Positions 1-64,000 of a DNA stretch of 64,000 bases are shown here, piece after piece (the stretch's first letter is position 1; each line of letters starts with the position of its first letter). Position numbers and translations under genes: made by a program. The notes beneath the pieces are model-generated. The model searched no databases and was not told the origin of the DNA. It was given only the letters and a program-made list of their open reading frames with translations. This DNA is from Promethearchaeota archaeon Loki_b31 (lineage in GTDB: Archaea; Asgardarchaeota; Lokiarchaeia; Sigyniarchaeales; SOKP01): positions 32,001 through 96,000 of the forward strand of contig NJBI01000001.1 of the NCBI GenBank assembly GCA_005222975.1, read 5' to 3'.

Positions 1-214
1 CTATTTCTTTCGGTTTTAAGTTAACATTCTTAGGCATAGAGATAATAACTGCATCGTAAATTCGTGCTTTCTCTAACGCGTAAAAACCAGCTTCGATTTT
101 TCCTAATTTATAAGCAGATGCAAATAAGAACTGAGTGAAATCCGAATAGCTAGAAGCTTCTAAAGTTAACATATTATTGTGACTATAGTCTAAGCCAACA
201 GCAATGTTTTTCAT
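1..214 (-). CDS. Partial CDS (N-terminus only), GIFT/DUF4350-like (class I GATase-like fold) domain protein
   Basis: Not in the ORF track. Reading from ATG at 214 gives MKNIAVGLDYSHNNMLTLEASSYSDFTQFL...YDAVIISMPKNVNLKPKEI, open to the window edge. The D-x-S-H-N start and YD-hydrophobic-P...EI pattern resemble GIFT/DUF4350 domains. Confidence 0.55.
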   Translation of the reverse strand, partial: MKNIAVGLDYSHNNMLTLEASSYSDFTQFLFASAYKLGKIEAGFYALEKARIYDAVIISMPKNVNLKPKEI

Positions 215-409
215 AATAAATACTTCTTTGTAGTAATTTTAATAATTTTATTCTAAAATATAATAATTTCTACTTTTATATATTTTACAATATAATTCTT
301 ATTTTTTTACTCACTTAAAGAGAATAATAAAACCAAGTAATATTTCCATTTTATAAGATTGTAAAATGTTGATTTAGTTAAAAAAAAAAGAAAAAAAGTT
401 AAATAAGGA

Positions 410-1513
410 TTAGATTTTGACAACAATGTTTTTTCTTGCTAGCAGCATTGCGATTCTTGCTTCTATAACAATTGGTAAAACGCCAACCAGAATCATAGTG
501 AGTATGGGGTTTGCTATAAGAAAATCTCTATAACCATCTGCTAAAAAGCCAACATATTGATCGAAGATAAATGCTATAATGAACAAAAGTAGCATGTTTT
601 TTCCCATTTCGGAAAGCACGGGGACTTTAAAATTCATTTTCTCAAATCCATAAAAGACTGCGATCAAGAATCCAGAAGCAGCTATTGCTAACAAAGCAAG
701 AGAGGTTGTGGCGTCGTGATGCTCTGCGGATTGAATCCAGTCAAAGCAATAAAATGTTATAATCGCAATTGTAGACACTGGAAGAATTCTTTTCTTAAAC
801 CCAACGTTAGGATCAATAGGATCAAGTTTGTACCATTGAGAAAAGCAAGTACCTGCTATCGCAATGGCGGCGTGATTAAGAGCGTTCCACGGAAATATTA
901 GAGGTCCATCGACTGGTCCATAATGGTCAAAACCTGGGAGAAAATATAATGCAGCGTGTAAAATTAGTATGCCCATACATAAATAGATTCTATAATCCGC
1001 TTTTTTTGGAATAAGAAATACGCTTAAATAAGCTGCGAATGAGCCAATTGCCAGATTTGCGAGCGTTCCTTTGTATAGAACCTCATCCCAAGGAATAGAA
1101 CCTTCAAGGAGCAAACCCCCAATTAAACCGTCAGCCAATAAGGCTAAGCCATATAGAACAGCAACCCTTATAATACCGTGTTTCCACGCCGCGCCAATAC
1201 CTTTCTTATCTCTTCTACTAGTAAATGCGATAAAACCAACGTACCCTAATATAAACATGAATATTTGTTGGCCGATGTCTATAATAGTGATTATCGCTGG
1301 ATATCCTTTATAATATTGAAAACCATGGTTTAAAAGAGGGGGTCCTATTGGAGTAACACTACCTAAAAAATCACCCGATAACGGCCAAGTAATTACAGAG
1401 ACGATCAATAAAATAATAATTAAGCCCCGGAATTGATCTAACCACTCGTATCGTTTGTGTAATTGTTCCGTTCTTTCTGATTCAGCTTCAATCTTTTCTT
1501 CAGACATTTTCAA
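410..1513 (-). CDS. Multi-pass membrane protein, heparan-alpha-glucosaminide N-acetyltransferase (DUF1624/DUF5009)-like
   Basis: N-terminal RYEWLDQFRGL motif (R-x-x-x-LD-x-FRG) and about 10 hydrophobic segments. Confidence 0.65.
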   Translation of the reverse strand: MKMSEEKIEAESERTEQLHKRYEWLDQFRGLIIILLIVSVITWPLSGDFLGSVTPIGPPLLNHGFQYYKGYPAIITIIDIGQQIFMFILGYVGFIAFTSRRDKKGIGAAWKHGIIRVAVLYGLALLADGLIGGLLLEGSIPWDEVLYKGTLANLAIGSFAAYLSVFLIPKKADYRIYLCMGILILHAALYFLPGFDHYGPVDGPLIFPWNALNHAAIAIAGTCFSQWYKLDPIDPNVGFKKRILPVSTIAIITFYCFDWIQSAEHHDATTSLALLAIAASGFLIAVFYGFEKMNFKVPVLSEMGKNMLLLFIIAFIFDQYVGFLADGYRDFLIANPILTMILVGVLPIVIEARIAMLLARKNIVVKI

Positions 1514-1803
1514 TCATTTTTTTCGATTCATATTGATTAAATGTTAAGTTTTTTGTATGAGAATTTAAATAATTTATTTAACATTCATTTAAATAGAGAA
1601 TTATGGTTTTAGCAATGAAGATGTAATTTAAGTATACAAATTTTATAACATTTAATCTTCATATTATAAAATTAAAAAAAATACTGTAATTATTAGTTTT
1701 GATCGATATGAATTTAAAAATTTCGCTTTAAAAAAACTAACTTTATTATAAGATTACGACGAATTAAAATTAATTTTATAACTTTTATACATGTGAGCTA
1801 AAT

Positions 1804-3258
1804 ATGAAGAAAAGGGAGCTTATTTCGTTATTTTTCTTTTTATCTTTAATCTTAATCATTTTAATGGACAGTGCTTTATTCCTTCCTAATGAAGTTTTAA
1901 TTGCTGCAGATTTAGGTATATATTTTGATAGTATAGGGATCATCATTAGCGTCTATACAATCGTTAATGGAGTTTCGATACTTATGTTTGGTTATTTAAC
2001 AGATTTGATACAAAGAAAAAAGATTTTAATTTTTGCGGGGTGTTTATGGTCAATAACGGCGATACTACACATATTTATAGAAGAATTTTGGCAATTAATC
2101 CTTACTAGAATCGTTGCTGCGATTGCTGTAAGCGTAACAACTCCACTTGTAATTTCTTATTTAGCTGATATAATCTCATCGGATTCTCGTTCAAAATCTT
2201 TCGCCTTCTGGGGTTTAATATCATCTATTGGAAGTCTCGTTGCTGGAGCAATTGCTTTAGCGTTTAACGCGATTGACTATGGAGCGATTGAATTGTTAAG
2301 CATTCCTGAAAAAATTGACTTTATTGCCATTACTTATCCCGAATTTTTATACACATGGCGGTTACCGTACTTTTTCCTGGGAATTATTGCGCTTATTTTT
2401 ACTATACTGAATTTTTTTATTACCGTAGAACCTAAAAGAGCGGCAAAAGAGAAATCTTTAGAAAATGTTTTAACAAACGACGACATGCGCTATTCATATA
2501 AAATTAAATTTTCAGATTTGAAGTTTATTTTAAAAAGAAAGTCAAACTTCTTTTTAATGTTTAACTTTTTCGATGTTATTGCTTCCGGACTATTAGTAGC
2601 TTATATATTTCCTTATATTCAACTTGAAATTGGTGTTAATGTCGTTGATCTCAAGGTTATTATTTTATTATTGTTTGCGGTGGTGTTAGGATTAATCATT
2701 GGTCAGTTTGGGCTTGCACATTGGGGAGATAAAAAAGTTCAAAATGGAGATCTCTCTGGTAGGGTGAAGGTAGCGGTAATTTGTTCAATTTTAAATCTAC
2801 CATTTCTCTTATTTGCATTTGCGATGTCGCCTAATGTAACGAGCTCAACTTTCTTTTTTGGTGCTTTATTAGTCAACGATGTCGTATTTTGGGTTTTATG
2901 GTTAATTTATTGCATGTTTATAGGGCTTGGTCTTGCTTTTACAATGGGTATTGGTCCTAACTGGTATAGTTCTCTTATTGACATAAATTTTCCCGAAAAT
3001 CGCGGTACCGTGATTGCGGTGGGCTCCTTTATTGACACTATAGGGCGAGCATCAGGCGCCATTATTGGCGGCTTCGTGGTTACTATGACAGGTAGTTTTT
3101 CTGCTACAATTTTTTGGTCCACGCTAATTTTTGGACTAATTTCTATTTGCTTTTGGGTTCCACTTTTCTTTACTGCTGAAAAAGATTATTTAGAAATAAA
3201 TGAAATTATGAAAAAACGAGCGGTCTTGATAACCGATCAAGAAGTAAGAGACGAGTAA
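1804..3258 (+). CDS. MFS transporter (spinster-like)
   Basis: About 12 TM segments; motif A GYLTDLIQRKK; INFPENRG in the C-terminal half. Paralogue of the genes at 36881 and 38430. Confidence 0.85.
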   Translation: MKKRELISLFFFLSLILIILMDSALFLPNEVLIAADLGIYFDSIGIIISVYTIVNGVSILMFGYLTDLIQRKKILIFAGCLWSITAILHIFIEEFWQLILTRIVAAIAVSVTTPLVISYLADIISSDSRSKSFAFWGLISSIGSLVAGAIALAFNAIDYGAIELLSIPEKIDFIAITYPEFLYTWRLPYFFLGIIALIFTILNFFITVEPKRAAKEKSLENVLTNDDMRYSYKIKFSDLKFILKRKSNFFLMFNFFDVIASGLLVAYIFPYIQLEIGVNVVDLKVIILLLFAVVLGLIIGQFGLAHWGDKKVQNGDLSGRVKVAVICSILNLPFLLFAFAMSPNVTSSTFFFGALLVNDVVFWVLWLIYCMFIGLGLAFTMGIGPNWYSSLIDINFPENRGTVIAVGSFIDTIGRASGAIIGGFVVTMTGSFSATIFWSTLIFGLISICFWVPLFFTAEKDYLEINEIMKKRAVLITDQEVRDE

Positions 3259-3265
3259 AAGCATC

Positions 3266-4123
3266 CTAATCTTTAGATACTAAGATATCAACAACGATGT
3301 GGTATAAATGTGGACCATAACTTTTTACAAATCTTTTTGATAATAGCTTGCATTTATAATTACTCATTTCCGCAATTTCTTTAAATTCATTGAACAAACT
3401 TAGGTAATTTTCTTTCATAGCAACACCTTCATAATGAAAGGTTGTTCCACTCTCCTTTATTAAAGTTAAAGCCTCTTTAATAAAGTCTTTTGGAGCTGGA
3501 AAAACACCCATAATCACGCGGTCAGCTCTCACTCCAGATTTACTCAATTTAATAACCTCGGTTTTACTATCGCCATTAATTGGGATAATAATATTATCGA
3601 GACGATTAATTTTGATATTTTCAGTTAAAAATTTAAAGGATTCAAGGTTGAGTTCTATACTATATATTATTTTTGGCTTCGAATGTTTCGCGATTGGCAA
3701 AGAAAAGTATCCAATACCCGCGAACATGTCAACAATTACCTCATTTTCTTTTACTAATGTAGATAAAAATTTTCTTTCGTTCAGATTTCCCATACTAAAC
3801 ATTATCTTAGTAAAATCGAATCTATAGATAACTCCGTGTTCTTTATGTTCCACAATTGGATTATCTTCTCCCACTAAAAACACGATATTTTCTGGTGTTC
3901 TATATCTTCCTTTAATTTTGCCCATGTTTAAATAAACGGATTTAGTACTCGGTAAAAGTTCCATATACTTTTTTGCAATAAGGATTTTTTTTTCCAGCAA
4001 TACGGGATTTAATCTTATTATTATTACTCTACCTATAGATTGGAAACCTCGGGGAAGAACGGATAATTCTTCGTCGCTCAGTATTTCTCTTAACTTTTCC
4101 TTGAAGTTATCTTTAAATCCCAT
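3266..4123 (-). CDS. taw2: Trm5/Taw2 (TYW2)-family SAM-dependent tRNA modification enzyme
   Basis: HKEHG...KIMFSMGNLNER, VDMFAGIGYF and DRVIMG motifs. Confidence 0.75.
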   Translation of the reverse strand: MGFKDNFKEKLREILSDEELSVLPRGFQSIGRVIIIRLNPVLLEKKILIAKKYMELLPSTKSVYLNMGKIKGRYRTPENIVFLVGEDNPIVEHKEHGVIYRFDFTKIMFSMGNLNERKFLSTLVKENEVIVDMFAGIGYFSLPIAKHSKPKIIYSIELNLESFKFLTENIKINRLDNIIIPINGDSKTEVIKLSKSGVRADRVIMGVFPAPKDFIKEALTLIKESGTTFHYEGVAMKENYLSLFNEFKEIAEMSNYKCKLLSKRFVKSYGPHLYHIVVDILVSKD

Positions 4124-4273
4124 AAATGTTCAAAATTGTTAATTAATAAATTGAAACTAAAATCAAATCAAGTTAAATTATTATATTATATTATATCAAA
4201 CATATTATAATAATAGAAAATTTTACTATTATCTAAATATAAAATATGGTACTGAAAAATTAGTGGATAAAAA

Positions 4274-6133
4274 ATGACAAGTTTAAATGATAAAGAATAT
4301 TTAGTCGACGAGAATAAAGTATGGTTTACTGGAGGTTACTGGCCTGAAGGCGTTCCAAAGCAACTTAAGGACGTGGAAGGCATTGATATAACGCCGCTGT
4401 GGAAGGGATTTATTAAGTCTGCTGATGATTATGGAATATGGGATAGTGATATTTGTATATTTGCTTATGGTTCATACATGGAAAGAGTTAAACTAAGAAA
4501 ATTATTTGAGTACGCAAAAAAATTTGGTACATTCCTTTACCATACATTAGGTATCAGAAAAGGAGATGTCGTAGCAATTGATCTTCCTAATTCTATAAAT
4601 TTTGTTGTTGCCTATATGGGTTGTCAATATATTGGTGCAATTGTACAAGGTATTAATCCTACATATAAACCAATGGAGTTATTACATGCTCTAACAATGA
4701 CGAAGGCGAAAGTTTTAGTACTAATGGATATGCTATATATCGCAGGACCTGCTACTATCCTTCCAAAAACTAGCATAAAGTATTTAATACCTTCGAATTT
4801 TACCGATTTTTTAACTGCTGATGAGGAAACTATACAACAACTTGGAATTCCAAGTGCAAAAGATAAAATTCCTAGTGAAACAGAAGATTATAAAGTTTAT
4901 TGGATGAATCAAATAATTAAAGAAACCGAACCAAAAGATATTACCGTAGATATAGACCCATGGGCCGATCCCGCAGTATATCTTATGACAGGTGGAACAA
5001 CGGGGTTACCCAAAGTCGCTATGCTTAGTCATGCAAATCTCATCTCAAATTTATATATGATTAAACCGTGGACAAATCTCGAACCAGGTATGGTAACAAT
5101 TGGCAGCATACCTTTTTTCCATAGTTTTGGGTTAACATGTGTTATGTCGGGAGCTTTATCTTTAGGAATGCAAATGCTTCTATTTCCAAAGCCCCCTTCA
5201 GACGATGTTTTATCCGAGACAATAAATAAAATTGATGCCCCTCAAGGTATTATATATACTGGCGTTGAAATGCTATTTAAGAGATTGACTGATTATGTAG
5301 ACGAACTGGGCGTTGAGGCGTATAAAAAGAAGTATGATTTTACGGAAAAATTAAAATATGCTACACAAGGAGCGGGACCTCTCCACGATTATGTTCGCAT
5401 TCCTTTTGAAAATATCTTTTGCCCGATACGAGTTGGTTATGGTTTAACAGAAACATCTCCTGTAGTAAGTATAGCACCATTTTGGGGCCCAAATAAGTCT
5501 GGAAAGTTAGGATTACCCATCCCTGGTACCGATTGGGCTATTTTTGATTCCGAAAATTTTGAAGCTGGACCAATTTGCGATGGAACTCTTGAAAAAAATA
5601 ATTTTGGCGTAGAACATACAGGTGAAATCTGTGTTGCAGGCCCTCAAATCATGCTGGGTTATTTAGGAAAACAAAAGGAACTGGAAGATAACCTTAAAAT
5701 GTGGGGTGGAAAACGCTGGCTACTTACGGGAGATATTGGATTTATGGACGAGCACGGTTTCTGTGAAATAAGAGATAGGAAGAAATCGCTAATTAAAGTT
5801 TCTGGTCATTCTGTATATCCAAAAGAAGTCGAGGAATTAATGGGACACCATCCTGCAATAGATCAAGTTGCTGTAGCTGGATTGCCAGACGAAAGTACTG
5901 GTGAAAAGGTGAAAGCATGGGTCATATTAAAGAAAGGGTTTAAAGTTGGAAAGAATATCGAAGTAGAAGATATTAAGAAATGGTGCTTGGAAAATATGGC
6001 CAAATGGAAGAGCCCAAGACTAGTCGAGGTCGCTCGAAAACTCCCCGTGTCAATAACTGGAAAAGTACAGAGAAGAGAACTCCAAGAAAAAGATATAACA
6101 AAAATGGAAAGCGGAAAAGAAATAAAAGGTTAA
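4274..6133 (+). CDS. Long-chain fatty acid-CoA ligase (AMP-binding enzyme)
   Basis: MTGGTTGLPK, GYGLTE, TGDIG, DRKK and GKVQRR adenylation motifs. Confidence 0.9.
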   Translation: MTSLNDKEYLVDENKVWFTGGYWPEGVPKQLKDVEGIDITPLWKGFIKSADDYGIWDSDICIFAYGSYMERVKLRKLFEYAKKFGTFLYHTLGIRKGDVVAIDLPNSINFVVAYMGCQYIGAIVQGINPTYKPMELLHALTMTKAKVLVLMDMLYIAGPATILPKTSIKYLIPSNFTDFLTADEETIQQLGIPSAKDKIPSETEDYKVYWMNQIIKETEPKDITVDIDPWADPAVYLMTGGTTGLPKVAMLSHANLISNLYMIKPWTNLEPGMVTIGSIPFFHSFGLTCVMSGALSLGMQMLLFPKPPSDDVLSETINKIDAPQGIIYTGVEMLFKRLTDYVDELGVEAYKKKYDFTEKLKYATQGAGPLHDYVRIPFENIFCPIRVGYGLTETSPVVSIAPFWGPNKSGKLGLPIPGTDWAIFDSENFEAGPICDGTLEKNNFGVEHTGEICVAGPQIMLGYLGKQKELEDNLKMWGGKRWLLTGDIGFMDEHGFCEIRDRKKSLIKVSGHSVYPKEVEELMGHHPAIDQVAVAGLPDESTGEKVKAWVILKKGFKVGKNIEVEDIKKWCLENMAKWKSPRLVEVARKLPVSITGKVQRRELQEKDITKMESGKEIKG

Positions 6134-6160
6134 TTTTTATAATAATTTTTTTTTTAAATA

Positions 6161-7786
6161 TTATTCATTCAAGCGTTTATACATTTTTTTCATAATTTTA
6201 TATATGTTTACATATTCACTAAAAAGCTTGTCGTATATAGCTCTGTTTTCTGAATTTGGTTTAAAGACATTTGAATATTCGATTAATTCGGGGATTTGGT
6301 CCCAAGTAAGGTACCCCAGCCCAACTGAAGCCATAAATGCAGCTCCGCGAGCATTTGTTTGTATTGGATCTTTAACTTGTTTAATTGTTCTATCGAGAAC
6401 ATCGGCGAAAATTTGACACCAAATTTTACTATTAGCTCCGCCACCAATTATACTCACTTCTGGTATAACAATGTCTTTTTTTATCATTCCTGGAGTATCT
6501 TTTATTTTCCTTTTTTGGATAAATTTCTCAAGATAAATAAACAACCATTTTATATTATAAGCGACACCTTCAAATATGGCTCTAATCAAATGCTCTCTTG
6601 ACATCTCTAAAGAAAGGTTATAAAATCCGCCTCTAATTGTGTGATCATCAACAGGTGATCTTTCTCCAATAAGCCAAGGGGTAAAAATAAGATTATTTGA
6701 ACCAGCAGGTACATTTTCTACCATTCTATCAAAAATTTTATAAACATCTGGTACAGCTTCTTCTCTTAACAATTCATCTTTATGATATAAAATTTTATCC
6801 CTTAGAAATGACAATGCTCCTCCAGCAATTTCCTGCTCATCAATTACCATATATCTACCAGGGATTCCCGACACAATTGCTCCAATGCTATGAAATATAT
6901 CTGTCTTTTTAAAAGGAATGTGGCAAATTACCCAGTCACTCGTACCAATATAAATATGTGTATCATAATCTTTGACAGCACCCGACCCGATTGCAGCGGA
7001 TGGAACATCAGGAGCTCCTGCTATAACTTTAACATTCTTTTCCAATCCTAATTCATCAGCAACTTCTTTTGTTATTGGACCCAGAATGTCAGTAGAATTT
7101 ACTAATTCAGAGGGTAATTTACTCTGATCTAATTTACACATTTTAATTAATTTTTTAGAATATTTTATTCTATTAATCTTTCTTATATCTGTTAACCAAT
7201 GTACTCCTATAGTTGTATAAGAAGAAGCAAACTTACCAGTTAATTTTAGATTTATATAATCTTGTGGTTCCAAAAACATGTAAGTTTTATCGTAAATTTC
7301 TGAATATTCGTTTTTTATAAATAACATATGTGCTATAGGATCCTTACCGCTCAAACCAGGAGCTCCACCAGTTCTTTTTACCCATTTTAACGCTTTTATT
7401 AGATTTATTCCAGAGAATTTTATTAAACCTTTGTAAATATTTTTTATATATGGAGCTCCTCGCGTATCCATCCATATTATCGCATTCATTAAATGATTTC
7501 CATTCTTATCTAAAGGTATTGTACCACTCCATTGACTCGTATTACAAACACCTACAATATCTTCAACTGAGACGAATCCACCATCTATAACTTTTTTAGA
7601 TGTTTTGAGAATGGCATTCCACCAATCGTTTGGGTCCTGTTCAACCCCGCCTCCCTTTTCTATGTGTAAAGGAACTTCTTGAAATGCCCAATCGACAACT
7701 TCACCATGGGTTGAGACTATAGCGGTCTTAGGTCCACCTGTACCATGATCAATTGCAAGAATATATTTTTTTTGTGAGTCTGACAT
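6161..7786 (-). CDS. FGGY-family carbohydrate kinase (xylulokinase-like)
   Basis: ILAIDHGTGGPK, IIWMDTR, GERSP, RAIFEGVA and GGGA motifs. Confidence 0.9.
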   Translation of the reverse strand: MSDSQKKYILAIDHGTGGPKTAIVSTHGEVVDWAFQEVPLHIEKGGGVEQDPNDWWNAILKTSKKVIDGGFVSVEDIVGVCNTSQWSGTIPLDKNGNHLMNAIIWMDTRGAPYIKNIYKGLIKFSGINLIKALKWVKRTGGAPGLSGKDPIAHMLFIKNEYSEIYDKTYMFLEPQDYINLKLTGKFASSYTTIGVHWLTDIRKINRIKYSKKLIKMCKLDQSKLPSELVNSTDILGPITKEVADELGLEKNVKVIAGAPDVPSAAIGSGAVKDYDTHIYIGTSDWVICHIPFKKTDIFHSIGAIVSGIPGRYMVIDEQEIAGGALSFLRDKILYHKDELLREEAVPDVYKIFDRMVENVPAGSNNLIFTPWLIGERSPVDDHTIRGGFYNLSLEMSREHLIRAIFEGVAYNIKWLFIYLEKFIQKRKIKDTPGMIKKDIVIPEVSIIGGGANSKIWCQIFADVLDRTIKQVKDPIQTNARGAAFMASVGLGYLTWDQIPELIEYSNVFKPNSENRAIYDKLFSEYVNIYKIMKKMYKRLNE

Positions 7787-7908
7787 ATTAAATATAAATG
7801 TTCTTAAGGTAAATAAAGATTTTTTTATGTAAGGCTTTCCTATTTAAATTAAGTCTTTTTAATTGACTATACTATTTAATAATTTAAAGAATTTTTTGGG
7901 GATTTTTT

Positions 7909-9306
7909 ATGGAATATGAGGAAAAAATAGCTAAAATTAAAAATATTGTTGATTTGCCTATTAGTAAATTTAAACCCGAAGAATTGAAGGGAATCATTGA
8001 GAGATACGAAAAAAATCACAAGAAATCTAAAGAGGCTTTTGAAAGGGCAAAAAAAATCATACCAGGGGGCGTAGAACATAATCTTGCTTTTAATTACCCT
8101 TTTCCTTTAGCTAGTAAAAGGGTTTTTGATTGTTATATGGAAACTGTAGACGACGTTATATTAACAGATTTCTTAATGGATGGAGGACCAATAATTCTTG
8201 GTCATAATCACCCTATTTTAACCGAAAAGATTATTGAAGTTATAAGAGAAATTGGTCCATGTCACGGAATAACTCACAAATACGAATATCTTGCTGCTGA
8301 AGAACTTCAGAAACATTTTCCATCTTGTGAAGTTATAAGATGGCTTCAAACTGGAACAGAAGCAGATATGCTTGCTATAAGGATTGCCAGAGTTGCTACA
8401 AATCGTAAATGGGTTATTAAAATAGGTGGCAGTTATCACGGATGGTCAGATCAATTGGTTTACGATATGCACGTTCCTGGAACAAAACTATTAGAATCTC
8501 ATGGGATTCCAAAATCAATATTTAAATGGATTGATTCTTGTCCTCCCAACGACATTGAAGTATTACGTCAGATGTTTAAGGAGAAGCGCAAAGTAGCTGC
8601 CGTAATCATCGAACCTATGGGAGGTGAGTCAGGGGCCAATCCTGTGAGACCTGGTTTTAATAAGGAAGTAGAAGAATTGTGCCATGAAAATGGAGCATTA
8701 TTGATTTCAGACGAAGTTGTGTGTGCTTTTAGGTTACATATGGGTGGGGGTCAAGCATATTACGGTTATACTCCGGATTTGTCTGTTTTTGGAAAAATTG
8801 TAGGACATGGGTATCCTTCTGCAGCCGCTATTGGTGGTAAGAAAGAGATTATGCGCTTTTGTGCAGCAGGAGTGGGTGGTGGTAAAAGAGCTTATAGTGG
8901 AGGGACATTAGCAGCAAATCCTTTAACATGTGCCGCTGCTTATCATGCGATGAAATTAGTTGAGGAAACGGGTGCAACAGAAAAAGCTGGAAAGGCAGGA
9001 GCCCGATTAGCAAATGGATTAAATGAAGTTTTCGCTAAATATGAATTACCGTGGTTTTCATATAATCTTGGCGGTACAGTTCATTTTCACACCTCGTGCC
9101 TTTTTGGTTTAAGTTTTGACATTTCTGAACAAGTAGGTCAGCTCCCGTCAAGAAAAAAGTTTATGGAACATATTGGTGCCGCTTTAGTGGATCAAGAAAT
9201 AATTTCCGTGGCTGGGAGTAGATTTTACATGTGTATTCTCCACTCTGACGAAATTGTAGACGAGACTATCGAAAAAATAGACCGTATCTGTCAGAAAATA
9301 GAATAA
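7909..9306 (+). CDS. Class III PLP-dependent aminotransferase (glutamate-1-semialdehyde aminomutase-like)
   Basis: GPIILGH, TGTEA, SYHG, LISDEV, FGK (PLP lysine) and GGTLAANP motifs. Confidence 0.85.
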   Translation: MEYEEKIAKIKNIVDLPISKFKPEELKGIIERYEKNHKKSKEAFERAKKIIPGGVEHNLAFNYPFPLASKRVFDCYMETVDDVILTDFLMDGGPIILGHNHPILTEKIIEVIREIGPCHGITHKYEYLAAEELQKHFPSCEVIRWLQTGTEADMLAIRIARVATNRKWVIKIGGSYHGWSDQLVYDMHVPGTKLLESHGIPKSIFKWIDSCPPNDIEVLRQMFKEKRKVAAVIIEPMGGESGANPVRPGFNKEVEELCHENGALLISDEVVCAFRLHMGGGQAYYGYTPDLSVFGKIVGHGYPSAAAIGGKKEIMRFCAAGVGGGKRAYSGGTLAANPLTCAAAYHAMKLVEETGATEKAGKAGARLANGLNEVFAKYELPWFSYNLGGTVHFHTSCLFGLSFDISEQVGQLPSRKKFMEHIGAALVDQEIISVAGSRFYMCILHSDEIVDETIEKIDRICQKIE

Positions 9307-9407
9307 TATTATATAATTTTTTTTAAAATTTTTAAAAGTAGGAAAAACAAACAAAAAACTTTATTTTCTCTAAACTCGAAATATTAATATTCTTAAACAA
9401 ATTTAAA

Positions 9408-10454
9408 GTGAAAGTTATGGGTAATCAAAATGAGATAACAGAACCGTCAAATTTATTTAACGACGTTGGTTCGCTTGTTCAACGCGGATGGGCAAGAAAA
9501 CCTTTATTAAAATACAATAAGGAAAAAATAGGTAAAGGTTGGACGAGAATAAAAGAATGGGACCATTTTTCTGTGTTAAACAAGGACTTCGGATTTCAGT
9601 TAACTATAGGGGATATAGGGTATTTGACTCAAATGAGTTATGTATGGCTCGATTTTAAAAGCAGGAAAAGAGACGGTAAAGGTTTGTTTAAATTCTTTAC
9701 AAAATCTAAAGTTCTTCCCTTAAACTCTTTAGAAGACAGCGTTATTGAGTTTCCAACCAAAAAATTTAACGCTACCATCTCGAAACAAGGCAATAAACGA
9801 ATTCTTACTATTGACGACCCCTCGTTTCAAAATAAGGGGATAAAAGGTACAATCACATTCCATGACGATCCAAAAATGGATAATACTGTGGTCGTGACTG
9901 GATATGACGATCCAAGGTTGTTTTACTACAACCATAAGATTAATTACATGCCTGCAGAAGGCTCTATTGCGATTGGAGATAAATCGTATACCTTTGAACC
10001 TGAAACATCTTTTGGACTCATGGACTGGGGGCGCGGGATATGGCCTTATAAAACGCGTTGGCTCTGGGGTTCTGGTTGTGGACTTGTCTCTGGAGTGCCG
10101 GTTGCTTTTAACATAGGCTATGGTTTCGGTTTAGTCGGTAGTAAAGAAGGTGCAACCCATACAGAAAACATCATTTTCTATGATGGAAAAGCTCATAAAA
10201 TTGATGAGATTACATTTCACCACGAAAATAGGGATCCTACAAAGCCCTGGAAGTTTACGAGCAACGATAATAGGTTTAATATGGTTTTGGAACCTATCAT
10301 ACCACATCGCGAAAAAATGAATTTTGGATTAATTTATCTTAACTCTTCCTTGATGCATGGTTTTTTTTCTGGCGAGCTAATTTTAGATAATGGAGAAAAG
10401 ATTCATATTGAAAAGATGTTAGGTCACGCTGAAGACATTTATTGGCGCTGGTAA
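9408..10454 (+). CDS. DUF2804-family protein
   Basis: GWARKP, RIKEWD, YYNHK, DWGRGIWPY, TEN and GHAED motifs. Confidence 0.75.
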   Translation: MKVMGNQNEITEPSNLFNDVGSLVQRGWARKPLLKYNKEKIGKGWTRIKEWDHFSVLNKDFGFQLTIGDIGYLTQMSYVWLDFKSRKRDGKGLFKFFTKSKVLPLNSLEDSVIEFPTKKFNATISKQGNKRILTIDDPSFQNKGIKGTITFHDDPKMDNTVVVTGYDDPRLFYYNHKINYMPAEGSIAIGDKSYTFEPETSFGLMDWGRGIWPYKTRWLWGSGCGLVSGVPVAFNIGYGFGLVGSKEGATHTENIIFYDGKAHKIDEITFHHENRDPTKPWKFTSNDNRFNMVLEPIIPHREKMNFGLIYLNSSLMHGFFSGELILDNGEKIHIEKMLGHAEDIYWRW

Positions 10455-10522
10455 AATCACGAAGATAAAATCCATATAGAAATAAAATTGTAAAGATAAA
10501 AAAAAAAATAAAATGAAATTAT

Positions 10523-11960
10523 TTATCTAAGATTCATTTCAGCTAATTTTTCCTTATTTTTAGCTATTTTGTCAGGAGTTAAGTCATAATATTTCCAAAA
10601 TAAAAGTACTGTAATAAGAACCAAAATAGCTGGAACAATTGCAGTGTGAATTCTTATCCCAAATACTGCAAAAGGTGATTGTGTTGACGCTCCTTCTACA
10701 TACCCTGTCATTATATGACTTAATGCTATTGTTACTGAGATAAATGTTTGACCAAATTTAATAAAGAACGATTGAAAACCGTAATATATCGCTTGCTGGC
10801 TTTTACCTGTTCTCACGGCTATATCGTCAAGAACATCACCCATTGTTGGTGGATCAACGTACCAGTGGCCACCAATTCCAATTCCAAAGAAAAAAAGAGC
10901 AATTATCCAAGGAATTAGTCCCCAAATAAATATCATTGGCAAGAAAGTAAGAAATAATATTATACCTGCTACTATGCTCATTTTTCTATTATCATTTATT
11001 TTATGAGCAAAAAATGTCCATAATGGGGTCGAAACGAGTGCTCCTAAAAGCATACCTCCTAAAAGATATATAATAGCTTCATCTGACATTCCTAAAATGT
11101 ATGTGGAGATGTATAATGCTGATGTTTGAATCATTATTCCACCTACTTGGTATCCAAAAAAAAATATTACCTTCATCATAAATGTTCGATCTCTAAGTAC
11201 CCGTCCGGTCGACTTAAAGAATGGTTCTACTTCTTGTTCTTCTCCAGCTTCTTTTCTTTTTGCATACAGTTCTTTAACTTTTCGATTTTCCCTAACACCT
11301 GGAATTACGAGAAGAAAAAGAGCAAGTCCTACTACGATGCTGAATGTTGCTGCTTGGATATAAGTTTCAGCTACAAAAGTATCAATGAATAAGAGCGATG
11401 GAATAATGAACGCGAGAACAAGTCCAGTTATTCCTAAAATTGTTCCAAACCCTTGAACAGTTCTTCGCTCTTTTATATCAGTGAATTTGTCAGGATAAAG
11501 AGATATTATATTTACATCATATAGAGTAAAACATGTATCATAAATACATAAAGTTACGACATACCACGCAAAAATTTGAAATTGGTGAGCTTGAACTACT
11601 GAAGTTGAGCCATACCAATCAGTCGGCACTAAATATATAAATAAAAAAGATATTAACCATGGGACAACACCAATGATAATCCATGGAAAGCGTTTCAATC
11701 CTTTTTTTTCCCATGGCATATGAATCTTTTCCATCAACCAACCAATGGATCATTTATCGCGTTCCAAATACTATAAATCACAAAAGCCCACATCGCCATC
11801 AATGTCGGTAATCCTATGACATTCTCATAAAAGAAGAACACAGTGAAACCGAACGAAGCACTAATCCATTGTCCAATTAATTCACGGGAGCCATATGAAG
11901 CCATGACTATTTTAGAGTTTGCATTTTTTTTTTTTTTCTAACTTTTAATTCTTCCGTCAT
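10523..11960 (-). pseudogene. GPH/MelB-like MFS sugar:cation symporter with two frameshifts in the 5' region
   Basis: The main ORF 10523-11737 lacks an N-terminus. Upstream frames encode MTEELKVR.. (ATG 11960, AGGAG upstream) and MASYGSRELIGQW...WNAINDPLVG. Frames break at an A14 run (11924-11937) and a TTGG repeat (11735-11745). Confidence 0.8.
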
Positions 11961-12165
11961 ATCTTATTTCTCCTATTTTTCAATATTCCCTTCCATATAA
12001 TCTTTTTAAAAAAAAAAGTTTATTGAATATATCTTTAAAGTGTTTTAAATATTGTTTATTTAACCCCGAAATTTACTTTCTCGTATTTATTTATTTTTGA
12101 AATTTTAAAAACTTTTATTACAAATTTAATTATATTGTTAGTCAAAGAACTATTTAAAACTTAAT

Positions 12166-12852
12166 TTGGAGTTTACTTTGAAGATCGTTATTTTTGCACC
12201 TCATCCAGATGATGAAAGTTATGGCGCAGGAGGGTCAATACTAACATGGATTAATGAGGGTCATAATGTTCATATTATTTGGCTTACAGATGGTAGAGCT
12301 GGTTATAGAAAACCAAGAATCATTGGTGATCTTGAAGATTGTGAAGCTACTAGAATCTCTGAAGATGAATTGGTTAAAATAAGATTAGCTGAGGCAGATG
12401 CTGCTGGTGAGTTTTTAGGAGTTAAAAAGGAAAATAGACACTTTTTGAAATTTTTCGATCAAGAATTAAGGAAGCATATAGAAGAAGCAGTTGATGAAAT
12501 CAAAGATATTTTAGAAGATGCTGATAGATTTGTAATTCCCAGCGCTAATAATGATCATCCAGATCATCAGGCAACTTATGAAATTGCAGTTAAAGTAGCT
12601 GAAGAACTGAATCTAAAAAGCTTGGAATTTTACATTTACGCTTTATATAACCCTTTGAAAGCTCAAGATGAAAATCTAGTTAAAATTCGAATAGGGAATT
12701 TGAGATTTAAGGTATATGACGCTTTGAAGCTGCATAAATCTCAATTCTATACAAAGGATATGAAATGGCAAAGTTTAGCTATAAGAGACAGAAGAAGAGA
12801 ACGGTTTGGTTCTTTCAAATTAAAAGATAAAAATAATTTTTATAACTTTTAG
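12166..12852 (+). CDS. PIG-L/LmbE family N-acetylglucosaminyl deacetylase
   Basis: APHPDDE and DHPDH zinc-binding motifs. Confidence 0.9.
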   Translation: MEFTLKIVIFAPHPDDESYGAGGSILTWINEGHNVHIIWLTDGRAGYRKPRIIGDLEDCEATRISEDELVKIRLAEADAAGEFLGVKKENRHFLKFFDQELRKHIEEAVDEIKDILEDADRFVIPSANNDHPDHQATYEIAVKVAEELNLKSLEFYIYALYNPLKAQDENLVKIRIGNLRFKVYDALKLHKSQFYTKDMKWQSLAIRDRRRERFGSFKLKDKNNFYNF

Positions 12853-12870
12853 ATAACTAATAATGATTTA

Positions 12871-13623
12871 ATGATTGATGAAAAAAATTTTATTGAAGCC
12901 ACTAAAATCGTAAAGAATTCCGAGAAAATCGTTGTGTTTACGGGAGCAGGAGCTTCAACTGAATCTGGGATCGCAGATTTTAGAAGTGAGGGGGGTTTGT
13001 GGTCTCGCTACGATCCTTCGATTTATGCGAGCTACCACTATTTTCTGGAAGACCCGAGCAAGTTCTGGACTATGCATAACGAATTAGTTGACATCGTAGT
13101 TAATGCGAAGCCGAATCCAATTCATTATGCGGTCGTTGAGCTGGAAAAACTTGGGAAAATAATTGCTATAATCACTCAAAATGTAGACGCACTACATCAA
13201 CGCGCGGGAAGTGGAACTTATAATAGTATACCAATTTACGAATTACACGGTTCTTATGAAAAATTAGAGTGTATTAGGTGTAAAAAAGAATTTCTTTTTG
13301 AAGAAGTTGAGACTAAGAACGTAAAATATCCAGTTTGTGAATGTAGTGGGTACATAAAACCAAAAGTAGTGTTATTTGGAGAACCATTGCGCCCAAGCGT
13401 GTTAGAAAGAGCAATGAACGCTTGTAGGTCTTGTGATTGTTTTCTGATGATAGGAAGCTCTTTACTCATATCCCCAGCAAATTTTTTACCTTCCATCGCG
13501 AAAGAAAGTGGAGCAAAACTAATCTTCGTAAATCGAGATAGTACCGCAATGGACGATATTGCTGATATCTTTTTAAAAGGTAGTGGAGGAGAAATTTTGT
13601 CAGAATTAATCCAAAGACTATGA
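12871..13623 (+). CDS. cobB: NAD-dependent protein deacylase, Sir2 family
   Basis: GAGASTESGIADFR, TQNVDALH, ELHG, Cys pairs and GSSL motifs. Confidence 0.92.
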   Translation: MIDEKNFIEATKIVKNSEKIVVFTGAGASTESGIADFRSEGGLWSRYDPSIYASYHYFLEDPSKFWTMHNELVDIVVNAKPNPIHYAVVELEKLGKIIAIITQNVDALHQRAGSGTYNSIPIYELHGSYEKLECIRCKKEFLFEEVETKNVKYPVCECSGYIKPKVVLFGEPLRPSVLERAMNACRSCDCFLMIGSSLLISPANFLPSIAKESGAKLIFVNRDSTAMDDIADIFLKGSGGEILSELIQRL

Positions 13624-13923
13624 AAGAAATAAAATCGTGAACTTTTCACTGAAATTAAGGTTAATTTTTAATAAAGTTATTTTTGCCAAGAAAAAAGATA
13701 ATATTTAAATATTTTACAGTTAAATAGATGCATGGTATACTACTTCAAATAATTTGAATTTTTATTCAATTAATCTCGAAAATTAAGCAGCAATTTCACT
13801 TATTCAAAAATGTTTTAAGACACTAATTCAAGTTAGACCGACGAACTTCGCTAATATTTCTTGATTAATTCTATTTAGGGATTTACGATACAACTGAGTA
13901 TTTTATAAAGAGGATGTAATTTA

Positions 13924-14883
13924 ATGATTGAAATAATCGTAGCGTTTTTTATTCTCATAGGAGGAGTTGTTATTATAATCTTCTCTAGTAGTTTTGCTGT
14001 AAAAAATTCAGCTTTACTTGCAACAGCCTTAGGTATATCACCATTAATAATTGGAGTGACTTTAGTATCAATAGGAACAGATATTTCTGAAATTTTTAAT
14101 TCAATTATTTCCTGTTCTATGGGTCACGGAGATATTGATGTAGGAGATTCTGTTGGCTCAGATCTCACGCAACTCACTTTAGTTTTTGGACTTCTACCAC
14201 TAATTTGTGGTTCATTTCATGTTAATAGAAAGGACATAATAATATTAGGTTCTTGCGAAGTTCTGTCTTTATTATTGATCTTTACTATTGTTGAGAAAGG
14301 ATACATTACTCGTTTGAACGCGTTATTTATGGTTTTCAGCCTTGTAATTTATTTTTGGTTAATATATAACGCGAATAAAGAGAGTATCCTGCATAGAGTA
14401 GAATTGATTGAAACGAAGCAACTAACAAAAAGTAAAAAAATCCTCCTTTTGTTTGCTGCAATTGGTTTTGCCGGCGTCACGGCGGGCTCCTATATCATCG
14501 TAAATTCTGTTATTTATATATCGCAAGCTCTAAGTATTCACGAATATATCATCAGTTTCTTCATCCTCTCAATAGGAACGTCGCTACCAGAACTCGTCGT
14601 TGATATAAACGCCCTTCGTCATGGTCATCATTCCATAGCAATTGGAGATATAGTTGGTTCTTGTATCGTTGATTCTACTTTATCTATAGGCATTGGCCAA
14701 GTTTTCTTCCCTCAAGCGGTTACAGCAGAATTAGCGGTACCTACGGTTTTATATACGCTCGTTGTTAGTATAATTGTAATTGTTGTAATAGCAGCCAGAC
14801 AAAAAATGGACAAAAAAGCTGGAGTATTTTTTATATTCCTTTATACAATGGCTTTCGTATTTCTATTTGGATTAGGAATGTAA
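13924..14883 (+). CDS. Sodium/calcium exchanger (CaCA) family antiporter
   Basis: Two alpha repeats (GTDISE / GTSLPE, GDSVGS / GDIVGS) and about 10 TM segments. Confidence 0.88.
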   Translation: MIEIIVAFFILIGGVVIIIFSSSFAVKNSALLATALGISPLIIGVTLVSIGTDISEIFNSIISCSMGHGDIDVGDSVGSDLTQLTLVFGLLPLICGSFHVNRKDIIILGSCEVLSLLLIFTIVEKGYITRLNALFMVFSLVIYFWLIYNANKESILHRVELIETKQLTKSKKILLLFAAIGFAGVTAGSYIIVNSVIYISQALSIHEYIISFFILSIGTSLPELVVDINALRHGHHSIAIGDIVGSCIVDSTLSIGIGQVFFPQAVTAELAVPTVLYTLVVSIIVIVVIAARQKMDKKAGVFFIFLYTMAFVFLFGLGM

Positions 14884-14909
14884 ACCTTGACTTCTTTAAG
14901 TGAACAGGA

Positions 14910-15299
14910 TTATTCAGGTAAATAAAACTTACATATAGTACACTGTTTTGCTTTTAATCGCCTATCAGGTCCGAGAATAATATATTTGCTTTTCATAGCC
15001 CCGCCGCATTTTGGACAATTTTTTACAAAGTTCTCTTTTATTGAATCTAAAACCTTCTGGATGCTTTTCTCTAGCTGAAGTAATTCATTTGCGTTTTCTA
15101 TTATTTTTTTCGCCGAGATAATGCCAATTCCCTTAATCCATGCTAGCTCTTCGGTTGTAGAGTTTGCGATCTCTTCAATTGTTTTCACACCTGCTTTATT
15201 GAGGTTTACAGCAGCTATTGGTCCAACACCTCTAACCCGTTCGAGCTCACTAGACATAAAAAACACTTTTATATGGATTATTCCACTTGAGAATGACAA
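14910..15299 (-). CDS. Helix-hairpin-helix protein with C-terminal Zn ribbon (probable start at 15257, MSSELERV)
   Basis: VRGVGP and IKGIG HhH motifs; CPKC...CTIC. Confidence 0.75.
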   Translation of the reverse strand: MSFSSGIIHIKVFFMSSELERVRGVGPIAAVNLNKAGVKTIEEIANSTTEELAWIKGIGIISAKKIIENANELLQLEKSIQKVLDSIKENFVKNCPKCGGAMKSKYIILGPDRRLKAKQCTICKFYLPE

Positions 15300-15431
15300 A
15301 TATTACTACTTGAATGAATTAAAAAGAAACTTAACCTACACTAATTTTGAATTTATCTATAATAATAAATAATTGCAATACTAAAAGATAAAATTTGAGA
15401 TGATAAAAAAAAGAAAATATTTTAGTAAAAA

Positions 15432-16154
15432 TTATTTTTCTATTTGACGTCCTACGCCGTAATACATCAAACTAGCTCCTAAAAGAGCTAACATCAAGCC
15501 TACTACTCCTATTATAGTTCTAAAAGTAGGGATATTTAAAGTATTAGAAATAAAAATTCCATACATAAAGATCGCAAGTGCGCAAAATCCGAATATAAAG
15601 AATTTCCACTTTTTTTTTAATATCTCATCTTCAAATTTCTTATAAATCTGAAATGATAGATAAAGTGCTGGTAATATTCCAATAGTTTCGATTACTACAA
15701 CATATAAGAAGAATGGGACGCTCCAAACGGGGCTCCAGCCAGTTCCTGCATTGAGTGTCACACCAAAACCTGGAGTGAATAGAAACAAGATCATACAAAA
15801 CATTGCAATTCCGTAAATAATAAGAATAATTAATTGTTTGCTCGTTGAAATTACTTTTTCAGATTTTAGAAGAATTAATTCAAAAACTACAATAAATATT
15901 GGAGAATAGAAGATAAAAAAGTTAGTGAGAAAGTTTAGCATTAGCACAACAGATTCGTCGGTAAGAGGAGCATAAATAAAATTTATAATAAATCCAATAG
16001 CTGGAGATAAATAAAATCCTGAAAAGATTACATTTAGTCGTTTCCTATCTCTTTTGAGAATTTTGAACGCCAAAAAAAGGAAAAAAGCACACATAAATCC
16101 TTGGGCTCCATATATCGTTATAATACGAGTCAAAGACATATCATAAAGAGTCAT
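15432..16154 (-). CDS. Stand-alone 7TM membrane protein (HisKA_7TM-like sensor domain), copy 1
   Basis: Seven hydrophobic helices and no cytoplasmic output domain. Clear paralogue of 16335-17045 (ILKR, SGFYLS, W-x-P-x-WS, LKKKWK, YYGV). Confidence 0.7.
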   Translation of the reverse strand: MTLYDMSLTRIITIYGAQGFMCAFFLFLAFKILKRDRKRLNVIFSGFYLSPAIGFIINFIYAPLTDESVVLMLNFLTNFFIFYSPIFIVVFELILLKSEKVISTSKQLIILIIYGIAMFCMILFLFTPGFGVTLNAGTGWSPVWSVPFFLYVVVIETIGILPALYLSFQIYKKFEDEILKKKWKFFIFGFCALAIFMYGIFISNTLNIPTFRTIIGVVGLMLALLGASLMYYGVGRQIEK

Positions 16155-16334
16155 TTTTAAATCACATTTGAATTTTTTTTATTGTTTGAAATTTATTATT
16201 TTTTTAATTTTGATAACATATAATTGTATTTTTCCTATTTAATTGTAATTCAATCTGATATGTATCGAGATGTAAAACATTTTATTTGTAATTATTTTTG
16301 AATGGAAAAAAAAATAGAATTAATATCAAAATTA

Positions 16335-17045
16335 TTATAATTGCTTCGCAACGCCATAATAAACAAAGTACAGAGAAATAAGCGAGGGTAACGATGCAAG
16401 AGACCATATTAACCTAAAAGTTGGGTCGGCTAATGTATTGGAGATTGTAGTACCATAAAATAAAAAGAAATATGCGAAAATACCAACTAAAAAATACTTC
16501 CATTTCTTTTTTAATTCCTTGTACTCGAACTTAAAATATAGTTTTAAAGAAAAGTAAGTTGTAGGAACAATAGCTATCGAGCTACAAATAATAAAACTAA
16601 AGGTTAAGAAAAGCCAACTCCACTCGGGTTTCCAATCCGTACTTGCATTAATAATAATACCGTCTGGTATAAACCATAGGCTAAATAAAAGAACGCCAAA
16701 TGTAATTATCAATACTAATTGAATTTTGGGAGTTATAACCTTGTCCGATTTGTCAACTATTAATACAAAAATGAGTAAGAAGATTAAAGAAAGGCACAGC
16801 AGATAGTAAGTTAAAAAATGTAGTATATGAACAACGGACTCTACTAAAATGAACGCGTAAATCACATTTATAATAACTCCAAAAGCCACGGATAAATAAA
16901 ATCCACTTAATATAAGGTTAGGTCCCTTCAACTCTCTCTTTAAAATTCTATACGCTATAAACAGAAAAAATAAACCAGTTAACCCTTGTACGAGAAAAAT
17001 TTGAATGAGTCTTGCTATATCCATATATTGCGCTAAAAATATCAA
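16335..17045 (-). CDS. Stand-alone 7TM membrane protein, copy 2
   Basis: Seven hydrophobic helices; same motifs as 15432-16154. Confidence 0.7.
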   Translation of the reverse strand: MIFLAQYMDIARLIQIFLVQGLTGLFFLFIAYRILKRELKGPNLILSGFYLSVAFGVIINVIYAFILVESVVHILHFLTYYLLCLSLIFLLIFVLIVDKSDKVITPKIQLVLIITFGVLLFSLWFIPDGIIINASTDWKPEWSWLFLTFSFIICSSIAIVPTTYFSLKLYFKFEYKELKKKWKYFLVGIFAYFFLFYGTTISNTLADPTFRLIWSLASLPSLISLYFVYYGVAKQL

Positions 17046-17197
17046 ATACTATCCCATTTCCTTTAATTATATAATAGACAAGATTAATTTTTTTGTCTGA
17101 TATTATATATTAGATTTTTTGCTATATAACTATTTATTTTTAAAAGAAAAGGTGTTCAAAAAGGAATAATAAAAAGTTTAACAGAATTAGGTTATTT

Positions 17198-17386
17198 TTA
17201 TTTCTCTCGCCATTCCTGACCACATCTACCGCAACGATATTTCTTACCGTATACTCTGGGATAATCGTTTATAATATTTGTTCTGTCAGTTGACTCGTGA
17301 ATCAAATTTTTATGTTCTTCATTACAAGATGGACATTTTCGTCTGCCTTCAGTTTTTTCAATTGTCAGTAAGTTATCTTCTCCCAT
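17198..17386 (-). CDS. Small Zn-ribbon protein
   Basis: CPSC...CGRC in 62 aa. Confidence 0.7.
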   Translation of the reverse strand: MGEDNLLTIEKTEGRRKCPSCNEEHKNLIHESTDRTNIINDYPRVYGKKYRCGRCGQEWREK

Positions 17387-17571
17387 AAAATTTCAACTCT
17401 AAAAAATAAATATTTTTATTTTGGTGTTAAGTTTGTTAATAAATTTAAGAATAATAAGTTAACTTGTTTTTTATATCTAAAATGTATCCTTAGAATATTT
17501 GCTTAGTTTAGTAGTTGATTTATAGGATAATAATATTAGATACTTATCTCATATATATATAGAATTTCACT

Positions 17572-18156
17572 CTACTTAGAAAGAATTCTTCCGTAAGCCT
17601 TTGCTCGCTCAAATAACTCTGGGTTTAAAAATTCTAATTTGAAATGGATATCGTTTAAAATTTTATCGAATACCTCTTTAACATCTCTTTGTAGATTTTG
17701 AATTTTAAAACAATATAAAAGTTCGAGTTCTCTTGTTTTTTGGATTAAACTAAATTCATTTATTCTCCTTTCATTTAGAGGTTTATTTTTTAAGATTAAA
17801 AAAGAGTCAATTCCTGCTAAAACAGATATGCCATTGAACATAAAGCGTTGAGAAAATTTGGTATAATTTTCAATATTAATGTTAATAATCGATTTATCAT
17901 TGTAAATATTTGCTGCGATTATGATTGCGTCAAATCTCTTAAAGGGAATCCTTTTATTAATTAAATCCTCAAAACTCTCTGCAAGAATGGCTTTTAAATT
18001 TATAGGAATACCTTCAAATAGAAGGAAAAACTTCCAAATTAAGTCTTGCGAAGCAAATTTTAAAGCAATTTGCTTTAAATAATCTAAAAAAATCCTTTTT
18101 TTAGAATCTTCCGTGCCAACAAGACCCAAATTGATGGTATAACTAAATTCTTTCAA
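17572..18156 (-). CDS. Degenerate small GTPase-fold protein (pseudo-GTPase)
   Basis: Rab-like layout (NLGLVG, DAIII, ISVLAG, VKEVFDKI), but G1 reads GTEDSKK and there is no DxxG or NKxD. Confidence 0.55.
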   Translation of the reverse strand: MKEFSYTINLGLVGTEDSKKRIFLDYLKQIALKFASQDLIWKFFLLFEGIPINLKAILAESFEDLINKRIPFKRFDAIIIAANIYNDKSIININIENYTKFSQRFMFNGISVLAGIDSFLILKNKPLNERRINEFSLIQKTRELELLYCFKIQNLQRDVKEVFDKILNDIHFKLEFLNPELFERAKAYGRILSK

Positions 18157-18252
18157 AACTTTGCTTGTTAAAAAAAAATAATTAAGGTTCTTAATTTAAT
18201 AATATAATAAAATAATGCAAATATAAAATATTGATTAAATAATCTTTTCAAA

Positions 18253-19185
18253 ATGTTAATAATTTACGCGTTATTAATCGTAATGATTATTATCTGGAGT
18301 TTCTCATTTGTTCTAGTGGATATTGCACTGGAATTTGTTCCACCTATGTCTATTGCGTTAACTAGGTTTCTAATAGTATCAATGGTATTTATTATTGTTG
18401 ATCTATATTTTTTTATTAATCGAAAAAGACAGGTTGATAAATACAACAAGAACAAGAAAAAAGAAAATCTTCGATACACAAGAAAAGAATGGATATATTT
18501 AATTATCGCAAGCTTTTGTGGTATTTTACTTTTCTTTGGTGCTCAATATTCTGCAATAGAATTAATTGGACCCTCTTTACCCGCATTTTTCGTGTGCCTT
18601 TTATCCCCAGTAGTAATAACAATTTTAGCTTTAATCTTTTTTAAAGAAAAGTTGACTAAGGTTAAAATCCTGGGTTTTGCTATTGCAACCGTAGGCGGTT
18701 TTTTATTAGTTACGGGAGGAGATTTACGAACGCTTACTCCAACAACGCCTAACTTCTTAGGTTATATATTCGCTCTTATGACGCCAATAACATGGGCGAT
18801 TTATTCAATAATAACAAAAAGAATTATAAGAAATAAACCAAATTTCAAAACCTTAAAATACATTGCTTATTTTGGGACTATAGAGTTGTTCATTATCGTA
18901 ATATTAAATAAGGAATTGCTCATTTTTATCCAGAATTTTTTTAATATTTATGTTTTTCTAACAGGAATATATTTAGGTATTGGCTGTTATATTATCGGGT
19001 ATTTTATCTGGCAGAAATCACAAAAGGAGCTTAAATCTTCAAAAGGGGCTTCATTTCTCTATATTGAGCCGTTTCTAACGCTCATCTTTTCAATTATCTT
19101 AAACCGATCTGAGACAATACTGATATGGAACATTATCGGAGGTATCATTGTTCTAGTAGCTGTATTAGTAATAAATTATAAGTAA
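18253..19185 (+). CDS. DMT/EamA family transporter
   Basis: IWSFSF, RFL, LSPV, KEKL and YIEP motifs; 10 TM segments in two repeats. Confidence 0.88.
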   Translation: MLIIYALLIVMIIIWSFSFVLVDIALEFVPPMSIALTRFLIVSMVFIIVDLYFFINRKRQVDKYNKNKKKENLRYTRKEWIYLIIASFCGILLFFGAQYSAIELIGPSLPAFFVCLLSPVVITILALIFFKEKLTKVKILGFAIATVGGFLLVTGGDLRTLTPTTPNFLGYIFALMTPITWAIYSIITKRIIRNKPNFKTLKYIAYFGTIELFIIVILNKELLIFIQNFFNIYVFLTGIYLGIGCYIIGYFIWQKSQKELKSSKGASFLYIEPFLTLIFSIILNRSETILIWNIIGGIIVLVAVLVINYK

Positions 19186-19203
19186 AAAAGATTATGAACT
19201 GAG

Positions 19204-19899
19204 ATGACCAAAAGAATACTTTTTATTGGTGATAGCATCACTGAAGGAAAAATAGGAATCGGGTATATTGATATAATTCAACATTATTTCCCTCAATTTC
19301 AGTGTAAAAATTATGGACGCGGTGGTGATACCTTATCTGGAGTCTTTACGAGACTTTTAAAAATTTTAAAAACACAGACAGAAACATATGACATTATAGT
19401 AATTGAAGCTGGTCTCAACGATCTTTTCTTACCTTTTGTTAAAATGAAGTGGAAATTCACAAGTATTAGAAAAGTAACTCCATTAAACAAGATAAAAGAC
19501 TTTTATGATAATGGATTAAAAACGATAAGTTTACATAGCAAAGCAAAGATAATATTAACTACTTTAAGTTGCTTGGGAGAAAACATAAGTTCTCCATTAA
19601 ACCAAAAAAGAAGATTAGTAAATAATCAGATTAAGGAAATTGGTTCTAAACATGGTGCATATATAGCAGATGTAAGTTCATTCTTTGATAAGATCTTAAG
19701 TAAAAGCATTTCGAGTTATAATCTCATAGATCATCCTTTAAACTTAGTTTTCGATTATTTTAGATCAAAAAGAATGAACTGGGTAGAAAAAATAAGCAGG
19801 AAAAGACGGCTAGTGTTGACTATAGATGGTGGACACCTCAATAGCAAAGGCGCATTAATTTATGCTATTGTAATATCACGAATTTTAGATTTGCTTTAA
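19204..19899 (+). CDS. SGNH/GDSL hydrolase
   Basis: FIGDSIT, GRGG, GLND and DGGHLN blocks. Confidence 0.88.
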   Translation: MTKRILFIGDSITEGKIGIGYIDIIQHYFPQFQCKNYGRGGDTLSGVFTRLLKILKTQTETYDIIVIEAGLNDLFLPFVKMKWKFTSIRKVTPLNKIKDFYDNGLKTISLHSKAKIILTTLSCLGENISSPLNQKRRLVNNQIKEIGSKHGAYIADVSSFFDKILSKSISSYNLIDHPLNLVFDYFRSKRMNWVEKISRKRRLVLTIDGGHLNSKGALIYAIVISRILDLL

Positions 19900-19959
19900 C
19901 CTTGAAAAAAATGAAGATTTTGATTAAAGGAAAATAGTTTGAGGATAAGAATAGAGAGA

Positions 19960-21396
19960 TTACAAATTCCTTGAAGTAATAGATTTTAATTCATTAGAAA
20001 GTGTGTCATCAATAGGTTTTAAAGAAATTTTCTCAGCGAGTTTAGTCGCTTGCTCCTTTGCTCTTTTTCGTGCAGACTTAGAGCCATTCTCTTTCCAAGC
20101 GTCCCGAGACATGCGATCTATTACCGGACTAACTATAAAAAGCTCCTTTCTAAAAAGCTTTAAAGTCGTTGGATGCGAAAGTAATTCCTCTTTTTCATTG
20201 TAGTCCCTTAAAATTTCAGAAGCGAATGGAGTACCGTGATCTTCTACTCCTCTTAGGAGTCTTTTTACCATTCCTACTATTTCGTTATCAATTACTAATT
20301 TTTCAATGCTTTGAGTGGATTCAAAATCTAACATGCCAGGTCCCGAAATCATATTAATGCCAGCAAGTCCAGCTAAAAGTGCTCCCATACCTCCTTCGAA
20401 TCCTGCTTGAGCATCTGGAACTTTGGAGTCACTAAGACTCATGTAAGCATGAGTGGGCATTTTTAGAAATTTTCCTATCTCGACATCCCCCAAGTTAATC
20501 ATCATTGTTTCAATAGCTCCCATTGGAGTTGTACCTTGCTTCATATCTAATATTGCGGGTGATCCACCCCATATCAAAGGAGCTCCAGTTTTTGCTAACT
20601 GTCCAATTGCAACTCCTGCTAAGCATTCTGCAGAGTGTTGTGTTATTGAACCAATCAAGCTTATTGGAGCGCTAGCTCCTGCTAACGGCATAGACACAAA
20701 CTCAGATGGTATCATACTCTTGGCGGCATCGATAAGTGATTGAGAAGTCAGGTCTGACCACTTCAGCGGGGGACTAGGACAAACATCGAAGATCGCTAAA
20801 GGTTTCCTTGCTAAATCATCTTCTGATAATCGACAACTTAACAATAATTCTCTCATAATTGAAAAACTTTCCTTTCGAAACGTCCCGGTTACAACTGGTT
20901 TATAGCAATTAGATAATGCGATATATAACCTATGCCAATCTTGTGCGTGGTTGGGGACATCTTGATAAACTATAGCAGTGCTTTGAGCTTCGATATACTT
21001 TAAATGTTCTACTACCTTTGAAAAACGTACGAAATCTTTTTCGAACGCGTTTCTAATCGTTCCTGTATTTTCATCTAGATATAAGATCGCTGCTGAGCCA
21101 GGATCGTAATGAACATTATCGTTCGCTAAAGTAATATGCTCTTTTCCCTCTCTATCAAATAATTTAATCTCATCCGGAACAGTTTTGAGACATCTATCTA
21201 CTAAATCAGAAGGAATGAAGTATCGAGAACCCTCGTGATTAACTCCTTCGCTGTTAAATAATTCTTTAGCGTCCTCATTTTCTAAAAATATTCCTAGATT
21301 TTCTAAAATATCTTTAGCCTCATTGAATATCTTTATTTTATGATCCTCATCTAAGACATTAATTCTTGGTCTTAAAATTCCCATCCTAACATACAC
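19960..21396 (-). CDS. MttB-superfamily methylamine/quaternary amine:corrinoid methyltransferase (non-pyrrolysine)
   Basis: SPPLKW, AGASAP, SDSKVPDAQAG and SIEKLVIDNE motifs. The ORF is uninterrupted, with Leu at the site where Pyl is expected. Confidence 0.88.
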   Translation of the reverse strand: MYVRMGILRPRINVLDEDHKIKIFNEAKDILENLGIFLENEDAKELFNSEGVNHEGSRYFIPSDLVDRCLKTVPDEIKLFDREGKEHITLANDNVHYDPGSAAILYLDENTGTIRNAFEKDFVRFSKVVEHLKYIEAQSTAIVYQDVPNHAQDWHRLYIALSNCYKPVVTGTFRKESFSIMRELLLSCRLSEDDLARKPLAIFDVCPSPPLKWSDLTSQSLIDAAKSMIPSEFVSMPLAGASAPISLIGSITQHSAECLAGVAIGQLAKTGAPLIWGGSPAILDMKQGTTPMGAIETMMINLGDVEIGKFLKMPTHAYMSLSDSKVPDAQAGFEGGMGALLAGLAGINMISGPGMLDFESTQSIEKLVIDNEIVGMVKRLLRGVEDHGTPFASEILRDYNEKEELLSHPTTLKLFRKELFIVSPVIDRMSRDAWKENGSKSARKRAKEQATKLAEKISLKPIDDTLSNELKSITSRNL

Positions 21397-21408
21397 GCTC
21401 TCATTTTG

Positions 21409-22296
21409 TTAATTCTCTAGTGAATCTATAAGTTTTCTTATTTCTTTTATAGTTGCTGGAGACGTACCACAGCACCCTCCCACGATTTTGGCACCTATTT
21501 GAATAATTTCGTGAATATCGCTTACGAAATCCTTTATTGGTTGGTCGTAAACGGCTCTATTGTTTTGATCGATTCTTGGTTGACCCGCGTTAGGTTTTGC
21601 CGATATGGGTTTATTAGTAAGCTCTTTTAGTTCTTTTATTAATCCTATCATTTCATCGCTTCCTAATGTACAATTCGCTCCAATCACATCAACATTTCTA
21701 TCCTCTTGTATTCGCACGCACTTTTCTAAAGAATTGCCCATAATGGTAAAAAAACCCCTTTTTGTTTTTTTGTATGTCATTGAGCTTATAATGGGTTTTT
21801 TTGAAATCTCTCTTATCGCTTTTATCGCAGCTTCCATTTCTTCAATGTCTGAGATAGTCTCGATATGCCAGAGATCTACTCCTTGTTCTAAAAATTTTAC
21901 CTGTTTTACATAACTGGAAACCCATTGTTCGGCGGTTGCTTTTCCTACTGGAGGTTTAAATACACCAGATGGGCCAATATCGCCTACAATTAAACGATTG
22001 GGAGGGCAAGCTCTTTTTATATTTTTTAAGGCGCTCTCATTTAACTCTTTAATTTGGCTTTCAATTTTATAGCCTTGCAAATTTAAAAAGCTAGATCCAA
22101 AAGTACTTGTTTGGCACATATCTGCGCCTGCGTCGTAATAAGATTTATGTATCTCAAAAATTAAATCTGGTTGTTCGATATTAAGGGTATCGGGAAGTCT
22201 TCCTGGCGTGATTCCATGTTTAAATATCTCTGACCCCATTCCTCCGTCAAATAATATGATTTTCGAACCATTTTTTAACCAATCGTGGAATAACAT
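21409..22296 (-). CDS. Homocysteine S-methyltransferase domain protein (stand-alone MetH N-terminal domain)
   Basis: DGGMGS, AGAD, GANC, PNAG and GGCCGT zinc ligands. Confidence 0.9.
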   Translation of the reverse strand: MLFHDWLKNGSKIILFDGGMGSEIFKHGITPGRLPDTLNIEQPDLIFEIHKSYYDAGADMCQTSTFGSSFLNLQGYKIESQIKELNESALKNIKRACPPNRLIVGDIGPSGVFKPPVGKATAEQWVSSYVKQVKFLEQGVDLWHIETISDIEEMEAAIKAIREISKKPIISSMTYKKTKRGFFTIMGNSLEKCVRIQEDRNVDVIGANCTLGSDEMIGLIKELKELTNKPISAKPNAGQPRIDQNNRAVYDQPIKDFVSDIHEIIQIGAKIVGGCCGTSPATIKEIRKLIDSLEN

Positions 22297-22322
22297 AGCA
22301 ATTTACCTCAAATAAGCGTTTT

Positions 22323-22970
22323 TTAAATTTTTAAAAGGTTCTTGACTAGATTAACAGCTTCTACGGCGCTACCAGCAAATCCATCTGCTTTGCACTCATC
22401 TACCCACGCGTTAGAAACTGGAGCACCCCCAAGTATAACTTTGAATTTGTCTCGGATGCCTTTAGATTCGAGTATTTCTATTATCTTTTTTTGGCCGATC
22501 ATAGTTGTAGTCAATAGAGCAGAAACTCCAATGATATCTGCATTCTTTTCAACAGCAATTTCGATAATTCTTTCAGCTGGAACGTCAGCGCCTAGATCAT
22601 AAACTTCAAAACCGTTGGCACTCAACATTGTAGCGACAATTGTTTTACCTATTGAGTGAATGTCTCCTTCTATTGTTGCAATTACCACTTTTCCATTCGA
22701 GATTCTATCTCTCTCTGTTTCTATATGTGGAAAAAGAATCTGCATAGACTCTTGCATAATAGTCCCACCAAGCATTAATTCCGGCAGAAAAAATTCTCCT
22801 TCGTCCCATAAAGCCCCTATTTTACGGATCCCCGCTCCAAAACCTTTCTCTATTACTTCAAGAAGATTCATATTTTCTTGAATTGCTTTATTGGCCAATT
22901 CAATAGTTTTTTCTTTATCAAGACTTACGATTGCTTCAGATATTTCTTCATAAAATTTATCATTAGACAC
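22323..22970 (-). CDS. Corrinoid (B12-binding) protein, MttC/MtaC-like
   Basis: FLPELM cap, GDIHSIGK, SALLTTT and GGAP motifs. Confidence 0.92.
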   Translation of the reverse strand: MSNDKFYEEISEAIVSLDKEKTIELANKAIQENMNLLEVIEKGFGAGIRKIGALWDEGEFFLPELMLGGTIMQESMQILFPHIETERDRISNGKVVIATIEGDIHSIGKTIVATMLSANGFEVYDLGADVPAERIIEIAVEKNADIIGVSALLTTTMIGQKKIIEILESKGIRDKFKVILGGAPVSNAWVDECKADGFAGSAVEAVNLVKNLLKI

Positions 22971-23146
22971 AAAAATCTCATCTAAAAACTTAATTAGTTA
23001 TAATTGTAAAAATATCATGGTTAATTAATTAAAATATCGAAAAACTATTTGTATGAAACGAGGATTTGTTCAAAAAACAGATAGAAAATCCTAAAAATAA
23101 AAATAAGAAAAAAGAAATTTTTTTTTAATGATTCAATTAATTCAGT

Positions 23147-23854
23147 TTATGTAGGAGGGTTATTAAGTAAAAGCCAGACTACTATGATAATCGGTATAAT
23201 AATGATTGCTAATAAACTAATTAAATAAACCTTTATTAATTTTTTAGCTCGCTTGCTAAATTCTGGCGTTATTTCTTCTCGTAACCGATCTTTATTAATG
23301 TTTGTATTAGATGCTAAAAAATCATTTAGCCTTTTAGCGTACTTAATTGTATTAGATTCCTCTTTTGGGCCAGTTATGTACATCGGATTTTTTGTACGAA
23401 AATTCAAACCTAAACACTCCCATTCAACGCTTCCATACTTTCCTCGGCTTCTTAAGCGTTTAAAAACATCAAAACGGTCTATATCCTCTAATTTGAACTT
23501 TTTGTGCTTAACCCGCATATACGACCAATAAGCTTCGTAAATTAAGAGATTTTGTTGAGCGTCAATTTTAAAAACGATTAAAGCCGTTCTTTGTAGCCAT
23601 CCTGTGATAAGGGTACTAAAAACTAATGTACCTAAAAAAATGTGTGTCCAAAATAGGGCAATATCAGTGAGCTCAGTCCCAATATTATTTCTATTTTTTT
23701 CCCAAATAAATATCATAAAAACCCATAAGATTGCAAATGCTCCAGAACCGATTAAAAGTCTATACCACCAAGTTTTTACAAAGAGTTTGATTCTTGGTAA
23801 ATTATCTTTTCCTACAGTTTCATCGTACTCTTTCGTTGAACTATTATCATCCAT
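23147..23854 (-). CDS. Hypothetical membrane protein (2 N-terminal TM, beta-rich soluble domain, C-terminal TM)
   Basis: Hydrophobicity pattern only. Confidence 0.6.
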   Translation of the reverse strand: MDDNSSTKEYDETVGKDNLPRIKLFVKTWWYRLLIGSGAFAILWVFMIFIWEKNRNNIGTELTDIALFWTHIFLGTLVFSTLITGWLQRTALIVFKIDAQQNLLIYEAYWSYMRVKHKKFKLEDIDRFDVFKRLRSRGKYGSVEWECLGLNFRTKNPMYITGPKEESNTIKYAKRLNDFLASNTNINKDRLREEITPEFSKRAKKLIKVYLISLLAIIIIPIIIVVWLLLNNPPT

Positions 23855-24141
23855 CGATATCAGTATCTTTATATAGTTTTAAATTAAAATTTCGCGTTAT
23901 AATTGAAATAATCAATTATATTGTTTTAATTATCAAGAGTATATATATTTTACTCGCCCACATTCTTCCCAATTTCAGAAATTAAAAGAAAAAATACACT
24001 TGGAGAATAAAAGGAAAAAGTACGCTGAATTATTATTCCATTATTATTAGGTTTTTTAAGAAATAAAAATATAAATTCTTACAATATATAAATTTTAAAA
24101 CTTAATTATCAAATAATTTGATATTGTAAAGGTGTTTTATA

Positions 24142-24630
24142 ATGTCTAGAAGATATTACGCAAAAGGTAAGAAGACTTATGCTAAAGACCAGAGTTTTAC
24201 ACAGGACAATGTCGGGGAAGAGAAAGAACGCTTTCTCATCAGTATTGATTTAATGAGCTTAAAAACTTTAAAAGATTACGACATAATGGGGTGGCGTGGC
24301 GAGTTCTATTTCAAAGTGGATGGCCCTAAGGTCTTTAAGGCTAGATTCCCAAATAAGGGAACAATAAAGCTTCAAAGAAATCAAAACTTTACATCTAAAG
24401 CGGATATGAATGTATGGAGTCAGTTCAAAACTGTTAAAGCAGGAAGGGATGCTGTAGAAAGGATTAAAGTAATATTGAGAGAGCAGGACCATTTAAAGAA
24501 GGACTCAACAATCGCAGAAGAAGAATATGAAATAGTTCTTCCTTCCAAAACGCGGTATGTTATTTTACAGGACGATAAAAAACGGACTAAAGCAAAACTA
24601 CGAATTCAGGCTTCAAGAACAAGATATTAA
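24142..24630 (+). CDS. Hypothetical basic beta-sandwich protein, possibly C2-like
   Basis: Alternating beta strands with DYDIMG..GEFYFKV and ILREQD..KD acidic loops; AGGTG upstream. Confidence 0.5.
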   Translation: MSRRYYAKGKKTYAKDQSFTQDNVGEEKERFLISIDLMSLKTLKDYDIMGWRGEFYFKVDGPKVFKARFPNKGTIKLQRNQNFTSKADMNVWSQFKTVKAGRDAVERIKVILREQDHLKKDSTIAEEEYEIVLPSKTRYVILQDDKKRTKAKLRIQASRTRY

Positions 24631-24773
24631 ACAAAAAATATTTTTTTATTCTATTTTTCATTACAGCTTTTATTTAAAACAATTTATTTCTTTTTTTAAT
24701 TTCATAATTTTTGATGGTTAAGTTAAGGAAAAAATAAAAAAAAAAATAGTGAGTTTAATAGAATTGTACGACG

Positions 24774-26168
24774 CTATAGCTTTTTTTCTTGCGATCTATA
24801 TATAGCAAATGCTCCAATAACAAATGAAATAGCTATTCCAATCTGGACAAAACCCCAAAGCATACCTCCGAATATATCATCTAAAGCTAAAGATATAATT
24901 AAAATCGCTATCTCGAAAACGGCAAGGTAATTTAGAATAGCTAAAAATTTGTTTTCTATTGCTGACGATTTTGTATTTAGTGTGTTCCTCTGTCTATTAA
25001 GCGTTTTCCTGATTCTGGAGATAACATCGTCAGTTTGCTTCGAAAATTTAAATCCATCTAATTTATCTATCATTTCGTTAAACATGCTCGTTTTAAAAGT
25101 GCTAGTAAATAATAAGCGACTAATTTTGGAGATTATTATATCTTTATTTAATTCAAGAATTATTCTGTTGAGTTCTGTTTCTAATTTTTCTAATCTATCG
25201 ATTTTATCCATCAAAGTTAGGCTTTCTTCTTTAGCTCTAGTTTCTGAGATGACTTTATCGAATTTATCTGCTACAATTAGTATGTTTTCCATATGCATGA
25301 GGATTAAAAACCTTTGAACATTGCCAACTTCTGGACCATAAAGCGTATCGATAAGTAAGTTTTTCATAGAATTTGGATCCATAAGACCTGGTCCCGGGAT
25401 TATTACATTTCCCGCGTGAGTAATCATCACGAATTCGTCTAAATATGGAGATAAGTTTTTAAGGTTAATTTGATCTCGATACGCCACAGGATCTAGTTCT
25501 CGATATTTATCCGTTCTTAAAGTAAGCCCTATTGAATATCGCGCATTCTTACCAATATTATTTCCAATAAAGCGATAATCCACTCTGTTAAAGTCGGGTT
25601 TTGCGTCCCAAATAAGCCAAGTATGGTGCCACGGTTCTAGCGAAGATTCTAATTTTGCTTTTTCTGGAAAATTTCCTTTTTTTAATAACATTGTAATATT
25701 TTCTCTTATTTCTACGAATTTTTCTGTAATAGGTCTTCCGGTGCTTTCCAGAATCATGTTTGAGGGTTGGGATATTTCTATAAAATCCTCAATCTTGTGG
25801 TAATTATCGAACAATAATTCGCAATGGATTACTAAAACTGAACCATAATGAATGTGCCCTTCCAATCTAATTTTTCCAAACATGTGTGGTACTGTAGCGC
25901 AAGAAAATCTATCCGACCTGCCGATCTTAAAGCAAACGGGGGCAAAGTTCACAGATTGACTTGAAATCCACTTTAATGGTTGGCTACACTTTTTTGCTTG
26001 TCCGGGAACTTCGATTTTACATCGATAATCTTTATATAGTTTGAGAGAGCCTTCTTTTTCTAAATACTTTCTTACTTCTGGTAACTCAAAATATAGTCCT
26101 AACTCATAAAATTTCCAAAAAACTAGAGTAACTTTAAAAATATACTCTTCTTCAGTTGAGATTGTCAT
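24774..26168 (-). CDS. Hypothetical protein with long helical stalk and two C-terminal TM helices (CorA-like architecture)
   Basis: Alpha/beta N-terminal region, coiled coils and two terminal hydrophobic helices; no GMN motif. Confidence 0.55.
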   Translation of the reverse strand: MTISTEEEYIFKVTLVFWKFYELGLYFELPEVRKYLEKEGSLKLYKDYRCKIEVPGQAKKCSQPLKWISSQSVNFAPVCFKIGRSDRFSCATVPHMFGKIRLEGHIHYGSVLVIHCELLFDNYHKIEDFIEISQPSNMILESTGRPITEKFVEIRENITMLLKKGNFPEKAKLESSLEPWHHTWLIWDAKPDFNRVDYRFIGNNIGKNARYSIGLTLRTDKYRELDPVAYRDQINLKNLSPYLDEFVMITHAGNVIIPGPGLMDPNSMKNLLIDTLYGPEVGNVQRFLILMHMENILIVADKFDKVISETRAKEESLTLMDKIDRLEKLETELNRIILELNKDIIISKISRLLFTSTFKTSMFNEMIDKLDGFKFSKQTDDVISRIRKTLNRQRNTLNTKSSAIENKFLAILNYLAVFEIAILIISLALDDIFGGMLWGFVQIGIAISFVIGAFAIYRSQEKKL

Positions 26169-26288
26169 ATTTATTTCCTTGAAAAGTTTTATCTAATCTA
26201 AATATATTATAAATTTAAAATATTCTTCTATTTGGATGATCATTACAAACATTTATTATACTTTTATGTAAATTATGGTGAGTTATGA

Positions 26289-26909
26289 ATGGTTAATAAA
26301 GAAGCAAACTCAAAAAAATTGGAAATAATAGTTCAAATCGCAAGTTTAAGAGATTCTCCAGGGATTCATAACGCACTTAAGCAAAACTTAATTGAAATAC
26401 TCGATTTTGACGAGATTCCAGACGAACAAAGAAAAGAATTAGAAGATCAAGGCTTCCTGAGAAAAGAAGTTGACGAAGATTTTTACACCCAACTTATTCA
26501 AGATGTTAACAAGAAGGTTTATGTTGCAAAAAATAAACGAGGAGATGTCATTGGTTTCGCAAGCATATATAATAACGAGAATAACATAAAAACGATTAGG
26601 AAAACTTTGCAAAATCTCCATATTAAAGATAAAGAAATTTTAGATTTGCTCGTTAACGAAAAAAGAAAATTCGCTTATTTGGACCAAATTAGCATCGTAC
26701 CTGAATTTAAACGCAAAGGCGTTGGGACGGCCATTCTGGAGAAAGCGTTGGTTGAAATGAACATTCCTTTAGTTGCGTTCATAGTAAAACTACCTTTAAT
26801 GAATAAAGCGTCCGCTCTATGGCACGAGTATGTTGGTTTTGAACTTGTAGGTACTGGAGATGGTGATTATAAAGGGAAAAAGTTTGAATGGTTGATATAT
26901 ATTAAATAG
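26289..26909 (+). CDS. GNAT family N-acetyltransferase
   Basis: QISIVPEFKRKGVGT acetyl-CoA motif and N-x-A-S...GF. Confidence 0.85.
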   Translation: MVNKEANSKKLEIIVQIASLRDSPGIHNALKQNLIEILDFDEIPDEQRKELEDQGFLRKEVDEDFYTQLIQDVNKKVYVAKNKRGDVIGFASIYNNENNIKTIRKTLQNLHIKDKEILDLLVNEKRKFAYLDQISIVPEFKRKGVGTAILEKALVEMNIPLVAFIVKLPLMNKASALWHEYVGFELVGTGDGDYKGKKFEWLIYIK

Positions 26910-27054
26910 GTTAACAAAAATTAGTTCAAATAAAATTTAAAATGAAAAAATTAGAATTATGAGAATTCTAAACAATTTTTCCAACTTAAAACTTTTCTTC
27001 TCTAATATTTTATATATTTTGGACGGGCTATTCTTTCTTGTTTATACATTTAGT

Positions 27055-27318
27055 TTACTCGTCCTGATTTTCTGTGTTAAACTCAAGATTTAAACTTTCG
27101 GCAAGTTTAAACCCTACTTCAAAGAAGTTCTTCATCGATTTATAGAAGATATCTCCTATAATATCGCCTAATTCTGCATTAGGTTCAGACGATGTCTCAA
27201 TTTTTCCAGGGATATTTAATTCTTTTATAAGATCCTCTTTTCTTTGCTCTAATTCTTCGCTTAAACTGTTTAAATTTATTTGAAAATCGTTCAGTTCTGA
27301 ACTTTGGCTCTTTTCCAT
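27055..27318 (-). CDS. Small acidic helical hypothetical protein (last gene of the lipid cluster)
   Basis: 87 aa ORF with GAGGT upstream, 27 bp from the previous gene. Confidence 0.65.
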   Translation of the reverse strand: MEKSQSSELNDFQINLNSLSEELEQRKEDLIKELNIPGKIETSSEPNAELGDIIGDIFYKSMKNFFEVGFKLAESLNLEFNTENQDE

Positions 27319-27345
27319 AATAAAACCTCATTTTTATGTTTAATT

Positions 27346-28041
27346 TTATGCTTCTTCAATATCGGGTTGTGGTTTAAGGGAATCAATAATTCTTAATATA
27401 TCCTCAGCGAGTTCATATCTCTCATCTCGATATTTTGGTCGAGATAATCGATTTTCTACCTTAAGCGGGGCCCCGATTTTTACTCTTAACCCCTGTGATT
27501 TAAACATACCTAAAATTTTCGCGTTTTCCGTGTATATTGCTATGGGGATTATAGGAGCCTTTCCAGCAACCGCAAATTTAATGATTCCCGCCATTGCTTT
27601 CACTTGAATTTCGGGGGTAAGTTTTGATTCTGGCGTCATGGCTACAAGATCCCCAACTTCGTTAAGATAGTGGAACACCTTATCTATAGGCACGGTATCG
27701 TCCTTATCGAGAGTACTGCGAAACATGCCTAACGACTTAAGAACGGGACCGTACATTTGATTCTTCATTAGTTTATGATGAACCATAAAATGAATTCTTC
27801 GTCCTGAAACTTGACTTATAATCGCCATGTCTCTTAACGCGTTGTCGCTTATCGTCGTTAATATCGCTTTTCCTATAGTAGGTATGTTTTCCCTTCCCTC
27901 AATTTTTAAGTCTGCGAATGCCGTTAAACCAAAGTTTCCTAAACCTTTGGTAACTGCGTAGAAAATATCTTGCATAAGATCCTTACTAAGCATCTTATCT
28001 TTTCCTTTCGTTTCGTTCTCCTCGGAAGATGTTTCAACCAT
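27346..28041 (-). CDS. PlsC/LPLAT-fold protein lacking the catalytic His
   Basis: IEGRENIP, IHFMV, AMTPES and APIIPIAI blocks; block I reads ISDNALRD instead of NHxSxxD. Confidence 0.8.
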   Translation of the reverse strand: MVETSSEENETKGKDKMLSKDLMQDIFYAVTKGLGNFGLTAFADLKIEGRENIPTIGKAILTTISDNALRDMAIISQVSGRRIHFMVHHKLMKNQMYGPVLKSLGMFRSTLDKDDTVPIDKVFHYLNEVGDLVAMTPESKLTPEIQVKAMAGIIKFAVAGKAPIIPIAIYTENAKILGMFKSQGLRVKIGAPLKVENRLSRPKYRDERYELAEDILRIIDSLKPQPDIEEA

Positions 28042-28055
28042 CTTTTTTCCCTCGT

Positions 28056-28250
28056 TTATAGTTTGTCTATGAAATTATTAACTTCCTCCATCCGTCTCTC
28101 GTAATATTCCTTTAACTCTTTTTCGGAAACAAATGAAGGGATTACTTTTTCTAAATAAATATCAAATATTGTCGATAATTTTGTTTTATGCTGCAAGGAC
28201 TCGAGAAATTCTCCGCCCAAGTCCTTTAATTGCTTAAAAAATTCTGTCAT
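28056..28250 (-). CDS. Small amphipathic helical hypothetical protein
   Basis: 64 aa ORF, 14 bp upstream of the PlsC-like gene. Confidence 0.6.
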   Translation of the reverse strand: MTEFFKQLKDLGGEFLESLQHKTKLSTIFDIYLEKVIPSFVSEKELKEYYERRMEEVNNFIDKL

Positions 28251-28411
28251 TTTGCTTCTCTTTTATTAAAAATTGGACAATATTTTAATAACTTTAGTAG
28301 ATATGTTTTTTCTTATTTTAATCAAATATTCGTTTATCTAATTTAAAGGTTGTAAATCCAATAATAGTTTGAAAAGTATGATATCAAAAGATTATAATAT
28401 TAAACTCGAAA

Positions 28412-29437
28412 TTAATCTACTTGATCCCATTTACCACAACGAGAGCCCCAGCGCGCTATAATTTTATTTCCCTCTTGAGGCATCTTTACTTGGACTATTT
28501 CGCAATTATTGGGACAGTCTCCGCAATTAAACGCTGAGGTTGTGAATTCAATTTCTGATACTTCGAGTCCTCGAAATACAGTTTGATGTTCGTGCTCTAA
28601 ATAGAAATCTCTAACTAAAATTGCCATTCCTAAAGCCCCCATTAGGACGTTATATTTAGGAACAATTACTTTGCAACCTAAATGTCTTTCAAATGCTTCA
28701 ATGATCCCTTCGTTGTAAGAAACGCCACCTTGGAACACAATGGGTTCTTCTAAGTCTTTACCCTTGCCTACATTATTCATATAATTGCGAACAAGAGAAT
28801 CGCATAAGCCTGCAATAATATCCTCCTTGGTGTAACCCGCGTTTTGCTTGTGAATCATATCGGATTCTGCGAATACAGTGCATCTTCCCGCAATACTCAC
28901 AGGATTTTTTGATTTTATAGCGTAAGCGCCAAACTCCTCTATAACAATCCCAAGCCTCGCTGCTTGATGATCGAGAAAGGAACCCGTTCCCGCAGCGCAT
29001 ACAGAATTCATCGCAAAATCTACAATTATTCCGTCCCGTAGAATGATAATTTTCGAATCTTGACCGCCAATTTCTAATATCGTTCTTACATCGGGATAGA
29101 TAGTCTGTGCCGCAACAGCGTGGGCAATTATCTCAGTTTTAGCGAGATCTGCACCAACGATTGCTTTTGTCAAATACCGTGCTGAACCTGTGGTACCACA
29201 ACAACGTATCGCGTATTCGCCTAAATTTTCGCTTTGTTCTATGTTATCGCGTAACTCTGCCATTCCTGCCTTGGCTGAGTCGATGGGAGAACCTCTATTT
29301 CGTAAAAATACGCTAGTAAGTAAATTTCCATCTGTATCCATTAGAACAAATTTGCAACTCACGCTTCCTATGTCAATACCAAGGAAAGCATCTTTTGTTT
29401 TTCCCTCTTTAACAACTTTTTCCTTAACTTCTACCAT
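28412..29437 (-). CDS. ATP-dependent [4Fe-4S] activator (BcrAD/BadFG/HgdC, ASKHA) with C-terminal Cys-rich extension
   Basis: GIDIGSVS, TGSAR, EIIAH, EIGGQDSK, CAAGTGSFL, RCTVFAES and QGGV motifs; tail CGDCPNNC...RCGKW. Confidence 0.92.
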   Translation of the reverse strand: MVEVKEKVVKEGKTKDAFLGIDIGSVSCKFVLMDTDGNLLTSVFLRNRGSPIDSAKAGMAELRDNIEQSENLGEYAIRCCGTTGSARYLTKAIVGADLAKTEIIAHAVAAQTIYPDVRTILEIGGQDSKIIILRDGIIVDFAMNSVCAAGTGSFLDHQAARLGIVIEEFGAYAIKSKNPVSIAGRCTVFAESDMIHKQNAGYTKEDIIAGLCDSLVRNYMNNVGKGKDLEEPIVFQGGVSYNEGIIEAFERHLGCKVIVPKYNVLMGALGMAILVRDFYLEHEHQTVFRGLEVSEIEFTTSAFNCGDCPNNCEIVQVKMPQEGNKIIARWGSRCGKWDQVD

Positions 29438-29455
29438 ATAATCTCACCTTTATCA

Positions 29456-30646
29456 TTAAACCGAATTTTGAATTAATTGAACGCATTCATTATAAAATAA
29501 ATCGCCATAATGCGGATAAATCTTTTTATTACCATTTGCTATGAATTTGGCGTTATTTTCAATTTCTTTATTCCTACGACCATACATTAGGTCAGAAAAT
29601 GCTTCTAACCTAGTCCTGAAGCCAGCCAATCCGCTCTGCTCGTCGAAAGAGAAGTAAATAATAGGAAGGTCGTATATTCCCTTAAGTTTATTAGTTATAA
29701 TCGTTCGAGCCGTCACTTCCGGCATACATAAGAACGGATATTGATGAACGAATCCATCAAATCCCGCTTGAGCTTTGTCTATATATTCCCCTAGCACCCA
29801 TTGGCATTCCCCGCCAATATCCATCGGAACATAAGGTCGTGAAAGGTGTTCCAACCACTTTCTGTGATAATTTAAATGGAATTTATGGACAACCCAGTCG
29901 TATAAGCTTAAGCTCTGGTGTACTTCAATGTTCATCTCACCCAGCTTTCTACGGATATCTAAGTTTACGTAGGGTTCCAAACTAATGTGAATCTCTCCCG
30001 AAACCCCAACCCGTAGAGGATTTCGGGTTTTATCTGTATCTAAATTGCTAAAATCTTGCTTAATAACGCTTTTGAATTTTTTCAATTCTGGGAGCGTATT
30101 AGTTTGATCAAGCTTATTTAATAAGTTTTTAATTAAATCCGTCGTATCCCCCTGATTGCGCTCGTAAGCTCGGAAGATACCTTCAGCAGTTTGAATATCA
30201 TTTAATAGCTTAGCTTTTTTTATGAAAAAAATAACAGCCTTAACGAATTTTGTATACATAAACAAATCTTTTCGACCACTAACTTCTTGAAGAGTTTTGA
30301 CCCATTTGAAATCAAGTAAATCTGCTTGGTCTAAAGGAATTACAGTGATGTCTTTATAACCCATATCTTTTAAAATGCGTTCTTGGACGCTAGCATAAAA
30401 GCCAAATCTACACGGCCCGCAATCAATTGCCATGATCAGCGTATCTGCTCCTTTTTCTATAGCATTCACGAAATCCCCAATAGTCGCTTTAAACGGGAAG
30501 CACACAAATTCGGGGGAATACTTGACTCCGATTTTAATTGCTTCTCGATTCGTTGGATCTGGAATAATTACATCTAGACCAAGGCTTGTAAATAAGGTTT
30601 TGAAGGCTACCCAGTTGGGGCCCATATTGGGAAAAGAAATTATCAT
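29456..30646 (-). CDS. 2-hydroxyacyl-CoA dehydratase/reductase-fold Fe-S subunit (PlsR/Ger C-terminal-like)
   Basis: CFPFK, GPCRFGFY, GEI...N, PFLCMPE and DEQSGLAGFRTRLEAF motifs. Confidence 0.82.
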   Translation of the reverse strand: MIISFPNMGPNWVAFKTLFTSLGLDVIIPDPTNREAIKIGVKYSPEFVCFPFKATIGDFVNAIEKGADTLIMAIDCGPCRFGFYASVQERILKDMGYKDITVIPLDQADLLDFKWVKTLQEVSGRKDLFMYTKFVKAVIFFIKKAKLLNDIQTAEGIFRAYERNQGDTTDLIKNLLNKLDQTNTLPELKKFKSVIKQDFSNLDTDKTRNPLRVGVSGEIHISLEPYVNLDIRRKLGEMNIEVHQSLSLYDWVVHKFHLNYHRKWLEHLSRPYVPMDIGGECQWVLGEYIDKAQAGFDGFVHQYPFLCMPEVTARTIITNKLKGIYDLPIIYFSFDEQSGLAGFRTRLEAFSDLMYGRRNKEIENNAKFIANGNKKIYPHYGDLFYNECVQLIQNSV

Positions 30647-30891
30647 TTCTTGAAAAAATCCTCAAGTTAATAGTCAGTATCTTTGTTTAAAGAATTTAAC
30701 TTAATTTTACTCAATCAAGTATTTGATTAAATAAAAAATTACCCAATACAAACAGATTATCAATTGTATGATAATTTTAATAAAAAAACTGAGTAAAATT
30801 AATAAATAAATTGCATAGAAAAATTGAATTATAAGATTATTTCGTTTGATTTTTTAAAATGGTTTATAAAAAATAGTTAATGGTTATTTCA

Positions 30892-31968
30892 TTAAGCAGA
30901 TTTAATCGTTAATTTATTTCTTTTCCCAACTGTTAACCCCTTTTTCTTTCTTCGGATCATTTCGACAAAACTTTCTACTCTTGTGAGCAATCCGGCTTCC
31001 CCGCTGTGCTCGTCCATTATAATTTCTAAAAAGGGAAGTCCTACAATTTTCATGTCTCTCATGATCAGTTCAGAGATAAGGCTATCTGGTCCGCATGCGA
31101 AGCTGATTAAGAAAATTACGCCATCTATTTCGTCGCGTCCTTTAGTAAGGAAAAATCGAATAGCCTGCATAATTTCCTCTTCGTGTCTCCAATAATTTTG
31201 TAATTTTGCCCCTCTGGGGTTCACTATAACGGGCTTCTTGAAAATCGATTCTGGCAGATTTTCTATGGTAATGTGATCAACTCCTTGGTCTTTCAATTTT
31301 TTTTGAAAATCGAGGTTAATAAAAGTATCAAATATATTATAACCATGCCCTAATAGCAAAAATCGTATATCTCCTTCGCTTTTTCTTTTTGGTAAGGTAA
31401 AAGGGCGATTTCTTTCGACTAACCTTAAAGCGTGGTTAACTGAGGCGCCCTCTCTAAGAAACTCGTGATAATCGTCGAAATATTTTTGCGCTTCTTTATA
31501 AGCATTTAAGGCTTTGCTTTGGCTTTTCCCTAGTTGCTTTCCGAGTTCAACGGCAGCTGTCGATATTGGAAACTCTTTAACATTTACTTCAAAATTTAAA
31601 ATCCTTGGAACGCCAGGTAGAATTTTAATCACATCTGGTAAAGACAAAAATTTAGGGCAAAAGTACGAATCTTTTACTTCCGAAACATACCTAGGCACAA
31701 AAACAAAGTCTAAATCAGGATGATCTTTTACTAACCTTAAGAGTTGACCGTAATATATCTTGACTGGAATACACAACTCTCCGAATCCGTGTGTTACGCC
31801 CTCCTCAACGATTTTCTTGTTTGTAAGGGGACTTATAACGATTTCAGCGTCCAGTTCTTCCAGTAGTTTTTTCCAAAATGGAAAATATCTATAAAAATGA
31901 AGTGCCCTTGGTATCCCTACTTTGATCCGTTTCTTCTCTGTTTGTTGAAGTTCTTCCATTAATTCCAC
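30892..31968 (-). CDS. DUF2229 (CoA-substrate-specific enzyme activase-associated) Fe-S subunit
   Basis: VGIPRAL, PFWK, CIPVK, FCPK, FACGPD and DEHSGEAGLLTRVESF motifs. Confidence 0.85.
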   Translation of the reverse strand: MELMEELQQTEKKRIKVGIPRALHFYRYFPFWKKLLEELDAEIVISPLTNKKIVEEGVTHGFGELCIPVKIYYGQLLRLVKDHPDLDFVFVPRYVSEVKDSYFCPKFLSLPDVIKILPGVPRILNFEVNVKEFPISTAAVELGKQLGKSQSKALNAYKEAQKYFDDYHEFLREGASVNHALRLVERNRPFTLPKRKSEGDIRFLLLGHGYNIFDTFINLDFQKKLKDQGVDHITIENLPESIFKKPVIVNPRGAKLQNYWRHEEEIMQAIRFFLTKGRDEIDGVIFLISFACGPDSLISELIMRDMKIVGLPFLEIIMDEHSGEAGLLTRVESFVEMIRRKKKGLTVGKRNKLTIKSA

Positions 31969-31980
31969 TTAAATTCTCGT

Positions 31981-33666
31981 TTAGGCATCTGGGCTGTCGT
32001 ATAAGAGCAAATCTTTAATTTGAGCCATCATATTATCCGTTAAACGCTTTAATTCGGCGTAATCTGGCATTGGTTTGCCCCAATGTTTTTTATGTTCCAT
32101 GAATGGGGGTCCTGCTTTTAATATAGACCCCCTATAGAAGTTCAACATCTTAGCGTGTTTTGGGTACGTATCTTCTGTACCCGTAATTCCTACTAATAAG
32201 ATGGGTACTTGCTTTTCAATAGCTAATCGCATAGCACCTGTGTGACCCTCTAAGAGTTCACCACCGCCTGGATTGGTCGTTCCTTCGGGGTACATCATAA
32301 CCAATTCTCCGTTATCAAGAAGATGTTTAGCGTAATTATACGAATCGACATCGTGTTGTCCCCTTTTTAAGGGAAACGCGTGGTGGGTTCTAACCCAAGC
32401 GTTAACGATTGGGAATTTAAACAAACCCTGTTTCGCCATTTGGTAAAGAATTCGTTTTTTATGGTACGTCATACAAGTCGCGGTCATAATTACGTCCCAC
32501 TCAGAATTGTGGTTGGTACAAAAAATTGCTGCCCCGGTATCAGGAATATATTTTTCAAAGTCAATTGCTTTATATGGCATCATTAAGTTGCCTAAATTAT
32601 GGACTGCCCACCCATGCATAGCCTGAGATGCTGCTGCGTATTGTTTGCGTAGTCCGAATGCTTCTAACGATTTTATGAAGGAGTACCAGAGGTCGTCAAC
32701 AAGTTGTAGAGCACCCATTCCTACATCTTTTAAATAACTCAAAGCTGAATTTGACTTTTTGGGTTTTTCAACATCTTCAGGGGAACCAATCGATAGCTCT
32801 TCTTCCTTTTTCTTTTTCCTTGTGTCCACAATGACATATTCTCTTAAATCAAGAACAATCTGTCTTAATTCATTGGTTAGTCTCTTAATTTCTTCGTAAG
32901 AAACATCGTCAATATTATACTTATCGTAGTAAATCGGATCACCTACACGTACTTTGACTTGAGTTGGTTTCATGACCAATTTACCTTTTGGTAACGCATT
33001 TCTAGACCCAATCACTGCCATTGGAACAATCGGCACACCCATTTCAATCGCGAGTCGAACTGCCCCCGTTTTAAACTCTCCTAGTTCCCACCCAGTTTCC
33101 TCCCTAGACCGGGTACTTTCAGGGAAAATGCCTACCCAGTCTCCGCTTCTGAGAATCTCTTTGGCAGTCTCCCAGCCTTGCTCAGGATTCTCTCGATCTA
33201 TTTTAAAGGCTCCTAAATTCGTAAAAAGCGTTTTAACTAAAGGAGTTTTAAAATTATCCAATTTACTCATGTAATGGATTCTTCTTTGACAAGCAGCACC
33301 GTAGAAGAATGGGTCCAAATGAGACTCGTGGCTTCCTGCAAGAATGCCTGGCCCGTATTCCGGAAATAAATTCCCTAAAGGATATTCTGCTTTAAAATTC
33401 CAGAACAATCGGGCAAAAAACTTTATATAAACATATGCCGTCCACCATTGGAGTTTTCCCTCTATTTCTCCAATGTTCAATCGGTCAATAGCTTGACGAT
33501 AGAGGTCGTTTAATGGATCGATTGGATTATATTTTAAAATTTTATACATCGAGTTTTGGTGTCGTTTACCGAACTCTAAATCTTCCTTTTCTTTATCTTC
33601 AGTAGTTTTTATAATACTCGTATCTACTGAAGTTTTATATTCTTCTTTAAGCACCATTAATTTCAT
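31981..33666 (-). CDS. plsC: Tandem two-domain lysophospholipid/glycerol-phosphate acyltransferase (PlsC-PlsC)
   Basis: Domain 1 has SHESHLD...IDR...IFPESTRS...PIVP. Domain 2 has NHNSEWD...LKRG...YPEGT...PIL. Both HxxxxD motifs are intact. Confidence 0.9.
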   Translation of the reverse strand: MKLMVLKEEYKTSVDTSIIKTTEDKEKEDLEFGKRHQNSMYKILKYNPIDPLNDLYRQAIDRLNIGEIEGKLQWWTAYVYIKFFARLFWNFKAEYPLGNLFPEYGPGILAGSHESHLDPFFYGAACQRRIHYMSKLDNFKTPLVKTLFTNLGAFKIDRENPEQGWETAKEILRSGDWVGIFPESTRSREETGWELGEFKTGAVRLAIEMGVPIVPMAVIGSRNALPKGKLVMKPTQVKVRVGDPIYYDKYNIDDVSYEEIKRLTNELRQIVLDLREYVIVDTRKKKKEEELSIGSPEDVEKPKKSNSALSYLKDVGMGALQLVDDLWYSFIKSLEAFGLRKQYAAASQAMHGWAVHNLGNLMMPYKAIDFEKYIPDTGAAIFCTNHNSEWDVIMTATCMTYHKKRILYQMAKQGLFKFPIVNAWVRTHHAFPLKRGQHDVDSYNYAKHLLDNGELVMMYPEGTTNPGGGELLEGHTGAMRLAIEKQVPILLVGITGTEDTYPKHAKMLNFYRGSILKAGPPFMEHKKHWGKPMPDYAELKRLTDNMMAQIKDLLLYDSPDA

Positions 33667-33671
33667 CCTCC

Positions 33672-34454
33672 CTAGGATTTTATCTCAATCCTATTTTGAG
33701 TATTTGAATTTGATAAATTTTTATTTTCAATTATTTTAATTAATTCATCTAACGAGTCAATCAATAAGCTTGGGTTAAATTTCGCCAACATCTCTCTTTT
33801 ACTTACTCCGCTCGCAACACCAATCGTCCAAACTCCAGCTTCTCTTCCTGCTTCAATATCTGAAGGCATATCTCCAATCATTACAAATTCCTTCAATTTG
33901 CAGGATTTATAACTTTCAAAAACAGGGTTTAACGCGTTTGGGTCGGGTTTAAGAGCGGGAAGTAGATCTGCTCCAAAAATTCCTTTAAAAAAGCTTTTTA
34001 CTTTTTTTTCTTCTAAATGAGGAATTATATTCTTAGTCAGGTTGTGAGAGACAATAAATAAATCGTAAGTTTTTTTATATTTATTAATAAATTCCGTTGC
34101 TTCTGGATAAAACGATGCGTCTTTCGCGTACTCTAGATAACGCGTGAAAATTTTCGTTGCTATTCGTAGTTTTTTTAAATATGTTAGCGGTTGGAGCGAT
34201 TCTATGTATTTAAACAAATTAAAAGACTCCAATACGATTCTTGGAAGCGGAAGCCCTTGAATTGTCTCCATTAAAGCCCCTATTTCTTGCATCGTGCTTT
34301 CAATGTCAGCTGAAATGTGTTTTTCCTCGTATATTTCTTCTATTGCGTCCTTAAGCGTTTTTCTGATATCGAGGATAGTTCCGTCAAAATCAAAGATAAT
34401 TCCTCGAATCGTTCCATTTTGAAGCCGTTTAATTAATTGATTGTCAGCAAGCAT
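33672..34454 (-). CDS. HAD-superfamily phosphatase
   Basis: FDFDGTILD, VSH, KPDP and GDMPSD motifs; ends 5 bp before the plsC start. Confidence 0.9.
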   Translation of the reverse strand: MLADNQLIKRLQNGTIRGIIFDFDGTILDIRKTLKDAIEEIYEEKHISADIESTMQEIGALMETIQGLPLPRIVLESFNLFKYIESLQPLTYLKKLRIATKIFTRYLEYAKDASFYPEATEFINKYKKTYDLFIVSHNLTKNIIPHLEEKKVKSFFKGIFGADLLPALKPDPNALNPVFESYKSCKLKEFVMIGDMPSDIEAGREAGVWTIGVASGVSKREMLAKFNPSLLIDSLDELIKIIENKNLSNSNTQNRIEIKS

Positions 34455-34695
34455 TATTTATTAAAAAAGGGCAAAAATTTTAATAACTTTGTATTTATAT
34501 AGATGAATTAAGTTTACTTAAATGAATTTCTATATAAAAACCTAATCATACTGATCATACTGTATTATTATACCTCTTAGTTTTTATTTAATTGAATTTT
34601 ATGTAATTTCTAACATCTCTTTTTAATATTAATTCTTTAATATGTGAACTTTATATGTAAAACCACAAAAAATATATTATATAGAGGTTATTAGT

Positions 34696-34818
34696 ATGCA
34701 AACGCAGAATGAATTCCAAAACGATAGGTATCGTCACGCTGATTTTCTTCAAACTATTCCACAAACAAATAAGATATATAAAAAATTGTTTCTAAAAAGA
34801 AAGCCCAAACCCAAGTGA
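34696..34818 (+). CDS. Possible 40-aa small protein
   Basis: MQTQNEFQNDRYRHADFLQTIPQTNKIYKKLFLKRKPKPK*, preceded by GAGGT; below the ORF-track cutoff. Confidence 0.35.
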   Translation: MQTQNEFQNDRYRHADFLQTIPQTNKIYKKLFLKRKPKPK

Positions 34819-34943
34819 TATAAAAACTAATATTCTTGCTTCTTTTTAATATGTAGTTAGTTTCTTTTTTTAAAACAATAAAACATTTATATTTCATGGA
34901 GTTGTAATAACTTTAAATATAAATTAATAATACAGAAAAAGAA

Positions 34944-35363
34944 TTGACAAATATGTCAGAAAATAAACTTGGTAAGGTAAAAGAAGGAACTTATCCGGAG
35001 GGAGTTTTTAATCTTTATAACCCATTAAATTCAAATGATAAATTTAAAGAGAAATTCGCTAAAGAATCCTTTAAGATTTTATTAAATCCAAAAGATGGTG
35101 AATATGCCGCTTTAATAACTGTTGACAAAGGAACAGTTTCTGTACAGGGAATTGAAAACAAAGATAAGAAGGACTTAACAGATGAAAAACTTGGTTGGGA
35201 TGGCATGATGAAAACAACAATAGCACTATTTGATGAGATTGGTGAGGGAAAACTGTCGCAAAGCGATATCATAAAAAAAGTTGTAGCCCGCAAAATAAAA
35301 ATGAAAGCTCCAAAATTTTTAATGAAGTTAGACGAAATGGCGGCCTTTTTAAAAAGTGACTAA
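34944..35363 (+). CDS. SCP2 sterol/lipid-carrier-like protein
   Basis: Pattern ALITVDKGTVSV...DGMMKT...F..I.EGKLS...KIKMK..KFLMKL, typical of the SCP2 fold. Confidence 0.65.
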   Translation: MTNMSENKLGKVKEGTYPEGVFNLYNPLNSNDKFKEKFAKESFKILLNPKDGEYAALITVDKGTVSVQGIENKDKKDLTDEKLGWDGMMKTTIALFDEIGEGKLSQSDIIKKVVARKIKMKAPKFLMKLDEMAAFLKSD

Positions 35364-35590
35364 GTATTTAAATATAATTTTATTTTTCTTTTTATTTCAC
35401 GAATGTGTTAAATTCTTGATTTGAATTTGCGTTATTTTTTTCTATTTACTTTTAAAAACCGAATATCATTAACATTTTCTCTGAAACTTATATAAAAGTT
35501 ATAATCTTCTTCTTTTAGCTATTTTAATAAACTTTAAGTTCAAGATTTCGCTTTCCTTATTACCGTTAACAAATTCTTCTTATTAATATA

Positions 35591-36784
35591 ATGAAAGCAG
35601 ATAATTACAGAGTGTTTCCAATATTCCTTTTAGCATTTACGCGTGTTTCGACAGGAGTGGCGATTGGTTTAGCTATTCCACTTTATTTAATTGAGATAGG
35701 ATTAAATCCTGAAATAATTGGAATCATTACTTCTGGAACAGCCATGGCATACTTATTTTCGCCTTTAATCTTTAGAAATGTACAGAAAAAGCTTGGTGTA
35801 AAACCTACAATTATCATATCATCATTAGGTTTCTTACTTATTCAAGTAATCTTGCAGTTCTCAAAAGATCCATTGTTGATTTATTTCTTGTTAATTTTAG
35901 ATGGAACATTTTTAGGATTGTTTTGGCAAATTTTAATGGGCGCACTTTCGGCGATATCAAATTCAGAAGAATATCGTAAAAATAACTCATTAAAGGATAA
36001 ATTAATGAAAAAGTATAGTTTAGCTTGGAATTTTGGAGGAATTTTTAGCTACGCTTTAGGTTTCTTTATTTTGTTTTATATTGAAAATATTCAGATAATG
36101 TTTTTATTTGCGTTATTTTTTGCTATTATCGGCTTTAGTATAGCTTTAATTATTCAGGAACCCTCTCATAGTTTCGATAAAGAGATTATCGTTCCAATTG
36201 ACGAGGGAATAAAAGCAATTCCTCAAAGAGAACACATTTCTTTTCCTATAATTCTGCCGCTTTTTATGATTGGAATTTATGGGTTTTTAATTGGAGGTTT
36301 GGGATTAATTTATCCAATTAAATCTGAAATACTAAATTTCGCTCTCTTCACTAATTATCTATTTTTCTTTTTAAGAATGAGTACTCAAACGATTTCAATT
36401 TCAAAATCTATGGACTTTAAAATAAAAACAACCAAAAAAATGATTCCTATATCCAATCTACTTATCATGTTTTCCCTTTTCTTGATGGGAATAAATCAAA
36501 ACTTATTTATCTTTGCAATTCTCTTTTGTGCGTTTGGAATTTTTAATTCTTTTTATTATACCCTTGCTTTCAAACTAATAGTATTTCGGAATATAGCGAA
36601 TAACACTTCAAAATACAGCACTTATTTTGAAACTGCGATTGGAATTGGATTCTTTTTTGCGCCAATACTTTGTGGTTTTATCGCTGCGGTAGATGCAAAC
36701 TTAGCATTTTTCTTTTTATCCCTATTATCGTTGTTAAGCTTAGTTATATATCTACTTTCTAAAAACAAAATTGAAACTAATTAA
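35591..36784 (+). CDS. MFS transporter
   Basis: About 12 TM segments in a 6+6 arrangement. Confidence 0.8.
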   Translation: MKADNYRVFPIFLLAFTRVSTGVAIGLAIPLYLIEIGLNPEIIGIITSGTAMAYLFSPLIFRNVQKKLGVKPTIIISSLGFLLIQVILQFSKDPLLIYFLLILDGTFLGLFWQILMGALSAISNSEEYRKNNSLKDKLMKKYSLAWNFGGIFSYALGFFILFYIENIQIMFLFALFFAIIGFSIALIIQEPSHSFDKEIIVPIDEGIKAIPQREHISFPIILPLFMIGIYGFLIGGLGLIYPIKSEILNFALFTNYLFFFLRMSTQTISISKSMDFKIKTTKKMIPISNLLIMFSLFLMGINQNLFIFAILFCAFGIFNSFYYTLAFKLIVFRNIANNTSKYSTYFETAIGIGFFFAPILCGFIAAVDANLAFFFLSLLSLLSLVIYLLSKNKIETN

Positions 36785-36880
36785 CAAATTAAATTTCGGC
36801 TTTAATATTTCATTACATTAATATGAGAAAGCTCATTTTAGAATCCATATAAGGGATATTATTATTAGAGCTCAGTTCTT

Positions 36881-38332
36881 ATGGAAAATATCAATTCTAA
36901 TAATTCAGCAGATTCTATAAGCTACAATCGCATATTATGGCCTATTTATTTTCTTAATGGGTTCCAAAGTATTGCCTGGGGCGGGATTATCTTTCTTATC
37001 GTACCAATATCAAGAATTATGTGGCCAACTGAGCCAACTCACGCTTTAGAAATGGGAACATTAATTACAGTGCTATCATGGTCTGCTTCGATTTCAGGAT
37101 TAGTATTTGGACACTTAATTGATAAATACTCTCGTAAAAAGATAATCGTTATTATTTCAATATTTAGGGGGCTTGCGATAATAATGCTTGGATTTGCATT
37201 GGAGGGCGGCGGTTCGTCAGCTTGGATATATTTCTTAGTTTTCATAAGTATTTTTGGGATGTTTGCGGGATTAAGTTGGCCCGCCGTAATATCTTTGTCT
37301 AACGATATCGTTCCTAAAGCTTTTCGTTCGCGTTTTTTTGGCGTTTATGAGATAGTTCGCTCTCTTACTATGACCTTTGGGTTTTTAATTGGAGCTTTTT
37401 TAGTGCAGAACGGGCTGTGGAGACAGTATTTTTGAGGTACAGGATTAGGTATTTTAATTTGTGCCCTAATTTTTGCAATTCATAACGACGAGCCTAAAAG
37501 AGGAGCTCAACAAGAAGAGTTGTTACATATCCTTAAAAAGAAAGATGTCAATTACAACTTTAAAATCAATCGGGAGACTATGCTTAAAACAATGTTAAGT
37601 AAAACTAATAAAGTTGCCTTAATTGAAGGAATATTTACTCAGATTCTAATGGGCTCTATCAACTTTTTAATTCTTACCCTTATCCAAAATGAACCTCACA
37701 ATATTTCCGAATTTTCAACTAGTATTTTCATGATTACTTTTGGGTTAACGGGAGGAATTGTCGGACAGTTACTATTAGCAAGGTTAAGCGATAAATTAGC
37801 TAAAAAGCGGCCTATTATAAGAATACCAATTATTATTATAGCTATTATTGGGGGTCTATTCACTTTTATTCTTTTCTTTTTTATTCCCTGGCCCCATTTG
37901 ACTATTGAGCAAGGGAAAGATGTTGCTTTCTTAATGGCACTCCCAATAATTTGGTTAATGGGTATTATGTTCTTCTCATCAAGATCTATTTTTTCTCTAT
38001 ATATGGTTAACCAAAGTCCATTATTACAAGAAATAAATTTGCCAGAAGCACAAGGTCAAATAGTTTCATGGAATCAATTTTTAGAAAATTTCGGGAGAGG
38101 TATGGGCCCCTTATTAAGTGGGATTCTATTGGCTGTGACAAGCATGAATTATCAATCCACAATTTTAATAATTGCACTATGTATTCTTCCCGGAGTAATA
38201 TTATGGGGGTTTGCGATAAAATGGTTTCCTTCTGATGCTTATAACATAAGAGAGATATTAAAGGGAAGAGTTGACATTTTAGAATCAAATGAAGGGATGT
38301 CATCTCCCTCAGATCACCAAATAAAACCTTAA
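36881..38332 (+). pseudogene. MFS transporter with a single in-frame TGA at 37433-37435
   Basis: ORFs 36881-37435 and 37520-38332 are in the same frame. Read-through gives WRQYF*GTGLGILI...EPKRG, colinear with the paralogue at 38430. Confidence 0.85.
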
Positions 38333-38429
38333 TGAAATAAAAAACTCTTATAGTTGTAATGTTTCATCAATTTAAAATTTGAATTCTCATTTTCCATTCC
38401 ATATACTTATGAATTTATAGAATTTAGAA

Positions 38430-39848
38430 TTGAAGTTAGAAATGGAATTAAACGATTCTCATCAATCTTATAATAAATTAATTTGGCCAGTATATTTACT
38501 CAACGGATTTAATAGTATAGCATTTGCGGGCATAATTATTCTAATGGTACCATTGTCTTCGCTTATTTGGCCAGGAGAAGATTATCACGCGCTAGAGATG
38601 GGAATTTTAATGACCACACTTTTATGGACTTCTTCTCTGTCAGGTTTATTCCTTGGTAGGCTTATTGATAAGTATTCACGAGTAAAAATCTTATTAATTA
38701 TATCCATTGCCAGAAGTTTTTGCATGATTATGCTCGGGTTCGCTATTGCCGGTCAAGGTATACTGACATGGTGGTATTTTTTTTTATTTGTTCTAATTTT
38801 TGCTCTCTTTGCTGGAGGAAGTTATCCTGCCATAGTTTCACTATCTAACGATATTGTTCCAATAAAACATCGCTCTAAATTCTTTGGATATTTTGGTATT
38901 TTTGGATCCGTCTTTATGATGCTTGGTTTTCTAATATCTGGTGCTCTAGTGCAGTTTGGGTATTGGAGATTATATTTTTTAAGTATAGGAATTGCGGTTC
39001 TTCTTTCGGGCTTAATATTTTTTTTTTATGTTAAGGAACCAAAAAGGGGTGTTCAAAGCATTTTATTACGAGATGTACTTAAAGATCGATCGATTGAATA
39101 TGATTTTAAGAGGGATAAAGAATTAATGCGTAGAACTATGCTATCTCGCACTAATATTGCAGCTTTAATTGAGGGAATATTTACCAATGTATTTATGGGA
39201 AGTTTGGATATGATTATTTTACCTTATTTACAAACCCCTCCACATAATCTCTCTCCACTAATAACAGGATTATTTGTCGTTATTTTTGGAGTTATTGGAC
39301 GCGTTATAGGGCAAATTTTACTCGCTCGAGTGTCAGATAAGTTAGCAGAGAAAAATGATGTAAGAAGGATTGTTTTTATAATATTTTCTTTAGTAGGAGG
39401 GTAAATTACTTTTGTTTTAATGTTTTTCGTACCATTGCCTTTTTTAACGCCTGAAGAAGGAGCAAACATCGTTCTATTCTTTTCACTTCCTTTAACATAT
39501 GTAATGGGTATTTTAATTTTAAGTTCTGACGCTATATCTTCTTTATACATGGTTAATCAACCACCGATCCTACAAGAAATAAATCTTCCAGAAGCTCAAG
39601 GCCAAATTGTTTCATGGAATCAATTCTTAGAGAATATCGGTTATGGTATGGGGCCTTTAATCGCAGGTATTTTCATATCCATTTTCGGACAGAATTATAA
39701 GATTAGTGCTGTGATAATAACTATTTTTGTAATTCCTGGTATAATTTTGTGGACATTGTCTTGTAATTGGTATACACAAGATAAAGAAAGAATTAGGACT
39801 ATACTAAGTGAACGAGCAACAATTTTGAAATCAAGAAATAAAAACTAA
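38430..39848 (+). pseudogene. MFS transporter with a single in-frame TAA at 39402-39404
   Basis: ORFs 38430-39404 and 39420-39848 are in the same frame. SLVGG*ITFVLMFF aligns with IIGGLFTFILFF of the upstream paralogue. Confidence 0.85.
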
Positions 39849-40027
39849 ATAAATGCTGAAACTGTTTTTAATATTTAATATTTCTTAAGAAAAATCGTGT
39901 GTTTCATTATAGACTAAATAATAATAAATTTTTGTTTTGAAAAACATTCAAATAATCTTAATGATATATTTATTGTTGTTGGTCTTTTGTTTAATTTTAA
40001 AAAATAAAACAAATTAAATTAGATAAA

Positions 40028-40579
40028 ATGAAGGAACCAGGCTCTGAAACACACCCGCTAAAATTTAAGGTCCCAATCTTCGGAGACGGGGGCGTAGGAA
40101 AAACTACCTTGACTCATCGCTTTCTTAATGGGGTTTTTAAAGAATCCTATCAACTAACGATTGGAATGGACTTTTTTCTAAAAAAAATTAAAATTAATGG
40201 AAAAAGTATTTCTTTGCAAATTTGGGATTTTGCTGGAGAAAAGAAATTTAGGTTTCTCTTACCCGGTGCTGTGATGGGGGCCAATGGAACCATATTAATG
40301 TTTGATTTAACTCGATATGTCACATTTAAAAATCTAACCGATTGGTTAGCTGCTATTAACGAAGCTAACGAAATACACGATCAAAAATTTATACCTATAC
40401 TTCTAGTTGGAAGCAAGCTCGATCTTGATGGAATGAGAACAGTTCCAAAAGAAGAGGCCATTAAATTTGCTAAACAGAATAATTTTATTGATTATATTGA
40501 ATGTTCTTCAAAAAGCGGTGAAAATGTTGAGGAATTGTTTGCAATAATTAGTAGAAGTATAGTCAAAAAACTAAAATAA
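40028..40579 (+). CDS. Rab-like small GTPase
   Basis: GDGGVGKT, TIG, WDFAGE, SKLD and SSK (G1-G5); no C-terminal Cys. Confidence 0.92.
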   Translation: MKEPGSETHPLKFKVPIFGDGGVGKTTLTHRFLNGVFKESYQLTIGMDFFLKKIKINGKSISLQIWDFAGEKKFRFLLPGAVMGANGTILMFDLTRYVTFKNLTDWLAAINEANEIHDQKFIPILLVGSKLDLDGMRTVPKEEAIKFAKQNNFIDYIECSSKSGENVEELFAIISRSIVKKLK

Positions 40580-40743
40580 TCCAAAATCATTCTGAATTTC
40601 TTTCCGTTTTAAGAAAAAAGAAAAAAGAAAGTATATATTATAAAATTTTTATACCCTCTATTAATTATTAAGAAGTAATGTTGTACGATTTCTATTTTTA
40701 ACAATAAATTAATACTTCAAAACTAAATTCTGATGGCAAAATT

Positions 40744-42357
40744 ATGAAATCTATGTACGAATTAAATGTTCCAATTCCGTCTAAACGCGCTTTAATTGTA
40801 AGGAATATCAAAGAAGTTTCTAAAGAGCAGAGAGAAGTTGCTTTGAAAAAGACAGAATATAGTATGTTTTCTTTTCCAGCAGATATGCTTGTTTTAGATT
40901 TTCTTTCTGATAGTGGAAGTTCATCAATGACAGATTTACAGTGGGCTGCTCTTTTTCACGGAGATGAATCTTATGGGCGTAACAAAGGATATTATGTTCT
41001 TCTTGATGCTATTAGAGATACTTTTGAAAGGGGAAATGAGCCAAAAAACGCCATAAACTTAATTCTTTCTGGAGAAACCAATGTAAAAAAATTAATGGAC
41101 GAGTTATATCTTACATCGTTCGAAGGAGGTTTTGTTAACGGGGGAATTCATCAGCTGACTCGCCCTAACGCGTTTTTAGTACCCCAAGGTCGTTGTGCGG
41201 AACATTTGTTATTTTCCACTATTGCTCCAATTCTAAAAGAAAAGAGCCCAAATAAAGAATTCTTCATCTTTAACAACGGACACTTCGATACAACTGAAGC
41301 TAATATTGCCGCAAATGGACTCCATCCAATAAATCTATTCTCAGCAAACTTATTGGAAGATTTTCCTCCTGATCAAATGGATATTAAAAACCCTTTCAAG
41401 GGAAATATGGATAGTGAAAAACTGGAATCTTTTATCCAAAAAAAGGGAGCTGATAGCATCCCATTAATATATTTAACTATTACCAATAATACTGCCGCAG
41501 GTCAACCCGTTTCAATGAATAACATTAAAACAATTAACGAAATCGCACATCGCTCTGGAATTCCGCTTTTTTTAGATGCTTGCAGATTTGCTGAAAACGC
41601 TTTTTTCATTAAGGAATTCGAAGAAGGGTATAATAACATTAGCATTTTAAAAATAGTTCGAGAGATGTTTTCTTACGTTGATGGTTTTACTATAAGTTTT
41701 AAAAAAGATGGACTTGCTAACATAGGTGGGGGTTTATTTTTTAGAGATCAAGGAGTATTTTACAAAAAATTCTCGACTAACGGGAATATTGGGATTAAAT
41801 TAAAAGAAAAACAAATCCTTACATTTGGGAACGACTCGTATGGGGGATTATCAGGTCGGGACATTATGGCTTTAGCAGTAGGTTTATATGAAGTTGTTAA
41901 AGAACCATATCTGGCTGAGAGGATTCGCCAAGTTCGAGAATTTGCGCGAAAACTAACTGAAAATGGAGTACCTGTTGTGCTTCCTGCGGGCGGTCACGCT
42001 GTCTATATTAATATGGATAAATTCTTTAAGGGGACAGATATGAAGGTGGATGATTTTGGTGGCGTTGGATTCGGTATAGAACTCTTAAGACACTACGGAA
42101 TTAGAGCCTGTGAATTAGGACCTTTTGCGTTTGAGTGGGATAAGAAAACGCCAGAACAACGAAAAAGTATCTTAAATTTAGTTCGATTTGCGGTACCTAG
42201 AAACACCTATGGGCCTTCTCATATTAATTACGCAGTCGCAGCTGTAACCGAACTTTACCGCAATCGAGAAAAAATTCCGAAAGTAAGAGTTTCTCGTGGT
42301 GTTAACTTAAAATTGCGCCACTTTCAATCAGGACTACAACCTATTTACAACGATTAA
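40744..42357 (+). CDS. tnaA: Tryptophanase / tyrosine phenol-lyase family beta-eliminating lyase
   Basis: DFLSDSG, GDESY, QGR, HFDTT, TNNTAAGQPVS, SFKKD (PLP Lys), YGGLSGRD and LRHF motifs. Confidence 0.85.
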   Translation: MKSMYELNVPIPSKRALIVRNIKEVSKEQREVALKKTEYSMFSFPADMLVLDFLSDSGSSSMTDLQWAALFHGDESYGRNKGYYVLLDAIRDTFERGNEPKNAINLILSGETNVKKLMDELYLTSFEGGFVNGGIHQLTRPNAFLVPQGRCAEHLLFSTIAPILKEKSPNKEFFIFNNGHFDTTEANIAANGLHPINLFSANLLEDFPPDQMDIKNPFKGNMDSEKLESFIQKKGADSIPLIYLTITNNTAAGQPVSMNNIKTINEIAHRSGIPLFLDACRFAENAFFIKEFEEGYNNISILKIVREMFSYVDGFTISFKKDGLANIGGGLFFRDQGVFYKKFSTNGNIGIKLKEKQILTFGNDSYGGLSGRDIMALAVGLYEVVKEPYLAERIRQVREFARKLTENGVPVVLPAGGHAVYINMDKFFKGTDMKVDDFGGVGFGIELLRHYGIRACELGPFAFEWDKKTPEQRKSILNLVRFAVPRNTYGPSHINYAVAAVTELYRNREKIPKVRVSRGVNLKLRHFQSGLQPIYND

Positions 42358-42457
42358 ATCTAAGAACATCTTACAAATATAATCTAACAATAAAATAGCT
42401 TAGAAACTCATCTCATTCCATTGAAAAAAGAATTGATGATAATTTGTATAAATCAAA

Positions 42458-42778
42458 TTAAATTTCTAGCGTTCTTAACCTTTGAGAAATGTTTTTTCTT
42501 CTTAGAATCTTCATAAAATCGTCTTCATTTTGTTTTAATCGGCTAAGGAACATATCTAACTTGTCAAAATTATTAAACCAATGTTCTTCTCCATTTGCTA
42601 TGATTTTTACGCCCTTCTTATCGTTGTTGTCGACAATTGCGTAAATTCCTCCTATTTCAGAGTCATGTTTTATAAAGATCTTTTTGCCTACTAAATTATT
42701 ACCTTTTTCATTACCCTTTTTAGCCCAGAATTGATTCTTAAGAAGATAACTTCTGTACATACTCAATTTTTCACACAC
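42458..42778 (-). CDS. Hypothetical protein
   Basis: 106 aa ORF with protein-like composition. Confidence 0.5.
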   Translation of the reverse strand: MCEKLSMYRSYLLKNQFWAKKGNEKGNNLVGKKIFIKHDSEIGGIYAIVDNNDKKGVKIIANGEEHWFNNFDKLDMFLSRLKQNEDDFMKILRRKNISQRLRTLEI

Positions 42779-43188
42779 ACGACCTTAATTTTGATATATT
42801 TCTCACGAGTCATCGTGATATAGCTACTAATGACCCTTTAAGTAGTATCTAAATAATATAAGTTATATGCGATTAAAGATTGATGTGTTATCCGTATTAT
42901 ATCCACATATTACGCGAATTTTAATTCACGATTAAAAGATTTACTCATATTATTCAAATACACTATGATCAAAAATTCACCAAATTAGTATTTAAATAAC
43001 AAAGTAAACAGGGAAGCACCATTTACTGAAAAAAAAAAACCTTAGGTTATATAAGAAAAATTTCCATTGCAAGTTTGTAATATAGCAACGATATTCTTCT
43101 ATAAAAAAACCATTTAAAAATTCGCTTAAATTATTGTTACTTAAGAGTTGAAAAAGAAGATTAGGGATAAGAGAGGTATACATTAATA

Positions 43189-43488
43189 ATGGTAGTATGT
43201 GAATGTGATTTCTATATGAATATTTTTGACGATTTTCTACTAGCTAAAAACGACGAAAACCAAAAAATCATGTGGAAAATGCGCACAATAATCGATTTAA
43301 TGAAGATTACGAACGGACAAGACGATAACGGATTCATGGAAAACGCACTAAGAATGATTATGCTAATCTCCAATCATTATATTATGACTCCCTGTGAACT
43401 TGAGCGTAATTATTTTGTCAACGCACCATTTGATGAAAAAGAAGAATTGAAAACTGTTTTAAAAGAAGAATTTATTCGATCTCTATGA
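43189..43488 (+). CDS. Hypothetical protein
   Basis: 99 aa ORF preceded by GAGAGGT. Confidence 0.6.
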   Translation: MVVCECDFYMNIFDDFLLAKNDENQKIMWKMRTIIDLMKITNGQDDNGFMENALRMIMLISNHYIMTPCELERNYFVNAPFDEKEELKTVLKEEFIRSL

Positions 43489-43491
43489 AAT

Positions 43492-43998
43492 TTATTTAAA
43501 TTCCTTTTCAAATTTCCAAACACTGTCTTGTATCGTGTGAAGGTTGAATAAAACTTTCCCTGATTTCATTTTTTCCATGCTCTGGGCGTTGTATATGGCT
43601 TTACAAATTGCTAAAGCTCGATCATGAGTTTCATCTACAACTACAACAATCTCGTCTTTCTTTATAGAATGATCGATTTTTGTTATTCCAGGACGCATGA
43701 TATCTGCTCCATTCGCGACATAGCGAATAGCTCCCTTATCAACGGTAATTTTTTTCAAATCGACCTGTTTGTTAAGAAGTAGAGTTAAAACAGGAATATA
43801 TCCATCTTTAGATTTCCAGAGTTTTAAGACGCTATTTATGGCGTATAAGGTGTCTCCGGCATCCGTTTGGATAACCTCGACTCGAGCTTTTTTAGGAAAA
43901 ATTTGGTTCAGGAATTTCTCGTCGTAATGCTTCAAAACGTCTTCCTGTAGCTCTTTTATCTGCGATTTTTGAATAAAGTGCCTTTGTTTAATATTCAT
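43492..43998 (-). CDS. PUA-domain RNA-binding protein (MCT-1/Tma20-like, DUF1947+PUA)
   Basis: VDKGAIRYVANGADIMRPGI and LHTIQD motifs. Confidence 0.9.
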   Translation of the reverse strand: MNIKQRHFIQKSQIKELQEDVLKHYDEKFLNQIFPKKARVEVIQTDAGDTLYAINSVLKLWKSKDGYIPVLTLLLNKQVDLKKITVDKGAIRYVANGADIMRPGITKIDHSIKKDEIVVVVDETHDRALAICKAIYNAQSMEKMKSGKVLFNLHTIQDSVWKFEKEFK

Positions 43999-44069
43999 AG
44001 TTAATTAACTTAAAAAAGATTATCAAATAAAAACCTTTTATATCCCCGTGTTTATATTAACATTAATTT

Positions 44070-44609
44070 ATGACTAAAGTTAATTCATCGGCAGTAGTCA
44101 TCATCCCTCCAAAAAAAATTTGGGAGCCAATTCAAGAAATTCGAAGGATTTACGATAGACAAATTCGTAGATGGATGCCTCACATCACTTTACTATATCC
44201 CTTTCGACCTGAATCCGAATATAATACTTTAGAGAGTCTGTTCTCAACGATATGCAAAAAAATAAAATCGTTTGAGATTATATTTAGTAAGTTTAAATAT
44301 TTCAATCATGGAAAACAGACGTATACCCTTTGGTTGGCTCCCGAGCCTGAATCTTTAATTATTGACTTCCAGTATAAGCTTTTGGCAATTATTACAGACT
44401 GCAATAATGTAAATTTACACAAAAACGGTTTTACTCCTCATTTAAGCGTAGGACAAATTGAAGGGAAAAAAAGACTAATAGAGGTTATAGAAACTCTTCA
44501 AAGGAATTGGAGTCAATTAAAATTCACGATAAATTCAATTTATTTTATCGCAAGAGAGAAACAGAAACTATCGAAATTTGAAGTTAAAAAGACTTTTTTG
44601 TTAAACTAA
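44070..44609 (+). CDS. 2H phosphoesterase (2'-5' RNA ligase superfamily)
   Basis: Two HxT/S motifs: PHITL and PHLSV. Confidence 0.88.
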   Translation: MTKVNSSAVVIIPPKKIWEPIQEIRRIYDRQIRRWMPHITLLYPFRPESEYNTLESLFSTICKKIKSFEIIFSKFKYFNHGKQTYTLWLAPEPESLIIDFQYKLLAIITDCNNVNLHKNGFTPHLSVGQIEGKKRLIEVIETLQRNWSQLKFTINSIYFIAREKQKLSKFEVKKTFLLN

Positions 44610-44667
44610 GAATTAGTTTATCAAAATATATTTGAAAATGAGTTGAGATAAAAAAATTAATTCATTT

Positions 44668-45237
44668 TTAGTTCTCTTTGTACTTGAAAACTAATTCTGC
44701 TATTTTCTGAAACACTTCTTTTACGGTATCCCCCGTAAGAGCCGAGGTTTCGAAATAAGGCGCGTTGAGCTTTTCGCTTAGATGCTCTGCCATGGGCAAT
44801 ATGATTTTACGCTCGTCTTTCAAATCTACTTTATTTCCTATTAAGATTCGAGGGACGTTACTGAGCCCAAATTTTTCAGCTGAAGAGTACCAATTAGTAA
44901 TGTTGGAAAAAGTGCTAGACCGTGTCATGTCATATACCAGAATCATACCATCCGCCCCATTAAAGTAGGGGCGATGTAACATATAGAACTGTGGTTGTCC
45001 CGCTACCTCCCAGAACATCAAGTTAATTGTAGCGTTGTTCTCCTTCAATTCAATTGGTTCCTTTACAATATTAACACCGACTGTGGGCAAATAAACCTCC
45101 TCAAACTTATTGGTGGCAAATTTCGTAAGAAGGCTGGTTTTCCCAACAGAAGGGTCACCAATAACAATTACTTTATATATCGATTCAGTCCTCCCCTCAA
45201 AAAATAATCCTCCTTCTTCTCTCTTGTTATTACTCAT
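44668..45237 (-). CDS. Rab-like small GTPase, tandem copy A (G3 Asp replaced by Glu)
   Basis: GDPSVGKT, PTVG, WEVAGQ, NKVD and ETSA. Confidence 0.92.
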   Translation of the reverse strand: MSNNKREEGGLFFEGRTESIYKVIVIGDPSVGKTSLLTKFATNKFEEVYLPTVGVNIVKEPIELKENNATINLMFWEVAGQPQFYMLHRPYFNGADGMILVYDMTRSSTFSNITNWYSSAEKFGLSNVPRILIGNKVDLKDERKIILPMAEHLSEKLNAPYFETSALTGDTVKEVFQKIAELVFKYKEN

Positions 45238-45419
45238 TTGAATTCTGAACCTTTGTGATTTTAATTTTGAATAGTTATAATAAATATGAAGTACATCTAT
45301 ATAATTTTTAATAATTTACTTTAAAACTATTTAAGTTTAAGTTTGAAACACTCCAAAGGAATTTGATTTGCTTCTACGAAAAAGATTTGAAAAAGAGCAA
45401 CGATAAAAAAATAATTTTA

Positions 45420-45992
45420 TTAATAGTTCTCTTTGTACTTGAAAACTAATTCTCCTATTTTTTGAAACACTTCTTTTACGGTTTCCCCCGTAAGAGCTGA
45501 GGTTTCGAAATAAGGCGCGTTGAGTTTTTCGCTTAGATGCTCTGCCATGGGCAATATGATTTTACGCTCGTCTTTTAAATCTATTTTATTTCCTATTAAG
45601 ATTCGTGGGATGCCACTAAGCCCATATTTTACGGCAGAATTGTACCAATTATTGATGTTAGAAAAAGTACTAGACCGCGTTATGTCAAATACTAGAATCA
45701 TACCATCCGCTCCGTTAAAGTAAGGACGATGTAACATATAGAACTGCGGTTGTCCCGCTACGTCCCAAAACATCAAATTAATTATAGCATTAAGACCCTC
45801 CAATTCAATGGGCTCTTTAACAATGGACACACCGACTGTGGGCAAATATTTTTCCTCAAATTGGTTTTTAGCGAATTTTGTAAGAAGGCTCGTCTTCCCA
45901 ACAGCGGGATCGCCAATAACAATTACTTTAAAAATGGATTCTGTTCGCCCTTGAAAAACTAAATTTCCTTCTTTCCTCTCGTTATTACTCAT
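45420..45992 (-). CDS. Rab-like small GTPase, tandem copy B
   Basis: GDPAVGKT, PTVG, WDVAGQ, NKID and ETSA. Confidence 0.93.
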   Translation of the reverse strand: MSNNERKEGNLVFQGRTESIFKVIVIGDPAVGKTSLLTKFAKNQFEEKYLPTVGVSIVKEPIELEGLNAIINLMFWDVAGQPQFYMLHRPYFNGADGMILVFDITRSSTFSNINNWYNSAVKYGLSGIPRILIGNKIDLKDERKIILPMAEHLSEKLNAPYFETSALTGETVKEVFQKIGELVFKYKENY

Positions 45993-46185
45993 TTGATTTC
46001 TAATCGTTTGTGATTTTAATTATAAATTGTTATTATAAATATGAAGTTCTTATTTATAATTTTTAACAATTTCCTTTTAAAATATTTAAGCTTAACGATT
46101 GAAAAAAGTAAGCATTAATAAGGAATTTATTGAGAAAGTTTAAGAGAATTATGAAAAATTTTTTTTTAAAGCTTTTTTTTAGATA

Positions 46186-46827
46186 TTAATTTTTTACCAT
46201 TAATTTGTTTATCCAAAATTCTATTTTTTCCTCTAAATATTTTTCAATACTCTCAGAGGATGAATTTTCTGCATCAAACAAATCTGATAACGATTTTGCA
46301 GAGTTTAAACGATTTGTGACTTGTGAGATTTCATAGAGTATTCTATGTCCGCCTGTGAATTCGAAGATTTCTTCTTTAATTTTCTCCAAAATTGATTTAA
46401 CGGCTTGAGGATCGTCGCTATCTTCTAAATCCGCTTTTAAATCGTTTAATTGGGATATTATAGATTCTTTCTTGTCTGTTGCAGATTCGTTTCTTTCTAT
46501 AACATCTTCTACGCCTTCTTTTTTAGAAGGACTTATGTTTATATTTATAATCAAGGATTTAATTAAGTCTAAATCTTTTTCTAAAATTTTCTGATTTTCA
46601 ATTACATTACTCAATTGAGGTATTAGACTTTTAATGTCAATAGTAGCCTTATCTAGCTCGTTAATTTTATCAGTTAGTTGTGTAATTTTCAAATTTGTCT
46701 GTCCCATTTTTGTTATAATATCTAAACCAAACTTTTCAAGTATTGAGGAGAAAGCGCCAATTTTCTCGTCGAACTCTTTAAAAGACTTAGACAAATCGTT
46801 TAATGTAAGGTCGTTAGGTTCTTCCAT
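46186..46827 (-). CDS. Coiled-coil protein with helical C-terminal domain
   Basis: Heptad-rich N-terminal ~95 aa, a linker and a helical C-terminal domain. Confidence 0.7.
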   Translation of the reverse strand: MEEPNDLTLNDLSKSFKEFDEKIGAFSSILEKFGLDIITKMGQTNLKITQLTDKINELDKATIDIKSLIPQLSNVIENQKILEKDLDLIKSLIININISPSKKEGVEDVIERNESATDKKESIISQLNDLKADLEDSDDPQAVKSILEKIKEEIFEFTGGHRILYEISQVTNRLNSAKSLSDLFDAENSSSESIEKYLEEKIEFWINKLMVKN

Positions 46828-47054
46828 GAGTTATCATCTTTTAAATTTTAATAAATTTGAAGAATAAGATTATTTTAATGTTTTTGATGAGAATGTTATA
46901 AAAAGATCAATTTTTTATAATAAATATAGTACATTAAAAATATAAATTCAAGTTTTTTCGATTATCAAGTTTTACAGCTTCAATTATGAGTCTTTATCAA
47001 GATAAATACAATAAGAGCGCATAAGCTCTTCACAACATAAACTATCGTGATTTT

Positions 47055-47939
47055 ATGATTCAATACATTAATATATTGACCCGAACTGGAAAATCTTTGC
47101 TATTCAGGAATTATGGTAGTTCTGATGTGGATAGAGACTTATTAGCGGGATTTTTAAGCGCTTTTTCGGGGTTTATGAAAGAAATAAGTCAAAGCGACAT
47201 AAAATCCACGGCTACAGACGAGTTTAAGTACTATTATACAATTATTGATGAGATTATAATTGTAGTATGCACGGATCTTGTGGATGATGACGCTGTAGTT
47301 AACTCGAAAATTACGACGATAAGAGCAAAGTTCATTGAAATGTATGGAGAACTTTTAGCGAGTGGTGATTGGACCGGAAATCGCGCTATTTTTACAAACT
47401 TTGAAAGAGAGATTGACGATACGATTCTTGGCTCTATAAAAGTATCTATTATAGGAATTGGAGGCGTTGGAAAATCTACGCTCCTACGCTTAATCTGTGG
47501 CAAAGAAGTCGATTTAGAATACGTTCCAACAATAAATGTTGACATAGCTTCTTTTAACGGAGAAGAACTTGATGTTCCTCGTTCAATTGTACTTTGGGAT
47601 TTTGCGGGGCAGAGCAATTATCGGTCTTTATGGAAAAGTTTATTGGATAATACTGACTTAGCTCTCCTAGTGCTTGATTCTAGTTTTGAGAATGTAAACT
47701 ATAGTAAAGATATTATTCGGGATATTTTAGATTTTTATTATAAGGATGTTTTAGTCATTGGAATCGCGAATAAACAAGATTTGCCAAATAGGTTAACACC
47801 TAAATTTTGTGAAAGGATATTGTCCGAAACGGAAAGGGACCCACCTATTAAAGTCCACGGAATGATTGCAATTAATCCCAATTATAGAGAGAAAATTCAC
47901 GCAATCTTAAGAGAAGCCATAAATAAAATTCTTAAATAA
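47055..47939 (+). CDS. Longin domain-small GTPase (Arf/Rag-like) fusion
   Basis: N-terminal MIQYINILTRTGKSLLFRNY...LLAGFLSAFSGF is longin-like. C-terminal part has GIGGVGKST, PT, WDFAGQ and NKQD. Confidence 0.85.
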   Translation: MIQYINILTRTGKSLLFRNYGSSDVDRDLLAGFLSAFSGFMKEISQSDIKSTATDEFKYYYTIIDEIIIVVCTDLVDDDAVVNSKITTIRAKFIEMYGELLASGDWTGNRAIFTNFEREIDDTILGSIKVSIIGIGGVGKSTLLRLICGKEVDLEYVPTINVDIASFNGEELDVPRSIVLWDFAGQSNYRSLWKSLLDNTDLALLVLDSSFENVNYSKDIIRDILDFYYKDVLVIGIANKQDLPNRLTPKFCERILSETERDPPIKVHGMIAINPNYREKIHAILREAINKILK

Positions 47940-48032
47940 GTCCCAACTTAAACCAAAAATCTGAGTGAAAACATAAAAAATTTAAGAATTTTATAATTAT
48001 TGGTTATTATCTGACAAGTAATTATAATTATA

Positions 48033-49796
48033 GTGATCGATTTGATTGATTTTGATTTTGAATTAGAAGATATTCCCTTTATCGAAGATGGAGATTTTAG
48101 GACTCTAAAATTACCAGAATTAACCGAAGAAGAAAGATTTTTAGTTGATCCACTAGTAGCCCCAACTTCGGGGTTAAGAATTCAGATTCTTGAAAATATA
48201 GAAAAAGAAGGAAAGAAAAAATATTTATTACCCAATAGAAAGCTTTTTTTATTTCTCAGAGTCTTTAAAGCGATTAGTCAAAAATACAAAGAAATGAAAG
48301 AGGGGAAGAATCTTAAAATCTTGATTGTTACCGATAATCGACCAAGCAAACAGATTCTACTTCGATATTGCTCTCAAATTTTTGCTTATGAGGGATATAA
48401 AATATATCACCAAACAGATCATCCGGGAGAATCTAAAATATCTGCCCCTTATGGCGCCGCGTCTGTCGCGTTATTCGAAGATATAAACTTAAATATCGTA
48501 CTAACAGCGTCTCATAACGATCTATCGTGGAACGGAGTTAAATTTTATATTGATTATCCAATGCCAATGTCTGGAGATCTATTTAAAGAGATTGCAGATA
48601 AAGCACTAAAACTTGAAGAAATTAAGTTTGATCCAAATTACAAACCCTTTCTGATTGATGCTGAGCAGAAGAACAACGATTATGTGATCTCTCTTTTATC
48701 GAAAGTTTTAGAACTTAATAACCTAAGAGGAAAAAATATTGTTATTTGGCCTTACTTAGGGAAAGCTAGAGGAATTGTTAATTTATTTAATCGGTTAGGA
48801 GCGAATGTAATTTTAATAGAGGAAGAAATCAATCCCCCCAATCCGATAAAAATACTTCGAGAAGATAAATTGCGGCAAGTTATGGAATCAGAAGATTCAG
48901 ATATAGCTCTACTATTAGATGCCGATAGAGATAGAATTGCCTTATATGTGAAACAGAATGGTGAGTATTACTATTATATCCCGAATGAGATATATTCTGC
49001 TATGCACAATATATTAGCTAATGTTTATCATAAGAAAATTATCAATGTGAGAACGATTCCAAGCGATTTAAGAGGAGATCATACTAGTTTTATAAATATT
49101 TTTACGGGTGTGGGATATAAACACCTGGGAGTGATTTTATATTTTCTACTAGGGATCGAAGTAGACCAATCAAAAGTAGACTCAGCTATTCTTTATTATG
49201 AAGATAAAAAAAAAAATTTGATAAAAATTGATAACGCAGCGCCTTTAAAACAAAAATTACTCGAATTGATTAAAAAAACCAACTTACTTGAAGAAGAATT
49301 TTTAATTGTAATGTGGGAAGAGTCAGGAGGACACACTCTGAATATATTAAATGTTTCTAAAGACGAAATAACTGGGGAACTCCGATTTGAGACCAAATTT
49401 CCAATTATCGCAGATAAATATCCCGTGCCTGCTCTCGTTATAATCACAGAATTAATCTCACGAGGACATAAAATTTCCGAATCAATTGATTGGTCAATCA
49501 AAGGAATTAATAGAACTATCCGTGCAATTGACGAGGAAAAAGTTAAAATTATGAATAATTTTGGAAAAAACGACGGTAAAACAATTAAAATCAATAACAA
49601 AAAGTATAAAGTAAGTGCCTTATCTGATAATAATAACAAGGTGGACTTATACCAGTTGAAAAGTAACGATTCGATGTTATATTTTAGACCTAGCGGGACA
49701 GGTCCGGAAGTAAGGTTTTATATTTTTGGAAATCGTGATACTCATCTAAAAGAAATAAAGGCTGTACAAGATTACGTGAAAACAAATTATTCATAA
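48033..49796 (+). CDS. Alpha-D-phosphohexomutase (phosphomanno/glucomutase family)
   Basis: TASHN, DADRDR, EESGG and RPSGT motifs. Confidence 0.88.
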   Translation: MIDLIDFDFELEDIPFIEDGDFRTLKLPELTEEERFLVDPLVAPTSGLRIQILENIEKEGKKKYLLPNRKLFLFLRVFKAISQKYKEMKEGKNLKILIVTDNRPSKQILLRYCSQIFAYEGYKIYHQTDHPGESKISAPYGAASVALFEDINLNIVLTASHNDLSWNGVKFYIDYPMPMSGDLFKEIADKALKLEEIKFDPNYKPFLIDAEQKNNDYVISLLSKVLELNNLRGKNIVIWPYLGKARGIVNLFNRLGANVILIEEEINPPNPIKILREDKLRQVMESEDSDIALLLDADRDRIALYVKQNGEYYYYIPNEIYSAMHNILANVYHKKIINVRTIPSDLRGDHTSFINIFTGVGYKHLGVILYFLLGIEVDQSKVDSAILYYEDKKKNLIKIDNAAPLKQKLLELIKKTNLLEEEFLIVMWEESGGHTLNILNVSKDEITGELRFETKFPIIADKYPVPALVIITELISRGHKISESIDWSIKGINRTIRAIDEEKVKIMNNFGKNDGKTIKINNKKYKVSALSDNNNKVDLYQLKSNDSMLYFRPSGTGPEVRFYIFGNRDTHLKEIKAVQDYVKTNYS

Positions 49797-49835
49797 CTTT
49801 TAATATTAACTTAAGGAAATAGCTCCAGTTAATCT

Positions 49836-51530
49836 TTATATCTCCTGAACTATTCCAGGTATTATAATACTATTAGATTCTATCCTTAAAATTCCTTTTT
49901 CTTGAAGACTCTTCATTGTACTTAATACTTTTTCTTCGTCCCACTTTAAACCATTCAAGAAGTTAATTTTTTTCAATGGTTTTTTATTTGTTGCGAATTT
50001 AATGAACTTTTTTTCGACAGCGTTTAATTCTACATCTTTAAACAAATAATATATGACTTTACCAATCTTAAATGATTTAAAGATCAATTTCAATTCAAAA
50101 AGTTGGGCTAATACGGATAAAATTACTTCGTTAGCAACATCTGTGATTTCTTGATCTATAAATTGCTTTATTTTCTCGTATTGAGAGAACCCACCATTTA
50201 TTAAAAAGAACTTTTCGTGGTAGCTCAAGATTTTTTGAGAAATAGTTTCTTTTAATTGAAGTTCTTCTTTCTCAACATATTCTAAATCTAATGGCTTATT
50301 GAGCGTACTTTTATCTTTAACTGCTTCTTTTTCTCTGGTTTTTGGTAAGCTTTTCACAGCTGGTTTTGTAGCAAATTTAATTTGTGGTAATTCTTCAATT
50401 TCATCTAAACTTGTATCTTGTAGATCATCTTCAATCTTAGGTTGTTTTTTCTTAGGCGGTGTTTTTGGAATTTTCACGCTTTGTGTTTTTTTTAATCGTT
50501 CTTTTAATCTAGCCTTCAGCTCTAATTGGCGTTTAAGTTTTTCTTGTTCTTTAACTTTTTCTCTCTCTAAATGTTCTTCTATTTTTTCGTTCCATTTTTT
50601 GCGTTCCTCGAATTCGCTAAATTCTTCAATAACAATGTGATCCGCCTCCTCAATATGAATAATTTCCTTTTTCTTCAATGTTTCAATAATTTTATTTGCA
50701 TAAGTGTAATCCCAACTGGTTATATCTAATAATTTTTGAATAGTTAGATCTTCGTCTTCGTAAGCAAAACTTAAAACAACCTTTTCTGGATTCGATAGCT
50801 CGATTTTTTCGGCAGTAAACACCATTATATGAAAGGTTGGGTTGATTTCTATAATGTCACTTAGAAGCTGTGTTTTTTTCATCAGATTTAGAACGGGCAA
50901 AAAATCGTCGTTTTTTATACTCTTAATATTTGTAAATGCGTGGTATTTAAATTGTTGTATAGGAATTATTTTGAGTTTATCTAAATCGTAGTCTTTAATG
51001 ATGGAATTAAATTTGCGAGACATTTTTTCGTAAAACATTCCAACTCCGACGTTTGCTTTTTTCGCGTCAATGTTATCCAAAAACAAATCGAAAGATTCAA
51101 GCTTTTCAATTGCACCCTCAAGATTTTCAAAGTCTTGCTTTAATTCTTCTTCGGATTTTGGCAAAGCAGACTTATATCCTGCCGAAAAGACCCGATATTC
51201 CTTACCTGCTTTTTTGATAACTTGTATTTCTTTATCTTTAAGCTTAAATTGCTCCTCAGCAACTTTTATCTTCTTTTTAACTGTTATTTCTACTTGTTTT
51301 TCAGTTTTTGATATAATTTGAGATATTTTAGCTAATTTCTTCTTCACATCGTCTTTTTTTTCTTCGCTAATAAATTTCTCAATATGGATTTCTTTTTTTC
51401 TTAGTTCCGCTAGAACTTCCTTTTTTTCAAGATATTTTTTATAACGAAGAGTTAATACAATGTAAAAAATTAATAGTAGAACTGATACAAATAAAGCAGT
51501 AATAAAAACGAACATTGTTAGTGGACTCAA
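49836..51530 (-). CDS. Membrane-anchored coiled-coil protein with two EAP30 (Vps22/Vps36, ESCRT-II)-like winged-helix modules
   Basis: N-terminal TM at aa ~6-28. Module 1 (aa ~162-303): GVGMFYEK...ELSNPEKVVLSFA...SWDYTYANKIIETL. Module 2 (aa ~423-564): INGGF...ELNAVEKKFIKFA...LKWDEEKVLSTMKSLQEKG. Confidence 0.7.
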   Translation of the reverse strand: MSPLTMFVFITALFVSVLLLIFYIVLTLRYKKYLEKKEVLAELRKKEIHIEKFISEEKKDDVKKKLAKISQIISKTEKQVEITVKKKIKVAEEQFKLKDKEIQVIKKAGKEYRVFSAGYKSALPKSEEELKQDFENLEGAIEKLESFDLFLDNIDAKKANVGVGMFYEKMSRKFNSIIKDYDLDKLKIIPIQQFKYHAFTNIKSIKNDDFLPVLNLMKKTQLLSDIIEINPTFHIMVFTAEKIELSNPEKVVLSFAYEDEDLTIQKLLDITSWDYTYANKIIETLKKKEIIHIEEADHIVIEEFSEFEERKKWNEKIEEHLEREKVKEQEKLKRQLELKARLKERLKKTQSVKIPKTPPKKKQPKIEDDLQDTSLDEIEELPQIKFATKPAVKSLPKTREKEAVKDKSTLNKPLDLEYVEKEELQLKETISQKILSYHEKFFLINGGFSQYEKIKQFIDQEITDVANEVILSVLAQLFELKLIFKSFKIGKVIYYLFKDVELNAVEKKFIKFATNKKPLKKINFLNGLKWDEEKVLSTMKSLQEKGILRIESNSIIIPGIVQEI

Positions 51531-51640
51531 CTAAGTATTAATCGTTGTTAATTAGTTAAATAAAGAATCTTTTAATTAAAATAATTTTACTATCCTATTT
51601 TCAAATTTCATATTAAAACTTTAATTTGAATAAAAAATTT

Positions 51641-51661
51641 AATAATAATAATAATAATAAT
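51641..51661. repeat. (AAT)7 microsatellite in a divergent intergenic region
   Basis: aataataataataataataat read directly. Confidence 0.8.
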
Positions 51662-51697
51662 ATAAAATCTTTCAATTTATAAGAAATACAATTAGAA

Positions 51698-52957
51698 TTG
51701 ACGAAAATTATGCAAGAGAAAATAATAAACGATAAAATCCTTGAAAAAATGACGTTGGATAATGTTTTCAAAATTTTTAACGATAATATATTTCCAATGT
51801 TAAATGATGAAGAGGTACAATATTGCCAAGAGTTAGAATCTTTTTGCTTAGAGCTTCACCCTAAAATCGATAAAAGTAAAGATGTATATGTGTTATTCCC
51901 AGAGCTAGGTAAACACGGATACATGCAAAGGATAAATAAATGGCGCGATTTTGAGCCATATGGTATGAAAAAAGAGATTTTATTGGCTACAATCATGTCT
52001 ATATGCGATCCTCAATTAGAATTAGCGAGATTAGCAAGCGGTATTTTATGTGGGAATCCAACGTTTCAACATGGTGAAACGAGCGAGATTCTTAAAGTCC
52101 AAGACGAATTGATGAGTGGAAAAGAAGCAGGCTGTATTGGAATAACTGAGCCAGAACGCGGGTCCGATGCCGTGAACCTGACAACAACTTGTACAAAGGT
52201 GGATGATGGTATTGTTTTTTCAGGTGAAAAGGTCTTTACGACAAATGGTCCTAAAGCAAAGTATTTTGTTTGTTATGGTGTTTACGATACCGAGCACCCC
52301 AGACAAACGATGGTTCAAGGAATGCTTTCTAGGGATTTCGGTGGAATAGAGACAAAAAGATTGAAGATTAATTCAGTTCCTCGAGTTCATATCGCTCATA
52401 CATTTTTAAATGATGTAAAAGTTCCAATGGAGTATATTTTAGGGGATAATGGAGGGGGTTATCATAATCTTTTTGATGGATTAGTTCCTGAGCGTTTAGG
52501 CATTATGGGCTCAGGTGTGGGTATATGTTGGGCAGGACTTATATACGCAATAATTTATACTAATCTCAGACAACAATTTGGAAAAAATGTAATTAACTAT
52601 CAAGGAGTCGGATACAGTTTAGGAGATTTATTATCGAAATGTAGTGCCGCTACAAGTTTGGCATTCCAAGCAGCGACTATCTATGACGATAAAATACTTT
52701 TTGCCGATAAACCAAGCAAAGAAGCAGAAAAATGGGTGGCGGGAGTCTCTTCTCAAGGCAAGTACTTACTTTCAAAGCTTACACACGAAGTTTGCTACGA
52801 AGTTCAACAGCAAATGGGTGGTGTATCTGTTACAGATAACACTCCAGTTGACGAGCTCATGGATGTAAGTAAAATTGAAGAAGTAATTGGTGGAGCCAGA
52901 AACATTCAATTGCTTATATTACACGGTGGGCTTCGAAGGTATTCAAAAATCTTATAA
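51698..52957 (+). CDS. Acyl-CoA dehydrogenase family protein
   Basis: GITEPERGSD, GEKVFTTNG, RQQFG, QMGG and IGGARNIQ motifs. Confidence 0.9.
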   Translation: MTKIMQEKIINDKILEKMTLDNVFKIFNDNIFPMLNDEEVQYCQELESFCLELHPKIDKSKDVYVLFPELGKHGYMQRINKWRDFEPYGMKKEILLATIMSICDPQLELARLASGILCGNPTFQHGETSEILKVQDELMSGKEAGCIGITEPERGSDAVNLTTTCTKVDDGIVFSGEKVFTTNGPKAKYFVCYGVYDTEHPRQTMVQGMLSRDFGGIETKRLKINSVPRVHIAHTFLNDVKVPMEYILGDNGGGYHNLFDGLVPERLGIMGSGVGICWAGLIYAIIYTNLRQQFGKNVINYQGVGYSLGDLLSKCSAATSLAFQAATIYDDKILFADKPSKEAEKWVAGVSSQGKYLLSKLTHEVCYEVQQQMGGVSVTDNTPVDELMDVSKIEEVIGGARNIQLLILHGGLRRYSKIL

Positions 52958-53182
52958 TTTTTTCCTTTTTTACTTACAGAATATTTTATTATACTGTAGA
53001 AAAGAAAAAGAAAGAAACTTGACATTATTACTTTTTTAATAAATGATAGAAGTCTTTTCTTTTTTCTGAAAGTTTAATGTATTAAGCGTGTAAGGAAAAT
53101 TAATAAGTTCAAAATGGTATAATCACATTAGAAAAGAAGAAACTTAATATTATTTTAGTTTATATAACAGATTGTATCAACC

Positions 53183-53434
53183 ATGCAAGAAATTACAGAT
53201 GAAAATTATAGAAAAATCGTAAGAAACTTCAAAGGCAGAATGGAATTTATGAATAAAACGCCTACCATAGATGCGGTTAAAATTTTTTTCGAAATCTGTG
53301 ACCTTGGTATAAGTAGTTACATTAAAACTGAAAAAAAGAGGTTCCCCGATAAGTCAATTAAAGAAATTATTTTAGAAATGCATAAATTTCACGAAAAAAT
53401 GAAAGCAATGGGGAGAAAAAATAAATGGAAGTAA
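53183..53434 (+). CDS. Small protein, putative antitoxin/partner of the downstream nucleotidyltransferase
   Basis: 83 aa; overlaps the start of the downstream gene by 10 bp. Confidence 0.55.
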   Translation: MQEITDENYRKIVRNFKGRMEFMNKTPTIDAVKIFFEICDLGISSYIKTEKKRFPDKSIKEIILEMHKFHEKMKAMGRKNKWK

Positions 53435-54054
53435 TTTACAAAAATGCGTTCTTTCAATTAATAAATTTTCTCGAAAAAATGGAAAAAGATAAGGGTATTA
53501 AATATTATTTAGTCGGTGGAATTTTGACTAGTATTTATTCTGAAACAAGATCCACACACGATATTGATTTTGTAGTAGATTTATTTTCAGCAAATCTTTC
53601 TCTTAATAATTATATTTCGCTACTATCTGAATATGAATTTTTTCCTTTTCAAGATTGGATTACAACTATGAATCTAGCTAGACAAACTAAAATGCTTCAA
53701 TATTTAGATAAACAAGAAAGAATAAACCTCGATAATTATATTATTGATAAAGCCGATAAAAGCAAATATAAAAGGATTGGGCCTATAGCCCTAAAAAGGA
53801 GAGTCAAAGTCGAATTCGCTGATATCAAATGTTGGGCAACATCTAAAGAAGATTTTATTATATCCAAATTAGTTCTTGGAGGTTGGCAAGATTATACTGA
53901 CGCTTTAGGATGTTGGATGAGGTTTAATGATTTATTAGATATTCTCTATATGAATAAAATCAGCAAAGAGTTAGGGGTTCAAAAGGAATATGAGTTATTA
54001 AAATCTGGAATCGACGATCCAGACGATTATTTTAAACAAATTAATGGTTATTAA
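53425..54054 (+). CDS. Pol-beta superfamily nucleotidyltransferase (DUF6036/AbiEii-like)
   Basis: LVGG...RSTHDIDFVV, EDFIISKL and QDYTD motifs. Confidence 0.75.
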   Translation: MEVIYKNAFFQLINFLEKMEKDKGIKYYLVGGILTSIYSETRSTHDIDFVVDLFSANLSLNNYISLLSEYEFFPFQDWITTMNLARQTKMLQYLDKQERINLDNYIIDKADKSKYKRIGPIALKRRVKVEFADIKCWATSKEDFIISKLVLGGWQDYTDALGCWMRFNDLLDILYMNKISKELGVQKEYELLKSGIDDPDDYFKQINGY

Positions 54055-54092
54055 AATAGTTTAAATCTCATCATTTCTTTTTTAAATGCTTT

Positions 54093-54854
54093 TTAACTAA
54101 TCAAACTCAAAATAGCCGAAACAATCGACTTAATGCTAATAACTAAGAGAAAACAAAAGACAAGAATCTGAAATTTGTTTACAGGAATTTTAGGGGTAAT
54201 CTTATGACCAAGTTTAGTCCCGAGGAATATAATTGGAAAAGCGAATAAAAATATTAATAGTAGTACGCTTGGGAATAATCCTTCAACTATATAGAATGGG
54301 ATTCTTGAAACGGAAAGTACTGTTCCAATAGCAGCAAAATTTCCGATAAAACTTTCTCTATAATGTCCTGTTTTTTCTAATAAAGCTACATTAATGGGTC
54401 CTGCCGCGCCAATTAAACCAGTTAACAAGCCATAAGAGAATCCCCCGAACAAAATTAGGGGAGATGTTGTGTTTATTTCCTTTTTTATTTCAATTTGAGA
54501 TTGACTCTTAATGTAATTAACGAGTTTTAAAGAAGAATATATCAGAATAAAAACGCCCAAAATTAACTCGATCCATTCCAATCGAATATTTATAATTAAG
54601 TACGTTCCTAGAATTGTGGCGGGAATGCCTAGCGATACAATTCGGAGAAAATAACCCCTATCTAAAAATTCTTTGTATTTAATATAATTGAGTAAAGCGG
54701 GAAAAGTGCCCCAGATATTTACTAGTATTATCGCATCCTTAATTCCTATTATTGGAGCTAAAATAGGGATTAATATCAACGCGTCGCCGAATCCTATAAT
54801 CCCGTAGACCGTACTCGAGAAGAAAATTACTATTAGTGTTATAAGTATAATCAT
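54093..54854 (-). CDS. TauE/SafE family sulfite exporter
   Basis: GIIGFGDALILIP and GLLTGLIGAAGP repeats; about 8 TM segments. Confidence 0.85.
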   Translation of the reverse strand: MIILITLIVIFFSSTVYGIIGFGDALILIPILAPIIGIKDAIILVNIWGTFPALLNYIKYKEFLDRGYFLRIVSLGIPATILGTYLIINIRLEWIELILGVFILIYSSLKLVNYIKSQSQIEIKKEINTTSPLILFGGFSYGLLTGLIGAAGPINVALLEKTGHYRESFIGNFAAIGTVLSVSRIPFYIVEGLFPSVLLLIFLFAFPIIFLGTKLGHKITPKIPVNKFQILVFCFLLVISIKSIVSAILSLIS

Positions 54855-54860
54855 AAATAT

Positions 54861-55598
54861 TTAATCTCTATTCATTAATTTTTTTTGAGGATCCTTTCTT
54901 TTTCCAAAAAGCATTTCTTTATTCTTTTCTACAAATTTCCATCCAAACCCAGAGAGTTCGCTTAAGGGGCCTGTAATTCCTTTTGGATTTCCTGTCCTAG
55001 TAAATGTAATTTCTGTTTGTTGAATTGCCTTAAACACGCGATAGGGCGTCTTGTAATTATCTATTAAAGATTTAGCCTTTTTCGGACCGATATCTACGAA
55101 TCCTTCCACAATAAATGTTCTTCTTTCTTCAACGCTCATACTTTTTGGTGCCTTTCTTGAAAGTAATGGCATTCCATCCTTAACTTGTTCACGGTTAGCT
55201 ATTCGCTCTATAACGATTGCTGTATCCGCGATATTTCTAGTCGGTATTACTGATATTCCCAATTTATAAGAAATAAATGCCAGGGCACCATAAATTGAGG
55301 AAATTTTCATTCCAGTATTTTCAAACACATTATCATTTAAACCCTCTAGAATTAATATAGGTGTGGTGTAGGTTTCTTTTAAGCGAAGACACTGCTCAAA
55401 TAAACGATTATCCATAATAGAAGCAACGAAATCAAACCCTTCTTTTCTTTCAATTGCTACATCTTCAGAAATTACTATATCTGCAATATCTAATTGTTTA
55501 GTTTCGAACTTGATATTAGGGTGCTTCTCTTCCAGTAATTTCATTAACTTCCTTTCTCTATTGTCAATAATGACCTTGAGGACATTGGTTTGGCTCAT
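54861..55598 (-). CDS. ERCC4/XPF-family structure-specific nuclease (nuclease + HhH)
   Basis: IIDNRE, AD, IERK...DFVAS..DNRLFEQ and IGPKKA motifs. Confidence 0.9.
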   Translation of the reverse strand: MSQTNVLKVIIDNRERKLMKLLEEKHPNIKFETKQLDIADIVISEDVAIERKEGFDFVASIMDNRLFEQCLRLKETYTTPILILEGLNDNVFENTGMKISSIYGALAFISYKLGISVIPTRNIADTAIVIERIANREQVKDGMPLLSRKAPKSMSVEERRTFIVEGFVDIGPKKAKSLIDNYKTPYRVFKAIQQTEITFTRTGNPKGITGPLSELSGFGWKFVEKNKEMLFGKRKDPQKKLMNRD

Positions 55599-55730
55599 TT
55601 TTATTTTTATTGGTAATCGAATTTGTAATTGTTATTTTAAAATCAATTATGTTAATTAAAATAATCTAAGCTATAAAAATAAAAAATAGTAGTATTACTT
55701 TTAAAAGTTAAATGATTTGTTTTTGTTCTA

Positions 55731-56255
55731 TTATTGAGGTTCTAGGTTAATATTACGCTTAAGATAATTTATAATTTCTTTTCTACTATATAATTTGTTA
55801 TTTATTAAAACAAAAATGAAAATTAGAATCCCTGTTATCTCCGTCAAATAAACGACGGGGTTGTTAAATAATGTATATAACCATACTCCGAGGGGATCGT
55901 CAATTATAATAAATTCATACATGATAAATGGATAAAAAAGTGGTACTTCTGGTAGATCTAAAATTAAGTGAACGACCATCCCCACTAAAAATGGGATTGA
56001 TATAGATTTTCTTCTTTTCGTAATAAAGTGCAAAATAACAAAACTGATTAAAATAAATAAAATTGTATGTGAGATTCCCCTCCCTGAACCTAAATTTAAA
56101 AAAAGTAGAAATTTATCAATAATATCTGGAAATAACGAGCCAACAATTAACGCAAATCTATTAAATTCAAATCTCTTCTTAACCAGTGGTAATTCAAAGA
56201 GAATTAACGGAATAGCAACGTGAAAAATCGGAAACATATTTATCGTCTCGTTCAA
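55731..56255 (-). CDS. Membrane-bound metal-dependent hydrolase (YdjM/DUF457-like)
   Basis: H...GSLFPDIIDK, RGISHT and HLILD motifs. Confidence 0.8.
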   Translation of the reverse strand: MNETINMFPIFHVAIPLILFELPLVKKRFEFNRFALIVGSLFPDIIDKFLLFLNLGSGRGISHTILFILISFVILHFITKRRKSISIPFLVGMVVHLILDLPEVPLFYPFIMYEFIIIDDPLGVWLYTLFNNPVVYLTEITGILIFIFVLINNKLYSRKEIINYLKRNINLEPQ

Positions 56256-56409
56256 AATCCATATAAAAACCGAAAAAAGTTAAGTATTTCAGGTAAGTAG
56301 AATATTAATATCAAGATTATTACAAATTCAATTGAGACCTTTATCGCCCTCTTTACCAAATAAGGGTAAGAAACCATTTTATCTTGTTTCATAATTTTCT
56401 TTAACTTGT

Positions 56410-57210
56410 CTATTTAATTTGGTATTCTTTTAGAACTTCTCTCACCGTATAATTATGATGTACAATTTTAGATAGAGCTTTAACAATTTTTACAGGATCC
56501 TCCGCTTGAAAAACATTTCTTCCAAACGCAACTCCTTTACCTCCTGCTTGGATAGAATCGTAAACTAGTTGGAATAAATCTTGAATCGTATCAGTTTTCG
56601 GACCACCAGCTATAATAACTGGAATATGTACACTTTTTACGATATATTTGAAAGAGTCAATATCTCCAGTGTAATTTGTTTTAACTATGTCTGCGCCTAA
56701 TTCAGCACCTGCTCTTACAGCAATATTAACTACTTCAGGAGCATTCTCATCTTTTATTTTTTTACCTCTAGGATACATCATAGCTATAAGCGGTAAGCCC
56801 CATTCTCTTGATGACTCAACGACGCTATGAGCGTCTTGAAGCATTTCTGGTTCCTCATCAGCTCCTATATTAATATGAATTGAAACTCCATCTGCACCCA
56901 TTTTCAAAGCTCGCTCTACAGAACACACCAATACTTTTCTATCAGGGTCTGGAGTTAAACTTGTTGCTCCCGAAAGGTGAATAATTAACCCTATATCTTG
57001 TCCGTACTGCCTATGCCCCGCTCCAACCATACCAGAATGCATTAAAACCGCGTTCGCGCCACCTATAGCGACCTTATCAACAATATTTGCCAAATTTTCT
57101 AATCCTTTAATCGTTCCTACAGTGAGGCCATGGTCCATTGGTACAATTATCGTTCTTTTGCTTTTTCGATCGAACAACCGTTCAATTCTAATACCCTTTC
57201 CAAGATTCAA
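56410..57210 (-). CDS. Class I DhnA-type aldolase, probably 2-amino-3,7-dideoxy-D-threo-hept-6-ulosonate synthase (AroA')
   Basis: [32 protein letters not shown] and GRNVFQ motifs. Confidence 0.82.
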
Positions 57211-57346
57211 TCTTATTACACAATTTTTTAATTATAATCAAATTATTGGTAATAAATGAGAGTAGAAATATAAAATTATATTATTATGATTGAGTTTTTT
57301 CATAAGAAGTGTTGTAACTTAAAAGATTAGAATAAAAAAAATAATG

Positions 57347-59053
57347 TTACATTTCTTTTTCAATTGATTTAATATAGGTCTCAATTTTGTTCTGGATTAT
57401 TTCAGGTTTAATTGTGCTTTGATTGGCTAGTTTATGTCTGAGCTCTAATTTTTCTCTATGTAAAGTATTCATTGTGCAAAACGGTATTTGAAGAACCTTG
57501 TTGGGATCATCTGGATCAATCACTCCATAATGTACAATGCAGTTTTTAACTCGATCTAAATCAAAATTATAAGCATCTTGAAAATGCATGCATGATATTA
57601 ACAAGTTTTTTGAAAGTAAAAAGTTACTTGCTGAGTTTAAGTTAGGCGATAAAATAAGCTTAGTAAATGATTGAAAAATTTTGCTAGTTAAGATTTGTGA
57701 TGGATTTTTAATATATTTTAAAGCACCTGCGAAAAAATATGCTTTCATTATCTGTCTATACCCTAAATTAGTTATATCATCGATGAACTCACCAATCCTG
57801 CTTGCTACACCACCATAATTCTCTAAATTAATGTTCTTTAAAAGGCTTGTTGGCTTGGGGATTTCTCTATTACGGACCATGTCCCATACTTGATTTGCCC
57901 ATATAACTAACCCCTCGGCATCAAAATAATTCTCAAGGGCTTTCCATTCATTGTTATCATCAATTATTACAATAGTACCGAAACCACAGTCTGGATGGGT
58001 TGTCATTGAAAAAGAAGGTACGTCATCGAACCAAGCGAGTAATCTAGTGAATTTGGAAGATGTGGCAATTGGATAAAACTTTTTAATTGCGTTATTAATT
58101 ATTTTATTAATGGCTATCTTTAAATCAGATGTAGTATATCTCAATTCCATTAGTTCTTCGTAATTAATTCGACCACATAACGAAACGGGTTGAAAAACGA
58201 CGCCTGCAACTACATCATTATTTTGCTTAGCGAATTCTAAAATATTTTCAATTTGATTGTCATTTACGCCCTTAGCAATAGTTGGAACCAACATAATACC
58301 TTTTAACCCGACTGCACGGCAATTTTTAATGACTCTCTGTTTTATGGGCCATAAATTAACGCCTCTCATTTTTTTCCAAACCTCTGGAGCATTGGTAGCG
58401 TCAAATTGCAAATATATCGCATCTATTCCAGATTCCTTTAATTCTCTACAATATTCGACTGATTTACTCATTCTGATACCATTAGTTGATACCATAACTT
58501 CTATAAACCCTAATTCTTTTGCTTTACGGGTGATATCATGTAGATCATTTCTTAACGTTGGTTCCCCCCCTGCATATTGTAGCAAAATAGGAGGGACAGG
58601 CTTGAGTGATCTAAAATGTTTTAGAATTTGAACAATTTCATCGAAAGTAGGCTCTACAACATAACCTTTAGCACTAGCATTGGCGTAACATATTGGACAA
58701 GTTAAATTACATCGATTTGTAGGATCAATTACAGCAATACAAGGTGCCGATTGGTGATTTTCGCAAATTCCACAATCATATGGACAGCCATTAGTGATTT
58801 CTCTAATAATTGATGATTCTTCATAAGGTTTAGAAGAGTTATCTATGGTAGATCCAATCTCATTAGTGAAACTCTGGTTCCATTTGTATTCCTCTGGGTT
58901 AACCGAAATCTTGTCTTTAAAATCTCCATGTTCCTCACAATGCTTTCGCATCATAACCCAATCAGTATTTGCATCAACATAAATCTCAGCAGGAATTGGT
59001 TGTAGGCATTCTGGACAAATACTTGTTGTATTTCTAATTATTTCTTCAATCAT
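57347..59053 (-). CDS. tes: Radical SAM tetraether lipid synthase (Tes/GDGT-MAS) homologue
   Basis: N-terminal SICPEC..KHCEEHG and GCPYDCGICENH; CNLTCPIC; GGEPT; YLQFD; LVPT; FQPVS; C-terminal MHFQDAYNFDLDRVKNCIVHY...IPFC. Confidence 0.85.
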   Translation of the reverse strand: MIEEIIRNTTSICPECLQPIPAEIYVDANTDWVMMRKHCEEHGDFKDKISVNPEEYKWNQSFTNEIGSTIDNSSKPYEESSIIREITNGCPYDCGICENHQSAPCIAVIDPTNRCNLTCPICYANASAKGYVVEPTFDEIVQILKHFRSLKPVPPILLQYAGGEPTLRNDLHDITRKAKELGFIEVMVSTNGIRMSKSVEYCRELKESGIDAIYLQFDATNAPEVWKKMRGVNLWPIKQRVIKNCRAVGLKGIMLVPTIAKGVNDNQIENILEFAKQNNDVVAGVVFQPVSLCGRINYEELMELRYTTSDLKIAINKIINNAIKKFYPIATSSKFTRLLAWFDDVPSFSMTTHPDCGFGTIVIIDDNNEWKALENYFDAEGLVIWANQVWDMVRNREIPKPTSLLKNINLENYGGVASRIGEFIDDITNLGYRQIMKAYFFAGALKYIKNPSQILTSKIFQSFTKLILSPNLNSASNFLLSKNLLISCMHFQDAYNFDLDRVKNCIVHYGVIDPDDPNKVLQIPFCTMNTLHREKLELRHKLANQSTIKPEIIQNKIETYIKSIEKEM

Positions 59054-59276
59054 GATTTTTAATTTCTAATTATATAGCTGTGTTTTCTTTCTTATACTTA
59101 TTTAATCTTAAAATATAAACATATTAAAACAGCTAATAAGATTATCGATATTAGATTAATGTAAAAGAAATTTAAAATTAAAGAGTAATTATCAAAAAAT
59201 AAGAAGTAAAGAAAATATCTTTTGTTTTCGAAAAAAATAACTATTAAAACATTTAATACTTATATTTGGATTCAAA

Positions 59277-60848
59277 TTACCAAGGTCTTCTTATTGTAGT
59301 AGCTCTACTCATTTCAGATTTGTTTGGATGATCTAAATTGTAATGGATTCCCCTGCTCTCTTTGCGAGAAATTGCACTTACTATTATTATTTTTGCGACA
59401 GTAGCCAAATTTCTAAGTTCAACAAGATTTTTTTCTATTTTAAAATCCCAATAATATTGATTGATTTCATCCAGAAGCATATTAATTCTTTTTTTAGCTC
59501 TTTGAAGACGCTTATCCGTTCGGACAATTCCAACGTAATTCCACATGAATCTTCTTATTTCATCCCAATTTTGTGTTATTATAACCGCTTCTGTAGAGGG
59601 TACGGCATGACCGGGTTCCCACTGCTTAAATTCTTTAACTTTTAAATCAGAAATTTGTTCAGCTAAAGAATTAGCACACTCATGGGCACCTACTAAACCT
59701 TCAAGTAAGGAATTACTTGCTAATCGATTCGCACCATGAAGTCCAGTACACGCAGATTCACCGATGACGTATAGATTCTTAACTTCAGTCTTCCCGTTAA
59801 TTCCTGCCAGAACCCCTCCACAACAATAATGGGCCGCGGGAACAACGGGTATAGGTTCATTAGTAATATCAATATTGAACTTTAAACATGATTCATAAAC
59901 TCCTGGAAAATGACTTTTTATAAATTTTGGAGATTTATAAGATGCTATATCTAAATGGATGTAATCGTCCCCAGTTTTTTTGAGTTCTGCATCAATAGCT
60001 CTCGAAACGACATCACGGGGGGCTAAACCTTTTGAGGAATGGTAATTATGCATAAACTCATTTCCTCTAACATCTTTTAAAACAGCACCCTCGCCTCGCA
60101 TTGCTTCTGTAATTAAGAAAGACTTCGCATACGGATGATATAAACAAGTAGGGTGGAATTGATAAAATTCCATGTTTGAAATTGTTGCACCAGCACGATA
60201 CGCCATTGCTATCCCATCGCCAGAAGCGATATCTGGGTTTGTTGTATACAAATATATTTTGCCAGCGCCACCAGTTGCTAATATTGTAGCTTTAGCAGCA
60301 ACATTATGAATCTTTTCGCTTTTTTGGTCTAAAATATAAGCCCCATAACATTGAAAATTTCTAGCAAATAAATTAATAGCGCACCAATGTTCCTTTATTT
60401 CTACATTTTCTATCTTTTTTATACTTTCAATAAGTTTTTGTTCAACATTCTGTCCCGTTTGGTCGTTTACATGCAGAATTCTTCTTTCTGAGTGTCCACC
60501 TTCTTTTCCAAGATCGTAATCTCCATTCTCATTTCTAGTAAATTCAACGCCCAACTCAATTAATTCCTTTATCCTTTCTGGTGCTTGCGTTAAGATATTC
60601 CTTACCACATTCTCGTTACAAAGACCATCTCCAGCAATTAAAGTGTCTTGAATATGTTTCTCAAAACTATCGTTATTATTCCAAACGCATGCAATGCCAC
60701 CTTGTGCGTAAAAAGTGCTGCATTCTGCTAAATACTCTTTAGTAATCAGTAATATCTTTTCGTCTGGGGTTAATTTTGCTAATTTTAATGCCAATGATAA
60801 TCCCGAGATACCCCCTCCGATAATAAGAAAATCTATTTTTCGGTTCAA
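59277..60848 (-). CDS. nadB: L-aspartate oxidase
   Basis: GGGISG, YAQGGIA, EGGHS, QFHPT, EAMRGEG, APRD, AAHY, LHGANRLASNSLLE and ESRG motifs. Confidence 0.95.
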   Translation of the reverse strand: MNRKIDFLIIGGGISGLSLALKLAKLTPDEKILLITKEYLAECSTFYAQGGIACVWNNNDSFEKHIQDTLIAGDGLCNENVVRNILTQAPERIKELIELGVEFTRNENGDYDLGKEGGHSERRILHVNDQTGQNVEQKLIESIKKIENVEIKEHWCAINLFARNFQCYGAYILDQKSEKIHNVAAKATILATGGAGKIYLYTTNPDIASGDGIAMAYRAGATISNMEFYQFHPTCLYHPYAKSFLITEAMRGEGAVLKDVRGNEFMHNYHSSKGLAPRDVVSRAIDAELKKTGDDYIHLDIASYKSPKFIKSHFPGVYESCLKFNIDITNEPIPVVPAAHYCCGGVLAGINGKTEVKNLYVIGESACTGLHGANRLASNSLLEGLVGAHECANSLAEQISDLKVKEFKQWEPGHAVPSTEAVIITQNWDEIRRFMWNYVGIVRTDKRLQRAKKRINMLLDEINQYYWDFKIEKNLVELRNLATVAKIIIVSAISRKESRGIHYNLDHPNKSEMSRATTIRRPW

Positions 60849-61114
60849 AAGAATCTATCGTCTTTTTAAATTGTTTAATTTTTTTTTAAGAAACTAATAA
60901 TTAAAGTAAATTTTTAATCATTTTTAATTAATTGGAATGGTGTGTGAGAAGATTTATTGTTTTTAGAATTTATATTCCTAATTTTTTTATTATTTCATTG
61001 ATTTTTTCTTGAATAAGATTTGTGTTCTGTTTTGTTATATAATTAGATAATAACTTTTTTTTAATTGCTTACGTTTTTATATCTAATTACTCCGCCAATT
61101 TAGAACCGTTTAAA

Positions 61115-61663
61115 TTGTTAATGGGTTTAAAGAAATTAATCTATTCATTATATGAAAATATGCCAAAAATAAAACATGTACTGTTCTTATGTAGTGGGAA
61201 CACCTGTAGAAGTCCATTTGCTGAATATTTTTCAAAATGGCTCCAAAAGAATGAGGATTCTAATGAATTAAAAGATATAGAATTTGATTCGGCAGGACTT
61301 TTCCACTATTATGAGCAACCTCAAGAAGGCACATTAAAATATCTTAATTCTAAAGGTGTTGAAATGGACGATTTTCAAGCCAAGGATCTCGATGAAGAAT
61401 TGATAATCAAACAAGACCTTATTCTATGTTTCGAAGAGAAATACCATGTTCGAAAATTAAAGAGAAAATTCAAGCATTTAAAGGATCTGGATGAAAAGGT
61501 TTTTTTACTATTAGAATTTGCAGGTGATACTGAAAATCTAGAAATAGAAGATCCTTTCTATTTAGAGGAAAATGAATATAATAAAGTTCTTAAAAGAATT
61601 GAAGATGGAATAATTAAATCTATTGAAAAGATTATCAAAATTAATAATTCTGAAGAATATTGA
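61115..61663 (+). CDS. Low-molecular-weight protein tyrosine/arginine phosphatase
   Basis: CSGNTCRS P-loop, SAG and EDPFY. Confidence 0.9.
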   Translation: MLMGLKKLIYSLYENMPKIKHVLFLCSGNTCRSPFAEYFSKWLQKNEDSNELKDIEFDSAGLFHYYEQPQEGTLKYLNSKGVEMDDFQAKDLDEELIIKQDLILCFEEKYHVRKLKRKFKHLKDLDEKVFLLLEFAGDTENLEIEDPFYLEENEYNKVLKRIEDGIIKSIEKIIKINNSEEY

Positions 61664-61780
61664 AATCAAGAAAAAAAAAGAAAATAAAAAATAATTTTTC
61701 TTTAAGGAAATCAATTTATTATGTTTTAATATTCGCTCTCTATAACAGAATCCTTAAAATAATTAGATTTCAATTATAAA

Positions 61781-63427
61781 TTACTTAAAAAAAAATCCAT
61801 ATTTCTGACTGAAATATTTATCAATAAGATATTTTGTTGAATCAAAAGGACTAACATCTCCTAAAAAATTTTTAAGATATTTCCCGAATTTTATTTCAAA
61901 ATCTTTTGAAAACTCATCAAGTTTCTTTAATAACACTGGTAAATCCATGTTTGAAATTAAGCAGACAACATGGTATTTTCCAAAAGAAAATAGAAGATGG
62001 TAGCCCTCCTTGTCAATTTTTCTTAACTGTTTTTTGCTTTGAGTTATTTCAGAAATGATTGCTACGACACCTGTCAATGCTCCAGAAATAATATCTTCAT
62101 CCATCTCATTCTTCTTCTCTTTTTCTTCCCCTTGGGGCTTTTTCTCAAAATTATGATAGTAAAGCCCAACTCCATGAACACTAAAAATATAAAGATTTAT
62201 CATTGCTGATGACCAATTCTTTTCTTTAGATATTAAAAATTCTTTCATTGCCATCATCCAAACAAGAAGAATAACTATAACAAACCCATTTAAGAGATTT
62301 GGAAAATTGGGGATGAAATTATCTAATTCTGGATAAAGTGTATACAAACCATTTATCCATCTACTAAATGTAAATCCAATAGCAATTCCCAAAAACATTA
62401 AAGCTAAAAAAAGACCATTAATACGACCTCTATATTTTAAGTTTCCTCTTTCTGTTGAAAAATCTCCAGATATAGTTTGGATTGCTAGTATAAGGGGTAG
62501 TAATGAAAATCCATAATGAATTGAAAGAAAAATTTTTCTTGGCATTCCAAATATGATAGGAGCATCTATATAAGAACCATAAGATATAAGAAAAAACGAT
62601 AGAAGTAAAATACCTAATATTATTGAAGTTTTACGACCGATATTATCTAAAAAACAACCCGCTGCAATGAGATATATTGTAGATGCCAAAAAAAAAACAA
62701 AGAAGTCTACATCAAAACTATATCGAGCTAGTAAATCCCCTAAAATAAAGCCTAATATTGTGAAACTTGATGAATATCGAAAAAATTGCTTTTCAAAAAT
62801 AATCTTAAAAAATTTCTTATCAGATTTGAGCCTCTCTTCAGTTTCTATATATTTATATTTTCTAGAACACCAAAAAATTATTAATAAAAGTATTAATACT
62901 AAAATAAAAAAATAATTGTACAAAAATTCAAAAGATACAAAAATAAAACTAAACCAACCTAAAAGGGAACATGAAGCTAGAAGAAAAGCAGTTATCCTTC
63001 CCCTATTTAAAAGATTAGTTTCATGAACTAATGTTGTAAACCATAATGTTATTAATTGAGGAACTGTCATTAATACGATTAATAAACCTATATAATATAA
63101 AATAACTTCAGAAAAAGCACTAAAAAAAATTCCTATTATACAAAAAAGCAAAACTAAATTAAAATGTCTTGTTCTATTCTTTATTTTATCAACAAGTATA
63201 ACTGAGGTAAGGAAACTAATAGCAAGTATAAATAATATTACACCTATTTCAATATTTATAACTGAAACCATTTCCGTTAAAACAACATATTTGTATAAAA
63301 AAGCCTCAATAACTAAGAAAATTGCTAAAAGAGAGAAAAATAAATAAACTAATGAGTTTTTTGACAAGTCGATATCTCTAGCAAATACTCTTACAAACCA
63401 ATTTTTGAGGGATTCCTTTTTCATCAA
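61781..63427 (-). CDS. MFS-like 12-TM domain fused to a C-terminal longin-like domain
   Basis: MFS motif-A-like ILVDKIKNR and FLDNIGRK. C-terminal NLYIFSVHGVGLYYHNF...DIISGALTGV..IISEI...LDEFSKDFE is longin-like. Confidence 0.75.
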   Translation of the reverse strand: MMKKESLKNWFVRVFARDIDLSKNSLVYLFFSLLAIFLVIEAFLYKYVVLTEMVSVINIEIGVILFILAISFLTSVILVDKIKNRTRHFNLVLLFCIIGIFFSAFSEVILYYIGLLIVLMTVPQLITLWFTTLVHETNLLNRGRITAFLLASCSLLGWFSFIFVSFEFLYNYFFILVLILLLIIFWCSRKYKYIETEERLKSDKKFFKIIFEKQFFRYSSSFTILGFILGDLLARYSFDVDFFVFFLASTIYLIAAGCFLDNIGRKTSIILGILLLSFFLISYGSYIDAPIIFGMPRKIFLSIHYGFSLLPLILAIQTISGDFSTERGNLKYRGRINGLFLALMFLGIAIGFTFSRWINGLYTLYPELDNFIPNFPNLLNGFVIVILLVWMMAMKEFLISKEKNWSSAMINLYIFSVHGVGLYYHNFEKKPQGEEKEKKNEMDEDIISGALTGVVAIISEITQSKKQLRKIDKEGYHLLFSFGKYHVVCLISNMDLPVLLKKLDEFSKDFEIKFGKYLKNFLGDVSPFDSTKYLIDKYFSQKYGFFFK

Positions 63428-63693
63428 TATCTTTAAAATTCTTTTTGATTTAAAACTAATGTAAGTTACATTTTAATTTAATGTTTTAATGTAATGTTTT
63501 ATCTTAAAATTTCTCTATAATAATTTCACTCTCTTCAATATAATCTTTATTTATGATATTATAATATTTAAATTCTTTATATGCAATATTTTAAAAATTT
63601 TTTTTAATAGATTAGACACATACAGAGATCTTCATATAATTATTAATGAAGGTAAGTTTATTTTTTCCAATTTATTTAAATACTTGAACATTA

Positions 63694-64000
63694 ATGAGCA
63701 AAATCAAAAAAATTCTTCTCGTTTGTTTAGGAAACACAGCAAGAAGTCCCGCAGCGGAATACTTAGCTAAATTTTATGCAAAAAAATACAAATCTGATTT
63801 AAGGTTTGAGAGTGCTGGTTTTATAAATGCATTTTCATATATGCAACCTGAATCTCAAGAATATTTAAATTCAAAGGGCATTAAACATTCTGATTTTCGA
63901 CCGCAAATAATCAATCGTAAACTACTTGAAAGGCAAGACTTAATTATTACAATGGAAAAGTCACATGTTACCGATATTAGAGAAAATTATCAAGGGGTTA
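63694..64000 (+). CDS. Low-molecular-weight phosphatase, partial (runs off the window end)
   Basis: Not in the ORF track. MSKIKKILLVCLGNTARSPAAEY...ESAG...DLIITME read from ATG 63694. Confidence 0.88.
   Translation, partial: MSKIKKILLVCLGNTARSPAAEYLAKFYAKKYKSDLRFESAGFINAFSYMQPESQEYLNSKGIKHSDFRPQIINRKLLERQDLIITMEKSHVTDIRENYQGV

Follow-up and report, generated by a model that had tools for sequence, protein, structure and literature searches.

The window, a stretch of 64,000 nucleotides from the Lokiarchaeial assembly Promethearchaeota archaeon Loki_b31, carries eight co-oriented minus-strand ORFs at 27055-34454. An earlier note on this DNA had described eight such genes with several tight gaps, and the ORF coordinates bear this out. 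From the HAD gene to the 87-aa gene the intergenic gaps are 5, 12, 245, 18, 161, 14 and 27 bp; all but two of the seven are tight. The features are as follows.

33672..34454, minus strand: HAD-IA family phosphatase, 260 aa, first gene of the operon (Pfam HAD_2, E 2e-24)
31981..33666, minus strand: putative tandem LPLAT/PlsC acyltransferase, 561 aa, both active sites intact (two PF01553 domains, E 1e-50)
30892..31968, minus strand: Red1, DUF2229 subunit, 358 aa, predicted [4Fe-4S] protein of the dehydratase/reductase fold (PF09989)
30647..30891, no strand: AT-rich intergenic spacer, 245 bp (sequence reading)
29456..30646, minus strand: Red2, second DUF2229/HGD-D-like reductase subunit, 396 aa, counterpart of PlsR (PF09989 and HGD-D end)
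28412..29437, minus strand: Act2-type ATP-dependent activase, 341 aa, with a C-terminal 4-Cys tail (PF01869, TIGR00241)
28056..28250, minus strand: helical protein, 64 aa, accompanying the reductase cassette (synteny; without a Pfam family)
27346..28041, minus strand: LPLAT homologue, 231 aa, His-less, member of the acyltransferase core (weak Acyltransferase match, PF01553, 32 bits)
27055..27318, minus strand: acidic protein, 87 aa, final gene of the acyltransferase core (synteny; without a Pfam family)

The acyltransferase core

The HAD protein has a visible DFDGT motif, and its gene is syntenic across the loci of 14 relatives. Against NCBIfam it gave just sub-threshold matches, to phosphoglycolate-phosphatase and pyrophosphatase models. 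The 561-aa protein matched TIGR00530 at 154 bits. Its HX4D motif reads HESHLD with a PESTR block in one domain and HNSEWD with PEGT in the other, so that the catalytic dyad and a PEGT-type block are found in both domains of this putative acyltransferase. The corresponding block of the 231-aa homologue is DNALRD. In all seven of its orthologues the block is D/K/E-N-x-x-x-D, the catalytic His being replaced, and two counterparts from another Asgard family (f2) have Q in its place (QSxxD). As judged from these residues, the 231-aa protein has the PlsC-type fold and is probably no enzyme. This dead PlsC stays beside the tandem PlsC in relatives that lack the reductase cassette, and in L021, and probably in L158, its counterpart is fused to two PlsC domains. 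The 87-aa protein, for which no Pfam family was found, is syntenic and weakly conserved (29-52%) in L003, L010, L016, L153, L154 and L156. The core operon is, by annotation, a HAD phosphatase, a tandem PlsC-type acyltransferase, a predicted non-catalytic PlsC homologue and the 87-aa protein.

The rest of the genome, which is 92% complete, was searched for related functions. The only PF01553 domains found were those of the 561-aa and 231-aa genes, and the only DUF2229 genes were those of the cluster. A search of the genome for an acyl carrier protein (ACP) came back empty, which makes acyl-CoA the likely form in which acyl groups are supplied. The earlier note had asked after a supply of glycerol 3-phosphate; the C-terminal domain of GpsA (glycerol-3-phosphate dehydrogenase) was not found in this 92%-complete genome.

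The reductase cassette and its place in the DUF2229 family

Red1 matched PF09989 (DUF2229) over positions 1-217 of 218 (147 bits), together with the C-terminal end of HGD-D. Its Cys66, Cys104 and Cys292 do not vary among 76 split-family sequences; their motifs mark them as the equivalents of the Cys that are invariant in fused Red1. The AF2 model of Red1 has a pLDDT of 92, and its best Foldseek matches were HadBC, DCCP, BzdNO and MbdON at a TM of about 0.5, the top entries being 3o3m/3o3n/3o3o, 7yyl, 8s02 and 9gai (E 1e-9 to 1e-7, TM 0.45-0.54). Red2 has an N-terminal DUF2229 part (PF09989 positions 10-73, 44 bits), a DCGPCRFG motif and the C-terminal end of HGD-D; its Cys49, Cys79 and Cys307 do not vary across 16 relatives, and they fit the VCYP, GQCR and FGC motifs of fused Red2. 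Set against 20 fused proteins, the six cluster Cys of the window share their motifs with Cys that are invariant or nearly so in those proteins.

The activase matched PF01869 (BcrAD_BadFG) at 165 bits and TIGR00241 at 199 bits, and in the PDB it matched HadI (E 1e-37) and HgdC (E 1e-34). Its CAAGTG and RCTVF cluster-Cys motifs align with both Act1 and Act2 of the fused proteins, and its tail reads CGDCPNNC...RC. The window's activase shares a CxxCxxxC...C tail with its Asgard relatives and with Act2 of eight fused proteins; this tail was not found in Act1 of the fused proteins nor in the genome's single other activase, a classical one of 262 aa located in a separate HGD-D cluster. The 341-aa activase is a gene of its own, with no second tandem activase domain, and by analogy with HgdC and HadI it presumably forms a homodimer bridged by a [4Fe-4S] cluster. 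The 64-aa protein, with no Pfam family found, is 55-89% identical across seven syntenic loci, and its gene is absent along with Red1, Red2 and Act in four relatives (L153-L156). Collectively, these features suggest, in an assignment that stays tentative and a little short of probable, that the cassette encodes an accessory iron-sulfur radical enzyme powered by ATP. Its components would be Red1 and Red2, each with three Cys fit to bind a [4Fe-4S] cluster, together with the single-domain activase and the 64-aa protein.

Act, Red1 and Red2 are collinear with fused Act1-Act2-Red1-Red2 proteins of 1400-1500 aa. The earlier note had recognised in the activator, the DUF2229 subunit and the dehydratase-fold subunit the architecture of PlsA/PlsR and Ger, and this held: Act2, Red1 and Red2 match, and the Cys and the tail are common to both. 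It had also proposed a phylogeny against the fused enzymes, and here the outcome differed from a plain PlsA/Ger assignment. In a Red1 tree rooted on Red2, the fused clade (support 99/96) and a split clade (91/85) are sister groups, and the Red2 tree has the same topology with the window's Red2 in the split branch. On the trees, both window subunits belong to this sister 'split' family and not to the clade that unites all fused proteins of PlsA/Ger architecture; that clade is defined by architecture, the named tested enzymes not being among the tree sequences. Grouping with the dehydratases of amino-acid fermentation, which the earlier note had counted against its proposal, was not seen. The genome's eight classical HGD-D proteins, which are encoded elsewhere and give full-length matches (107-282 bits), form an outgroup to the window subunits with a support of 99.

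The split branch is large, and to our knowledge none of its members has been characterised. Split and fused enzymes coexist in 42 of the 61 genomes from the order of Acetivibrio cellulolyticus (Clostridia), and they also occur together inside single Asgard loci. Because the two forms are found side by side, the split form is probably not a plain equivalent of PlsA.

Linkage to acyltransferases and candidate functions

The order HAD, tandem PlsC, Red1, Red2, Act, 64-aa gene and dead PlsC is kept in 16 loci of the window's family (f1). PlsC genes also adjoin Red1-Red2-Act in three further Asgard families (f2, f3 and f4), in other arrangements that include triple-PlsC fusions. Since the order recurs within f1 and in rearranged form in these families, the arrangement at 27055-34454 is, on comparative grounds, more than chance, and the plsC linkage that the earlier note had looked for in related genomes is conserved in four Asgard families. 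Near bacterial fused genes an LPLAT was present at only one of 80 loci, which indicates that linkage to acyltransferases is no trait of the family.

Four same-genus genomes (L153-L156) have the acyltransferase operon without the reductase cassette and with identical flanks, as would be expected if the cassette supplied an optional tailoring step. The self-contained module envisaged in the earlier note does not agree with these close relatives, in which the operon is kept and the cassette is not obligatory. At the position of the 245-bp spacer, relatives hold one or two extra DUF2229 systems. In L003, L004, L005, L007 and L008 these are a FAD_binding_4-Red1/activase/Red2 set and/or an Act-Act-Red1 protein with a 466-470-aa ORF; the contents of the slot include a PlsA-architecture Act-Act-Red1 gene and a weak Red2-like ORF, and amount to up to three different DUF2229 systems. 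L017 has just 18 bp there. One relative has an unrelated 204-aa ORF in the slot, so the slot may partly be an insertion hotspot. The contigs of many relatives end at this place.

We favour, while stopping short of calling it probable, a reading in which a reductase cassette has entered the middle of an Asgard acyltransferase operon and tailors acyl lipid to ether. From the observed parts, family, conserved ligands, linkage and present/absent pattern, we infer the substrate, chemistry and product of Red1/Red2. The tandem acyltransferase would build an acyl-glycerol-phosphate lipid from acyl-CoA. At the expense of ATP, the activase would drive an electron of low potential into Red1/Red2, which would reduce the ester carbonyl of the lipid via a ketyl radical to a vinyl or alkyl ether, as do PlsA/PlsR and Ger. 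The HAD enzyme would take off a phosphate at some step. PlsC and PlsY take both stereoforms of glycerol phosphate (PMC13400652). The same paper discusses a single analysis of the lipids of a cultured Lokiarchaeon, which gave archaeal lipids only; as the paper points out, ester-bonded lipids could have escaped the method (PMC13400652).

The cassette might instead tailor the acyl donor, dehydrating or reducing a CoA thioester (e.g. a 2-hydroxyacyl-CoA or another activated acid) whose product the acyltransferases then attach to glycerol phosphate. The 2-hydroxyacyl-CoA dehydratases and class I benzoyl-CoA reductases have the same fold and the same kind of activase, the lipid-active fused clade has the split family as its sister and not as a member, and an acyl-CoA currency, as suggested by the missing ACP, would suit such a step. 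In the Asgard families f7 and f29, which have 2-7 split cassettes and lack the PF01553 domain, the cassettes adjoin aminotransferase and ornithine cyclodeaminase-like genes. These neighbours also tell against the earlier note's argument that a reductase sandwiched between acyltransferases acts on a glycerolipid, an argument that the conserved linkage otherwise supports. However, genes for a CoA-transferase, a CoA-ligase and a 2-hydroxyacid dehydrogenase are missing from the cluster, the genome already encodes eight classical HGD-D proteins and a separate activase for them, and the sequence family of the cassette is DUF2229, not HGD-D. We regard action on the acyl donor as unlikely.

A cassette that works on a glycerolipid by a chemistry other than that of PlsA/Ger, such as sn-2 ester reduction, vinyl-ether saturation or action on a mixed isoprenoid/acyl lipid, would account for the coexistence of split and fused enzymes in one order of Clostridia and in single Asgard loci. 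Such a role is compatible with the linkage to the acyltransferase operon, and how Thermotoga makes its sn-2 ether bonds is described as unknown (PMC8788747). Nevertheless, the cluster ligands and core motifs are as in the fused enzymes and so give no hint of a different chemistry; we consider this quite improbable. It is similarly improbable that the operon gap is simply an insertion hotspot for mobile DUF2229 cassettes and other genes, with a reductase belonging to an unrelated pathway: the presence or absence of the cassette between identical flanks, the varied slot contents, the contig breaks and the unrelated neighbours of split cassettes elsewhere would fit, but a single hotspot fails to explain why PlsC adjoins Red1-Red2-Act in four families with differing gene orders and fusion states, and the Red1 proteins linked to PlsC fall together in a single subclade, with support of 95/89 and 98.

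The conversion of acyl lipid to ether thus remains our preferred reading. Its widest form is doubtful: the locus would be a strain-variable Lokiarchaeia-type module in which a split PlsA/Ger-family enzyme converts the lipids of the sole PlsC-type enzymes into non-isoprenoid or mixed isoprenoid/alkyl ether glycerolipids, and the split branch would be a new class of lipid ether synthase, active in many anaerobic Firmicutes too.

Comparison with known systems

HadBC/HadI, HgdAB/HgdC, class I benzoyl-CoA reductases and double-cubane cluster proteins fold like Red1 (Foldseek E 1e-9, TM about 0.5), and an ATP-driven activase is common to the window and HadI (E 1e-37). Sequence likeness to the 2-hydroxyacyl-CoA dehydratases is confined to the last 60 residues, with 20 bits against PDB chains; HGD-D (PF06050) matched the window reductase at profile positions 283-342 only, with 27.6 bits against a cut-off of 28.4 bits. 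A classical 2-hydroxyacyl-CoA dehydratase was rejected on this partial match and on the outgroup position of the genome's classical members.

PlsA/PlsR, the plasmalogen synthase of anaerobes (Clostridium perfringens CPE1194/1195; a single gene in Enterococcus and Lactococcus), has the same set of modules as the window, namely activase, Red1 (DUF2229) and Red2, with the same three-Cys motifs in each Red module; the 4-Cys tail of the window's activase recurs in PlsA behind the activase lying ahead of Red1. Like the window's Red2, PlsR is a chain of its own (PMC12838417). In PlsA, two activase domains are fused to Red1, whereas the window has one activase, Red1 and Red2 as three chains. Ger, a glycerol ester reductase (Thermotoga maritima Tmari_0479; Desulfatibacillum alkenivorans), belongs to the same DUF2229/HGD-D/BcrAD family and is one Act-Act-Red1-Red2 chain, in contrast to the separate chains of the window. 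Ger is oxygen-sensitive and converts sn-1 esters to alkyl ethers, and every confirmed producer of alkyl ethers conserves two tandem activase domains ahead of Red1, along with Red1 itself (PMC13159169). PlsA/PlsR and Ger both act on sn-1 esters as reductases (PMC9702350, PMC13159169).

Proteins of the fused PlsA/PlsR/Ger architecture are 22-29% identical to the window in Red1 and about 22-26% in Red2, and the window subunits form a sister clade to these proteins, a clade delimited by architecture. The fused proteins nearest to the window's parts are the P0133 group (29% for Red1, 45% for the activase), whose nearest genome matches are Thermodesulfobacteriota, Nitrospirota, Armatimonadota and Brocadia genomes. 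Asgard 'Ger homologues' and PlsC have already been published, with a Ger cut-off of at least 30% query coverage, which short split chains would probably miss.

The same three-chain arrangement occurs in the split cassettes of anaerobic Firmicutes (for instance Acetivibrio cellulolyticus and Clostridium thermosuccinogenes), which fall in the same branch and are 33-39% identical to Red1. The earlier note was right that a single activator and three separate chains differ from the fused enzymes, but these Firmicutes show that the split form is not an archaeal peculiarity. Unlike the window, the Firmicutes cassettes are stand-alone operons of overlapping genes amid housekeeping genes, without an acyltransferase, and in the one order sampled they mostly coexist with a fused enzyme.

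The gene cluster and its setting

The eight-gene minus-strand cluster that the earlier note had described was borne out by the ORF listing, with all eight genes in place at 27055-34454; the parts are genuine, and so is their linkage. Counting down from the HAD gene, the intergenic gaps measure 5, 12, 245, 18, 161, 14 and 27 bp, and the 245-bp gap (30647-30891), which separates the reductase subunits Red1 and Red2, is non-coding and AT-rich. Products were called by Pfam and NCBIfam searches plus reading of the translations.

Table. Genes of the cluster, from the HAD gene downward.
33672-34454, minus strand: HAD protein (260 aa); HAD_2, motif DFDGT
31981-33666, minus strand: tandem PlsC (561 aa); two PF01553 domains, HESHLD/PESTR and HNSEWD/PEGT
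30892-31968, minus strand: Red1, the DUF2229 subunit (358 aa); full-length DUF2229 (147 bits), HGD-D over the last 60 positions, three Cys
29456-30646, minus strand: Red2, the second subunit and PlsR counterpart (396 aa); N-terminal part of DUF2229, HGD-D end, DCGPCRFG
28412-29437, minus strand: Act, the activase (341 aa); BcrAD/BadFG activase, tail CGDCPNNC...RC
28056-28250, minus strand: 64-aa protein; no family match, no motif noted
27346-28041, minus strand: dead PlsC (231 aa); weak PF01553, DNALRD at the HX4D position
27055-27318, minus strand: 87-aa protein; no family match, no motif noted

A similar helix motif, D-[IL]-[FW]-Y-x3-K-x-[LF]-x2-(F/V)-G-[LF], occurs three times in the cluster: as DIFYKSMKNFFEVGF in the 87-aa protein, as DIFYAVTKGLGNFGL at the N-terminus of the dead PlsC and as DLWYSFIKSLEAFGL in the inter-domain linker of the tandem PlsC, before its second PlsC domain. 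The motif may correspond to the N-terminal helix by which LPLAT domains face the membrane, in which case the 87-aa gene would be a stand-alone copy or a remnant. Complex prediction for Red1 and Red2 with the dead PlsC as partner returned a score of 0.00 (mark 0.32), which speaks neither for nor against binding. A promoter and terminator scan, which uses a bacterial consensus, was uninformative, giving fewer matches than shuffled sequence. The cluster is bordered by a GNAT acetyltransferase gene (26289-26909, plus strand) on one side and by a run of MFS transporter ORFs (35591-39404, plus strand) on the other. Divergent from it lies a 139-aa gene (34944-35363, plus strand). Its family is a multi-copy one in Asgard archaea, with 1-7 members in each genome, and some of the matches sit inside open frames of 363-534 aa; synteny of the gene with the cluster ends at the closest kin. 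This neighbour was rejected as an SCP2-like lipid carrier: Pfam gave no match at a threshold as lax as E 5, and the sole SCP2 lead was a rank-8 Atlas cluster with SCP2 in 43% of its members.

The assembly comprises 3.5 Mb in 99 contigs (estimated 92% complete). The PF01553 domains found in it are the three of the cluster, and its DUF2229 matches are Red1 and Red2 only. Elsewhere the genome encodes eight HGD-D proteins of the classical type (107-282 bits) and a single classical activase of 262 aa. Three of these HGD-D proteins and the activase form a classical dehydratase-type cluster on contig C13 (L125:1279-11912), adjoined by octopine-dehydrogenase-family, MutE-like, D-Ala-D-Ala-ligase-like and alanine-racemase-like genes; a GpsA-like match on this contig was rejected, the protein belonging to the octopine-dehydrogenase family. 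The genome also has a GGGP synthase, five glycerophosphodiesterases and a tandem pair of PlsY-like genes (401 and 406 aa; contig C49, L124:2631-5240), each of which is twice the ordinary PlsY length, with a C-terminal half of about 200 aa lacking a Pfam match. A search for glycerol-1-phosphate dehydrogenase gave four weak partial matches to Fe-ADH_2 (31-35 bits). No PP-binding/ACP domain was found in the genome, suggesting that acyl-CoA is the likely acyl donor. As for the G3P supply that the earlier note had raised, a search of the 92%-complete genome for the GpsA C-terminal domain found none; scavenged diesters may serve as the glycerol phosphate source.

The reductase and the split branch of its family

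Among 91 longer matches, fused proteins of ~1400-1500 aa had the order Act1-Act2-Red1-Red2, Act1 and Act2 being their two activase domains. The activase, Red1 and Red2 of the window are separate chains (the split form), collinear with the Act, Red1 and Red2 parts of the fused proteins at identities of 27-45%, 22-29% and about 22-26%, respectively. Three Cys are invariant in fused Red1 and occur in the same motifs as the Cys invariant in 76 split Red1 sequences; likewise, three near-invariant Cys of fused Red2 share the motifs of those invariant in 16 Red2 relatives. All the split activases examined share the CxxCxxxC...C tail with the Act2 domains of eight fused proteins; Act1 and the genome's classical activase lack it. 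An AlphaFold model of Red1 (pLDDT 92) had HadBC, DCCP, BzdNO and MbdON as its best structural matches (TM about 0.5), and by sequence the PDB dehydratases matched Red1 in its last 60 residues alone. The reductase belongs to the DUF2229 family with a dehydratase/reductase fold and is not an amino-acid-fermentation enzyme. In a single scan of genome contigs, fused relatives of group P0133 were found in Thermodesulfobacteriota, Nitrospirota, Armatimonadota, Brocadia and Syntrophorhabdus, with no match from T. maritima, C. perfringens, D. alkenivorans or Aquifex.

A grouping of the subunits with fermentation dehydratases would, according to the earlier note, have spoken against its reading. In a 93-row tree, the genome's eight classical HGD-D proteins instead formed the outgroup, and the DUF2229 proteins parted into two clades, Red1 and Red2, each with one subunit of the window. 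Within both subtrees, all fused proteins formed one clade, including those of Brocadia pituitae, Syntrophorhabdus aromaticivorans and Asgard genomes, and the split proteins were its sister group; this fused clade is defined by architecture and not by experimentally tested enzymes. A mixture-model Red1 tree rooted on Red2 had the same topology (support 99/96 for fused, 91/85 for split). The family assignment is sound at the DUF2229 level; Red1 and Red2 fall outside the PlsA/Ger-architecture clade, in the sister split branch. The closest Red1 homologues (78-95% identity) carry the source names Promethearchaeota, Lokiarchaeota and other Asgard archaea. When named Clostridia split proteins were added to the Red1 tree, the window's Red1 fell in an Asgard-only subclade (support 98) made up of exactly the PlsC-linked systems of families f1 (that of the window), f2 and f3 and flavoprotein-fused paralogues; the Firmicutes proteins and an f29 Asgard paralogue fell elsewhere within the split branch.

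An exhaustive search for the split family yielded 2619 representative clusters at E<=1e-3 (383 at E<=1e-30), mostly of 310-370 aa, and the named members included many anaerobic Firmicutes. Acetivibrio cellulolyticus and Clostridium thermosuccinogenes have a Red1-Red2-Act cassette of overlapping genes with housekeeping genes around it, and A. cellulolyticus additionally encodes a fused 1446-aa enzyme. Across 61 genomes (G301-G361) of the order of A. cellulolyticus, both forms were present in 42, the fused form only in eight, the split form only in nine and neither in two. DUF2229 genes thus occur in 59 of the 61, and the genomes with both forms have one to three split Red1 genes. That the two forms co-occur so often argues that the split enzyme is more than a replacement for PlsA. 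The split branch is extensive and uncharacterised, and it is more than PlsA in separate pieces.

Acyltransferase linkage and the optional cassette

Linkage to plsC in related genomes, which the earlier note had proposed as a test, was found at 16 f1 loci with the conserved order HAD, tandem PlsC, Red1, variable insert, Red2, Act, 64-aa gene and dead PlsC, and in rearranged forms in three other Asgard families. The f2 form has two PlsC-type genes ahead of Red1-Red2-Act; in f3 and f4, Red1-Red2-Act is adjoined by a HAD gene and a triple-PlsC protein whose third domain is similar to the dead PlsC. In a survey of 300 Asgard genomes, PF01553 and Red1 homologues were both present in f1-f4. In f7, PF01553 was found in 0 of 28 genomes and Red1 homologues in 27; the corresponding counts in f29 were 0 and 11 of 11, and f16, f24, f27 and f30 had PF01553 and few Red1 homologues. 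Around 18 cassettes of paralogues, two of them from f2 and the majority from f7 and f29, the commonest neighbours were aminotransferases (7), ornithine-cyclodeaminase-like proteins (4), pyridine-nucleotide disulfide oxidoreductases (4) and GNAT acetyltransferases (4), with no PlsC among them. An HMM built from the Asgard acyltransferase domains found an LPLAT within 6 kb of one of 80 bacterial fused-gene loci, a hit showing that it can detect such proteins. Since PlsC is absent beside the paralogue cassettes and an LPLAT lies near so few bacterial fused genes, the acyltransferase linkage is specific to one Asgard clade and no family-wide property.

Within the window's genus, four genomes (G083, G174, G252 and G300; 92-100% complete) retain the HAD, tandem PlsC and dead PlsC genes, three of them the 87-aa gene, and G252 and G300 the window's flanking genes as well. 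At this locus none of the four has Red1, Red2, Act or the 64-aa gene, and none has a Red1 homologue genome-wide at E<=1e-10. In G083 an unrelated 204-aa ORF occupies the slot inside the operon, and in other relatives this slot holds one or two additional systems. Two loci (L003:5207-10001 and L004:3781-8641) have a second split system between Red1 and Red2, consisting of an 812-837-aa FAD_binding_4-Red1 fusion with its own activase (53% identical) and Red2 (40%). The FAD part is a VAO-type flavoprotein; it was rejected as an alkyl-DHAP synthase, the best PDB matches being cytokinin dehydrogenases and DprE1 (AGPS, E 4e-5). At four loci (L004:8975-13335, L005:11019-13976, L007:11091-15451 and L008:5019-9391), an Act-Act-Red1 protein of PlsA architecture (974-985 aa) adjoins the Red1 orthologue. 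An ORF of 466-470 aa comes next in L004, L007 and L008; Pfam searches with those of L004 and L007 gave no match, and the L004 ORF is weakly Red2-like (hhalign probability 77%). Many relatives' metagenome-assembled contigs start or stop no more than about 1 kb away from the Red1 orthologue (e.g. G071:C116, G065:C127, G057:C9, G008:C90 and G049:C5), which fits strain-level variation or repeated paralogous cassettes breaking assemblies at the variable slot.

At this locus the acyltransferase operon forms the core, into which the reductase and its 64-aa companion are inserted as an accessory. The present/absent pattern is consistent with a tailoring enzyme that acts on what the operon makes. An insertion hotspot would also produce it; however, the linkage recurs in other gene orders in f2-f4, and for this reason we favour a tailoring enzyme.

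Comparison with known ether-lipid enzymes

PlsA/PlsR converts diacyl lipids to plasmalogens (PMC9702350), and Ger makes sn-1 alkyl ethers (PMC13159169). An ester-to-ether function of the cassette is a reasonable, if tentative, hypothesis, weakened both by the sister-clade position of the subunits and by the fact that split and fused enzymes coexist; the remaining probability is shared by donor tailoring, other lipid chemistry and the absence of any functional link. Lokiarchaeota PlsC/PlsY homologues and Asgard Ger homologues have already been published as separate gene-presence calls: PlsC and PlsY of Loki- and Thorarchaeota were described in PMC6737245 and discussed in PMC13400652, and Ger homologues are known from Heimdallarchaeota and Lokiarchaeota, including Prometheoarchaeum, from a search that needed at least 30% query coverage (PMC13159169). 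Full-text literature searches turned up no account of the link at operon level, of a split form in archaea or of a cassette that is present in some relatives and absent from others.

Whether fatty-acyl-derived membrane lipids can be made by relatives of the eukaryotic host lineage is a key question in the lipid divide. To this the locus adds an operon-level link between the genome's only PlsC-type acyltransferases and a reductase of an ether-lipid family, a natural control in close relatives with the same operon and without the cassette, and a defined gene set that can be expressed anaerobically in E. coli, as PlsA and Ger were. If the split branch acts on lipids, searches for the fused architecture under-count the ether-lipid potential of anaerobes. 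In C. perfringens, PlsA is Act1-Act2-Red1 and PlsR a separate Red2 (PMC12838417); the 984-aa Act1-Act2-Red1 group has the same architecture as this PlsA.
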